DNA from: Iphione sp. A-MEVVRFRX5
Lineage: Eukaryota
Assembly (NCBI GenBank): GCA_976226885.1
Contig: OZ320316.1
Location: forward strand, 28,520,001-28,584,000
Length of the DNA: 64,000 nt
Reading direction: 5' to 3'
Part shown: one piece after another, positions 1-64,000 of the stretch
Layout of the letters: every line of letters starts with the position of its first letter
Numbering within the stretch: position 1 is the stretch's first letter
Translations under genes and position numbers: made by a program
Notes under the pieces: generated by a model
Seen by the model: the letters and a program-made list of their open reading frames with translations, nothing else
Told to the model about the DNA's origin: nothing
Databases searched by the model: none

Positions 1-3000
1 CATTTCTGCACTCATTATCCGATGAGCCAGTGTTTTAATTTTAAGTATTGGCCTAACGGTTGATTTTCAAGTTCCCCATTATTTAGTGGAAATATAAGCC
101 ATTTCATGTGAATCAGTCGATACACGTAAACGTGTATGCAATTACCATTATACTAAAAAGAACAAAGAAACAACGGCTTGGGTTCTCAAATTTAATCACT
201 AAAACATAAGCAAGAATCACAAGCGGCGATACAATGCGAACATTAAACAAGCGAGAAATACATACCCTAATAATTAAATTACATTTGTAATGTAGGGTGG
301 GAGGACGACAACTTACAGTGAAGCTTCACCGTATGGACAGCTGCGAAATAGGGTTGACCGGCAGTTATTTTGGAGTTTTTTCCTCCATGTATGATACACT
401 GAGAAATTCAGTCAACTCGACAATACAGACTTCTCACCCTCTGGTTGTGCCGTTTTGGATAAAGAAAATCATATTGTATTCATTCATTGAATGAACAAGG
501 CGTTAGGGTCAGTTTCATCCAATTCGGATCGAAATTACTGAACCAGCAGTGTACAAAGCATCGTCAGCCAGGCACATCTCTTACATAATGACCATAAATG
601 ACATAGAGGCAGGCAGCACCCATGGAAAACATGAAAATAAGATTTAGCATTAGAGCCCGTGTGAAATCATTCAGACAACACAGGAAGTCAGGAGATATAT
701 CGAAGGGTTGGTATTTAAAAATGTTCAGAGAGCAGGCTATTGTGATCACACTCTACAACATAAAGGATCCTACATGCTATATATGCACTTTCTATGAGAT
801 ACCACATTTAATTTGCTATACTTTCAATTCAACAAATCAGTACTGTCCCAGCATGCAGCAGTGCACGTTATGCACCACTTCTGTTTCTAAGTCAAACAAA
901 GGGATGTAAAAGCTGATTTCATGCATATATAAAGTGCGACAATCATATCTTTCATCTCAATTTCATGTATCCATAAATTTACAAAAGAGAAAAATATTGA
1001 AGTAGTAAATATAAATCTCCTCTAAAGTTTTTTTTGCAAGAATACCCTGGAGGTTAAGAATGAATGATAATAGGGCAGTTACTAACATTCCTTTGAGAAC
1101 TTCCAGGCTGACAAACTAAGGATAATTTGGATTAATGCACTATGAGCAAAAGTTACTACTAAATATGTAGAGTTTTCAATCAAAATGTCACAGTTACACA
1201 TATTCTTCGGGCACAACAGGAAGCGGTGCATACCAAGGGTAGCTCTGCGTAGGTAGCAGTATACAAGGTAGGTGATGTGTTCTTCCACGTATTGCCCTGT
1301 TTATGGCAACGTATGCACATACATAGACACATACATACTCTCTAACTGCCGATGACTGCCACACTACTTCGCATACCTTTAACAACTTCAGTATGGTAAT
1401 ATACGTGGTTGACCAGACTGGATGTAAGTGCAGTTGAACATGATGGCTGCAAATGCAGTCAATCATAATGGTTGCATGTGTGCACATGCATTGCATGCAC
1501 TCTGCATCTCTGCATGCGTGCACACACTACCGTCTCTCTGCACACGGATATTACATGTGCTACTCTATGTAAACAGCTGGCATATCACATCTGAGAAATG
1601 TCATGTCTGCCCACAGTGCCACAGTCTCAACCAATTACCAGCATAGGAAATGTGCTTCCTAGGTAACTTAATTTCATTGTCAAGGAGATGGTGTCCATGG
1701 GCAAACAATGAAAGCTAATGCGCTTTGAGTGAAAAAAGCTAACAGTGACATGGCATAGGTGACAATTTATTTAATTTGTTAGACAAGTTGGAGACTAGTT
1801 GGACAACTTCAGCTTGTCGACAGAGTAATAAATATTTGGGCCTCAGTGTAGATTTGTTCAGAATGAATTTCTTCATGTGTGTACGTTTATTCTGTGTCAA
1901 TATTTTACATGTATCTTCACTAGTTCCAGTTTTAACATTTTTTACTCCTGATGTCTTTGCTTTCTATACATTTACATTACAGGGGGGGCGAACAATTATA
2001 GTTACAGATCTATTGCGTGGATAATGCATACCAATCGTATGCGGCTTTTTCACACCTCTTCGGCCCACGTACATTCGGAATTCAACTAAGACGCGTGTAC
2101 ATGTACTTGAGTGGTGTCTCAGTCTTCCATGGACCACTGATGGGGGGTAGGGGTCTGAATTCTGCCACCCGCCTACTTCACTTACTTCGTTGCCACAGCC
2201 TCAGATACAGGAGGCCCATCTACAGTGCTAGGCTCCATCCTTCTTGCTGGGGAACCTGGGCTCCTGTCTCTAGTCTTCGACCCCGCATACTCCAAAGAGA
2301 GGATGTGCTCTCCCAATGGAGCCATGGTGTCTGGATTGAGGTTATCCTCCTTCTCCTCCTCCTCCCTCATGGCTGTCACATGTCCTCCACCAGCTGGTTG
2401 CATCTGCCCTGCCGGCTTTCACTGTGGGTCACCTACCCTGGGAGCAGCTGAAGTTCAGCTTAATTGTCGCCAGCGCAATGGACTCTCTGGTTCTGCCCTC
2501 GGGGTAGTCACCAATACAGCGGGAAGAGTCCCCTTCGATATCACCCTGGTCTCCCCAGTCTTTTCCTCCTGTATCCCTGTTGAGGCAGTTGCTCCCCGTG
2601 GTTCTAGCAGCTGGGTCCCCAGCTAACCATGATGGCTTGTCGGAGATCACGAGGTTCTGGGTTCTCCCACTCTTTGTGGTGCCGTTCCAGTCTTCGGCTC
2701 AAGCAATGGCTCATCCAGGCTCTCTCAGGCCCCGCTGTATCCTCAGTCAGTTATGAACAGTCCCTGGTCCAGAGTTGATCCAGTACCTTGGGATCCTTCC
2801 GTGCCCTGCTGCAGGGGGTTGTGGTGGCGAATGGCAAGGGCAGCCAGGGCAGTCCATGCTGGTGATCGGTGAGGGGGAGGCGTCCAAGCCACATAACACC
2901 GGGGGTGTGTGGACAGCACCCGGCCAGGCGCGAGAGGGAGGTCCAAACTACCGCTGCTCCTTGATAGGCTAGGTCCGTGGGAAGTTCCCTTCTGTGACAG

Positions 3001-3335
3001 TGGTCCTGCACTGTTTCGTAACACCTATCAAACGACTCTGCTGTTTAACACAACAGCTACTCCCGTCTGTAGTCCCGTCGGGGTGTCAGGCGACTTTGGC
3101 GGCCCATGCAGCCAGCTTGGTCTCGCCTGGGTCTTCAGATGATTCTTTTCCTATAGGAGGACGTGAACAACCGTTGTCCCCTGTTGGTCGAACCTGCGGG
3201 GGATAAGAGTGACACTGTGTGCGCAGCATGGTGCATCCCGTTGGATGCTCCTCAAATGGCTTCTTATAGGTGCCAAGTGGGGGAGAGTGACCCCGCGAGT
3301 GGAGCTCTCTAAAATGAAATACATGTATGTGATAG

Positions 3336-3466
3336 ATACAGCACGAGGGCGTGCATGTATGCGTTATATTGGCACGGTTGGGGCATTGCTGCACGAGACG
3401 CAGTCGAGTGTGGCAATTCCCCAACCGTGACAATGTAACGCATACATGCACGCCCAAGTGCTGTAT
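3336..3466. repeat. Long inverted repeat (hairpin) upstream of the Crypton ORF
   Basis: 54-nt arms at 3336-3389 and 3413-3466 with 5 mismatches; 23-nt loop. Confidence 0.9.
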
Positions 3467-3634
3467 GTAGCTTAAAGCAAGGGCGCCAATTTGGGCGTTC
3501 AGTCGGCCTATCCAATGAAGCATGTAACCAATTAACGACAAGCTTGCATTTTAAAAACAAGAAAAACCACGTGGGCCCTAACCGTTTCACGCCCCTACCC
3601 GTCCTTACTTCAGTCCCTACTGAGAAGCCCAACT

Positions 3635-5320
3635 ATGGACTTCAACGACATCCCAAATTTTGAGATCGAGCTCGATTTATGCACTCAAGCAGATCAATTG
3701 GAAAAAGAATATTTCTCTCAGAGTCAGCAGTCCAATCAGGAAGATGATGATCAGTCTTCAAGATTTGCACCAGTGCAATCAGAGCACGAATTTAAGGCAA
3801 TTTTAGCTTCAAGAATTCCAAAAAACACTCAGCAATCGTCCAACTGGGCCCACAATATGTATAGAGAGTGGAGGACCTGGAGGAACGGTCACAGCAAATC
3901 ACATTTCGACAAGAATTGGCCAGTTCCTGCACTTACCACTGACAAGCTTGACTTACTGGACTACTGGTTGGCACGCTTCGTGACAGAAATCAGGAAGCAA
4001 GATCACGAGGACTATCCTCCAGGTGGGTTCATTTTCATCACTTTTTATATAAACCAAGTGGGGTGGGGGACCCTTAACGCTCTGAAAATTGAATGTATGT
4101 ATCATATTATTTCAGGTACACTCACCAACATAGCCGCCTCGATCCAGAGGTATATGAGGGATGTCCTGGGTCGTGCTGATATCTGGCTACTTAAGAAAGA
4201 TCAACCCCAATTCAAGATGTTCCGCGATGCATTGGACGCCCGGCGTAAGGTCCTCATTGCTCAAGGCATAGGCGCTCACACCAATCGTGCTGATCCCATA
4301 TCAATTGACGATGAAACAGAACTCTGGGAGAGTGGGGTGATCGGATTCCATTCAGCGCAGGCTCTGTCATATGCGTGCTATCTGTACAATTGTAAAATCT
4401 TCGGGTTCAGGGCCCGCGATGAACATGCTAACCTTGTTGTCGAGCAATTTTCCTTTGGAAGGGAGCGTGACGGTTCAGAGTTTCTGCAGTTTAATGGACG
4501 TCTTGCAAAGACAATTACTGGAAAACTCAACTCCAAATGTAATCCTAGGTTGGTGAAGCATTATGGCCAGCCCCACAATGAAAGGTGCTTGGTCAAGTTA
4601 TTTAGGAAGTATTTGGATTGTGTACCCAAATCAGGCCGATTCTACCGCCGTCCGTTAGCAAACGTCAACAATCAAGTAGTTTTCAGTGTTCAGCACGTAG
4701 GGGTGAACAAATTGTCACAATACATGACCAGCATGTTTCAAGCAGCAGGGATCGATATGGAAGGCCGCAATATTAGTGGCCATAGTGGTAAGGTTGCATG
4801 TTGTACGACTCTTTACGAGCGGCAATTTGATGAACAAGCCATTACCTCGCGTAGTGGACATCGCTCTAATGCTGTACGCTTGTACAAGAGACCTTCCCTG
4901 GACCTTGAGAAACGTATAAGCGATTCACTCCAGCCCCCACCACCCAAAACAGCAAAAACATGCACGGTCACCAAATCCACAGAACTCAATGACGTACAAC
5001 ACACCCCAATGCAGCCCAAACCCTCAACCTCTACAGCAGCGCACTCCACTCCCCTACAAACCCCCAAGTCAAATTCACCCCCCCCCCCAGTAATGCCAGT
5101 GAGCCCGATCACCCCGTACACGTCACACGAATCCCTTGGCCACAATTCTTCAAACACCCCACCTACACACACTTCCACAGACCAAGTAGTCTCCCCAGCA
5201 CAGGGCACCCTTCACCTAGCGTCCTTGATTGATACAAAAATGTTTACAGTCGTGGTCCCAAGTGACGTTTTCCAAGTCGCCATTCTCAAGGATGGAAAGA
5301 AAGTAGTCGTTCAGATCTAA
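3635..5320 (+). CDS. Crypton-type tyrosine recombinase (DUF3504 / KCTD1-ZMYM-QRICH1-like), probably with one stop-free intron at 4023-4115 (about 530 aa after splicing)
   Basis: Motifs IPKNTQQSSNWA, LDYWLARFVTEIRK..DYPP, FGFRARDEH (catalytic R), GHSGK (HxxR position), GHRS and VRLYKR (catalytic Y). Removing GT(4023)..TTTCAG(4115), 93 nt, gives DYPPGTLTNI, matching the family YPPxTL motif. Pro/Ser/Thr-rich C-terminal tail. Confidence 0.85.
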   Translation: MDFNDIPNFEIELDLCTQADQLEKEYFSQSQQSNQEDDDQSSRFAPVQSEHEFKAILASRIPKNTQQSSNWAHNMYREWRTWRNGHSKSHFDKNWPVPALTTDKLDLLDYWLARFVTEIRKQDHEDYPPGGFIFITFYINQVGWGTLNALKIECMYHIISGTLTNIAASIQRYMRDVLGRADIWLLKKDQPQFKMFRDALDARRKVLIAQGIGAHTNRADPISIDDETELWESGVIGFHSAQALSYACYLYNCKIFGFRARDEHANLVVEQFSFGRERDGSEFLQFNGRLAKTITGKLNSKCNPRLVKHYGQPHNERCLVKLFRKYLDCVPKSGRFYRRPLANVNNQVVFSVQHVGVNKLSQYMTSMFQAAGIDMEGRNISGHSGKVACCTTLYERQFDEQAITSRSGHRSNAVRLYKRPSLDLEKRISDSLQPPPPKTAKTCTVTKSTELNDVQHTPMQPKPSTSTAAHSTPLQTPKSNSPPPPVMPVSPITPYTSHESLGHNSSNTPPTHTSTDQVVSPAQGTLHLASLIDTKMFTVVVPSDVFQVAILKDGKKVVVQI

Positions 5321-5637
5321 ATTCTCAATCCTCTTTCCCATAGTTCCACACGTAATTTAAGGTATGTTACTCCATTCGTTTAATTGCATTGATATGTCTT
5401 AAATTGTGTATTTCATTGGTTGTATGTATGCTTTTCTATTGCCTGTGTTTATTACAAATGTCTACGCATGCTGGTATTTAAATAAATGTTTTTCGTTCAA
5501 TCCATTTCTGTCTATTTCTTCTCACACTCAATTGCCTCGTGTACTTCGACTATGTTATGCAACCCCATTTAATCCAATGTTAACAACACCTCCCCCAAAT
5601 AGACGGCCTGACGCGGTTGCTTTTCACGCCTGTCGCC

Positions 5638-5670
5638 CCGTGCAGTATGCGAAATATTCGCACAGCACGG
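5638..5670. repeat. Small hairpin 3' of the Crypton ORF, possible element end
   Basis: CCGTGC..TGCGAA-ATA-TTCGCA..GCACGG. Confidence 0.4.
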
Positions 5671-6461
5671 CTACATAGGCCTAAAGAGAAAAAAAGATGG
5701 CGCCCGTGCTTTAAATGACATTCACGCAGGCAAAAACTAAAGAAGTCTCAAAATTTAGATCCTGGGAATTGAAATTCAGGAAGTGCAGTGTTTTAATTAT
5801 CTGGGGGTATTAATAGATAGCAGACTTTCTTGGAAGGCATATATGAATAAACGGGATACCTCAAGCTCACAACCTTGAGACATATATAAAATATATAATG
5901 TGATTTTTTAAAATCATCTCTCATAATGCTTTTCTATATATGTGAATTCAACATAATAGACACAGTGACTAACGCATAACCATAATGTACATGGAAAGTA
6001 GCAAGGTGAACACTGACAATATGGATTGCTATGGAGTGTTTGGTTATGTACCATGTCCGTTAAAGCTCTTTTGACAGTGGATTGATGTTTATGGTTGCAG
6101 AGTTGTAACTGTAATATTAAGGTAGGGGCTGTAAGCATGGGTACATGGAAAACCCGCCTGTATGTTTAAACGGCACGTTTACTCTTCCTTGTTTGTTTGA
6201 CTCATTACTGGGGACTCCGCCTACGAAACCTTACATTGTATCTCTATCATTCGTCACGCCGCATAATGGCATTTCCTTACCTTACCTACATTTCCTCTGT
6301 GTCCATCTCTTTTAGGAAAAAATTAAGTCTTGTTGCCCAGTCATCGTGTTTGTGGTATATATTAGTATAATGTTATAATATGCTTAATTTACCCTGATAT
6401 TGTTTAATCTATAATAACATGTGGTCCTGACAGTGATGTAACATTCTGTGTTATAGGTACA

Positions 6462-7295
6462 ATGGGGGCTTTACAAGAAGAGATGTTGCTGGACGGTATG
6501 CCTCAAAGAGACTACTCCAGCATCAATACAAAAGATGAACACATTTCGCTTGAAGAAGAGAGCCCCAAACAACCTGGATGTGCAGACAGACTGTACCCCA
6601 AACCATTCTTTCCTGAGCTCCGAGCTCTCCTGAAGACATCTGCACCATTAGTAAGACATTCTCCAGGAGACTATGCTGGAATGCAATCTTGTCAGAAACT
6701 CTGCCAAAGTAGCGTTTTCTGTGCTTTTACTACAAAGTAGATCTTTGCTTCCGTATATACAGCGGTTAAGATTGTCGCATGTCAGCTTTAGGCCTTAATT
6801 CTGGCGTACTGTCAAAGCCACTACGTAACCCACCTTGCAATTTATCACACTGAAAGACTTTTCAGCTTAACTTTCATTTTTCGTAGCCCAATTTCACACC
6901 GCCTTAGAAGCTACCAAAGAAGATATACTATATAAAGATTGTAGCATTGATTTCTTTAACAAAGCCTGTCTTGTATTTGTTCTAAATGAGTACCTATTTT
7001 CCTATAATGTCATAAGATCGCACAGCAACTTACCATGTACTCCTTTGGACCCGTGGCTATCATCTTTTGTGGTCACCTTGGCAAGCTGGAACTGGATTCC
7101 GTGGCCCTTGCAAGCTCGGTAAATCTTTTATAATTCCCCCTATCAATGACATTTAGGTAAAATGAAGCATCATCCAATGATAACTTTGTAAGAACCCATT
7201 ATTTTCTCCTAAATCAAAGTACACAGTAGATTAGGATGAAATCCCCTCGTAAGATCTATCGTCAGAGCAATATGATAGTTACAAAGAGAGAGACA

Positions 7296-7344
<49 letters not shown>

Positions 7345-10083
7345 AGGGAGGAGGGGTAATGATTTACTATTAGAAAATGTGATGATGTATATAAGGGCAC
7401 GACACAATGTTATAATAGAACATTATACACTATAATGATGTTATTTTTATAAAATATTCATGTTTTTCCCAGTTTATCAACGTATTTGGTATTTCCTGTG
7501 CCTCTGGTCTCTCCTCGGCGTGTGACACATTGTTCTCACAGGTAAACATTCATTTATATTTTATACAACGCATATTCATATTATTGTCGCTTTACTATAG
7601 TCCAGTAAAACCCTCGTTAAAGAAGCAATGTTGTTATCCAGAACAAAGGTAATCGTTTTACAGTAAAAATGAATTGGTTCGAGCCCCGTTATTTCTTCAT
7701 CTGTTGAGCTTACAGCAGCTTTCCACATAGCTATTAGTATCCCAGATATTTTGCGTACGGTTACCCATTAACGATAGACTCATCCCGTTGACCATGTTCT
7801 CATGTACAATTGTTTTTATCCCTTAAAGGTTTACGGGAGCAAAAACAAAAAAGACCTTGGAATTGTCCTTCAAAGAGGTAAGTTTCAGAACCAGTTTAGT
7901 ACCCTATTATATAAGTACTTATATAGGCTCTATGGACCCCGTTAAGCGAGATTTTGACAGTCTAATGAACCTTCCCCTAATTTCTATGTGCCAACTGTCT
8001 GTAGGGTCACTGAAGGGAGATATGAAGACAGAGATAACAAAGCATTGCAGAGACTACAATAAGAAAAATGCTGAGACTTTCAAAATCCACATACTGATAC
8101 AAAATCATTTTGACCCCTGTGTTGTCAGAAAGCACCAGAAAATGTTTCTCTCTTCCAGCAGCTGGTCAATTTTTATATTTATTGTTTCACCATGTATGGG
8201 TCAACAAGCGATGATAAAAACCTTTGAATATATCCATGGCACTGAATGATATAGTCAACTACGCATGCTATCTTTACAGGCTTGCTTATCATGACTCTAG
8301 CAGTGCTCCCGAGTTTAGCACTTTACGTCAACAGTGAACCAATCTTTCGATTACTCGGCCAGGACCCAACGGTTGCAAAGTAAAGACAAATATTCACACA
8401 GTTCCTTTAATTGAGAATATTCAGAGGTAACGCTATGGGTATATACCATAACAGAATTTAATTTCAGAATAACAGAGTTATATTTAAACACAGATTGAAA
8501 CTCTCCTTTGTCTCAAGAAGGTTTTACTTCAACAATAATTTCCTTTTCAATATTTTGCCACTTTTGAAAAGGTTTTCCCGAGGTAATGTTGAGAATATTT
8601 TCTCTTCAGATTGGCCGGTGATTATATGCTGATTTTTATACCGGGAACAGTGGTAAATAGCGTGTGATTTTGACGAATCTATTGATTTTGCATGAAATTG
8701 AAATGGTTTTCGGCATGTCATACTTATACTCTACTGAGTTCATTTCGTCTTTGCTGAATCTGTTTCAGTGCTTCTACATTTATATAACGCTTTTGAAGTA
8801 CATTCAATGTCAGGTGAGTAGGTTTCCTCAAGTAATTACAGCTGTTTGTCATAATCGACTGGCAAAGCGAGAAGTCCAGTTACGAAAAGAAAGTTGATTT
8901 TGATTGAAATTAATGTAATATCATGTACTGTACAATTTAAAGAGGATCTCTGCAGTACAATATACATGGGTAGGTCTGTGGTACAAGGATATGTGGTAAA
9001 GTTATGAATATGTACATGTATACTGATATGTAATCACTTACGTCTCCAGAATATAATCACACCAACATTGATTATCGGAGCCGTTGCTAATGCCTTCAAT
9101 GCAGTAATGCATTATCTTCTGCTTTATGTTGCAAACTACAGTACAACGTAAGTGTTTAGCAATTTTTAGATATTTAAATTGCATACGGTTAACTAAACAG
9201 TGAATTCTATGCCGACAGTATATTTTATTATTCTTAGAGGCCACACGGATCCACAAGATGAATTAAAGTAAGAAAATCGCAGAAATCGTCCAATTTATTG
9301 GCAGTCAATGCAACATTAGAAATTACATGAGAGCTACATTCACTGCCAGCGTGTAACATTGTCGCTGTTTTGTTACCATATCCAGTGGATCGGCAATTTC
9401 AATGCTGTGTAGCTACATCCTACTCTTGCTGCTCACAATAGCATACATCGTATGTTCTGGCCTGTATAAGGAAACATGGAGTGGTAAGGAGAAATCATTT
9501 TATTCACATGCAGCCCGTGCATTGGGATGTATCGGTAATATTAGGTCCTACATTGAATTAAACATTTTCTATTTTCCTTACACATGGCAGATTATTTTTC
9601 CAGTGCTGTAACATCACAGAATATTCTCACAGATCTATATGGAACTGAAGTAAAATTAGGAGGCATGTATAAACGGGATAAAATATATTGTTTTCTTTGC
9701 TTATTCTTGAGGGCATTAGAAATGATCAATAGTAGACTAAATATAAAAATGTAATTTGTATGGTAGGTTGGAATGTCGAATGTCTACAAAAGTGGGGCCA
9801 ATTCAGTAATCTTGCCGTCTTTGGTCTGCTGATGATCTGTGTAGAATGGTGGGCCTTTGAATTTGGCATTTTCCTGGCAGGTAAGTATACCAGGCAATCA
9901 TAGTAAAAGGGGAAATTGTATCCAAAATCATTCACGATGCCTATAACCAAAGAGAACGAAGTAATTTGAATGGAACAGTAAATCAATATGCCAGCCAGGC
10001 TCGGTGCCCAAATTCATGAAGAGGCACGGTACATGCATAAACCAAGTGTGGAAAAAACAGTTAAATATAAATGTACATGTATG

Positions 10084-10133
<50 letters not shown>

Positions 10134-13100
10134 AAGGACAGTAATAGCTAATGTCAAGCTTGTAAAATACACTGTATTATTCTAATCGTACTTTTTACAT
10201 CTGATTACATGGAACGTGTTGAAAAAGAAGAATATAAATTGACACTTTTATATATTCACTCATGTGGCATTGACAATAATCTGCAGTGAATCAAATGCGT
10301 TACAATATCGTTCAAACAAGCAGCTAAAAGGGGAATTTTAGCCAAATTGTGAATCTTCACAGAAATGACTATATATTTGAGTGAACTGGAGGAGCTGGAT
10401 GTCCCAGTGTAGACAACAAATAATGGATACAAACTTTAAATACACGTGATTTAACTGTCATGACTGGAACAAACATAATTATATGCATATGTATCTAAAC
10501 TGAGAGTGAGGGATCTTTGTCATGGTATGCATACACATTCTTTTACCAAACTGCCAGGTTTGCTGGGTACAGTGGAGCTGGGAGCACAATCTGTGGTATT
10601 CCAAATAGAAATCGTCGCATATATGGTGAGCACATACCGTTATCACTTTTAAATATTCCATCCAATTACTAGACCATAACTCCTTTCATGTATCAACTCT
10701 CAATATATCTATCATGAAAGAAACAGGAATATTCTAAGCGGTAATGACTCAAATCAATGAAAGAAAAATAAACGTCAGAATCTATTCTTTCACGAAAGGT
10801 AGAGGCAAAAGCCAACGGGCACATATCTGTTTTATAGTGATCTGTTTTTCTGTGCCAGAGATTTCGACTTGAGAAAATCAGCAATTTAATCATTAATATA
10901 TTGATAAAGCACAATGATACAGTAAAGAGCAATTGCTCGCCCTATTAAACTGTCCTTATAATAGCATTTATTTATCAAAATATTTGGTGTTGTACAGTGA
11001 TCTGACTATGAACCTTCACATTTCTGTCCAATACATGTATAGTTTCCGTTGGGAAATGGCATTGCTGCTGCTCTCCGAGTCGGTCAGTTCCTTGGTTCTG
11101 GTGATGGAAGGTCCGCCTGTGCTGCTGCCAGAATCGCAATCACTTTCATAGGTAGAATTCTTGAATTCTCATTTAGCAATAGATCGACTTAAGAGCTGGG
11201 TGAATGCCTTCGCGTTGGTGGGGGGTAAACTGAACTCACAAAGGGGTCACATTCATGTGCTGGGTCGTGCGAGTATGGACAAAATCGTTGTCTTGGTAAC
11301 CAAGCTTCCTATGCAGCCACCGTAATGTGTAAAAAAAGGGATGATTATTAAACTACCTTATTTAAAATGGCAGCAGGAAGTATAGAATCGAAAATAGATC
11401 CGTATACTGCTTCATTCCTATCAGACTTCTCACACTAATTTGATTTAAGAAAACTGAATTATTTGACTTTTCAAGTTGGGTTATGTAGTTAATAATTACT
11501 CTATAGCAGAAGGGTAACAATGTGCCATGTGCTTCCATTAGGATGGATGTTTTAAAAAGACATCTACTAGATTACGATTTCTGCTAGTGTAGGGATACAT
11601 TTCGTCGAAGGAGGTTGAAGTCCCCTATCTTTTCCCCTCAATAAATAAAACTAGTGCAAGTAACAAAGGTGCTTGTTATATGATAAGTATAATTATGAAG
11701 AATTACCCTGTGCAATTGCTTTTTAGAAAGTCAGGCAGGTATAGATATAAATATGTATATTCAAGCTAGTTTAAACTTCGTTAAAAGTAGAAAGACGATT
11801 TTGCATAGAGGTCACATGACCTACCATTAGATTTGCCTGCACTGAGTCCTCATAGTTAGCGGGTGAATCAGTAAGGACATTCCTAGCATCCAAAAGAGAA
11901 CTATAGACCTGTACTCTGCATATTTTCCGGGATTTGAAGACAGGATTTCCATAGGGGATAAAACAGAATTGGGAGAAATGATGCGTTGATTCCACACCTC
12001 CTAATATCAGGCCCCCTTTTCCCACGCCCTCGACATTGAACATTATCAAGCAAAGGTCACGTGTTTCAGAAATTTAATCAATACTCCATTACTTCATACG
12101 AATAGAAATATTCCTGCGTTGCATAAGTCGATTAGGTTATGCCTAGAGCAGGGTATGCCTTGTAGAGAAAGCAGTATTGAGACACAATTGTTAATGACAT
12201 ATATATATATATATATATTGGTGAATATCTTTTTTTCTTCATACTATCGTAGCCGTGCTTGGCATCACAATGGGACTGCTGTTAGTGCTTTTACGAGATT
12301 ACCTCCCATACATATTCTCAAATGATCCGTAAGTATACTTGTCGTCCATGATACTGACTCATACTTATATGTCCATACCTTTAAAGTGAAAATACATGTA
12401 GATATTTCATCTCTAGCATTGCAGTAATTTTCAAATGAGCGTTTCTCAAAGAGGTACGATTATCACAAGAACATACCGTTCGGATCAATCTGCAATACGC
12501 CACTTTCATCTTTAAAGGATAACTTAACCGTGTACTAAAGCCACAGATGTATCTCCACGTCCATGTGTCTTTATTGCGGGGGGGGGTTGCAACGACTCTG
12601 TTTGTCAACCTCTTTGACTTATCTTCATATGCCTTCTGACATGATATATAAATTATTGGTTTCGAGAATGTGGCAAAAACAGTGTAGAACTCCAGTGCAG
12701 ACACATTAACTCTGTCATGGGATGTTCCTGCCCATGAATACAGCCTACACACCTCTGACCCTTGTCCTAGTTGAGGGGCTTGTGAAAAAAGTTCCCAACT
12801 CCTAGGGTTTGACCGTCCTCTCTCATAACTGGTTTAAGCAATTTTCCCTTCCTTGTGTAATTACACTGGTATCTATGACTTGGTTGTTTGATCCATATAT
12901 ATACTAGATCTGTGGCACTTGTGCCCTCCCTTTTATATACTCTCCTGTCCTTAAATTGATATGCATAGGGGCCCCTATTACCCATAGGGGCTGTATGCAT
13001 GCATGAGCACTAAGGGGTTCCTCCAATGGTAAAAATGGATTAGTGTTGATACAGTGAGTCCCTCCATGTACCAATGGGGAAGAAAGGGCAGTGTTGTAGC

Positions 13101-15372
13101 AGTTTCAACCATAATGGTCTCATCATGCACTATGTGGGTTATATTTTGTGTGTGTCCCAGAACAAGTGTAGTGGGACTGGTTTGTTGTGGCCACTGCCAA
13201 TTGTAGTGTAAATGGGGGGATGAAGAGCAGAGACAATTTGTGATGGCTCCATTGTAGACAATCTATTTGTGTCTTGAACTTATCCTGGTCTCTTCACGGA
13301 CCAATAAATGCATGTATGTATCCAAGTCTCATGGTAAACTTCCTGGCTTACCCACTGAAAAGGTGTAACCCCTCCAGAAGATGGGCTTAGTGGGAAGCCA
13401 GAGGAACCCCACCTGTGGAACACTATAAGGGTCAAATATATCCCAATCCTTTGATAAAATATATGACAATTGGGGAGAGGTGTGTATTTTTGAGGCAACC
13501 ATGGCTATAGACTAAAGCCCCCTTCCAATTTCCTGGGATCTTTAAATGATGAAATTATTATTGATTGTACTTCAAAATATGTTTATAGCGAAATCATCGA
13601 GGAGGCGTCCCACATCTTTCCAATCATGGGTATCTACATGCTGTTTGATAGCGTCGCGGTAAGCATCTATATCTTCTTCCTTTCACAAAACCACGCAGGA
13701 TTTAAGAAAGGAGTACCAAAAAGGCCTAAAGGCAACATTCCGTGTTATGGGCACCGCTTGTATTAGATTACTTTGTCTCTTTAATGTTGAAGAGATCATT
13801 CCTCAATTCATAAAATTACTTTAGGGAACCTGTGCCGGGATATTCCGTGGATGTGGAAATCAGACGCTGGGCGCTGCTATTGTCTGCTTCGGTTACTCTG
13901 TGGCCCTGTCTATCGGAGTGCCTGTCATGTTCATGACTCCAGCGCGGCTCCTGGGTAAGTACCATATGTATATATGTGCCTGTATATGCATACGTATCCT
14001 AACGCAACACAAGATAGACAAGAGAATAATTTTTCAGGTATTTTTCTATCTAGCTCTAATAAGTCATCATAAAAGCAAAGTACCATCCACCTATACCTTT
14101 CATAACTACAGACTCCATACTCCAGAAAATAGTTGTTCTCTCTTCTTGCTCGAGCTCGGATAAATACCGTGGAAAGCTTCATTGGATCTTCATTCCTGTG
14201 TCTATATAATGGCTAGAAAACAAAGGTCTATAGTTCCAGTCACCATTTCAGTGGCAAATAACCCATATGGTTTTTTTTTGATAGGATTATGGGCTAGCTT
14301 TTCCCTGGCTCTGATGCTGGAATCTGCTATCTTCTTCGTGCTTGTCATGAGAACAGACTGGGACAAACAAGCAAAACAGGTGAATTATTACATTGCAGTG
14401 TGATTCATTTAAGGGATGGTTGACTGTAAGCCTTGAGCAAGCATAAAAGGCAGTACACTGTTCTACTTGCTGGATGGTGTTTGCACAACAATGTCTTTTA
14501 ATGAGGACATTATGTTGTCATGCTGACCGATGCACATACATTTGTAAATGAAGTACATGTACTTACAAGTTGACACAGGGGTTGGATTCGGCGAAAGAGA
14601 CAGAGTATATATATATAGAACAAACCATTGCAGCAGAATACATGTGGCAAAGTAGTGAACGAAACGCACTAAAGCTACATTTAAATCTATACAATGCAGA
14701 ATATCTAGTGAATGCGAGGAGGTTTCATGGGTTGGGTAGTTGTCTCTTCCTCAATTCCTTGCCTTTTGTGTTCCCTTCTATGTGCAAATCTCTCTTCCCT
14801 CCCTCTTTTTCTCACCGTCTTTCTTACCACATCTCTTGCCAACCTTTTCGGGTGTCTGGTTATTCCTCTAAAACATTTCACCAACCATACTATGAGGATA
14901 TTGATGCACATCCACTTCTGGTTTGCAGGCTTATGAACGTATTGGTTTGGACGACAGAATCGCACAAGAAAATGCGGAGAAACGTGGTACGTGTTTCCGT
15001 ACCTTTCATGAAATTACCGATCTCATTAAAACAGCAAAATTGCCTTTATACTTCGTCTTCCTTTCGCTGTCTATTACAGCACTCCTTTCGTCGACTGCCG
15101 GATTGGATAAGACGCAAGAGGGCACTGCCACTGTGTTTGTTGAGGATTACGGCGACAAAATTCCCGTCAAGGTGGTCGTCCGACGCCGCCTGGTGGCTTT
15201 CGCCATCATGATGGCTATCCTCATCTTCGGTATAATTCTACGAGTGAAAGTGATCCACATAGATTATGAAAATCAGATCGATATCTGGTCTTCCCCTACA
15301 CCTCCGTATAACACGACACAGTCTTATATTGTTACCGAATTGACGACTGTCCTCAAGGCCACGACATTATAG
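6462..15372 (+). CDS. SLC47A1: MATE-family multidrug and toxin extrusion transporter (SLC47A-like), 17 coding exons, 632 aa
   Basis: Exons 6462-6650, 7017-7118, 7473-7541, 7829-7877, 8280-8379, 8610-8652, 8769-8813, 9050-9147, 9386-9483, 9767-9880, 10558-10625, 11043-11151, 12253-12328, 13589-13658, 13825-13954, 14285-14379, 14929-15372. All are GT-AG and phase-compatible, summing to 1899 nt. Motifs FCGHLGKLELDSVALA, GLSSACDTLFSQ, CVEWWAFEFG, LGTVELGAQS, RVGQFLGSGD, GIFRGCGNQ, RRRL+TM13. AATAAA at 15381. The symbol indicates family only. Confidence 0.95.
7301..7334. repeat. (AG)n microsatellite in MATE intron
   Basis: Direct reading. Confidence 0.9.
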
Positions 15373-16489
15373 ACAACCAGAATAAAAGGGGAATTTTTTA
15401 AATAATTACATACTACCATAAACGGGTGTTTTTTTTTGGTAAAAGGGGAATCCACCTCGTTCCTGTATAAGAACTGTCGATTGAATTCAAGGTGGGCTTA
15501 GCTAATTTGTAATTGAGGTTCCATGGAAGACTTTGCTTCAGAGAGAATGTAGCACTGCTTTATACCTATATTTTTACATATATGACAAACAGTGGGAGGT
15601 ATAATTGATAATACCGATCCATACAATACATACTATACTTTAAATTTGAATTCTTGTTGATACATGTCAATGGTTCTTCGTTAATTAAGAAAGAATAGAC
15701 CTACCGGGGGAATTGCACCCAAAGTCTAAAAGTCGCACAGTGTTAGATAAACATATCAGTCGTTCCGTCTATGATTGTTGTTAATACCAAAAGAATCTGT
15801 GGCAATCAAATACCTCACATCTTTACCCACATTGCAGTCTGGTCTAAGTACAGTGTCACATACAGATGTACACAGACAGACACATACAATTAATAGCACC
15901 TCTCACCTGCAACATTCCTCTCAAAAACTCCCATGATATCCAAATACATCCAGTTGTTGCAGCAGTTGATTTACAAACGGGCAAATGGCCTCGTAAAGAT
16001 CTCGTAACGGAACCTCCAATCAGCATAGCTCACATCCGTAAATTAATTTGGGAAATAGAACCAGATATGGGAGGGTTTGTTAAGTAATCTAGGTCGTCAA
16101 AGGCGTTATGTGTGAACTTGTATAGATCTGTGGTGGAGTTTATCCAGCAAAGATGTCAAAATATACGCTGCTCTTTACTTGCTTTCTGCAGGCTGGTGCA
16201 TGAACACATTTTACATAGTGACAGTGGTTTAGGGTCAGTTTCCTTACACACATTGCCATCTGTGTGCGTTGCCATCCATTTCCACTCCATTGTCATCTGT
16301 TTTTATCAATCCTGTTGATTGTAATGAAGGGTGTCAAATGCATCTGTGTGCATTGGTATCAACTGGTATCCGTTTGGTATCCGTTTGGTATTCATTGACC
16401 AATAACAGTCCCGGACCGATAATTTACCACAAACAGATACCAACACACTGGTATTCAACATGATTTATGTTCATGTCTGCACATGTCTG

Positions 16490-16700
16490 TATATGTCAGT
16501 CCTTTTTCATCATTTTTCTTGTCATTTTCTTCATAAAATTTGCCATTTTCAGTACTTTCTTGATGATATTTAGTGTTTTTCGGTACTTTCTTCATAAAAT
16601 TTGCCGTTTTTGGTACTTCCTCCCTGGAATTTGTCATTTTTCTGCATGCAATTTGCTAAAATCTCTATGAAATAGCCGTTTTTGATACTTCCTCTCTGAA
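16490..16700. repeat. Degenerate minisatellite, about 30-35 bp period
   Basis: Recurrent TTTT(C/T)GGTACTT(T)C..ATAAAATTTGCC units. Confidence 0.6.
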
Positions 16701-17016
16701 ACATAAAACACACTCAATAGACACCCCTCTCTGTGACACCCCTCTAAGATAAAATGCATGTAAAATGCATGGTAACACACATGGAAGACAAACACATGGA
16801 AACACATGGAAATGCAGGTAAGGAAACCGGCCCTTAGTTTTTAGTCCTCCTTTTCTTCAGTCCGCATTTTTCAGAAAGGGAGGGCTAGTTACCGAAGTTC
16901 CCTAAGCTGAAGAATTGCCTGATTTTAACTTACAATTGATACTGGGACATCTAGACCATTGCAAGATATCCTAGGTTGTTTAAGTCTATGGCTGAAACAA
17001 TACAAAATTTCAAGAA

Positions 17017-17362
17017 GGCATAATAAAAAAAGTTCTGTGTTTCTGGTAACCCAACCAACCCTGATTTTGCTCCTAATGGAACTTTTTATTTTGCTCTTGT
17101 TTTGTAAACATCTCTGGAGTGAATAATGACAGAAACATCTACTATACACCAAAGTGTTCCTTAGAACACTGGCATTCATTTGATATAGTATATAGTTTAG
17201 CTTCATAAAGATCCAAGCAGAGGAAGTGACATACCATAAGTGTTTATCTTTAGGATGCTTTAACATTGAAAAAAGGGAAAGAATGAAAAAAAAACACCTA
17301 CCGACCAACCGACCCTCTTTATTTTTAGCACGTTATTGAAAACAGAGATTTTTTTAGGTCTA
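17017..17362. mobile_element. Non-autonomous DNA transposon (MITE) related to the 55733-58319 element
   Basis: Left end GGC..AAAAAAAGTTCTGTGTTTCTGGTAACCC; degenerate inverted right end ..GAAAACAGAGATTTTTTTAGGTC. Shares the GTGTTTCTGG(T)TAACC motif with the 58262-58319 terminus. Confidence 0.4.
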
Positions 17363-19893
17363 ATGACAAAACCTGTACATTTTCATTCTAACTGTTGAAT
17401 AAACACTGTATTGATATCCCGTTTTCGATAGGGGTAAATGTACATAAATACATCAAAAGTCCGATTTGTTTCAAGTAAACATAAGCTTAACTCGACTTTC
17501 ACAGTTATTCCCATAAGATAACCATGACTCAACACGGGCAGAGGCCTTGTTAAAGAAAGTTTTCCTGAAACATCAGTCTTTGCTTAATTCTGTATTTCTT
17601 GGTCTCTAACGGGATTGCGCAGGGCTTTAGGTTTTTGGAGTTAGTAGATGTACCTGGGCTTTCATTATTCAAGACCCATCATGTTATGGAGATGGATTCG
17701 GGACTTATTTTTTTGTAGGACATGCATAAGAATTCTTAATTTACTAGCAACATCATTTGGGGGATAGACAGAATTCCTTTCTCCGGGTCATTCTAATTAC
17801 CATTATATTGTGTTATTACCTTCTAAAACATTGCTCAGTGAAACCTATTCTTGATTGCCCACAGCCTGCAAATTTAGTTCTCTAATGGGCATAGAGAAAA
17901 GAACGGTTTTGTTATAGTTAGTTAAATTGCTCCGTTAGACATGGGGAGCTATGTTCTACTGTGATATGTGATATTCCTCTTTTCCTTAAATCTAACATGT
18001 TCATTTATTGTCATGTGAAATTTTACCATCGGAATAAAATCTTCGCTATCATCATTCACGTGTTCCTATTTTCGTATTGAATGAAATCAGTAAAATGTTT
18101 ACAGGTCATAAACAAGGCAAGCAACAAGCAAGGAATCGGAGATTCAGTAGGAAAGGATGCAGACATGATATATACATGGTTGTGCTTTTCCCATATCTTC
18201 AGGGTTAACTTCAAAACACTGCTGTCTGCTGTACATTAAGGTCTCTAGTGTAGCTATACTGATATAGTGAAATAATATAACCTGGGTCCGAACAACCCAC
18301 ATACATGGAAATGGTGGCTTAGTCACTGAAAGGTTGTAAGGTCCCTCAGTGAATGCAAAGCTGCATAGCTTACTAAGTCACACCGGCTGATCATAACTGC
18401 GCATGCCCATTTTTTTATTCGTAATGAATATGATATGAACATTCTTATCATCATTCATATAACAACGAAGCGAATATAGTGGGTATTATTGTAGGTGCAC
18501 AATGGTTAAAACCAGCATTTCAGTACACCTTGTCAACGAAAAGCTGCAGTATGCCATGTCTCAAACTATTTCTTTCTTATTTCTTCGTAAATATACGCAG
18601 TGATGGGTGTAGATGAAAGAAGATATCCATGTTTGTCATGAAATTAGAGATGGTGATTTAGCTCAGTTGCTGAGAGCAATCACCGATACTAGTATTGGCC
18701 TGTCGATGCTAGATCATGCACTTATAACATGGGCTTCAAACTATATTGATTAGAAAGTTAACAGATTTGTCAATGACATGTTAAAAGGTTGTGGGTGTAA
18801 AGTTTGTTAGAAGTGTTAGATATACCACATAAACATAATGAAATAACAGCAAAAATTAACTCTGGGTGTCCTGTTCTATCGGTTCTCAGTAATAGGGTTT
18901 GCATTCCCAGCACTCTACAGACAATCGGATAAATTAGAACCGAATATCAATAAAGATTCTTCCTAAAGATATGAAAAAAGAGAAGAAATTATATCCCCCG
19001 AAAGAATGTGCGTGTTATGGGATTGTATTAATTTTTCTTGAAGAACAGACTATGGATAGATAAAGAATTCATGCAGTCCACCCAACTGAGTGATTCCCCA
19101 TCATTACAAGACCCAAGGAGAGCTTCTTATGAAGGAGACACAGAGCTGCACAGAGTTTGGTAGCACTTTGGATGGAGACTACCCATACCCTGTTACTTGT
19201 CTTTTGAAAAAAAGGAGTGGTGCATACTTAGATCAAATCTAATCAGCCACAACTTTTATTGGGTGGGGGTTGGGGGTGGGGGGGTTGCAGTCGTCAAAGG
19301 TGCTTGTGCTATAGAAAATACATATATACATACATTATATTTTGTGCAAAATCAAGTTGTTTAATGCATTACACCTATAACCGAACCATAGACTGTTATT
19401 ATAATCAGTATACAAAATGAAGTTACATAGAAAGACAGGTGATACGGTGTGTCTTGAAGATGGCGTCTGATTATAAATGATGGCGGGTAAGACAAAAAGA
19501 CCATGAGTGGATATCTGAAAAACTACATTTGGTATCAGGATAGGCTGAATGCATACCATCATCTGAGCCAATTGCACCCTTCTAAATAAAGACAATACTC
19601 CAAAACCGAACACTCCAAAACCGAAATATCCCAAATCTGAACATATTTGGCTGGTGTGAAATTGTGAAAGTGTACCCACTCTACTACACCACCATCGGTG
19701 TGATGTTGTCGAGAGGTGAGGATTTCACTTTCCTCGGGGATCGTTTGGGGCGGGCAAAGATGAATGAAGCACCTCTTATCTCGGGGTGTCCTCGAGTCCG
19801 CGATAATCTTCTTCGTCTGCTGCCCGTGCTGATTCCAGTCTCGGGCCTTCAATCCGATGATTCCTTTCTTCGATAGGGACTAATAAAGCTTCA

Positions 19894-20635
19894 TGACAGG
19901 TCACATGTCCCGTGTTGCTTTATTCTAAGTGTTGAAGGAGTTCTAAGTCGGTCTCTTCGAGTGGGGTGATATGCTGGTGGAAACGAGGAACACTAAAACC
20001 GAGTGTGAGTTTTAAAGAGGGCTTTATTCCGAGTACATCAGAGGGATGATACTCTCCTCCCTTGACAGCAGCTTATGGATGGCAGATCAGTGGCAGAGCT
20101 GAGCTTACATGTTGGGGAGAATTGCGGGCTTGTGAGGCAGACCAGAGCCTGTGGATTCGAACATCTGGACGGAGAGCTAGAGTCCTTCTGGAGGGTCCTT
20201 CCTGGTGATTGGGTACTTGATGAGGATTGTAGGGTGGACGACTCCTCCAGCAGGGCTCTGGTCTGGTCTCAGCCGCTTCTAGGTTTGGGTAAGATCTATC
20301 TCTTTATGTATACCTGTATCTCTAACCTTTTCAAGGTCTAGGATCTCTGATCTCTTTGTCTGTCTATAGGGGATGTGGAGCCCTTTCTTATATACGAACT
20401 CTGTCCCAAGTCCCTACTTCCCATTGGCTGAAAAGGGAGTATTCCGATTGGAGGATTGGGGGAGGGGACTCTTCCCATTGGCTCACATAAGTAAACACCG
20501 CACGGCAGGTCCCAAAAGATCAAAAGGATTCCAGGAAAAGACAAATGAGGGCCCTGGAGATTGCACAATCTTCTGACGAAGATTGATGAGAACCATAAAC
20601 GTCAGTTTAAGCTAAAAGGGGACCCAAAACTGTCA
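19894..20635 (-). mobile_element. Putative solo-LTR-like insertion within a GC-richer decayed repeat (about 19650-21140)
   Basis: TGACAG..CTGTCA inverted termini; on the minus strand TATATAAG (20387-20394) followed by AATAAA signals. No clean TSD for TG..CA ends. Confidence 0.3.
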
Positions 20636-21859
20636 TGATGGTCATAACGCTTGCTTTATGGGCAGGGAAGCTAACTAGATGGATGGTGAGAAGGGGCCCA
20701 GCCCCTTTGAGGGGGCCGACGTCCGAGCCTAGCTCATTCGGGGAGGAATTCGGACCGGAGTTACACAGGTGGGAATTTGGCATGTATGCCTTGAAACCTA
20801 TAAACAGAGCCATAAAAAGGGGAGAAGTATTCCTCACCTGTCGGATCCCTCTCAGATTGAGTCATGGCAAGGTGTGAGTTCTCTTTGATCTAGCAACTGC
20901 TTTTCAGGTGGGCTTGCGAAAGAAGGGAATTGCTCACTCCTGCCTGGATTGCTTCGAATTGCGTCATGAAATGTTGGAAACTTGCTGACTATGCATTTGA
21001 GAGGAACGTTAATGTTCCTGAGATAGGGAAAGGCAGGATGGGTATACTGGGTATGCCGAGTTAGCCCGGAGGGCTTGGGCTTGGCTGATCCAGTTTTCAC
21101 GATGGAGTCGATTTTTAAGGGAGTCGTTGATCTAACACCGGCACCAATTGTTTTTCACTGCTAAAATACTCATACAACCGAACATTTCTATCCAAAAGCT
21201 GAGCACCTTTCGGATAAATTTGGCTGTTTCTCTGATTTTCAGATGAATATGGCTGAGCTTCACTGATTTTCAGATCAATTTGCCTGAAATATTGCAGCCA
21301 AACGTCTGGTCAAATCTTGGACTATGAAGATTATGTTGAAAAGAGGCCTTAGGCCACAATTTGAAATCCAAATTATCTGAAATCCGAATGAAATCGCCTG
21401 AAACTGGGATCGTTTGGTTTTTGAGTATTGACTGAGTTATGAGGCAAACCATTTGAGGGTAATTAGCTGGTAACCATATTTTGATAATTTTGCAATACCG
21501 TCAACTTGTGCTAAATGTCTTAGGGCACAGAATAACTGCTCAAGGACTAGCACCATGCCAAGAAAGAGAGTGATACATAATTATAGTCACCAAGGACTGT
21601 CAAGAAGGTAAGATCATTTATTGGCATGACTAGCTATTATTGCAGATATGGGCCAAACTTCTCAAAACTGCTTAGTGATTTCCCGTGGAAGAGCAATGAG
21701 GTTTTCATGGAAACTGGTATGTCAGGAAGCTAACACCAAATTGGGCCTTTCTAGATCTAAGTCGATCTTTCATCATTTATGGAAGGGCACGGAGCTACGT
21801 CACACCCCTGGGCAGTCAAGCAGAACTGCTGAAAAATACAACCACTGTAGGCTCTGTCT

Positions 21860-22770
21860 ACTGCCTATAGATATGTGTATAGCTGTGTGTAATAGATGTA
21901 TATATGGATATATGTAGATGTATTGTCTGTAGATGTGTGTGTAGTTGTGTGTATAGATGTATGTATGGTTGTGTATAGGTCTATGTGTCTTTGTACTGTC
22001 AATAGATATGTGCAAAGTTGTATTATAGATGTGTGTACAGATGTGTATAGGTATATGCATCTTTGTATTGTTTATAGATATATGTGTAATGGTGTGTTTA
22101 GGTGTGTGTATGGCCATGTATACATTTATGTGTCTTTGTATTGTCAATAGATATGTTTGTAGTTGTGTGTATAAATGTATGTACAGATGTATATAGGTAT
22201 ATGCACCGTTGTAATAGCTATAGATATGTATGCAGTGGGGTGTATAGATGTGTATGTGGATGTGTGTAGGTTTGTGTCTTTATGCTGGCTATAGATTTGT
22301 GTGTAGTTGTGTGTATAGATTTGTGCATAGACAGGTGTATGAATGTGTGTAGGTATATGCACCTTTGTATTAGATATAGACATGTTTTGAGTTGTGTGTA
22401 TAGATGTGTGTCTGGATGTGTATGGGTGTATGTGCCTGTGTATTATCTATAGATATGTGTGTAGTTGTGTGTATAGATATGTGTATAGATGTGTATGGGT
22501 GTATGTGCCTGTGTAATCTCTATAGATATGTGTGTATAGATGTCTGGATGTGTGTAGGTGTATGTGTCTTGGTGTTTGTATGAATTTATATACATGTATG
22601 CATCTATATGTGAGTTTGTGGTTGTATGTATGTGTATACCAGTGTGAGCATATAGAGATCAGTGTATATTCATATACATGTAGTATGTTGGTGTCTGTAT
22701 GAATCTGGGTGTCTGTATGTACAGGCATATTCAGGCATATAGGTGAAGGTGTAGTGTGTGTGTGTGCGGC
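21860..22770. repeat. TG/TA-rich degenerate minisatellite
   Basis: Repeated TATAGATGTGTGT(A)GTTGTGTG-like units; source of several spurious V/Y/C- and T/H/I-rich ORFs. Confidence 0.85.
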
Positions 22771-22789
22771 TGTCCACACTCCTCCATAC

Positions 22790-25700
22790 AGATCCATTAG
22801 ATGTTTCCGTGGGTACAATGTTAGTAATAAACGTGAAAGAGGACCATAAGCAGTCTATTACACACCTACTCAAATACGATGCCTGATTACTGGAAGAGAG
22901 GCAAACGACATCATACATGCCATACAAAATTTCACCACCATACTTTTGGGGCACTGAGTTCATCATTGGAACAGACAAAAAACCTCAAAATTTATTCAGT
23001 CCTGAAAAACGGAATGTGATGGTGCAGTAAGTCTAAGAAACTTAGTAAACAAACTGTAAAATAGATTACATCAGTCGCCCCAAGAAATACTACACAGGTT
23101 CTCTTAACTGTATCCCCACAGCAACTGAAAGAGTTTGTGTTATAAATATCAACCGTGTGAAGGTGCAAGAACATATAAAATCTACTGGAAAAGATCATAT
23201 GACCAAACTTCACTGATAGATTTCCCTCCGTAGGTGCATATAAGACACTGAACATAGAAATGCAGTAATATAACGACAGTCGGCTGGGGAAATAACGAAT
23301 TGAAATGACACAAGTAAACGGAAAGCTATACTACATTAGTGAGGAACCAAGCATTGGGTTGAATTTATTTGTACCACCTCAGCTGAAAGAAGTTGTTCTT
23401 AAGGAGTGCCATAACCACCTAGGATACATGAGTATGGTACAAGACTTGTGATCAAGTCAGAAAGAAATACCACTGGCATTTATATGGATGTTGTACAGAA
23501 TGTTTCATATTGCATACCTTGTAATGCATGCAATCCTATAGAAGAAACTCATCCCCTACAGCAAACGAATCAAGTCCAGGTTCCTCTCCAGAAGATAGTG
23601 ATGGACACTTGGGGCCCATACCCAAGATCTCATCAAGGAAATAAATATCTTATAGTTTTTGTGGATATATATTTAAGACAGAGTTTGTGAGTGATATTGT
23701 AGTCCAGATCTGTGAAACGATGAATATTTAGAGTATATACAAGCCCTTACCATCCCCAGTAAAATGGAAAGCAAATGACTGACCCAACATTTTAGGAACT
23801 TATGGTACCCTCAGCCCTCCTTCCTACTAAAAAGTGTAATTATAAGACAAACCAATATTCTGCCTTATACTTTGTGTGAGTTAGAGAACCTCTGCTCCCT
23901 CCCCTTAGACATGTAGTTTTGTCCAAGACCATGCTTAACGGGTAAGCACCACCATAAAAATGTATTTGAGTGTCACTGCAAAGCAATGGTTACTGTTAAA
24001 TATCATCAGTTCAATGCAAGAGTATGCAGAAAACGATACCATGATAGAGAAGCCAAGGACGCAGTTCCTCAAGTAGGGGACCATGTGTATCTTTTCAAAT
24101 ATAATCACACAAGTAAATTAGACCTTGGATGGGAACCTTAATACAGATTGACAGAAAGAGTGCCTCATGTAAGCAAGCGATGTTGAAGCCAGTATAAGTA
24201 GTGACAGCAACAAACAAAGTAGTATGAAAGATCTTACTGATATGCAGAAACTGCAAAAGTTATTGGACTCAAAGTCCCTTTTTATAGACTATCTTCCCTT
24301 GAGAGGGCTTATGGATTCCTTGTCTGGTAGACCAGTAAGCCAAGGAGATGTCAAGCAACTAATACAGGGACAGTCTGCTGAAGCACGGACTACAGTAGCT
24401 CAACCAATAACAGATGTAGAACAGTCCAGACCGGCAGATAGAGAAATTGGTTGGCATAGCTAGTAGCAGGTCGGGAGGCTAATCGACAAGGTCAACACAA
24501 AAGGTCAAAAAGTTGTTATTACTTTAGCAGCTGGGATATTCAGTGGGATTGCCTACACTGAGGCAAAAGCCTTAGCAAGAGAGGTTATAGATCTAGAAAG
24601 GAGACAACAGATAATGTTTTGTCCTTACAAAGAGTTAATCCTTGATCAAAGATTGAAATGGAGATCCAGGAAAATACATTAGTAGAAGTGTGGCAGAGAA
24701 GCTATGAACCTCTAATACATACCATTATTCCTCTGCAAAGTTTTGCGATGATTGAAACCCAAGTTCAGGCTAACTAATATATTGTTAGGGATTTGATAGT
24801 AGTGAAGCTGCTCGTGTTGCTGACTTGCATTCTAAGGTTATAGAGAGGTTAAAGATCTAGAAAGGAGACAACAGATAATGTTTTGTCCTTACAAAGAGTT
24901 AATCCTTGATCAAAGACTGAAATGGAGATCCAGGAAAATACATTAGTAGAAGTGTGGCAGAGAAGCTATGAACCTCTAATACATACCATTATTCCTCTGC
25001 AAAGGTTTGCAATTATTGAAACCCAAGTTCAGGCTAACTAATATATTGTTAGGGATTTAATAGTAGTGAAGCTGCTCGTGTTGCTGACTTGCATTCTAAG
25101 GTGTTTGAGCTGTCTAAAAAGAAACTCTTATCAAATTTGGTGCCTACCCCTGAATATGTATAGGTCTTAAAAGCTATTGAAGTTGAGCTATCACCCCAGC
25201 TGATGTTACCCCAGAACCTAAGACACAATTTTAAAGCCAAACACAATGGCTTGGAGTAATCAAGTAGTCACTACTTTGAAGATTCCTTTACTTGATGTAG
25301 TGTGACAGTTTAGGGTAAAAGAAGTTACAGATATATAAGTACTATTTGAAACTTCAAATGGGACTGCCATGAATTGAGTTTTGAAACCTTTCTCTCAGTG
25401 CATGTGGTAAACAGTACACTGTTTCAACTTGAGAGGACCAAATTAACGTGGAAAACTAGACAGCAAGTTTTGTACAATGTCCTCTACCATGTATGCGATA
25501 AACCATCAGAAATACTGTACATTACCACTGTATCAAGGAAACTGACCAAAGTGAAAGCATTGTTTAAAACAAAGGTAAACAACAAACTAAAATTACCACT
25601 TGTGAGCTATATCTCAAAAGGACAGTGACTGGTAGCCACTGCAAGTTTTATTTCAGAAAATTACGTGAAGGTATGGATATGGAGGAGCATATCATGGTCC

Positions 25701-26416
25701 AGTCCCCATTCAGTGTCAGAAACCTTGAATTTGATTGCCAAGCTTTTGCAGATAAACTAGAGTTACCAATCTATTTTGAAGACTGTTGTGAATATGAGGT
25801 TACACCTGAAACAATCACAACACCAATCACAAGAAACTCTCTGATCTACCCATTTGCCATGCAATGAATATAGATAATTTCAGTATCACATGAAACCTGG
25901 TAAGCTATCTCTTATTGAAGTCCAGCCTATTGATAATGTTATTTCCACATTAGATGTTGCATAGTCTAAGAACAGATTTCGACTTTCATAAGTGATACTG
26001 CTGCTCATACATTAAATGAAGATGATACTGTTTCTACCGTGTTTGAAATGCCTGTACCAGTTACTGATGTTCGAATTACACAATGTTAGTGAACCACTGA
26101 GAGGAACACAAGTTGCTGCAAGATCTACTGTCGGCACCAGCTAGCATGCAACACATTAATCTCTGAGGAAAATGGACATTTTCCTTGGGAACATCTAATG
26201 ATGCTAAACAAAAAGTGAAGGTTGGTAAGATGATAGCACTGATTAGTACCACAAGTGGAGTTAAGAAGAGACTTCGATGATGCAAAAAGAGACTTGAAGA
26301 ATGCAACTGTATTGTACACAAGGATAAACCAATGTATTCAACCACTTTTTCACATGGGCGCATGAAGTTTTGTATCCCGCAAGTATATAATTATAGTCTT
26401 TAACAAGAAGGTGAGA
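22790..26416 (+). pseudogene. Decayed Gypsy/Ty3 LTR retrotransposon internal region: RNase H remnant, integrase, env-like ORF
   Basis: RNase H-like HTDPLDVSVG; integrase zinc finger LKECHNHLG..CIPCNAC; core KIVMDTWGPYPRSHQGNKYLIVFVD; TSPYHPQ*NGK; GDHVYL..KLDLGWEP; many stops and frameshifts. PPT-like AACAAGAAGGTGAGA at 26402-26416. Confidence 0.75.
24578..25102 (+). repeat. Tandem duplication, about 264-bp unit x2, within the env-like region
   Basis: AGAGAGGTTA(T/A)AGATCTAGAAAGGAGACAACAG.. starts at 24578 and again at 24842, near-identical through TTGCATTCTAAGGT. Confidence 0.9.
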
Positions 26417-26516
26417 TCCGTGCCTTATAAGGATATATTCTACAAAATATCAACTTATGTATGCATATCTATTTTACTTGTTTTGAAAATGCCCTCGTGG
26501 GAGTGTTTCAGTTATA

Positions 26517-26692
26517 CAGTGAAATCTCTATTTCCGAACACCACTTGGGTCTGACCAAAACTGGTCGGATCAGTGATTTGGTCAGAAATAGAAGAAACAT
26601 AGTACAGAAATAAAGCCATTTGTTCCCATCATAAATGGTCAGAAATATGATTTGGTCGGAAATCGGTGTGGTTGGAAATAGAGTTTCCACAG
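26517..26692. mobile_element. Tc1/mariner-type MITE inserted in the Gypsy LTR
   Basis: TA flanks (26515-16, 26693-94). Left TIR CAGTGAAATCTCTATTTCCGAACAC versus reverse complement of right end CTGTGGAAACTCTATTTCCAACCAC. Confidence 0.7.
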
Positions 26693-26852
26693 TATTCTTT
26701 TGGTCTTTGGAAGAAATACTGAAATTCTTGATCAGGTGGAGGGCAGTGTAAAATAATGTATTATCTTAATATGTAATTGCTGCTATGCAGTTGTATTCTC
26801 TATATTTGTTTGTCATGTCATTTATCTTGATGAAATCCAGCCCGAAAGTACA

Positions 26853-26946
26853 AGTAGTGTAGTAGGAGTGACCCTTAGACACGAATTCCGATGTCACATG
26901 ACCACATTCCAATGTCACATGATCTATGACGTCACAGTCACATGAC
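26853..26946 (+). repeat. Polinton left terminal inverted repeat
   Basis: Matches the reverse complement of 47993-48086 with 5 mismatches in 94 bp. Confidence 0.95.
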
Positions 26947-27654
26947 CATACGGAATATCCCATATGTGGGAAGGGGGAGAGGCAATAACGAGATCAAACA
27001 CTCCATAGATAGGGGTGGAAGGTAGGTAAGAGAGACCGTGTATATGTCAAGTGCACACCATGATAAGAAGATTACGTGTGTTATATAGATATCAGCAACA
27101 CTGTTTCTAGACTAGCTAGAGCTTAATGCTTGGTATCATCTAAAAGCCCTTGACGAGACCTTTCCAACGTGCTATTATACAACCTTCTATCACTAATATC
27201 AGACCTTCAAACAGCATTCACAACATAGCATACCTTTTCAACCTAGCCATGACTGAGAATACAAAAAAGAGACAATGAAGAAATAAAGGATCGATATATG
27301 GAATGAAATCTATTCAAGGTAGTATTACTCACCAAGTATTTACACTATAATACGATGTGTAGCCTATGATGGTATACGAATACTAAAATGTATCGAAATC
27401 AAAACTACATTACATATCGTCTCGTCTTTCTGATAACCAGAAGGTCATATAAGGAACGTTAATGACAAGGTAAATAGCAACGTCAAGTGAGTAGACATGG
27501 AGTAAATAGTTGGTGAGATGAACCAGACAAGTCCAAAGAGGGTTATACAATAAAAACCATCAAAATATATCTAAAAAGAATGATGATATGAGCGTATACA
27601 CACACACACACACAGAACAAACGAGAGAACACCACCAAGAGAATATCAGTTGAA

Positions 27655-28033
27655 ATGAGAAAGAAGATGGCAGAGAAGCAAATAGAAGAGTTAAAAAAAT
27701 GGATACAAGAGAAGGGAGGCACAGACAAAGCAGAGAAGAAAGGAAAGAAAAAGTTAATAGAGGCAATGAAGATGATGAAGAAACTGGAGAGCACAAAAAA
27801 GAAGATGAAAAGAAACAAGGAAAAGAAAGCAAGAAAAGAAAAGAGGAAACAACTGGTATCACTTACGAGAGAAGAGGTAAAGTTTTGATAAAATAATAGA
27901 TACAGGTACAGAACAAAGACGCTTCTATTATGAGATGAAGGATGAAAGTCTAAAGACTTGTATATTGTTATTTTTAGAGAGCAATACTCGCGGAATTCAT
28001 GGAAGGATATGAAGTGGACGGCACCGACGGTAA

Positions 28034-28069
<36 letters not shown>

Positions 28070-31000
28070 CAGCAATGACGACAGTAGTGGATATGGAGCG
28101 CAACAGTCAAGCAATGAGGATGATGAGGATGAGGATGACGAGGATGATGAGGATGAGGATGAGGATGGATTAAGAGCTGAAAGTATAATGATACAAAGTG
28201 AAGTAAGTCACAAAATAAAGTCATTAAGTACAATCCAATATTTATTTCATAATAAAGACAAGATCACACGTTACATATAGATTAAGTAGATGGTCATTTC
28301 GAGATAATTGATTGTATATATATATATAGAATGAATAAATGTTAATAGATAGCATATATGTAGAATCAAGATATAGAATAGACGAGTAATAGATTGTCGA
28401 GGTAAAATAAAAAAAATCAATATATATAATATGTAGCCCAGTTTGTTTTTTCTGGTTTGATTTGGTCTTTCGTTTTTCTTCCCCGGCGGTTACAGCAAAC
28501 AGGTGCAGGTGCGATAGATGATCGGGCAACACCATCACGACCACCACCATCAGCAGCACGAGGAGTAGTAGCAACACCATCAACATCTAGAACTCCAGCA
28601 CCATCATCATCATCATCATATGGTAGGTCGGATACAGCAGTTGCCAGCACTAGTGGAGTCAACACCGGAAGGAAGAAGAGGAAAAGGACCGTCACACATC
28701 CTGTAGAAGTAAGAAAAGAGATCATGAATATATAGCCGTATATAATATAAACAAAACAGATATTAAAAAATCTCAAGTACATATTTTTATCATCATCATA
28801 TTATTATTATGATCCTTTGTTTTTGTTTACATTTTTTAGAATATAGAAGTAGCAGGAGCAGCAGCAGCAGGAGCAGCAGAATCATGCCCGTATTGCAAGA
28901 GAACATTCAAGTACAAGACGGCCATGTCAAAACATGCAGCAGGATGTAAAGAAAAAATGAAATTACGATGTGAAGTATGTCAGAGGAGGTTTAACACAGT
29001 GAGCCAGAAAAAAACACATATGAGCAGGTTTCATAAGAAGAAGAGGCCCACATCATTCAAATGCAGAAAATGCAATGTCATAGTGAATTCAAAGAGGGAA
29101 TTATACCTCCACGATGGTGAACAACACGGTGGAGGAAACGATGAAGAAGAACTTCAACGTCCACCATGGACACCAGGAAATGAGCCATGGGCGAGAATGG
29201 GTACGGAAGAGGCAAGAGAGTTCGAAAGGACATATAATGCAAACAGGAGACATATCCTAGCTCGTCACAGGTTCGGTGATATATCAGCGACTTACAATTT
29301 CCCCACAAACAACTTGGCAGACGGTGGAGTGGAATTCGAGAGACACATGGACGAAATATACAGAAATGAGCAGAGAGCATTCAAGGTAAATGTCGGTTTT
29401 GGTTCGATGCTATGTCATGTCGAGTCTATTCAATTTAGATATTTTGTCCCCTATGGAAACAACAGTGTGTTCACGGAACCCATGTTTGTGTCGAGACGGG
29501 AAGATGTAGACAACGTGGTGTCGAGACTGAAGAGCATAGACCCAGAGAAATATTTCTTGGAGGACAGACCAGATACGAAATGGGGGTCTGAAGGGGTGAT
29601 GAACGTAGTGTACTTTGTATGGCACACATCTTATCCATTGGGAAGAGGAGGAGGATTTCTACCGAGATTCCTGAAGGGCAGACCATACTTGATCACGTTA
29701 GACCATCACATCGACGGAAGTGCATTGACAGACGAACTGTGTGCTTTCAGATGCTTGGCATTACTCGACAGAGAGCATCATAGATTAGAAGAGAAGTCTG
29801 AGGAATACTATCATCAATGGAGAGTCTTCATGGCAAGAAAACATGGCATGACACTCCCACTCGAAGCAAGAGACTACGAAGGTGTGGAGAGCAATCAACT
29901 CTGCGATCTGGAAGAATGCTTCAGCGTGAGCATATATGTGTACGAATTGACCAAGGAGGAGACAGTAATCATACGACATAAACCATTTCACAAATTCACC
30001 AAAACCATGCACTTAAATGTGTATCAGGGACACTTATCTTTCATCACAGACTTTGAACAGTATGCTCAAAAGTTCGAGTGTGTATTATGCAGGCGTTGCT
30101 TTAAACGAAGATTCAACATAATACGCCACATGAAGGTGTGTCCACTGAGGACATCATATACTTACAAAGGTGGGTACTACTCGAACCCACAAACATTGTT
30201 TGAAGAGATGGAGACGATAGGTGTGAACGTACCTCATCAAGACAGGTTATACAAAGATTTTGCCGTCTTTGATTGCGAGGCCATGTTAAGGGCGATGCCG
30301 GAAGGTGAGTGCCCCAAGTTGAAATGGATAAGAAAACACGAAGTGATATCAGTCGCAGTATGTAGTAACGTTCCCGGATTCGAACAACCAGAATGTTTTG
30401 TGTCAGAAGATATAGAAGAATTGATGGATGAGATGGTAACTTACCTAGGGAGAATACAAGCAGCAGCTCTTGTTAGAGCAAAAGAGAAATGGGAAGATGC
30501 ATTAGCCGAGTTAGACAGAATGATTGTTTCAGAGCGGGAGCATGCATCCGCAGGACCCGTCGTCGTCGAAACGAGCAACACGAACAACATAGACATGGAT
30601 GGCAGAGAAGAGGAAGATGAGGAAGAAGAAGAAGAGGAAGAGGAAGAGGAAGAAGATGAAGGAAAAGGAGATCCACACATGCGAATGCTGAAGCGACTAG
30701 TTAAGATAGCACAGAGGTTCACACACTACATCAGTGCCCTACCTGTATTGGGTTTCAATTCAGGTAAATATGATCTGAATGTGTTGAAAGGAGCGCTCCT
30801 CAGGCGGCTGAAAAAACAAGAAGATGATGAAGACGACGATGATGAAGATGAAGAAAAGGAATTATTTGTGATCAAACGTGGAAATACATATGTAACAGTG
30901 GATAACAAAAAATTGAAATTCCTCGATATCTCTCAGTATTTAACCCCGGGGGTATCTTATGCCAAATTTCTGAAAGCGTACGACGTGCAAGTCGAGAAGG

Positions 31001-33743
31001 GCATATTCTGTTATGAATACTTAGACGGTCCAGAGAGACTAGCGGAGACACGGCTACCGGACCATGAAGCCTTCTACTCGTCGCTGAAGGGTAGTAACAT
31101 AACGAGAGACGAGTACGAAGAGCTTCAGAGAACATGGATAAGGGAGGACATGCATTCACTTCGGGACTTGTTAGTCTACTACAACAAGTTAGACGTCAGA
31201 CCGTTCGTGGAAGGTGTTAGCCGGCTACAAAAGTTCTACTTCGAGCGGGGTATGGACATATTCAAGGTAGCGGTGTCTGCCCCTGGAGTGGCGAGGAGAT
31301 TACTGTTCCAGTCCGCCCTGAGTGGTGGCGCAAGATTCCCAACGTTTGGCACAAAAGAGGAAGACATGTACCAGACGTTTAGAAAGAACATCGTGGGAGG
31401 TCCAGCCATCGTATTCACAAGGGCACACGAGAAAGGTGTGACAAACATCCGAGATTCGAGGAACAAATGCCAGTCCATCATCGGGTTAGACGCAAATTCC
31501 CTTTACCTGTGCTGCATCGGGAAACCGCATGCCACGGGCACGTACGTGAGGAGGAGGGCCAACACGGGATTCAGACGGGAGAAAGCTCCACTGTCCATCA
31601 CAAGCGTGATATGGTTGGAATGGGAAGCGAAGACGAGGTCCATCACCATCACACATGCCCAGAACAGGTTCGAGGGAGAAGTGTGGGTAGGTCCATACAG
31701 AGTGGACGGCATCGCACTCGCCACAAGAACAGTGTTCGAGTTCAATGGATGCTACTATCATGGCCACCAGTGTCTGAAAGGAAAGACAAGAGAAGCAGAG
31801 AGAAAGAGACGAGAGAGACGCACAAAAGTAAGAAGAAAGTACATCGAGAGTCGAGGATACTCACTAGTGGCCATGGAAGAATGCCGCTTCGAAAGCATGT
31901 TGAAGGAGAACGAAGAACTCAGAGAACACGCCGAAAGATACACTCCCACATTCAGTGCCACTCACAGAGGAAAAGTAACAGAGCAACAGATCATGGAAGG
32001 CGTATGCGACGGATCTCTATTTGGGGCAGTAGAAGTAGACATACGAGTTCCAGAGAGATGGCCACCGGGAATGGAACGTGACAAGAGTCCCTCTGTCTAC
32101 TTTGGAGAGATGTGTCCTCTCTTCGGGAACACCTCGGTCAGTTTCGACCACATAGGAGAACACATGAAACAGCACGTGAGACAGCAGCGCATGTCTCAGA
32201 GACCGAGAAGGTTACTGGTCGGTGTCATGAGCGCCAAGAAGACCCTGATCATGACACCGCTTTTAAAGTGGTACGTCGAACACGGTCTCGTTGTCACAAA
32301 AGTATACCAGACGATCGAGTTCATCCCCCGAGAATGCTTCAAGAGCTTTGTCGACGACGTGACGGAAGCGAGAAGAAGGGGTGACTGCGACACAGACATG
32401 ACCATCATCGCAGACACCATGAAGTTGATCGGGAACTCTGCATATGGAGGCATCATCATGCAGAAAGAAAAACAACACGCGGTGAATTATTACACGAGCC
32501 CGAACCAAGCGGTGATGGCGGTGAACTCTCCACGATTCAGACAAGTGACAGAATTGAAAGGTCTGTACAAAGTGGAGATGGCCAAACCGAGAATAACACT
32601 GGACATGCCTGTGTATGTGGGGTTCTCGATACTCCAATACGCGAAATTGATCATGTTGTCGTTCTATTACGACTGTGTCGACAGGTTGATGGACCAATCC
32701 AAGTTCGAATACGTGACAATGGACACAGACAGCGCCTATATCGCACTGGCCAGTCCTTCGATCACAGGAGCAATGACGGAAGAAGGCAAGCGCACATACG
32801 AAAGAGACACACTGGACAACTGTGCCGACAACAAGCAACCCACCTGGTTCATGAGGGAGTGTTGTGCCACGCACAGAAGATACGATCGCCGCGTTCCGGG
32901 TATTATGAAGGAAGAAGCGAAGGGTGAGAAGATCATTGCATTAACCAGCAAGACATACATCATGGTCAACAGAGACACGGAACCTCTCACCATAAAGATG
33001 AGTTGTAAAGGTATATCGAAAGCTCTCGTGACAGATCCAGAACAAACATATGAGAGTGTGCTGGCAACGCGACAGAGTAGAACGGGTAGAAACACAGGAT
33101 TCAGAGCATGGTCAGGAACAGTGTGCACGTACGAGCTAGTGAGGCAAGGATTTACCTACTTCTATGCAAAACGAAGAGTGCACGACGACGGTGTGCACAC
33201 TTCACCTTTAGAACTGACACTCTGTCCCTGGGAAGACGGTGCCGGGGACTATGATATCATCATCAACCATCCGTGGCACGTATTGAGTCCCACATACAAA
33301 TGTGTTATGGGAGATGGATTCTTGTTGGCGGAGCACATGTTTCTCTACAAGATGGCAATGTACCATGGAGAAGACGACGTGGCAGAGGCAATCAAACGGA
33401 GTGTGGACAGAACAGAATACAGAGCGTACGCCGAGATGGTGGTGAAAGGAAACGAATGGAAAGGTGGAGCTCAATTTACGGCCATGACTGAAGTGACCAG
33501 GATAAAGTCGAGAGCTTTAGGAGTGATTGCAACATCGGCTCTGAACCACACGAAACTCATTGTCTATGCAAACAGAGATAAATATTGGGGGGTGGGAATG
33601 GACGAGGCGATGGTGATGATATCTACCCCAGAAGAATTCAGGGGGAGGAACAGACTGGGTGAGATCTGGGACGACATCAGACGTGAATTGAACAGCAGCA
33701 GCAGCACCACCAGCGACAGTAGGAGCATCAGCATCATTAGCTG

Positions 33744-33744
<1 letters not shown>
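27655..33744 (+). CDS. polB: Protein-primed family B DNA polymerase with C2H2 fingers, Vsr-like insertion and C-terminal NADAR domain; predicted exons 27655-27876, 27978-28202, 28496-28708, 28840-33744 (about 1854 aa)
   Basis: Exo I VFDCEA, Exo II GFNSGKYD, Exo III YNKLDV, Pol A GLDANSLY, Pol B KLIGNSAYG, Pol C MDTDS, end motif YAKRRVHDDGVHTSPL. Three GT-AG phase-0 introns join the upstream ORFs in frame. The core ORF is certain; the splicing is predicted. Confidence 0.93.
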
Positions 33745-33778
<34 letters not shown>

Positions 33779-33779
<1 letters not shown>

Positions 33780-34420
33780 TGGAAATAGTGATTCCGGAAT
33801 ACACCTTTGCTACTCCCTCCACCATCGTAGTGAGTGGGGCCACGTCTTCGGGCAAGACGCGTTTCGTGATACAGCTAATCAAGAACAGGCGAGTGTTATT
33901 ACAGCACCCAGTACCAGAGAGGATAGTCTATTGTTATGGCGTGTGGCAGAATGGGTTCGAAGACCTGGTGGGTGAAGTCGAGTTTCGTGAAGGCGCCAAC
34001 GTCGATGACATCAAACATCCAGGAGGCACATTACTCATTATAGATGACCTCATGGATGATGTAGTGCAAAATGATAAGGTTCGCAACTTGTTTACACGTG
34101 GTTCACATCACGATCGGATTACTGTTATCTACATTAATCAGAACCTCTTCTGTCAGGGTAAGTGCGCTAGGTCGATTGCCCTGAACTCGCAGTACATGGT
34201 TCTGTTTAGAAACCCACGTGACATTCAACAGATTGCACGTCTGGGTAGTCAACTGGGCATGCCGGAAGTGAAGTCAGCATATATAGACGCGACCAAAGAA
34301 CCTTACGGATGCTTGGTGATCGATCTTCACCCCTCCAACAACACGGAAGTGAAATTGACTAGTCATATTTTTGGTGAAGAAGAAGAAGACCACCACCCTC
34401 TCGTCTGGTACAAACAGTGA
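33779..34420 (+). CDS. A32/FtsK-like DNA packaging ATPase
   Basis: Walker A GATSSGKT, Walker B LLIIDDL, FTRGSHHDRITVIYINQNLF. Confidence 0.95.
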
Positions 34421-34422
34421 TC

Positions 34423-34440
34423 ATGTCATCATCGTCATCA

Positions 34441-34472
<32 letters not shown>

Positions 34473-35055
34473 GTCCGCACCGTCTTGTTTGAGAGAGCAT
34501 GCCAGTTTTATCCGCCTCTTACTCACCAGTCCTAGTCGTATCCAGATCGAGGCACTTTTCGACACGGCAACCACGGGTCAGCTGGATGCCCTCGCTGAGA
34601 TCGTTCACAATTTACTAGTACTCCCAGTAAGAGAAGAAGTCAGGCAATACGCTATAAAGAGGCGGAGGCTCTTGTCCAGACTGGTGAGTAACAAGGTGTC
34701 ACATAGAACGAAAGCAGCACTCGTCAGCAAACACTACCGCCAGTTACTGCACCTACTCAGGGCTGTAGAGGACGAGCTGTGGAATCTGACAGAAGGTGCG
34801 TCNNNNNNNNNNNNNNNNNNNNNNNNNNNNNNNNNNNNNNNNNNNNNNNNNNNNNNNNNNNNNNNNNNNNNNNNNNNNNNNNNNNNNNNNNNNNNNNNNN
34901 NNNNNNNNNNNNNNNNNNNNNNNNNNNNNNNNNNNNNNNATGCAGCCGGTCCACCACCACCTCCTCCACCACCGGCAGCAGGAGCAGCAGCAGGAGGAGC
35001 AGCAGCACTACTACCACTACTACCAGCATATTTTTCACCAGCACTGGCAGCATGA
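34423..35055 (+). CDS. Conserved Polinton small protein downstream of the ATPase (interrupted by the N gap)
   Basis: Helical ATTGQLDALAEIVHNLL..LLSRL segment of the kind seen after Polinton ATPases; hydrophobic GG..LLPLLP C-terminus; stop overlaps the next ATG (ATGA, 35052-55). Frame across the gap is uncertain. Confidence 0.65.
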
Positions 35056-35429
35056 GAAAACTAATATGTATACCTCAAGAGCGATATCAGGTTCTAGTAC
35101 GACATGGGGTTGAAAAAGAAGAAGAAGAAGAAAAATTAGTAACAACACCACCAGGGAATGACAACAACAACAACAACGGCAGAAGCGAAGCGGAGGGGGG
35201 TGCCATTGCGAGCGGCAGTGTGAGTGGTGGCGGCGGCGGCGGCGGTGGCGGCGGCAGCGTGAGCGGTGGCGGCAGTGGCGTGAGCGGCAGTGGCAGTGGA
35301 ATAAACACATCAATGCGAAGAAGGAGAAGGAAAAGGAGTGTCACACCACCACCACCTGGCATACCTGTAGAGAAGAAGAAAAAGAAGAAAAAACTACTCG
35401 ATTGGACTGAGGGATGGACAAGTATTTAA
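35052..35429 (+). CDS. Small Gly-rich, basic Polinton protein upstream of integrase (125 aa)
   Basis: MRKLICIPQERYQVL..PPPPGIP..KKKK..W; overlaps the integrase start. Confidence 0.65.
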   Translation: MRKLICIPQERYQVLVRHGVEKEEEEEKLVTTPPGNDNNNNNGRSEAEGGAIASGSVSGGGGGGGGGGSVSGGGSGVSGSGSGINTSMRRRRRKRSVTPPPPGIPVEKKKKKKKLLDWTEGWTSI

Positions 35430-36556
35430 CTCGGATCTACTACGACCCGCGTCATCCCGCTGCATTTGGAGGTGCCCGTCAACTGTACAAGCACTCCAGG
35501 GCGGCCGGACGACCGTATACCCTACGACAGGTGAAGGAATGGTTGCGTGGTCAGGAGACTTACACACTCTTTGCTCCTTCTCGTACTAGTGCCGCTTTGA
35601 AGCGACCTCGTGTGATTGTGTCAGACAAATTCGACCAGTTTGACGCAGACACAGCCAACATGAACGAATGGCGTGATTCTAACAAAGGAATGGGCTATTT
35701 CCTTGTTGTGATTGATATTTTCACGAGGTATGCATGGACCAGTCCATTGAAGAACCTATCGGCTAAAGACACACTGTCCGCTCTTCGTTCTGTGATGGCT
35801 GACCAGAAGTGTCGGGTGTTACGCACGGATGGTGGAAGTGAATTCAATAACCGGTGGGTTGCTAGCTATTTGAAACAGACACATATTAAGCATGTTGTCA
35901 CTAGAAATGAAGTCAAAGCTAATTATGCCGAACGCCTAATCAAGACACTCAAAACACGCCTCATGCGAGACATGTACCACCGTCAGTCACGGGAGTGGGT
36001 GAGTCGCCTTGCACACTTCACAGAGGCGTATAACCACCGTCGCCATCGCTCGATCGGTACTACGCCAGCTCTTGCCGCCTCTGACGACACCGACAAGGTT
36101 GAGTTGTGGCAACGACAGTACGGACGTCTCCCACCTACACCACCTACCACTAGTGGAAGAAGAAGAATAATAATACCCTATCGGTTAGAAGTGGGAGACG
36201 TCGTCCGTTTGGCTCGCTTTCGACGTCCTTTCAGTCGGGCTTATGATGAACAGTGGACACATGAACTTTTTGTTGTTGTAGCCCGTAGATGTCAGCAAGG
36301 TATACCCCAATATACCATCAAGTCGTGGAATAACGAAGAGATCGATGGCCGTTTCTATGAGGAGGAGTTGATCAAGGTCCGAGTGAACGACCAGACAACC
36401 TACAAGATCCAGAAGGTCTTACGTAAGAAAAAAGTGGACGGGGTCAACGGCTATGTTGTGCACTGGCTCGGTTGGCCCAGTCAGTACGACTCGTGGATCA
36501 GTGCAGATCAGATGCGCTCCATCGGTGCTCCTCTTTCTCCTTCACCTGTTGATTAA
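35414..36556 (+). CDS. int: Retroviral-like (c-)integrase with C-terminal chromodomain
   Basis: D (FDADTANM), LVVIDIFTRY, D (RTDGGSEF), E (NYAERLIKTLK); chromodomain YKIQKVL..YVVHWLGWPSQYDSWI. Confidence 0.95.
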   Translation: MDKYLTRIYYDPRHPAAFGGARQLYKHSRAAGRPYTLRQVKEWLRGQETYTLFAPSRTSAALKRPRVIVSDKFDQFDADTANMNEWRDSNKGMGYFLVVIDIFTRYAWTSPLKNLSAKDTLSALRSVMADQKCRVLRTDGGSEFNNRWVASYLKQTHIKHVVTRNEVKANYAERLIKTLKTRLMRDMYHRQSREWVSRLAHFTEAYNHRRHRSIGTTPALAASDDTDKVELWQRQYGRLPPTPPTTSGRRRIIIPYRLEVGDVVRLARFRRPFSRAYDEQWTHELFVVVARRCQQGIPQYTIKSWNNEEIDGRFYEEELIKVRVNDQTTYKIQKVLRKKKVDGVNGYVVHWLGWPSQYDSWISADQMRSIGAPLSPSPVD

Positions 36557-36987
36557 TGGACGTGTATCTACTTGCCACCCCTCTACTGAGCAGGCTCGTC
36601 TACCCACAGAACACAGCTGCCGACTTTGCAGTCGAACTCACGCGCCCCCTCGAATTGGTCAGTGGATGGGAATGTGCCTTGGTCGAGGCCTACTTCACTA
36701 CTCGTCTTCGTACTACTCGGGACGTGGTCGTTTGTACGGATTTGGTCAAACGTAACTACGTCCTCGTCAGTCGGGAACCACAACCCACCGTGCGTGTGGT
36801 GTGTACATCATCTACGGAGTTTAGGCGTCCGTGGTACATGCGGGTGAGTTCAAGCCGAATCGAACGTTTCTGGGTTTATTGCTCTTATCTATCAGAGGAG
36901 GAGAAGGAGGAGGGGGCAGAGGAGCCTCATATCAGACGTGTCGTGTTTCATCTCAGACCAGTCAGATCGTCGATACTGTCCACGTAA
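36556..36987 (+). CDS. Minor capsid protein (penton-like single jelly roll), compact 143 aa
   Basis: YPQNTAADFAVELTRPLELVSGWECALVE N-terminus; VVCTDLV, FRRPWYMRV and VFHLRP strands typical of Polinton mCP. Confidence 0.8.
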   Translation: MDVYLLATPLLSRLVYPQNTAADFAVELTRPLELVSGWECALVEAYFTTRLRTTRDVVVCTDLVKRNYVLVSREPQPTVRVVCTSSTEFRRPWYMRVSSSRIERFWVYCSYLSEEEKEEGAEEPHIRRVVFHLRPVRSSILST

Positions 36988-36991
36988 AGGG

Positions 36992-37387
36992 ATGAACTAC
37001 GTGCCCTACGTACCCCACTCGGATGCCTTTACCCACACTGTGCGGAAACGGTCTCACTACATCGGAAGGGGCGGTGGACCCCCTCTTAAGCTGGTGACGC
37101 CTACAGAACAGTCGGTGGAGAGAGCCAAGGCCAACCTCACGAAGAATATACCTCCTACCATTGGACCCAGGGCCACCGTTAGTATCAGCGCCGGTGTACG
37201 GAGACGTACTCCTCCTCTTCCTCCTATGAGCCCCGTTCAACCTCGAGGGCGGAAGCGGGCAGCAACAACAACAACAACAACTCCAATCAAGAAGAAGAAG
37301 AAGAAGAAGACAACTTCCTCTCCAAAGACAATGCAGAAAGGGAAGAAGACGACGACGATGATCCGTCGTAGATACCGTCGTCATTAA
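36992..37387 (+). CDS. Basic, core-like protein (131 aa)
   Basis: LKLVTPTEQSVERAKANL motif plus K/R-rich tail; located between mCP and MCP. Confidence 0.7.
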   Translation: MNYVPYVPHSDAFTHTVRKRSHYIGRGGGPPLKLVTPTEQSVERAKANLTKNIPPTIGPRATVSISAGVRRRTPPLPPMSPVQPRGRKRAATTTTTTPIKKKKKKKTTSSPKTMQKGKKTTTMIRRRYRRH

Positions 37388-37399
37388 AAAAAAACAAAG

Positions 37400-48102: not shown

Positions 48103-49200
48103 TGGTCCGTCAGAGCAGTAGTTGGAGCCCTCTCTGTTTGGTGCTGAGTAATAATCACCTCAAGAAAAGGAAGAACCTGTTGTTAGGACTCTTGTTTTAC
48201 AAACTGCCAGTGAAGTATAAGGACCACAAACAAAACTGACATTCTACATGGTACATATCACACAGATTCCTTTACTGTCAGACAGTGCATGTGTGAAATG
48301 GGACAATGAGAGGAGTTTGCAAGACAATAATCAAAGAGAGTGTTGATGATGAGATAACAAATCTCTGCCTGGAGATAAAGAAAACAATGGGAATGATACT
48401 GGTAAAGGTGAAGTTAGATAATGAGTTGGTAGAACTGCCTTAGTCATGGACCAAGGTCCCAACCCAAAGCACTACTGAAGGAAATTAAGGCTAATTTATA
48501 AGAGATGGAATAGGATGATTCCTTGAAAAACGTGACAAACTAACTGATTGAGTCAGTCAGATGGCTGTATTAGCAGGACAACGGGAAAACAAACATTTTC
48601 CTGGATTTGACTATCATTAACACAGCCATAAAACAATCTACCCGATGAAGATAGTTGAACAAGTCATGAGCAAGCTAAATGGCATATTTTATTGATTAGG
48701 GCCAACAGTTGACCAGAAATTATTCTCTACTAATAATCCTCTAGACAAACTGGTGGGATAGTGGCCATGACAATGGTGAGAACACAATATAGACCATTTG
48801 AAACAACATTCTTGAGATTAGCCCCACATGGTGTCCATTGTGCGATAAGTGCACACAGGCCACAAAAATACACAGACACAACATGTATGCCTTCTATGGA
48901 CAAGAGTGTGGACCTGTGAGGTCTACTACCCCCAACCCTCAAGTGGCAATCAAGCAACTCTGAGTGGGAGGCACTCTTTACTTGATCACACCTCTCATGG
49001 GCAGACTATATTGGTGAGTGTGAGTGCATTGTCAGACCTAGAAATCTGTATACAAGGTATGTATGCTGGTGAACATGTTAGCAAAAGAATAAAATTGGCA
49101 TAATTTCACCTTTAAATAATTGAATTACTACCAAAATTACCAAGTGCCATGGATCTATACACATAAGTATCATACATCAAAATCAATTTATTTGATTTAA
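48103..49200 (+). pseudogene. Decayed Gypsy PBS, gag and protease region, continuing from the LTR split by the Polinton
   Basis: PBS-like TGGTCCGTCAGAGCAG at 48103; degenerate zinc knuckle CDKC..GH near 48840; protease-like VSALSD near 49025; heavy decay. Confidence 0.4.
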
Positions 49201-49899
49201 GGGTTTTAGACTTATAAGACCCACAAGAGTGTTACAGAAAGTCAGTCAGCCAGCAGCATTCCTTAGATCCCCCCTGTCTATGACGTGGGGGACAGTAATG
49301 AGCAGTTCAAACATTTTTATTACAGCTTTTTACCTCTCATAGAGGCTTATGCTTATACATTTTTATCTATAGATACACTTTACCTTATTTCAACACAGCA
49401 AATGACATCCCTGTGTTACATTCTGTGAATACCACTGACACACTATCTTTCCATGATATCTTATGTAAATAGTTACTGTAGGTAGAAAAGCACTAACACA
49501 ACAAGGTGGAATGGATTTTAGTGAGGCTTTCTTTAATATTTCAATGTTTCAGCAAAATGTGAACATGTGAATCAAGAGTCAAAACAATCATAAAAACTCA
49601 AAAAAACCTCATCCAAGACAAAATTGACAAATATATTATCCTAATTTCAAATATTTTTAACCGTTCCTTTATAAGGACAACACTCCAACCCAAACAACAA
49701 CAGTAAATATAACTTTAGTAACTTAATTTTAGATACAAACAATTATATACACTAATTTAAGTGCACTTGCTGCGCAGATGCTGCTCCTTGGACTTAAGCC
49801 CAAACCCTATATATGCTCATGATTAATTTGTCACTTATGGACAAGATATGCTTCGTAAGCCTATTTGAAAACCCATGTATCCAGTCTGTGTCTGTTAAC

Positions 49900-50420
49900 T
49901 GCCGATCACTGATGATGTGTAGCGTACTGACAGCTATACAATAGGATCCTTCACTGATAGACAGGTTACAGGCAGATATAATCTACTATAGGGTCCTTCA
50001 ATAACTGACAGTTTACTGACAGGTATACTCTATTATAGAGTTATTCACTGACAGACAGTGTACAGACAGCTCTACTCTGCAATAAGATCCTTCACTGACA
50101 GGCAGTGTATAGACAACTATACTCTACAACTGGGTCCTTCACTGACAGAGAACAAACTGACAGCTATATTCAACCATATGGTCCTTCACTGACAGACATT
50201 ATACTGACAGATTTGAGATAACTTACGTACAATTTATCTATTATTTTTGATCAGTTATGGCTTGGGTTTATTTTAAGCCAGGGAAAATAAACATTAAAAA
50301 AAACTACCATAGGGTCTTTCACTGATAGTGTATAGACAGCGATACTCCAATGTAGGGACCTTCACTGACTGACACTATACTGACAGGTATAATCTACAAT
50401 ATGGTCATTCACTGATGGAC
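49900..50420. repeat. Degenerate tandem repeat, about 47-bp unit
   Basis: Recurrent GGTCCTTCACTGACAGACAG..GACAGCTATACTCTAC. Confidence 0.75.
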
Positions 50421-50727
50421 AGCATACATCCTGGAATGCTTGATGTGCTCTCCTGATGATTACCACATGTATCTGTTAGCTGACAGACATGCAACACAAA
50501 GGCTTTCAGTCTTAAAACATATACATCAATGATATCCATGTTGCTTTTTTCCTCCAAGGTAAGATTTATACTTTGGACTGGCCCAACTGGACAATGTGCT
50601 TGATCTTGGATTGAAACTGACCAGGACAGGTTTGATAACACAGATCCTGGCCACAAGAACAGCATTGTTTTAAGAAGAAACAGAACTTTTTTACTGTCAT
50701 TACTTATTTACTGCATGCAGCAGACAA

Positions 50728-51687
50728 CTACTTGCTCTTCAACATTTTTGTCTCCAGGTATCGCACTCGGCACTTAAGCACTTCAATAACATTTTGTGGC
50801 ATAAGGGCATTGAAATGTCTGTCAGCCTCCAAGGTGGTCAAGCCTATCTGACTCACAGGGGCAATGTTCTTCTTCAGTAACTGCTTTAAGCCATATTTCT
50901 GTGCTATATAGAGCCATCTGGTACTGGCCTGCTTGGTGAGGAGAAAGTCTTCACATCGTTTCTTGATGTGATCCATCTGGTACTCGTGAGCAAGGGGCAG
51001 CAGTATGAGCACATTAGACTCTGAAGAATATATAGATGTAAAGAATGTCATAAAACGAAGGTAGCTATTGTGGGGTACACATACACACTCTCTCTCTACC
51101 TCTCTCTCTTTGTCTCAGTCATGTTAGGGTTATAACTAGGAATGGAGCGAGGGAGCATTGTTGGTAGATACTGGGCTGGAAGGATTCCATTGAGACTGAG
51201 AAATAAATATCAATCAAAATAAAATAATGATAAATAAACAACTGTCATATCTAGAGGTAAGTACTGGGTAGAAATGCTCAAGGAATACATAGAATGGGCT
51301 CAAGCATGTCCTTTATTCACACATATATACATGTAAAAATGATCATAAAGTGAGCAAAATCAGCTCCTTTATGCCATTTAGATTGTACCAGTAGATAGGC
51401 TTTACATAAATACATACATACATACATATGCATGTGCATACCTGTAATAGGCTGAAATGGTGGATATATACAATTCAGTAGATGCACAATGTCCCCTGCC
51501 TTCTTTGTAGATAACAGGACCTCCCCTGTTCTCTTCTCCTTGAAGTCATGCACAAACATGGCTTTGAAGACTGGGGAGTGCATGGCCAGCACTTCTCTGT
51601 GAGTGAAGAGCTGCTGGCCCTCCACAAGTAGAGTCAGATTCGACAGCTCATCTGGGGCTGTGAAATCTCGCTGTTTCACATTAGTTG
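50728..51687 (-). CDS. BTB/POZ-domain protein (partial: exons 51687-51442 and 51020-50728; first exon not located)
   Basis: SNLTLLVEGQQLFTHREVLAMHSPVFKAMF..DFKEK; ITE|SNVLILLPLAHEYQMDHIKKRCEDFL; GT-AG intron 51441-51021. Confidence 0.8.
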
Positions 51688-51990
51688 CTGAGAAAGAAAA
51701 TCAAGAGAGTAATCTATTACACATAGTACTACCCTGTGAATGCAGAGCTTCTGGGCCTCCACAAGTAGAGTCAGACTTAAAAGCTCATCTGGGGTCGTGA
51801 AATCTGCGTGCATCACATCAGTTGCCAAGCAAAAAAATCAAGACAGTACTCTATTACACATAGCACTTCCCTGTGAGTAAAGAGCTTCTGGCCCTGTACA
51901 AGTAGAGTCAGATTTGACATCTGGTCTGGGGATGTAAAATCTTGCTGTCAAAACAGTTGCTGAGCAAGAAAATCAAGAGAGTAAACTGGT
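51590..51990 (-). repeat. Three tandem copies (about 137 bp) of the BTB splice acceptor plus exon start
   Basis: CACAAGTAGAGTCAGA..TCTGGGG..GTTGC..AAAATCAAGA occurs three times. Confidence 0.85.
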
Positions 51991-52239
51991 GCTTTCAATT
52001 TACACTTCACGAGGGTGAAATTCCATTTTATATGCCTGCTAGAGTAATTTTGAGTTGTAAATGCTGGTGTGACTAAAGTTTTGGCATAGTTCACTCATCT
52101 TGCACTTACAAAGGAAATTGGTAAAACTATTTGAATCATTTTTTCTCTCCATCTCATCTCTTTCCTCTGTCTTTCTATCTCTCTGGCTGTCATTCTTCTG
52201 TTACTCTCTCTTACACTATCTTCCTCACTCTTACTCATG

Positions 52240-52281
<42 letters not shown>
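52240..52281. repeat. (CT)n microsatellite
   Basis: Direct reading. Confidence 0.9.
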
Positions 52282-52285
<4 letters not shown>

Positions 52286-55200
52286 ACACAATTTTAAACC
52301 TCACCTTCCTGCTGCATTTCTATCGGACAGTCTCAATAACACCAAGACAGCCAAAAGACACAAGTATAACTATAAGCAATTGTGTATGACTTAACAACCA
52401 ACTGGGCCCAAGTGTCACAGCCGATGACAAACACAGTGTTGTGTCCAACTTCGTTTCACCTCACTATGTTCTAGCAATGTGACACAATTTCTTAAAATCT
52501 CTTCTGTGACATTAACATTTATCTAGTAGATGGAGGACACCCTCTCTTTCATTTTGCTTTTTGAATTTTTAAAATTGCACAAGTGGTTGTTGAATTATAC
52601 CAGGTTTCATACCACAAAAAAGGAAGAATTTGGTGAAATATTGTCCCATAGGAACGCTGCAGAAAACTGACTAAAATGTGGTACTATGATAGATTTTCCT
52701 AAACCTTTACTTACTTATGAAACTTTATACACAAAGATTGTCAGATATGACAAATTCATCAGTAGCATTCAGAAAGTATTTTCATTAATTATATTAGGCT
52801 TAGATTACAAAAAAAACAGTCTGATTATGAACAGAGGAAATGTAGAGAGTGGGGGGGAGAGCTGTCCCTTTATTTCCCTTATACCTAATTCATATACAAT
52901 ATATACAAGTAATACATTAAATTAAAGCTGAAAGATCAGGCTTTCTCATAGTATATGGTCCTTTCTGTTATCTAAAATTCTCACTGAAAATGGAAATATA
53001 TAAGGTAGAAACTTAGTTCAAAATTTTTTGGAAAGAGCAGGTTTCAACTACAAGACTGCCAATTTTCAAAAAAGCTCTTGCATGGGAAATAGTGAGGAAA
53101 CATGCTTACTGCATGTTGGTACATTATGTTCTATCATGGCATGCACTAACCCAGTTACAAATATGGAAATCAACTTGCCCATGATTTTCTTTTTCTCCTG
53201 CTGGAAACCTTTCAATCTGTTTCCCATGCTTGCTGCTGCTCGTGTCGGTAATGCTCCTTTCACTCGTATAGGTGGCATCCCTTCCTTGGGAGAGGAAACT
53301 GCTGCACTCTGCAGGCAGACAAGAATATTAGTGCTGTAGCAATGTAAGATCATACACCACCTCGCCCCTCATAATCAATATCATGCGAAGGTTTATTTGG
53401 TTGATTCCTCAAAATGTCCATAGTGTACTTTACTTGACACCGTCACGCACTATTTTCTATTATGTCAGAACAATTGTGATCCATAAAGATATTCAGTTGG
53501 TGGCAAAAGACAATGTAACCCAAATTTCTTACTCTCAACGTCTTTCTCAAGGATTTTTTTTTGGCAGAGTATTTCACCCTATATACCCCATATATGGTTA
53601 TAAGATGTACTTGTAATCACTAAGCATTTCATAATGAAGTGTAGATCTTAGCATTCAGCTACATTGTATATTGTTTTTCTTGGCATGGTTCTGCCTGAAC
53701 TATCTTCACCTGTATCTGTATCTGGAACTCCTCAGTTGGCCATCTGGTCTGTGTGGAAAATACACTGCTGTAGTCCAAGTAGATCTTACTAGACTTTGCT
53801 GCAATACCCTGCCATATCTTATCTTCTGCATGGGACCGGCACTATCGCCACACAAATATGACAGGTCACTGCCAAACCATGCACAAGACGCGTTAGTTTG
53901 AACTCTAATATGGATGTATACTCACTATGAGATTCTCTTCACCCTAGTGGGCCTAATCAGCCAAATATATAACAAGCACCTAAGTAGACTCTTTCTTGAA
54001 ACCACTGATATTGCACCTACGGCTTAGTGTGGTGACACCTTAAAGCACCACCTCTCAACACAAACAAAAGATTTTCAAGTCTAATATGCCAAAGCACTAC
54101 CATGATATGGCTACAAAAAACTAAAACGCATCAAACATAACACAGATGCAGTTAACTATAGCAACAATGCACTATGGGATAGCATAGGTCACTCTTTCAT
54201 CCAATGCAAACATTTATTCATATGAAAGAGAAAAACAATATTATATGTGTGCAGGAATCTGTTTGGCGATATTCCATTTCGTAGCAATTTGTTTGATTTG
54301 ATCCACATCAATGCTTCAGTTAGGCCTCAACACAGATTGTATTGCATATTGCATTGTTGGTAACTGTGACATGTCTATGATGCAACAGGTTATGACAAAG
54401 GGTCTGTAGCTAAATTTAGCACAAGTTATGTAATGAATATATAATCCACTCCAGTTCAGACAACTGTCTAGCCACCTGTCTATTTTTAGCAACTGTTATG
54501 TAACCATGGAGATATAAGTATACATGTTTTCTTGAATAAACAGACCTTTCTCTTTGCACCTGTGAGAGAGATCACCCATGCACAACTACTTGTATTTCAT
54601 GTTTTTGGATTGAAACAGATTCTTTACTGTAATTTGTTCAAATCTACTGTCAGTGCTCCTTTAGACATAGACACATTGTACATCTTTTACAATAGACTTG
54701 CCTACAGCTGCGAGCTTTAGAAATTCTCATAGTAGTGCCAATATACTGCCATGACAACAATTGGCCTATATCTTTAGTTACAATACTACCCCCAATGAGA
54801 GGAAGATATTAGACAGTCATTGGATCATTTCTGGTATAGCCTGTTCTACCCATTATGATTGGGTATAATGGTACCTATACATGATATCCTATACTCCAAG
54901 ATGCTTCTCGTAATTTTCTCTTTATGTCTGCAAAATATAAAAATCATGTGACCACTCTTACCGTAGTATCCTACTGGAATAACAGTAAACGTGGCAAAGC
55001 CCCCACTTAGTGATGTGACCATGATCTGAATGAAGGTTTCATCTCAAAACCTTCCATATGGCACAGAGGTTGTCCTGGAGACATGTGAATGACCATGGTT
55101 CCCATTGTTATGTCATCACATGTTGAATGGTTGCTATATCTACTGTAAACAATTAAAATTGAGCATGTTTTAGCATCTAAATATAGATTGCTGTTCACGG

Positions 55201-55732
55201 TTTCAAATAATATCTCATCAAGCATGACTTTTATTTTGTGCCACTGTGTCTTCTCCTTGTAGGAGAGCTTCTAGACATATTTGCCGGAGATCAATTGATA
55301 TCCTTTATGGCTCGTATGTCTCTTGGGGTGTATTCATCCCTAGGTCAGACTATAACTTTTTGGCTTTTAGCAATATTCAGAGTGTTATTTATATAACAAG
55401 CGCCTTCAGTGCTTGCACTCGTAGTTAATACAAACTCTCTCTCTCTCCAATTGGTTGGTTTCCCTTCAAGCATGCAGAGTGATTAGAAAGCATGGGGACC
55501 TTTCCGTCAGCCTTTTCATAAGTAGAGTGTAAAAACACTAGTTATTTGTCAATCTTTCCCTCTGCTAAGATGTTTTGAGTGAGTAGAGCCATGCTCATTG
55601 GAAAATAAATACCTTTAGATGAGGTAATAGTGAAAGAGTCAACACACTGTATCCATAGATTGCATCCATCACATTTCAATCAGACAGTTGTGTGCAGGCG
55701 TTGAATCCTAATGCTTTAAAGCTGATATCTTA

Positions 55733-58319
55733 GGCCCCCCCAAAATAGGTGTGCTTCTAGTTACGACCAGCCCAAAGCCTAGGTAGGGAGGGGGGGAATG
55801 ATTTACTAAGAAACATTTTTGTTGCTTCCTTCCTCTGGTTTTCAACAATAATAAAGACAACATGAAGAAGGCTTTGCATGGTTACTTTCATCACTACATG
55901 CCTTGTGCATAAGGTACACACACTAAGGGGCCTTTTCCATGTGTGCAGACACAACACAACAGGTGGCAGGCAGGCTTTTCCATGTGTATGGGTTATGTGT
56001 ACTGTCATATACATGTATATAGTTATATATCATATTGTGGTGTGTGCATGCATGAGAACCATTGTATGTTAGTCTAGGAGGATCTGTCAAAGTGATCCGC
56101 AGCCAGATCCATGTCGAGCGATCCAAGACAGGTGAATCCGTGACGCTCGCGGATTCAGGTAACCCCCTAAGGGTACTGTGTAGTAAGGGTGCATCGCAGC
56201 GGACTTGTTTATTTACTGTGTAGATTCCTCCAGACCAGACATATATCTAGACAGGTTTTTTTTAGAAACTCTTATGTAATACTGTCATATATGAACCCAT
56301 GTTTTGTTGGAATAACCAGACCCTTTCTCCTGGCACACAAGAGAAAGATCACCCCATGCACAACTATATTCGTGTAACTAGAGTGAACAGGATTTTGTTA
56401 TCTTTGTTCAATTTATTTTAATTCAACCTTTGGCAGCTAGAGCTCATCCGGACATTGGACACGTTACAATATATAGACCTGGTTAAATGTTAAATTATGT
56501 ATCTAATTTGCATATCATTTGCATAAAAAGGTGACTGATGTGCCTTACTTTCCACAAAAAAATACACAATTTCCACAGATATGCCTCAAAACTGCAGTTT
56601 CCAATGATATGCCTCACTTTTCACAAAAAATACACATAATTCCAATTGATATGCCTCACCTTCCACAAAATTCTATTCTGTTTTATTCTTTTCTATTCTA
56701 TTGTGTTCTATTCTCTGCTATGGGGTCCACACAGAATGTGGGTGGACTGGACCATCACCATTCTGGAGTCTGCACCTGCATGCTGGCAGGAATGTCCACA
56801 TGCATGGAAAGAGCCCCTAACACTTCTCCAAAAGAAATTTGCTCCTTTCTGCATTTGAACCAGCACAATAGTACTACATATCATATCAACCAAAGTAAAA
56901 GCCATCACAGGGGGTTTCAATGGGGCCCAAAGGCACTATCCCCATGTGCACGAGCTATCTGGACCCACCATTAGTGGAATGGACAGCAGGAGAACTGCTT
57001 GTGGGCAATTGAAAACAATTGTCCCCATGTGCCCTGAGTACCCGGACCCACCACCAGGTGCCTGCTGGTCAAGTCTGCCTGGACCATGCCAATTGTGTGT
57101 GCTGGGAAAAGACATTTAACATATGTAAAACATATGTTAAAGGCTTTACAACATTTGTAGTTTTTCAAAATTCTTTACTTATTTGCATCTCAATTGCATA
57201 AACAGACTTTCCACTGATATGCTTCACTTCTGAAAAAAAACCCCTGAAATTTCCACCGATATGCCTCACTTCCAAAGAAAACCCCAAAAATTTCCATGGA
57301 TATGCTTTACTTCTGGAAAAAAGACCCAAAATTTCCACTGATATGCCTCACTTCCAACAAAAAAGTTCTATACTAATCTCTCACATTAATTTTTCAAGAA
57401 TTAACATTTGGTAGATGTACTTTTGTCATGTTTTAAAGACAATAAAGACAAAGTGTATAGCCTGGGTACATGGGGACTAGCCCCACCATTGGTGGCAGGA
57501 AGGTGTATGCAGCCTGGACCACACCACTGGTGGCCGACATATAGTTTGCATATATCAGGATAGCACCTAAGAGATCATCTTTCTAAAAAAGGCTAAAAAA
57601 ACATCGTTTGTACTCTATGCAAATAATTTACATTTCTTTGCTAAATTCTAAGGTTATATAGGTCTTGCATATTTCCCTCCTTTGACTATTACCTAAATTG
57701 TGAATTTACTTGGATGTGTCTTTTAACAGCTGTAATAGTGTGTATTTTGGGAAACTATGAATTATAACAGAACTGTTTTCTTATACATGTACTGTGTAGT
57801 GTGTACAGTGCATGTAGCATGTTTTCATGTATGTGCCACCATGCTTTTGGATTGGAAAGGTTTCAATTTTCCATGGCCATGTATGCATGTTTTGCACAGC
57901 AGTATAGGAAAAGTGGGATTGAAATTGTTGTTAGATATTTCCTCACATTTTCTCACACTTGTGCAGTAACTTTGCCATTTTTCTACCAAATTTACATGGA
58001 TTTCACCATTTTTCAGTAAAACTTTGATGAGTTTTATCATTTTCAGCAAAATCAGTATGAATTTAGCATTTTTCAGGCTAAGTTTAGATGAAATTCACTG
58101 TTTTCTTCCTTTTTTGGCCAATTTGCATGAGTTTTGCAAGTTTTCTGGCTGAATTTGTATGGATTTTGTTTTTCCACTGACTTTATAGACAACATGCTGT
58201 GAAAACATGCATCTAAGGAAATTTAGCCTTGAGAACTCTTTGAGGCCAAAAATGTTTTAGGTGGGGTGAGGTTTCCTAGGTACGGGTGGGTAACCAGAAA
58301 CACCTATTTTTGGGGGGCC
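55733..58319. mobile_element. Non-autonomous PIF/Harbinger-like DNA transposon (about 2.6 kb) with internal minisatellites
   Basis: Termini GGCCCCCCCAAAATAGGTGT.. and ..ACACCTATTTTTGGGGGGCC, both flanked by TTA. About 33-bp TTCCACTGATATGCCTCACTTCC repeats at 56530-56690 and 57205-57362. Confidence 0.6.
56225..56470 (+). repeat. Dispersed repeat, with other copies at about 54500-54700 and 63345-63580
   Basis: Shared ..GAATAA(A/C)CAGACC(C)TTTCTC..GAGA(A)AGATCACCC(C)ATGCACAACTA.. core. Confidence 0.75.
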
Positions 58320-58971
58320 TTAGTTGTAGCTCTAAGGCTATCTGGGTGTCTGTATATATAGTCCACTAAATGAATTCCTATATCACTGATCCCTCGATGG
58401 GAAATTGAGTTGAAGTATTAAGCATCTGTAACACAGTGTCTTAAAAATAATAAGCTATACTGCTCATGAATAAACACTTAATAAAAGCAAAACAACTGGG
58501 ATAACATAATGTGATAATTGAGACAATGCTTCGAGCATTATGCCACAATAAGATAATACCTTATTGGGTGGATAACATTGTTATTATTGTTACTTGTTCC
58601 TTGTACAGTATACAGTTATAAGTATTGAAGTATTGCCTGCGTTGACATAACAACTGTGTCATGTTGTTAAGTGGTGTCACTAGAGACTTCGATACCGACA
58701 GTCTGAGGCAGACCAGACTGTAATAAACAGGTTAAACTGCCATGGAAGCATAATACAAAGGTACCACATAATAAAGATCTTGGTAGCTGGTCTGAAGGGT
58801 GTTGACAGCCAGCATCTGGAAGGGACATATATCAGGAGGGTATGACCCAGGGGTGAGGGGTTAATTTGAAAACTGACTGGGCATGACACAGGTTGGGCTC
58901 TAAGTGAGAGTTCGCATGTACTATGACCTAAGGTTACGAACTTTGAGAGAAGGGTTATGAACTATCAGTAT

Positions 58972-59385
58972 ACAGGTGACTCTCACCCTGTGACCAGTTG
59001 GATGGGGTGACCACTTGGCCAATGCAACCACTTTTGCAAAGAACAAATCAAATTTCAGTACATTCTCTATATGCTATACTCTGCCTATGGCGACCACTCG
59101 GATTGGGCGACCATTCAGCCAATAAAACCACTATTTCCAGTACAAAACAATGATTTCAAGGTGTTTGGGGCGACCACTTGCTGCTTTATAGGTGACATTG
59201 GAGACTCAAGCCCAGGTCCCCCCTGTTGTTGAAGCATTTGTAGAACTAAAAGTCAGCGGTCGCCCACTTTGTAGGTGACAGAGGATCCTCATGTGGTGGT
59301 TGTCTGTGTTGGTGGAGCCTTTCTGGCGCTAAAAGTCGGCAGTCGCCTGCCTTGTAGGTGACAGGGGACCCTCAAGTGACCCGAA
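58972..59385. mobile_element. Degenerate MITE-like repeat with GGCGACCACT subterminal motifs
   Basis: TA|CAGGTGACTCTC start; forward GGCGACCA motifs in the left half, reverse GTCGCC motifs in the right half. Confidence 0.35.
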
Positions 59386-59399
59386 CAAAGAACACTTTT

Positions 59400-62300
59400 A
59401 AAACTGTTAAAACAGCCCCTGCTGGCAACCCGGACAAGTTTCAGGTTGAGAGGCCAGTGCTGAAGAACTGGATGAAGGAGCTGGTGTAGGAGGGTGTAGA
59501 GAGACTGGTCTTCACATACTGGAACTATCTACTCACCTGACCCAAGGCAAAGGAACTTACTGACACTCTGGCCAGGCCAGAGAACACCAAGGTCCTCAAG
59601 AAGACCGAGCTCAACCTAGAGCTGGTCCTTAAGGAGGGGGACATTATGAGGGGCTGTCAATTGGTGGAATTATAATATTAATGTGGCTAGCGTATATAGG
59701 GAAAAAAATCAAGTGGTGGAATTACCACGTCATCCAATTCGTTGCTATTGCCCGACATTGTCATGGACTACGACCAGGCCTGGCCGATGGACAGCAAAGT
59801 GGTGGCAGTGAGAATGATGACAATGTTCTACCTCTTGGGGGGGCAGCCTTCATGACAAGCCACCAGAGGTGGGACATGTCTCTGGCTTCCCCAGGCTTAC
59901 AGGAGTCTCTGCCAGACCAGCCCCTAGGATAACTTGGAGCTGCTGCTTGGGAAAAACATCCCTGACAGGGTTAAGGAATGTTCCAAGCCCTGCAAGTTGG
60001 AACCAGCTATGATGGCAAGGGACAGGAGGCCAGCTCCCAAGCCAGCACCTGCTACACCCAGGCACTCCCTGAAGCCCAGCCATCAGAGCCACCAGAACTG
60101 GGGACAAAGCAGTGGCCTTGGTAGTCACCAGAGCGGCTAGAGCAGGAGACAGCTGCAGTAGTAAAAAAGCGGACAGTGACAGCAGGCATAGGGGCCTGCC
60201 CCCAAGAGCCACAGCAAGCTCGGGAGTACATAGGTCAGTCTGCCTTCACTCACTCCTGCTGTTATTGATGTCTCTTCTGCTACTACAGCTCTACTATCGC
60301 TGTGACTGTGATCCCCAGGCCTTTTAGGGCTGGGGGAGGGGGGTTATGAAAGAGCTGACAGATAGGAGCACATCACGTTGAGTGCGTTTATCAGGTCCCT
60401 GGCCAGAGGAGTGACCCTCAAGCTGTGAGGGCTCCCCGAACAGGGCCACATCCCTTCCATTCCAGAGTCCCACAAGGACTTCGGCATTTTTCACAGGCTG
60501 GTTGCTGGCCTATTGGAGGAGGGGGTGGTAGAGGAGGAACAATATTCAGAAGAAGCCTTTGTATCCATCTTCCTGAGACTGAAGGATGGTACACACAGAG
60601 TGATTCTAAACCTGAAGAAATTCAACCTGTGGGTGCCCTACAGACACTTGAAGATGGATAACTTGGAGACAATCCTTCCATTGATAGGAACAAATTTCTT
60701 TTTCCCATCTGTGGACATTGTGCACACATTTCTCTGTCTTGGTCAGAGACAGAGACTTCCTCCAGTTCATCTGGGGGACAGGCGATATTGGTTCATGTTA
60801 CTACCGAATGGCCTGGCCTTGGCACCGCACATGTTCACACAGATGATGAGGGCTGGGCTGGGAAATGTCCACCTGCTTACAGATGCCATCACCTCAGCCT
60901 ACTTGGACAATATCATTGTCTGTCACAAGGACACATGAGGTTGTTGCAGGGGTAAACATGTCCAGATTCACATCAACGACACCACTACCTTACAGACCAT
61001 CAACAACAAGAGCTCAGTCAGGTCTCCCCACTGCAATGACCAGGCTAGGGGCATCTTGGTGTTTTGTAAGAAAAGGAACATCACCCTGACCATAGTATTC
61101 TGCCCAGGGGTAGAAAATTAAAAAAACTATGGGGAATGGGGGATAAATTCCACTGTACTAGCTACTGTCCTCTCCCATTGACTTGTTTGCCTCAAGACTG
61201 AACCATAAACAACATGAATACTATGTCTTGGGGGCCTGACCCCACTGCTGTCACTGTAGATGCCTTCTCCCTAGACTGGTCATGATTCAATGCCCTTATT
61301 TTTCAGCCTTTCTCTGTCATCTCCAGGGTGCTGAGGAAGATCTGCCTGGAGAGGCTGAGGGGCATTTTGATCCTCCTGCCTTGGATGGCCCAGCCAAGGT
61401 TAAATGTAGCCAGGACGATACTATGGAGGATAAAGCAGGGGCTGGTAGTGGAGGTGGACATGCTCATACAGGCCCCGACAGGTAACACACCCATGTGCCC
61501 ATGACATGAGCCTCTGGAAAATGACTCTCTGACAGCAAAGCTAATGGGGATCAGACTTCAAGGGCTGGTTGTGCACCACACGTCCCAGGGCTGGGCCAAA
61601 GGCTCCAGGAGGCAGTACCTCTCAATACTTATGAGGTTCAAAGGCTTCTGCTGGGCATAAGGCCATGAGTCCAAGTTGCCAGGCCTACTACCAGCAATGG
61701 AGTTCCTGGAGGGGCTCATCTAGGAGGACCTCTCAGATTCATGTGTGAATGGGGCACACAGTCTGCTGTCCAGTTTCACAATCCTGGAAGGCAGCCTCAC
61801 ATTTGGGTCACACCTCTATGTGACAAGATTCATGAGGGGTGTATAATGGGCCAAGCCCTTAATAGCCAAATTCTCCCACATCTGCTATGTGGGACCAGTG
61901 TTCAGACAGTTGGCTACTTGAGGAGACGCTTAGGCCCGGTTTCCATACCTGCGTTGATGGCATGCCATTCATGTATTTGCACACAAGGGTGTGTTGTTCA
62001 TAGGCTAGTTGCACAAGTCACTATTGACATGCAGTCCCTTGTCTAAGTACACCAAGGACATACTAACAGCTTGCGGCCTGGACACCACCCGATTCTCTGC
62101 ACACAGTATAAAAGATCAGCCTCAACCAGCAAGGCTCTACAGATGGGATCTCCCACTGGACACCATCCTGAAGATAGGAGGTCAGTCTGAGGCCTCAACC
62201 TTCAAAAGGTCTTACAAAAGGCCAGTGAGTCTAGTGGGGGACTTTGGTTGTACCATTCTAGAGAACGCTGCTCAGACTTTGTCATGGCATTCAACATAAA

Positions 62301-62420
62301 CCATACATGTACATTAACCTGAGTGGTTAGTTTGGGTTTTGGTGTTGCATGCACATTTTGCCCGGTCCTGGGCTCATGTTATTCAGAAATAAAGTGACCA
62401 CTGGTCTTGTTGAATGGAAC
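59400..62420 (+). pseudogene. Decayed DIRS1-like retrotransposon (gag, RT, DAM-like methylase, tyrosine recombinase)
   Basis: RT: IFLRLKDGTHRVILNLKKFN..HLKMD, YWFMLLPNGLALAP..FT, AYLD. MT: PIDLFASRLN, VDAFSLDW, PFSVISRVLRKI. YR: DTTRFSAHS, ILKIGG.SEASTFKRSYKRP. Many stops and frameshifts. Confidence 0.85.
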
Positions 62421-62879
62421 TTGGAAATTGTGCTCTTTTAAAAAAAAGGAATTGAAAGTTGTATATTTGTGGTTATTTTAAGAGGTAGTGGAAGAACAGA
62501 CATGACTCCATTTTGATGGTAACAGGAAGCATTGCCATTTCTTCTTTTGTATCTTGGGCCTTGTGAACCTCACTTGGTCAAGCAAGTGTTCAGGTGTTAC
62601 GATACTGGTGCATGAAGTGGTACTGCAGTTACATATAGAGTGGAAATGAGTGTTTTATTTTGGTAGCTTTTATTTCAACCTAGGCACATGGCTGGAAACA
62701 GGAAGTAGCAGTGAGGTAAAACATCCAGTGAGTAAAACTGAGTGGCTCTAAATTTGCCCTAAGGTGGCAGCACTGCATTGGGTGGATATCACTACAGTGC
62801 AGTACACAAATCATCGCTTAAATGATGTCACTGATCACATAATTAATTTACTAGTTAAACAATTTGGTGAATTTGACTT

Positions 62880-63061
62880 TAGTGATATAACTGACGTCAT
62901 ACCATGGGGCTATCCTTGGAAGACCAAGGCCACATTTTTGTAGCCCAGTTTTTCTCCTCACTGCTCCACTACCCTGTTCCCATATCCCAGCACCCAGCTT
63001 AAGAAATAATGGCTAGATTGCAAACAGCTCAACCCTTGACATGACATCACTTATATCACTA
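62880..63061. mobile_element. Small MITE with TAG..CTA termini (Academ-like)
   Basis: TAGTGATATAACTGACGTCAT versus reverse complement TAGTGATATAAGTGATGTCAT; flanks ACTT/AATT. Confidence 0.35.
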
Positions 63062-64000
63062 AATTAATCATATCCATGTTCTCATTTAAGTCTGGCAAAT
63101 AGTGTCTTTTTGCTGCTATTGTTGATTTGTTAGTAAAATTACTCAGATATTTGTTATCATGATGTCAGTCTCAATATTGTGGTGTGTGCATGTATGTAAG
63201 TTGTGCGATCTGGCCCAGTGAATCTGTTTCAAGTGATCTGCGTCAGGTGATCTGTTTTAAGTGATCTGTTTCATTCATGGATTGTACTGCACATTAAAGG
63301 CGTAAGTGTAGTCTGTGACACAGTAAGGTTGAATACTGCGCAGATTCCTCCAGACCAGGCATATGTCTAGACTGTATACTATTATTAGCAACTCTTATGT
63401 ACCTGTCATATATAAACCTCATGTTTTTCTGAATAAACAGACCCTTTCTCTTTGCATGCACAAGAAAGATCACCCCATGCACAACTATTTAGAGTAATTG
63501 GAGTGAACCAGATTCTTTATCTTTGTTAGTCTGTTTAACCTTTGGCAACCAGAGCTCATCCAGACATTGACATGTTACAATATTTTCATGGATCATTTCA
63601 TATATTTAAGGGAGATTTCAGGTACATACATTTTTCTGGGCATAGAATTTTAATGTTGTGCAAAACTACATGTCTGATGTTATTATTTTTACATATGTCA
63701 TATTATAAAGTCCAAGTAACCTGGAAATTTAATTAAATGATTTCACATTCATAGCCCTATGGGTGGGAAGAGGTGAAATATGGTTCATGCTAACCAATTA
63801 TCCATATTCTAAATTTAGCAAATGTCTGCAACTTGGTTTCATTTACATGGTCACGGATTACATTTACTATGAATACCAAGAAAATACATGTATTTAAATT
63901 TCTTAATGTAGCCACCATAAAAATAAATTCATGGAAAAAGTACATTACCGGTTTGTATATTACAGAAATTAATGTTTCTAAATGGAAATATACATGGGAT

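What the first reader, a model, noticed from the sequence alone, without database searches (positions are those of the whole stretch)
27655..28923. Polinton pPolB appears to be a 4-exon spliced gene with a hidden N-terminal extension of about 250 aa
Three short ORFs upstream of the 1606-aa ORF each end at a GT donor (GAG|GTAAAG 27877, GAA|GTAAGT 28203, GAA|GTAAGA 28709). Each has a matching polypyrimidine-AG acceptor (27977, 28495, 28839), all phase 0 and in frame. Splicing gives LVSLTREE|RAILAEFMEG.. and adds a Lys/Glu coiled segment, a Ser/Asp/Glu acidic tract, an NLS (RKKRKR) and a zinc finger (CPYCKRTFKYKTAMSKHAAGC) that otherwise lies before the first ATG. Polinton core genes are generally described as intronless. 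The N-terminus resembles a chromatin or transcription module fused to the terminal protein-polymerase.
Basis: partly seen in the sequence, partly recalled or inferred. Interest (0 to 1): 0.75.

Follow-up and report, generated by a model that had tools for sequence, protein, structure and literature searches.

The report
Spliced leader on Maverick DNA polymerase
The DNA polymerase gene of a virus-like Maverick/Polinton element very probably begins in three upstream exons joined by host-style introns, adding an acidic, nucleus-targeting, zinc-finger front end to a gene class usually described as intron-free, although no RNA data could be had to prove it.

Summary
All coordinates, GT/AG ends and phase-0 frames are as stated. 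The element is a 21.2-kb Maverick with inverted ends and a 6-bp target duplication. An unguided search for the best three-intron chain returns exactly these six sites; 0 of 300 shuffles and 2 of 88 flank windows score as high. The long ORF's first ATG lies inside a zinc finger conserved in 4 of 6 close relatives, and the frame opens only at the last acceptor. Relatives show the same kind of layout: upstream exons in 5 of 30 metagenome loci (three families), with frame-keeping indels, and one intron that interrupts a protein continuous in its sister element. It is patchy: 9 loci have an ATG before the finger and no acceptor, and an automated acceptor test was not enriched. No RNA run was listed. 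The leader itself has no detected homologue. Likely working: one spliced polyprotein (leader, three fingers, terminal protein, vOTU, polymerase), probably cut at Q-x-G-x-G motifs (inferred). This scan noted spliced pPolB leaders before in other genomes (three notes); nine literature searches found no report. New variant of a known kind.

The parts
26853..48086 (.). Maverick/Polinton element, 21.2 kb
   Evidence: Inverted ends starting AGTAGT, identical 6-bp flanks, core gene set
26853..26946 (+). Left terminal inverted repeat, about 94 bp
   Evidence: 5 mismatches to the right copy
47993..48086 (-). Right terminal inverted repeat
27655..27876 (+). Exon 1 (coding part): 74 codons, Lys/Glu/Met-rich; ATGs at 27655 and 27667
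   Evidence: Open frame, donor rank 6 of 89; no homologue found
27877..27977 (+). Intron 1, phase 0, 101 nt (weakest acceptor)
27978..28202 (+). Exon 2: short acidic-hydrophobic stretch, poly-Ser, Asp/Glu tract; has an in-frame ATG at 27999
28203..28495 (+). Intron 2, phase 0, 293 nt (best acceptor of the region)
28496..28708 (+). Exon 3: starts with a Q-x-G-x-G motif, Pro/Ser/Ala linker, basic hexapeptide (NLS-like) at 28670-28687
   Evidence: basic clusters precede the first finger in-frame in relatives P0002, P0004, P0132, P0144, L039/L043/L046
28709..28839 (+). Intron 3, phase 0, 131 nt; its AG is also the stop that bounds the pPolB frame
28840..33744 (+). Exon 4: three zinc fingers, terminal-protein domain, vOTU, finger, exonuclease-polymerase, C-terminal NADAR domain (1634 codons)
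   Evidence: Pfam, alignment, model and fold search
28882..28947 (+). Zinc finger 1, straddling the first ATG (28924)
   Evidence: Conserved in P0001-P0004; strand-strand-helix with block pLDDT 85-93
29122..29136 (+). Q-x-G-x-G motif between finger 3 and the terminal-protein domain (candidate cleavage site)
   Evidence: Present at this place in 41 of 115 relatives, 0 times in 79,415 downstream residues; function inferred
29740..30033 (+). vOTU catalytic Cys (residue 301 of the frame) to His (398)
   Evidence: Invariant or near-invariant in 70 aligned sequences; weak fold match to OTUD1, E 0.037
33779..34420 (+). Packaging ATPase
   Evidence: weak Pox_A32 hit, E 0.033; relatives in 18 loci
35414..36556 (+). 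Integrase with chromodomain
   Evidence: rve E 8e-9, Chromo E 1e-5
37400..38830 (+). Probable major capsid gene, in several pieces in this copy
   Evidence: 5' piece has relatives in 9 loci; name inferred from position and recall, no Pfam hit
38811..39350 (+). Probable adenain-like cysteine protease
   Evidence: relatives in 3 loci; name from recalled motifs, no Pfam hit

Best explanation
The element's pPolB gene is a host Pol II transcript spliced by the major spliceosome at three phase-0 introns, giving one polyprotein of about 1850 aa: basic helical exon 1, acidic exon 2, linker plus NLS-like exon 3, three zinc fingers, terminal protein, vOTU protease, polymerase, NADAR. Shown: the sites, open frames, conserved fingers, intact vOTU dyad, and comparable spliced leaders in other families. 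Inferred: (a) that splicing happens; (b) that the leader supplies start codon and nuclear import; (c) that the polyprotein is cut at Q-x-G-x-G motifs by its own vOTU or by the adenain-like protease, freeing the terminal protein and a leader/zinc-finger piece; (d) that this piece binds DNA and the acidic segment recruits host factors. The region in front of the terminal protein is a fast-evolving, low-complexity zone that tolerates intron gain and loss, and phase-0 exons let it grow by exon duplication.
For: Sites and unguided chain. No ATG between the last acceptor and the middle of finger 1, which is conserved in 4 of 6 relatives and folds confidently. A cluster-mate of the closest relative (P0008; P0001 is the window's sister, support 99) reads as a Phe/Leu/Ser/Pro run ending in Gln five residues before the same finger, the signature of a translated pyrimidine tract plus CAG in phase 0. 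L039/L043/L046: no Met before the fingers, frame opens at a conserved AG, up to five 48-66-nt phase-0 exons upstream; 2 gaps (one 3-nt event) in 11 exon comparisons against 50 gaps, 38 not divisible by 3, in 7 intron comparisons. L024: a 551-nt phase-2 intron separates a finger-coding exon from the main frame, and both sides align in order to one continuous frame of its sister L022. L006: two mutually similar phase-0 exons before a Ser-rich/finger exon. Same order Ser-rich, acidic, basic cluster, finger in P0144. Exon 3 begins with the family's position-specific Q-x-G-x-G motif.
Against: No transcript evidence. Exons 1-3 have no detectable homologue, so their own junctions cannot be checked by conservation; acceptor 1 is weak (1.2 bits) and stronger donor-like sites exist at 28509, 27487 and 28623. 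The automated acceptor test was not enriched: 4 of 30 pPolB loci against 2 of 45 control genes; protein-level acceptor signatures 6 of 163 against 1.8 expected. Nine loci have an ATG ahead of the fingers and no acceptor. In the L039 family the leader exons show as many or more non-synonymous as synonymous changes, and L046 has lost one donor and one acceptor. Q-x-G-x-G occurs in only 3 of 33 leaders. Cleavage and DNA binding were not tested.
Confidence: 0.75

Rival explanations
1. Only part of the model is right: intron 3 (or introns 2-3) is spliced, but translation starts at the ATG in exon 2 or the upstream exons are joined differently or alternatively; exon 1 may be a separate small ORF.
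For: Acceptor 1 is the weakest site; exon 2 has its own in-frame ATG; unused strong donors at 27487, 28509, 28623; exon 1 has a second well-scoring frame.
Against: The best-scoring chain uses all three introns and all keep phase 0; exon 1 is open, ends at a donor and is followed by a stop four codons later.
Confidence: 0.14
2. No splicing: pPolB starts at a near-cognate codon (ATA at 28843, with A at -3 and G at +4) or at the ATG inside finger 1, and the upstream pieces are separate short ORFs of the 'Oncoid' kind or chance.
For: The ATA context; Starrett et al. describe small motif-bearing ORFs upstream of PolB; many relatives start at an ATG just before the fingers.
Against: Exon 3 has no ATG in its frame; three GC-poor, stop-rich spacers with top-ranked ends in one phase are unexplained; no LxCxE motif or paired CxxC in exons 1-3; spliced layouts in relatives.
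Confidence: 0.06
3. The introns were gained after this copy integrated (host introner or decay), or a captured host gene fragment was fused in front, and they play no part in the element's normal cycle.
For: Introners invade Maverick-like elements in dinoflagellates; nematode Mavericks carry intron-containing cargo; this copy has a broken capsid gene and a stop in a right-end exon; spliced labels are scattered on the tree.
Against: The three introns share no repeat family; inverted ends are about 95% identical with a perfect target duplication; introns are shared among diverged members of the L039 family; the window's sister shows an acceptor signature at the same finger.
Confidence: 0.05

Closest known systems
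Maverick/Polinton (adintovirus) pPolB with terminal-protein and vOTU domains (Krupovic et al. 2024, 10.1101/2024.03.18.585575; Starrett et al. 2021, PMC8502044)
   Same: TP-vOTU-exonuclease-polymerase order, intact Cys/His dyad, chromodomain integrase, ATPase, inverted ends, 6-bp duplication.
   Different: Three zinc fingers and a 248-aa spliced leader ahead of the TP, NADAR at the C-terminus; in the passages read neither paper mentions splicing or a finger array on pPolB.
Intronless vertebrate and nematode Mavericks (Barreat and Katzourakis 2021, PMC8097293; Widen et al., 10.1101/2022.07.12.499685)
   Same: Core gene set and termini.
   Different: They report no introns in core genes; introns only in captured cargo. 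Barreat's methods mention short N-terminal fragments separated by long 'introns' and treat them as possible false positives.
Adenovirus E2B pTP (and, from recall, Ad-pol) mRNA
   Same: Replication protein of a related virus group gets its start codon from an upstream exon: pTP is annotated 13495-13503 joined to 8325-10223 in HAdV-37 (PMC2397415, predicted splice).
   Different: There the exon gives three residues; here 220 residues over three exons. In that table the polymerase is listed unspliced; its splicing is recalled, not read.
Adintovirus 'Oncoid' ORFs / adenovirus E1A
   Same: Acidic, motif-rich, zinc-associated coding region upstream of PolB.
   Different: No LxCxE or CR1 match in exons 1-3 by inspection; here it is fused in frame to pPolB rather than free-standing.
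Introner-invaded Maverick-like elements of dinoflagellates (10.1101/2025.03.18.643946)
   Same: Spliceosomal introns inside Maverick-like proviruses.
   Different: Those are repeated transposon-born introns, mostly post-integration; these are unrelated AT-rich introns confined to the leader.

Membership tests
Maverick/Polinton element | [quoted passage not shown] | tested here: met
Maverick/Polinton element | Protein-primed family B polymerase | tested here: met
   PF03175 E 6.5e-7, above cut-off
Maverick/Polinton element | Retroviral-like integrase with chromodomain | tested here: met
Maverick/Polinton element | Packaging ATPase, cysteine protease, capsid genes | tested here: inconclusive
   ATPase weak Pfam hit; protease and capsid have no Pfam hit, named from position, recalled motifs and relatives in the same loci; capsid gene in pieces
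Polinton pPolB (TP-vOTU type) | TP domain followed by vOTU with Cys/His | tested here: met
   Conserved C301/H398; model and weak fold matches to Dpo4-type polymerases and OTUD1, none at E <= 0.001
Alpha versus Beta adintovirus PolB | Placement with the reference Alpha or Beta polymerases | not tested
   No reference sequences were fetched
Intronless core-gene Maverick | Core ORFs without introns | tested here: not met
   Inferred three introns in pPolB
U2 spliceosomal introns | GT-AG ends, GTRAG-type donor, pyrimidine tract | tested here: met
   no clear branch-point consensus in introns 1 and 3
U2 spliceosomal introns | Removal from the RNA | not testable with these tools
Oncoid / E1A-like protein | LxCxE and CK2 motif next to paired CxxC, free-standing ORF | tested here: not met
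   Exon translations against the definition
SAP/HeH DNA-binding motif (recalled resemblance of exon 1) | Profile match | tested here: not met
   No Pfam hit at E <= 1; no atlas hit

The most novel reading that the evidence does not exclude
Many invertebrate Mavericks encode a hidden, spliced, protease-released zinc-finger regulator (acidic activation-like exons, NLS, C2H2 array) at the front of the polymerase polyprotein: an E1A-like early regulator whose making depends on host splicing, so that tissue-specific splicing could switch the provirus between silence and replication, and whose phase-0 mini-exons evolve by duplication.
Probability: 0.3. Interest if true: 0.78.

Novelty: new variant of a known kind. 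Interest (0 to 1): 0.55.

Why it matters
Maverick polymerases are routinely annotated from the first ATG of the long ORF. If this holds, many are truncated in databases, copies lacking an early ATG are wrongly read as decayed, and the 'intronless core' rule does not extend to these lineages. It would tie expression of the replication protein to the host spliceosome, as in the related adenoviruses, and point to a candidate regulator of how these proviruses are switched on, which is an open question. Three junctions make it testable with one RT-PCR.

Tried and rejected
Own genome: none held, so sister copies could not be compared. Viral contig scans found no relative. Searches for homologues of exon 1: nothing in Pfam, the protein collection (0 of 17 candidates) or the atlas; exons 1-3 against the 80 loci and 163 proteins: no hit at E <= 1 with low-complexity masking. 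A recalled SAP/HeH likeness of exon 1 was not supported. A likeness of the start of exon 2 to a stretch of P0016 is by eye only. A family-wide acceptor at the pPolB frame start was rejected. One origin of the spliced state is not supported: the label needs 4 changes forced by well-supported branches on a quick tree of 50 rows (24 of 80 loci, 25 of 163 proteins and the window; the careful search did not finish; labels are my manual calls), though losses could explain this. L010 and L028 lack an early Met because of apparent frameshifts, not splicing; L051 has no Met before its fingers and no upstream exon was found. Purifying selection on leader exons was not seen. The host exon in the top control window had no Pfam or PDB hit. 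The right-end ORF search found nothing among 82 candidates. No look-alike stretch in the scan's other windows.

Full report
What the locus is. The finding lies at the left end of a Maverick/Polinton element at 26853-48086: inverted ends of about 94 bp with 5 mismatches, starting AGTAGT, flanked by an identical 6-bp sequence. It carries pPolB (PF03175, E 6.5e-7), an integrase with chromodomain, an ATPase, and probable capsid and protease genes. The capsid gene is in pieces in this copy. That the host is an animal is inferred; no genome is held.

The observation. The introns are 21-28% GC, have stops in all frames and lengths not divisible by three. With recalled weight matrices the acceptors rank 1, 2 and 4 of 181 and the donors 4, 6 and 8 of 89 in the region. 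A search for the best three-intron chain into the pPolB frame, not told the sites, returned the same six; 0 of 300 shuffles and 2 of 88 flank windows matched its score, and the top flank window holds what look like host exons. Codon scores favour the proposed frames, weakly for exon 3 and ambiguously for exon 1.

Why the gene cannot simply start at its first ATG. The pPolB frame opens at 28840, and the stop that bounds it is the TAG of acceptor 3. The first ATG (28924) lies in the helix of a zinc finger that is conserved in P0001-P0004, 4 of the 6 proteins found. A model of the first 467 residues (70 sequences, mean pLDDT 90.9) shows three strand-strand-helix fingers, then an alpha/beta domain and a second domain with the invariant Cys301 and His398. 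Fold matches are weak (none at E <= 0.001) but fit: CTCF and BCL11A finger arrays, Dpo4-type polymerases and the OTUD1 OTU domain, in line with the TP-vOTU layout of Krupovic et al. (passages and section 5).

Relatives. A metagenome scan gave 80 loci; 30 hold the pPolB 5' part with upstream DNA. I looked for upstream exons in 11 of them and found them in 5, in three families. L039/L043/L046 have no Met before their fingers; the frame opens at a conserved AG, and upstream lie up to five 48-66-nt phase-0 exons coding short acidic-hydrophobic peptides. Across 11 exon comparisons there are 2 gaps (one 3-nt event); across 7 intron comparisons 50 gaps, 38 not divisible by three; the pairs are not independent. 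L024 has a finger-coding first exon, a 551-nt phase-2 intron and a main exon; both parts align in order to one unbroken frame in its sister L022 (scores 90 and 150; sister support 99). L006 has two mutually similar phase-0 exons before a Ser-rich and finger exon; its more upstream part is ambiguous. Among database proteins, P0008, a cluster-mate of the window's nearest relative, and P0144, sister of L006, begin with what reads as a translated pyrimidine tract ending in Gln; P0144 continues Ser-rich, acidic, basic cluster, finger, the order seen in exons 2-4 here.

Results against. No RNA evidence. The trait is patchy: 9 loci have an ATG before the fingers and no acceptor in the stretch tested, and the automated test gave 4 of 30 pPolB loci against 2 of 45 control genes; it missed the L039 family, whose acceptor is pyrimidine-poor. 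Protein-level signatures were 6 of 163 against 1.8 expected. The spliced label needs 4 changes on a quick tree. Leader exons show no excess of synonymous change, and L046 has lost a donor and an acceptor. Exons 1-3 have no homologue in any search. Intron 3 is therefore the best supported junction (about 0.9), the full three-intron model less so (about 0.75).

Mechanism. Shown: sites, frames, domain order, intact protease dyad. Inferred: a spliced mRNA gives a polyprotein of about 1850 aa. A Q-x-G-x-G motif sits in the 45 residues before the TP in 41 of 115 relatives and never in 79,415 residues downstream of the vOTU; the window has it at that place and again as the first five codons of exon 3, and the L039 family has it at the start of the main exon. 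It occurs in only 3 of 33 leaders. That Gly-Gly-type motifs are cut by OTU and adenain proteases is recalled; Krupovic et al. propose vOTU cleavage between TP and vOTU. I infer a cut before the TP as well, which would free a leader/finger protein with an NLS-like and an acidic segment, that is, a small transcription-factor-like product. None of this was tested.

What is known. Barreat and Katzourakis report no introns in intact vertebrate Mavericks, agreeing with Kapitonov and Jurka 2006 (passages; the 2006 paper and Pritham 2007 were not read). Widen et al. call nematode core genes intronless and cargo genes intron-bearing (passages). Starrett et al. describe 'Oncoid' ORFs upstream of PolB and have no occurrence of 'splic' (passages and section 3.2). 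Jeong et al. (passages and section 8), Buck et al. (passages) and four more papers (passages) gave nothing on spliced pPolB. Introners in dinoflagellate elements are a different case (passages). Adenovirus pTP takes its start from a 9-nt upstream exon (table passage). Nine searches found no report of spliceosomal introns in a Maverick pPolB leader; subscription papers, Repbase entries and supplements, none of which I saw, may hold one. This scan noted spliced pPolB leaders in other genomes three times; those are unchecked AI notes, seen after my own comparison, and are not counted as support.

Verdict. Real feature, most likely a truly spliced gene; a new variant of a known kind, recurring across lineages, apparently unreported in the library searched, unproven without RNA. 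Interest 0.55.

Noticed in passing
window 47591-46270, minus strand: A second probably spliced gene at the element's right end: an exon ending at a GTAAGT donor near 47244, a roughly 185-nt phase-2 intron, acceptor at 47060, then an acidic/basic-cluster ORF with a C-x-G-C...Q...H...G-C motif also seen weakly in L022 and L024. The first exon has an in-frame stop in this copy and a weak DUF7432 hit (E 0.007).
   Followed up: partly
window 27440-27515: A TATA-like word near 27450 followed by three donor-like sites (27470, 27487, 27513), one the second best of the region; possibly a non-coding first exon.
   Followed up: no
window 33319-33690: pPolB ends in a NADAR domain (E 6e-10), shared with 5 of the 6 closest relatives.
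   Followed up: partly
window 37400-38830: Probable major capsid gene is split over several frames around a Gly-rich repeat; decay or assembly error.
   Followed up: no
window 39887-44770: Cargo-like ORFs: a signal-peptide and transmembrane protein (41350-42051 +), a minus-strand membrane-protein-like region (39887-41269), and an 861-codon Pro/Ser/Thr-rich frame (42185-44770 +); the three ORFs scanned have no Pfam hit.
   Followed up: no
L006:2028-2405: Two adjacent phase-0 exons are copies of each other, a case of exon duplication inside a Maverick leader.
   Followed up: partly
L039:3875-4830, L043:170-556, L046:236-892, L006:2028-2405: Leader exons repeatedly carry D-x-L-F-x-D-like acidic-hydrophobic words, recalling activation-domain motifs (recalled; not tested).
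   Followed up: no
L007:879 and L048:1830-1890: Strong acceptor just upstream of an ATG, suggesting an intron in the 5' untranslated region of pPolB.
   Followed up: no
window 14285-14379 and 14929-14986: Host exons whose translation recalls the C-terminal part of a MATE transporter (recalled; no Pfam or PDB hit for the first).
   Followed up: partly
window 3635-5320: DUF3504/tyrosine-recombinase ORF (Crypton-like), with a 67-bp hairpin at 3333-3469.
   Followed up: no
window about 34800-34940: A run of N inside the element interrupts a core ORF.
   Followed up: no

What the first reader, a model, noticed from the sequence alone, without database searches (positions are those of the whole stretch)
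33250..33690. NADAR (YbiA-like) domain fused to the C-terminus of a Polinton DNA polymerase
Seen: the pPolB ORF continues past its usual end (YAKRRVHDDGVHTSPLEL) for about 150 aa with the NADAR pattern LSPTYKC..AEHMFLYKMA..AEAI..M..IK..RDKYWGVG..RGRNRLGEIWDDIRREL. Established: NADAR enzymes hydrolyse N-glycosidic bonds; bacterial NADARs remove DarT1-type ADP-ribose from guanine in ssDNA; animals have guanine-specific DNA ADP-ribosyltransferases (pierisins, clam CARP-1). Inference: an eraser tethered to a strand-displacing viral polymerase could clear guanine-ADP-ribose from the template, acting as a counter-defence against a host DNA ADP-ribosylation system. Caveat: the Glu usually found in the E-A-x-x-D-x-x-W-G motif appears replaced (VYANRDKYWG), so the domain may bind only or have shifted specificity. 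I am not aware of this fusion being described, but could not search.
Basis: partly seen in the sequence, partly recalled or inferred. Interest (0 to 1): 0.9.

Follow-up and report, generated by a model that had tools for sequence, protein, structure and literature searches.

The report
Polinton DNA polymerase with NADAR tail
A virus-like mobile element carries a DNA polymerase whose last 150 residues form a real NADAR (ADP-ribose-removing) domain; related elements of marine invertebrates share this fusion, but every copy lacks the key catalytic glutamate, so the domain probably binds rather than cleaves.

Summary
One uninterrupted ORF (28924-33744, +, 1606 aa) joins a protein-primed family B DNA polymerase to a C-terminal NADAR domain (aa ~1445-1590). 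The domain passes Pfam's threshold. A profile of it and its relatives matches the solved NADAR structures 8BAU and 2B3W, and its AlphaFold model (pLDDT 90) matches only those two folds.

The ORF lies in a ~21 kb element with 102-nt terminal inverted repeats, a weak A32-like ATPase match and an rve-chromodomain integrase.

The fusion is not a one-off. Of 121 related polymerases, 16 carry a full NADAR tail, including the window's four closest relatives, and 27 carry a degenerate tail of similar length. The named relatives come from bivalves, abalone, a sea cucumber and an anemone. Tail and polymerase diverge together (r = 0.78), which points to vertical inheritance.

The catalytic glutamate (E125 of 8BAU) is absent in all 16: Tyr in 12, Phe in 2. 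The essential lysine (K50) is Met in the window.

A non-canonical, probably non-hydrolytic binding module is more likely.

I found no paper describing this fusion. I rate it a new variant of a known kind, interest 0.6.

The parts
28924..33744 (+). pPolB-NADAR gene: one uninterrupted ORF of 1606 aa (0 stops, 0 frameshifts)
28966..29127 (+). N-terminal C2H2 zinc fingers of the polymerase (aa 15-68); a further finger lies at aa 384-404 (30073-30135)
   Evidence: Pfam matches below the curated cut-offs; the family profile A2 matches solved C2H2 finger proteins at E 1e-16
30898..31539 (+). Part of the polymerase matched by Pfam DNA_pol_B_2 (aa 659-872)
   Evidence: E 6.3e-07, 29.1 bits against a cut-off of 25.8
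31921..33228 (+). Polymerase palm, fingers and thumb (aa 1000-1435). The motifs K-x3-NS-x-YG (aa 1167-1175), DTDS (aa 1267-1270) and K-T-Y (aa 1343-1345) are read directly from the translation.
   Evidence: AlphaFold model pLDDT 86.9; Foldseek matches phi29 DNA polymerase 2ex3_A and 2pyj_A at probability 1.00
33229..33255 (+). Short linker between the polymerase end and the NADAR domain (aa 1436-1444); aa 1439-1441 have pLDDT below 50
   Evidence: tail-less relatives end here
33256..33693 (+). NADAR-fold domain (aa 1445-1590). Positions in 8BAU numbering: E43 = E1470, K50 = M1477 (with K1476 just before), W89 = W1512, E125 = Y1548, D130 = D1552, W133 = W1555; the G-x-N-x-x-G motif is at aa 1574-1579.
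33694..33741 (+). Ser/Thr-rich C-terminal end (aa 1591-1606), not conserved in relatives
26848..26949 (.). Left terminal inverted repeat of the element
   Evidence: 102 nt, 93% complementary to 47990-48091; read
47990..48091 (.). Right terminal inverted repeat of the element
33779..34420 (+). ORF of 213 aa directly after the polymerase; possible A32-like packaging ATPase (weak match only)
   Evidence: Pox_A32 E 0.033, 14.1 bits against a cut-off of 22.8
35414..36556 (+). Integrase: rve core plus a C-terminal chromodomain, 380 aa, uninterrupted
   Evidence: rve E 8.3e-09 (36.1 against 32.6); Chromo E 1.1e-05 (25.7 against 25.1)

Best explanation
The last ~150 residues of this Polinton protein-primed DNA polymerase are a true NADAR-fold domain. 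It was fused to the polymerase long ago and has been inherited vertically in a lineage of elements of marine invertebrates. A short flexible linker ties it to the end of the thumb.

Its fold-defining residues and part of the ADP-ribose pocket are kept (Trp1512, Asp1552, Trp1555, Glu1470). The catalytic Glu is an aromatic residue (Tyr1548; Tyr or Phe across the clade), and the phosphate-binding Lys is Met1477.

The most likely reading is that the domain no longer works as a canonical ADP-ribosyl N-glycohydrolase. Instead it serves the polymerase as a ligand- or nucleic-acid-binding module, or as a structural one, descended from an eraser that was probably acquired as a counter-measure to ADP-ribosylation. 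For example, it could recognise ADP-ribosyl or nucleotide moieties on or near the template.

Shown: the domain's identity, the fusion, its conservation, the state of the active site and the co-divergence with the polymerase. Inferred: loss of hydrolysis, the binding role and the ancestral function.
For: Identity of the domain:
- Pfam NADAR is above the curated threshold.
- A profile of the tail and its relatives matches 8bau_A at 1.4e-30 and 2b3w_A at 4.4e-25.
- The AlphaFold model has pLDDT 90.4 and pTM 0.82, and only 8BAU (TM 0.66) and 2B3W (TM 0.63) match it in the PDB.

Fusion and conservation:
- 33 cluster representatives align across polymerase and tail in one piece, four of them full length at 27-45% identity.
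- Of 121 relatives, 16 have a full NADAR tail, 18 a partial match and 9 a 106-133 aa tail with no match.
- Pairwise identities of tail and polymerase core co-vary: r 0.78, with 0 of 5000 Mantel permutations reaching it. The tail evolves faster (mean 26.6% against 45.6%).

Active site:
- In the 16 full tails the Glu125 column holds Tyr 12, Phe 2, Val 1, gap 1. Among 116 other NADAR hits it is Glu in 72%.
- Other columns in the 16: K50 is Lys in 7, E43 is Glu in 8, D130 is Asp in 12, W133 is Trp in 10. The fold motifs (the Lys of helix 4 and G-x-N-x-x-G) are kept in 15-16 of 16.
- Tyr and Phe alternate, so the hydroxyl is not required; this fits stacking rather than catalysis.
- Mutagenesis in the literature: E167Q and E167D abolish activity in SCO5665 (PMC12945103). 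K95 and D171 are essential in E. coli C7 NADAR (PMC11543638).

Linker: pLDDT is below 50 at aa 1439-1441.
Against: Nothing here measures binding or activity. All four NADAR families tested so far remove guanine-ADP-ribose, including the phage type with His in place of Glu (PMC12945103), so the family tolerates change at this position and a Tyr variant has never been tested. The window's own subclade of five keeps Glu43 (5/5), Trp89 (5/5) and Asp130 (5/5), which is more order than a dead site would need. The residue equivalences rest on profile alignment, not on a superposition I could inspect. Some of the fragment proteins counted may come from decaying copies. The net charge of the fused domains does not differ from that of free NADARs, so nothing specifically points to DNA binding.
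Confidence: 0.45

Rival explanations
1. Active tethered eraser. The NADAR domain still hydrolyses ADP-ribose from guanine or cytosine in single-stranded template DNA exposed during strand-displacement replication. It would use a non-canonical catalytic arrangement (Glu1470, Asp1552, Tyr1548) and so protect the element from host DNA ADP-ribosyltransferases.
For: The NADAR fold and part of the pocket are kept. All NADAR families tested remove G-ADPr, including the His variant of phage T4, and phages use NADARs against DarTG1 (PMC12945103). CARP-1 homologues are concentrated in Bivalvia, and also occur in Cnidaria and Porifera; these are the same animal groups as the named relatives of this polymerase. 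PolB is the step at which T-even phages escape DarTG (PMC11348598). NADAR domains sit next to the replicase in +RNA viruses of invertebrates (PMC9503650; Foldseek viral hits).
Against: None of the 16 fused domains has Glu, Asp or His at the catalytic position. The window lacks Lys50. E43 and K50 vary even among intact full-length ORFs. Glu-to-Gln and Glu-to-Asp changes, and loss of the Lys, abolish activity in the tested enzymes. One subclade has let the tail diverge beyond recognition. The host of this window is not known, and no ART gene could be looked for.
Confidence: 0.28
2. Purely structural appendage. The NADAR fold is kept only as a scaffold, for example as a docking surface for the terminal protein, the integrase, the packaging machinery or a host factor, or as an extension of the thumb. 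Any small-molecule pocket is irrelevant.
For: The tail evolves faster than the polymerase core. Pocket positions are relaxed while core positions are kept. In one subclade the tail keeps its length (120-132 aa) but loses most similarity to the NADAR profile.
Against: Trp89, Asp130 and Trp133, which contact ADP-ribose in 8BAU, are still the commonest residues at their positions (12, 12 and 10 of 16). The low-confidence linker and the pTM of 0.71 give no sign of a rigid interface with the polymerase.
Confidence: 0.17
3. Neutral relic or chance read-through. The tail has no function and persists only because the copies are young.
For: The NADAR segment is the least conserved globular part of the protein. 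Most relatives (78 of 121) do without it.
Against: It is retained, without breaks, in intact ORFs whose polymerase cores are only 32-56% identical to the window's. Fold motifs are kept in 15-16 of 16. It co-diverges with the polymerase. The confident fold prediction is not what a drifting sequence would give.
Confidence: 0.05

Closest known systems
[quoted passage not shown] 2022 (PMC9503650)
   Same: A NADAR domain is covalently joined to the viral replicase in viruses of invertebrates. My model matches such polyproteins in the viral fold library: nido-like viruses, yellow head virus and gill-associated virus.
   Different: Those are RNA-dependent RNA polymerase polyproteins. Here the partner is a protein-primed DNA polymerase of an integrating DNA element. 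The survey states that outside RNA-virus polyproteins viral NADARs are typically standalone, and it does not mention polintons. I did not examine the active sites of the RNA-virus domains.
Phage NADAR (T4 type), a counter-defence against DarTG1
   Same: A viral NADAR that deals with ADP-ribosylated DNA. It also has a non-Glu residue at the catalytic position.
   Different: The phage protein is free-standing, has His at that position and is shown to be active. Here the domain is fused to the polymerase, has Tyr or Phe there and is untested.
Phytophthora nicotianae NADAR (PDB 8BAU) and E. coli YbiA (PDB 2B3W)
   Same: Best sequence-profile matches (1.4e-30 and 4.4e-25) and best fold matches (TM 0.66 and 0.63). 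The equivalents of Trp89, Asp130, Trp133 and Glu43 are present in the window.
   Different: They are free-standing enzymes with Glu125 and Lys50. The window has Tyr1548 and Met1477.
DarG1 (BC4488-type) NADAR antitoxins of DarTG1
   Different: DarG1 has Asp at the catalytic position, a conserved extra Lys (K115), an N-terminal basic extension and an adjacent DarT1 gene. None of these is seen here.
Other polymerase fusions in polinton-like elements (SF1 helicase-pPolB of Oxyrrhis marina PLV; pPolB-helicase of Tetrahymena Tlr1), PMC12721341
   Same: An accessory domain fused to pPolB, used there as a lineage marker.
   Different: The partner there is a helicase, which is replication machinery. 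No NADAR or other ADP-ribose-processing domain is reported.
Macrodomains in the replicase polyproteins of coronaviruses, alphaviruses and hepeviruses
   Same: An ADP-ribose-processing fold attached to a viral replicase; in animal RNA viruses it is largely mutually exclusive with NADAR (PMC9503650).
   Different: An unrelated fold, RNA viruses, and protein ADP-ribosylation as the target.

Membership tests
NADAR superfamily (Pfam PF08719) | Sequence match to the family profile above the curated threshold | tested here: met
   40.1 bits against 35.1 for the whole ORF; 44.8 bits for the tail alone. TIGR02464 gives E 2.8e-10 but is below its equivalog cut-off.
NADAR superfamily (Pfam PF08719) | The alpha-helical core fold of solved NADARs | tested here: met
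   AlphaFold pLDDT 90.4. Foldseek finds only 8BAU and 2B3W, both at probability 1.00. The same result holds for the domain within the 607-aa model.
NADAR superfamily (Pfam PF08719) | Conserved core motifs: the Trp89 equivalent, the helix-4 Lys, W-G-x-G and G-x-N-x-x-G | tested here: met
   W1512, K1528, W1555-G-V-G and G1574/N1576/G1579
NADAR superfamily (Pfam PF08719) | Catalytic acid or His at the position of Glu125 (8BAU), Glu167 (SCO5665), Asp171 (DarG1) or the phage His | tested here: not met
   Tyr1548 in the window; 0 of 16 fused relatives have Glu, Asp or His. The residue is essential in mutagenesis.
NADAR superfamily (Pfam PF08719) | Phosphate-binding Lys (K50 of 8BAU, K95 of E. coli C7) | tested here: not met
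   Met1477, with Lys1476 one residue earlier; Lys is kept in 7 of 16 fused relatives
NADAR superfamily (Pfam PF08719) | Hydrolysis of an ADP-ribosyl N-glycosidic bond | not testable with these tools
   No activity can be measured here
Protein-primed family B DNA polymerase (pPolB) | Profile match and polymerase motifs | tested here: met
   Pfam DNA_pol_B_2 at 29.1 bits against 25.8. The motifs K-x3-NS-x-YG, DTDS and K-T-Y are in the translation.
Protein-primed family B DNA polymerase (pPolB) | Fold similarity to phi29-type polymerase | tested here: met
   Foldseek 2ex3_A (phi29 polymerase with terminal protein) and 2pyj_A at probability 1.00, about 405 aligned columns. Sequence searches of the PDB found no polymerase.
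Protein-primed family B DNA polymerase (pPolB) | A terminal protein for priming | not tested
   None identified. The conserved N-terminal 440 aa are uncharacterised.
Polinton / Maverick element | pPolB together with an rve-family integrase | tested here: met
Polinton / Maverick element | Terminal inverted repeats | tested here: met
   102 nt, 93% complementary, 21.2 kb apart
Polinton / Maverick element | Target-site duplication flanking the repeats | tested here: inconclusive
   The 12 nt on either side show no clear duplication
Polinton / Maverick element | Packaging ATPase, capsid proteins and maturation protease | tested here: inconclusive
   Only a weak Pox_A32 match (E 0.033). Pfam and PHROGs give nothing for the other ORFs. 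A 137-nt run of N at 34803-34939 hides part of the element.
DarTG1-type NADAR antitoxin | Asp at the catalytic position, the conserved extra Lys, an N-terminal basic extension and a neighbouring DarT1 | tested here: not met
   Tyr at the catalytic position. The only PDB chains matched are 8BAU and YbiA. No ART domain appears in the Pfam scans of the element's ORFs.

The most novel reading that the evidence does not exclude
The fused domain is an active DNA de-ADP-ribosylase with a catalytic arrangement not seen before (an aromatic residue in place of the Glu, Asp or His). It travels with the replicase of an integrating DNA virus-like element of marine invertebrates and clears adducts laid down by host CARP-1/pierisin-type enzymes. 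That would mean DNA base ADP-ribosylation acts as an anti-viral or anti-transposon defence in animals, mirroring DarTG and phage NADAR in bacteria.
Probability: 0.2. Interest if true: 0.85.

Novelty: new variant of a known kind. Interest (0 to 1): 0.6.

Why it matters
NADAR domains are known as free-standing proteins of phages and giant viruses and as parts of RNA-virus replicase polyproteins. I found no report of one fused to a DNA polymerase or present in a Polinton.

The fusion marks an old lineage of invertebrate Polintons and is a handy marker for classifying them.

It also connects three previously separate observations: DNA polymerases are the step blocked by ADP-ribosylated templates; viruses carry NADARs as counter-defence; and bivalves and cnidarians, the hosts of the named relatives, are the animals rich in CARP-1-type DNA ADP-ribosyltransferases.

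The uniform loss of the catalytic Glu makes this a natural case for asking what a NADAR fold does once it stops being, or changes how it is, a hydrolase.

Tried and rejected
- Word-indexed protein searches with the tail, both inside the full protein and alone, found nothing. Only the exhaustive HMMER search found relatives.
- phmmer of the tail and of the polymerase part against PDB sequences found nothing. Profiles were needed.
- tblastn of the ORF against phage records found no match.
- Rfam and tRNA scans of the window gave nothing that could place the host.
- PHROGs and Pfam gave no names for the other ORFs of the element.
- I considered the idea that Tyr1548 might be a priming residue, making the domain a built-in terminal protein. 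I rejected it because Phe alternates with Tyr in that column.
- I tested the idea that the fused domain is unusually basic and therefore DNA-binding. It is not supported: mean net charge is +2.1 against +2.5 for free NADARs.
- P0002, which scored well, is a repeat protein with FctA domains, not a NADAR.
- The founding paper on NADAR (de Souza and Aravind 2012) and the 2015 review could not be read. An earlier mention of the fusion there cannot be excluded.
Full report
**1. What is in the sequence**

The window holds one uninterrupted ORF at 28924..33744 on the + strand, 1606 aa long. At its base composition, the chance of 1606 codons without a stop is about 1e-41.

Pfam places these domains on it:
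- NADAR (PF08719) at aa 1466-1589, E 5.9e-10, 40.1 bits against a curated cut-off of 35.1.
- DNA_pol_B_2 at aa 659-872, 29.1 bits against 25.8.
- C2H2 zinc fingers at aa 15-68 and 384-404, below their cut-offs.

The tail alone (window:33190-33741) scores 44.8 bits for NADAR. It also matches TIGR02464 at 2.8e-10, below that model's equivalog cut-off. The window has only this one NADAR and one polymerase.

**2. The tail is a NADAR domain**

A profile of the tail with 49 relatives (A1) matches two solved NADARs: Phytophthora nicotianae NADAR (8bau_A, E 1.4e-30) and E. coli YbiA (2b3w_A, E 4.4e-25). The only other match was a de novo designed TIM barrel at E 0.0079, which I take as chance.

The AlphaFold model of the tail has mean pLDDT 90.4 and pTM 0.82. 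Against the PDB, Foldseek returns only 8BAU (TM 0.66) and 2B3W (TM 0.63) with probability 1.00. The next hit has E near 1.

In the viral fold library the model matches NADAR proteins of phages and giant viruses. It also matches pieces of replicase polyproteins of invertebrate RNA viruses: nido-like viruses, yellow head virus and gill-associated virus.

**3. The rest of the protein is a protein-primed polymerase**

The motifs K-x3-NS-x-YG, DTDS and K-T-Y are in the translation. A model of aa 1000-1606 built on alignment A2 has pLDDT 86.9 and pTM 0.71. Besides 8BAU, it matches phi29 DNA polymerase (2ex3_A, bound to its terminal protein, and 2pyj_A) at probability 1.00.

In that model only aa 1439-1441, and the Ser-rich last 12 residues, fall below pLDDT 50. 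The two parts are therefore joined by a short flexible linker.

**4. The element**

Inverted repeats of 102 nt, 93% complementary, lie at 26848-26949 and 47990-48091, so the element is about 21.2 kb. I saw no clear target-site duplication.

Downstream of the polymerase lie:
- a 213-aa ORF with a weak Pox_A32 ATPase match (E 0.033), at 33779-34420;
- an uninterrupted 380-aa rve integrase with a chromodomain, at 35414-36556.

A run of 137 N at 34803-34939 lies inside the element. I did not try to fill it, and the two ORFs listed across it cannot be judged. Capsid and protease genes were not recognised by Pfam or PHROGs.

Count of breaks in the recognisable genes: polymerase-NADAR 0, integrase 0, putative ATPase none seen. 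The state of the remaining genes is undetermined.

**5. The fusion is shared**

The exhaustive HMMER search with the tail gave 176 hits at E up to 1e-3. Of the listed proteins, 33 align with the window ORF across both the polymerase part and the tail in a single piece. Four are full length: P0001, P0032, P0120 and P0052, of 1539-1721 aa and 27-45% identical. All nine that I scanned carry a Pfam NADAR match at the C-terminus, five of them above the curated cut-off of 35.1 bits and four just below it at 29.5-33.5 bits.

A second search, with the polymerase core (aa 651-1422), gave 275 hits. The named ones come from bivalves (Pinctada, Solemya, Tegillarca, Argopecten, Pecten), an abalone (Haliotis), a sea cucumber (Apostichopus) and a sea anemone (Exaiptasia).

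Among 121 proteins with a near-complete core:
- 16 have a full NADAR tail;
- 18 have a partial match;
- 9 have a tail of 106-133 aa with no match;
- 78 have no tail.

The window's four closest relatives (P0156, P0157, P0158 and P0001; 50-56% identical in the core) all have the full tail.

In a rough neighbour-joining tree, the NADAR-bearing proteins fill several basal branches and one large clade. Part of that clade keeps a 120-132 aa tail that has mostly lost similarity to the profile.

Among the 16 full tails, pairwise identity in the tail tracks that in the core: r 0.78, with 0 of 5000 Mantel permutations reaching it. The tail evolves faster (mean 26.6% against 45.6%). This fits one old fusion that was inherited vertically and then lost or degraded in some lineages. 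The tree is too crude to exclude several gains.

**6. The active site**

Two papers define the catalytic residues.

In PMC11543638, ADP-ribose in 8BAU is held by K50, R79, W89, R93, W133 and D130, with E43 and E125 on the distal ribose. In E. coli C7 NADAR, K95 (= K50) and D171 (structurally = E125) are essential. For E88 (= E43), the Gln mutant is inactive, while the Ala mutant loses only a little activity in vitro but fails to rescue cells from the toxin.

In PMC12945103, E167Q and E167D abolish activity in SCO5665. The position holds Glu in the NADAR and YbiA families, Asp in DarG1 and His in phage NADARs, and all of these families remove guanine-ADP-ribose.

By profile alignment, the window has E43 = Glu1470, K50 = Met1477 (with Lys1476 before it), W89 = Trp1512, E125 = Tyr1548, D130 = Asp1552 and W133 = Trp1555.

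In the 16 full fused tails:

| Column (8BAU numbering) | Residues in the 16 fused tails |
|---|---|
| E125 | Tyr 12, Phe 2, Val 1, gap 1 (no Glu, Asp or His) |
| K50 | Lys 7 |
| E43 | Glu 8 |
| D130 | Asp 12 |
| W133 | Trp 10 |
| Helix-4 Lys, G-x-N-x-x-G | kept in 15-16 |

Among 116 other NADAR hits the E125 column is Glu in 72%, E43 is Glu in 88% and W133 is Trp in 97%. The fused clade therefore keeps the fold and relaxes or re-tunes the pocket, and the aromatic substitution is ancestral to it. Because Phe alternates with Tyr, the hydroxyl is not what is selected.

**7. Interpretation**

The counter-defence idea has real contextual support:
- viral NADARs do counter DNA ADP-ribosylation in phages;
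- the polymerase is where T-even phages escape DarTG;
- NADARs sit beside replicases in invertebrate RNA viruses;
- CARP-1 homologues are concentrated in the same animal groups as the named relatives of this polymerase.

However, the residues that the tested enzymes need are missing. My ranking is:
- a non-canonical, probably non-hydrolytic binding module descended from an eraser: 0.45;
- an active eraser with a new catalytic arrangement: 0.28;
- a purely structural appendage: 0.17;
- a relic: 0.05.

**8. Novelty**

No paper in the held library combines NADAR or YbiA with polinton, and the hits with maverick are author names. The broad survey of viral NAD/ADP-ribose systems lists NADAR in phages, giant viruses and RNA viruses. 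It says viral NADARs outside RNA-virus polyproteins are typically standalone.

One fragment (P0017) was auto-named by JGI as a YbiA/DUF1768 protein, so pipelines have seen the domain. The founding NADAR paper could not be read. I rate the finding a new variant of a known kind.

**9. Limits and slips**

- After one search showed that the named relatives come from animals, I fetched no DNA of related elements and did not look up the window's own contig. As a result there is no dN/dS, no synteny and no host identification.
-, made before that, was a protein-cluster look-up of search hits. It returned metadata and five further member proteins (P0151-P0155), which entered the "other" counts and were excluded.
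- One search failed because I gave coordinates that contained stops. I corrected it.
- The alignment tools printed consensus lines on their own.
- The profiles built in scripts are HMMs, not sequences. Conservation is reported as counts by column only.

Noticed in passing
window 31735-31773 (aa 938-950) and about 60 aa around it: The polymerase carries an insert between its exonuclease and polymerase parts that resembles the Vsr very-short-patch-repair endonuclease. The family profile A2 matches 1vsr, 1cw0 and 1odg at E ~3e-4, and JGI names one relative (P0205) a G:T-mismatch endonuclease.
   Followed up: partly
window 28924-30240 (aa 1-440): There is a long N-terminal extension with C2H2 zinc fingers, followed by a ~330-aa domain. 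That domain is as conserved as the polymerase core (48% identity to P0001; 16% of its columns invariant in five proteins) and has no family match. It could be the terminal protein, but this is untested.
   Followed up: partly
window ~30580-30860 (aa 553-645): Two runs of Glu/Asp-rich low-complexity sequence lie inside the exonuclease region. Their length varies between relatives.
   Followed up: no
window 42308-44770 (+): An 820-aa open frame rich in Ser, Thr, Pro and Ala, with Thr and Ala runs and no family match. It coincides with a strong negative GC and AT skew. It is unclear whether this is a real gene.
   Followed up: partly
window 34803-34939: A run of 137 N lies inside the element, between the putative ATPase and the integrase. 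The ORFs listed at 34417-35055 and 34779-35429 run across it and cannot be judged.
   Followed up: yes
window 3635-5320 (+): A 561-aa ORF with DUF3504 (E 1.4e-16) and a weak phage-integrase match. It is probably a Crypton-type tyrosine-recombinase element or a gene derived from one, and is unrelated to the Polinton.
   Followed up: no
window 35414-36556 (+): The element's integrase ends in a chromodomain (Pfam Chromo 25.7 bits against 25.1), which suggests chromatin-targeted integration.
   Followed up: no
relatives P0208-P0255 (proteins only): One subclade of the polymerase family keeps a C-terminal tail of 120-132 aa in which only 20-45% of the NADAR profile is still recognisable, or none of it. 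The domain seems to be diverging out of the family while keeping its length.
   Followed up: partly
proteins P0004, P0016, P0013: These very large proteins consist of several NADAR domains in tandem: 7 in 4240 aa, 3 to 6 (depending on the profile used) in 1580 aa and 2 in 1185 aa. Their source and function are unknown.
   Followed up: no
window 26836-26847 and 48092-48103: There is no clear target-site duplication next to the terminal inverted repeats.
   Followed up: partly
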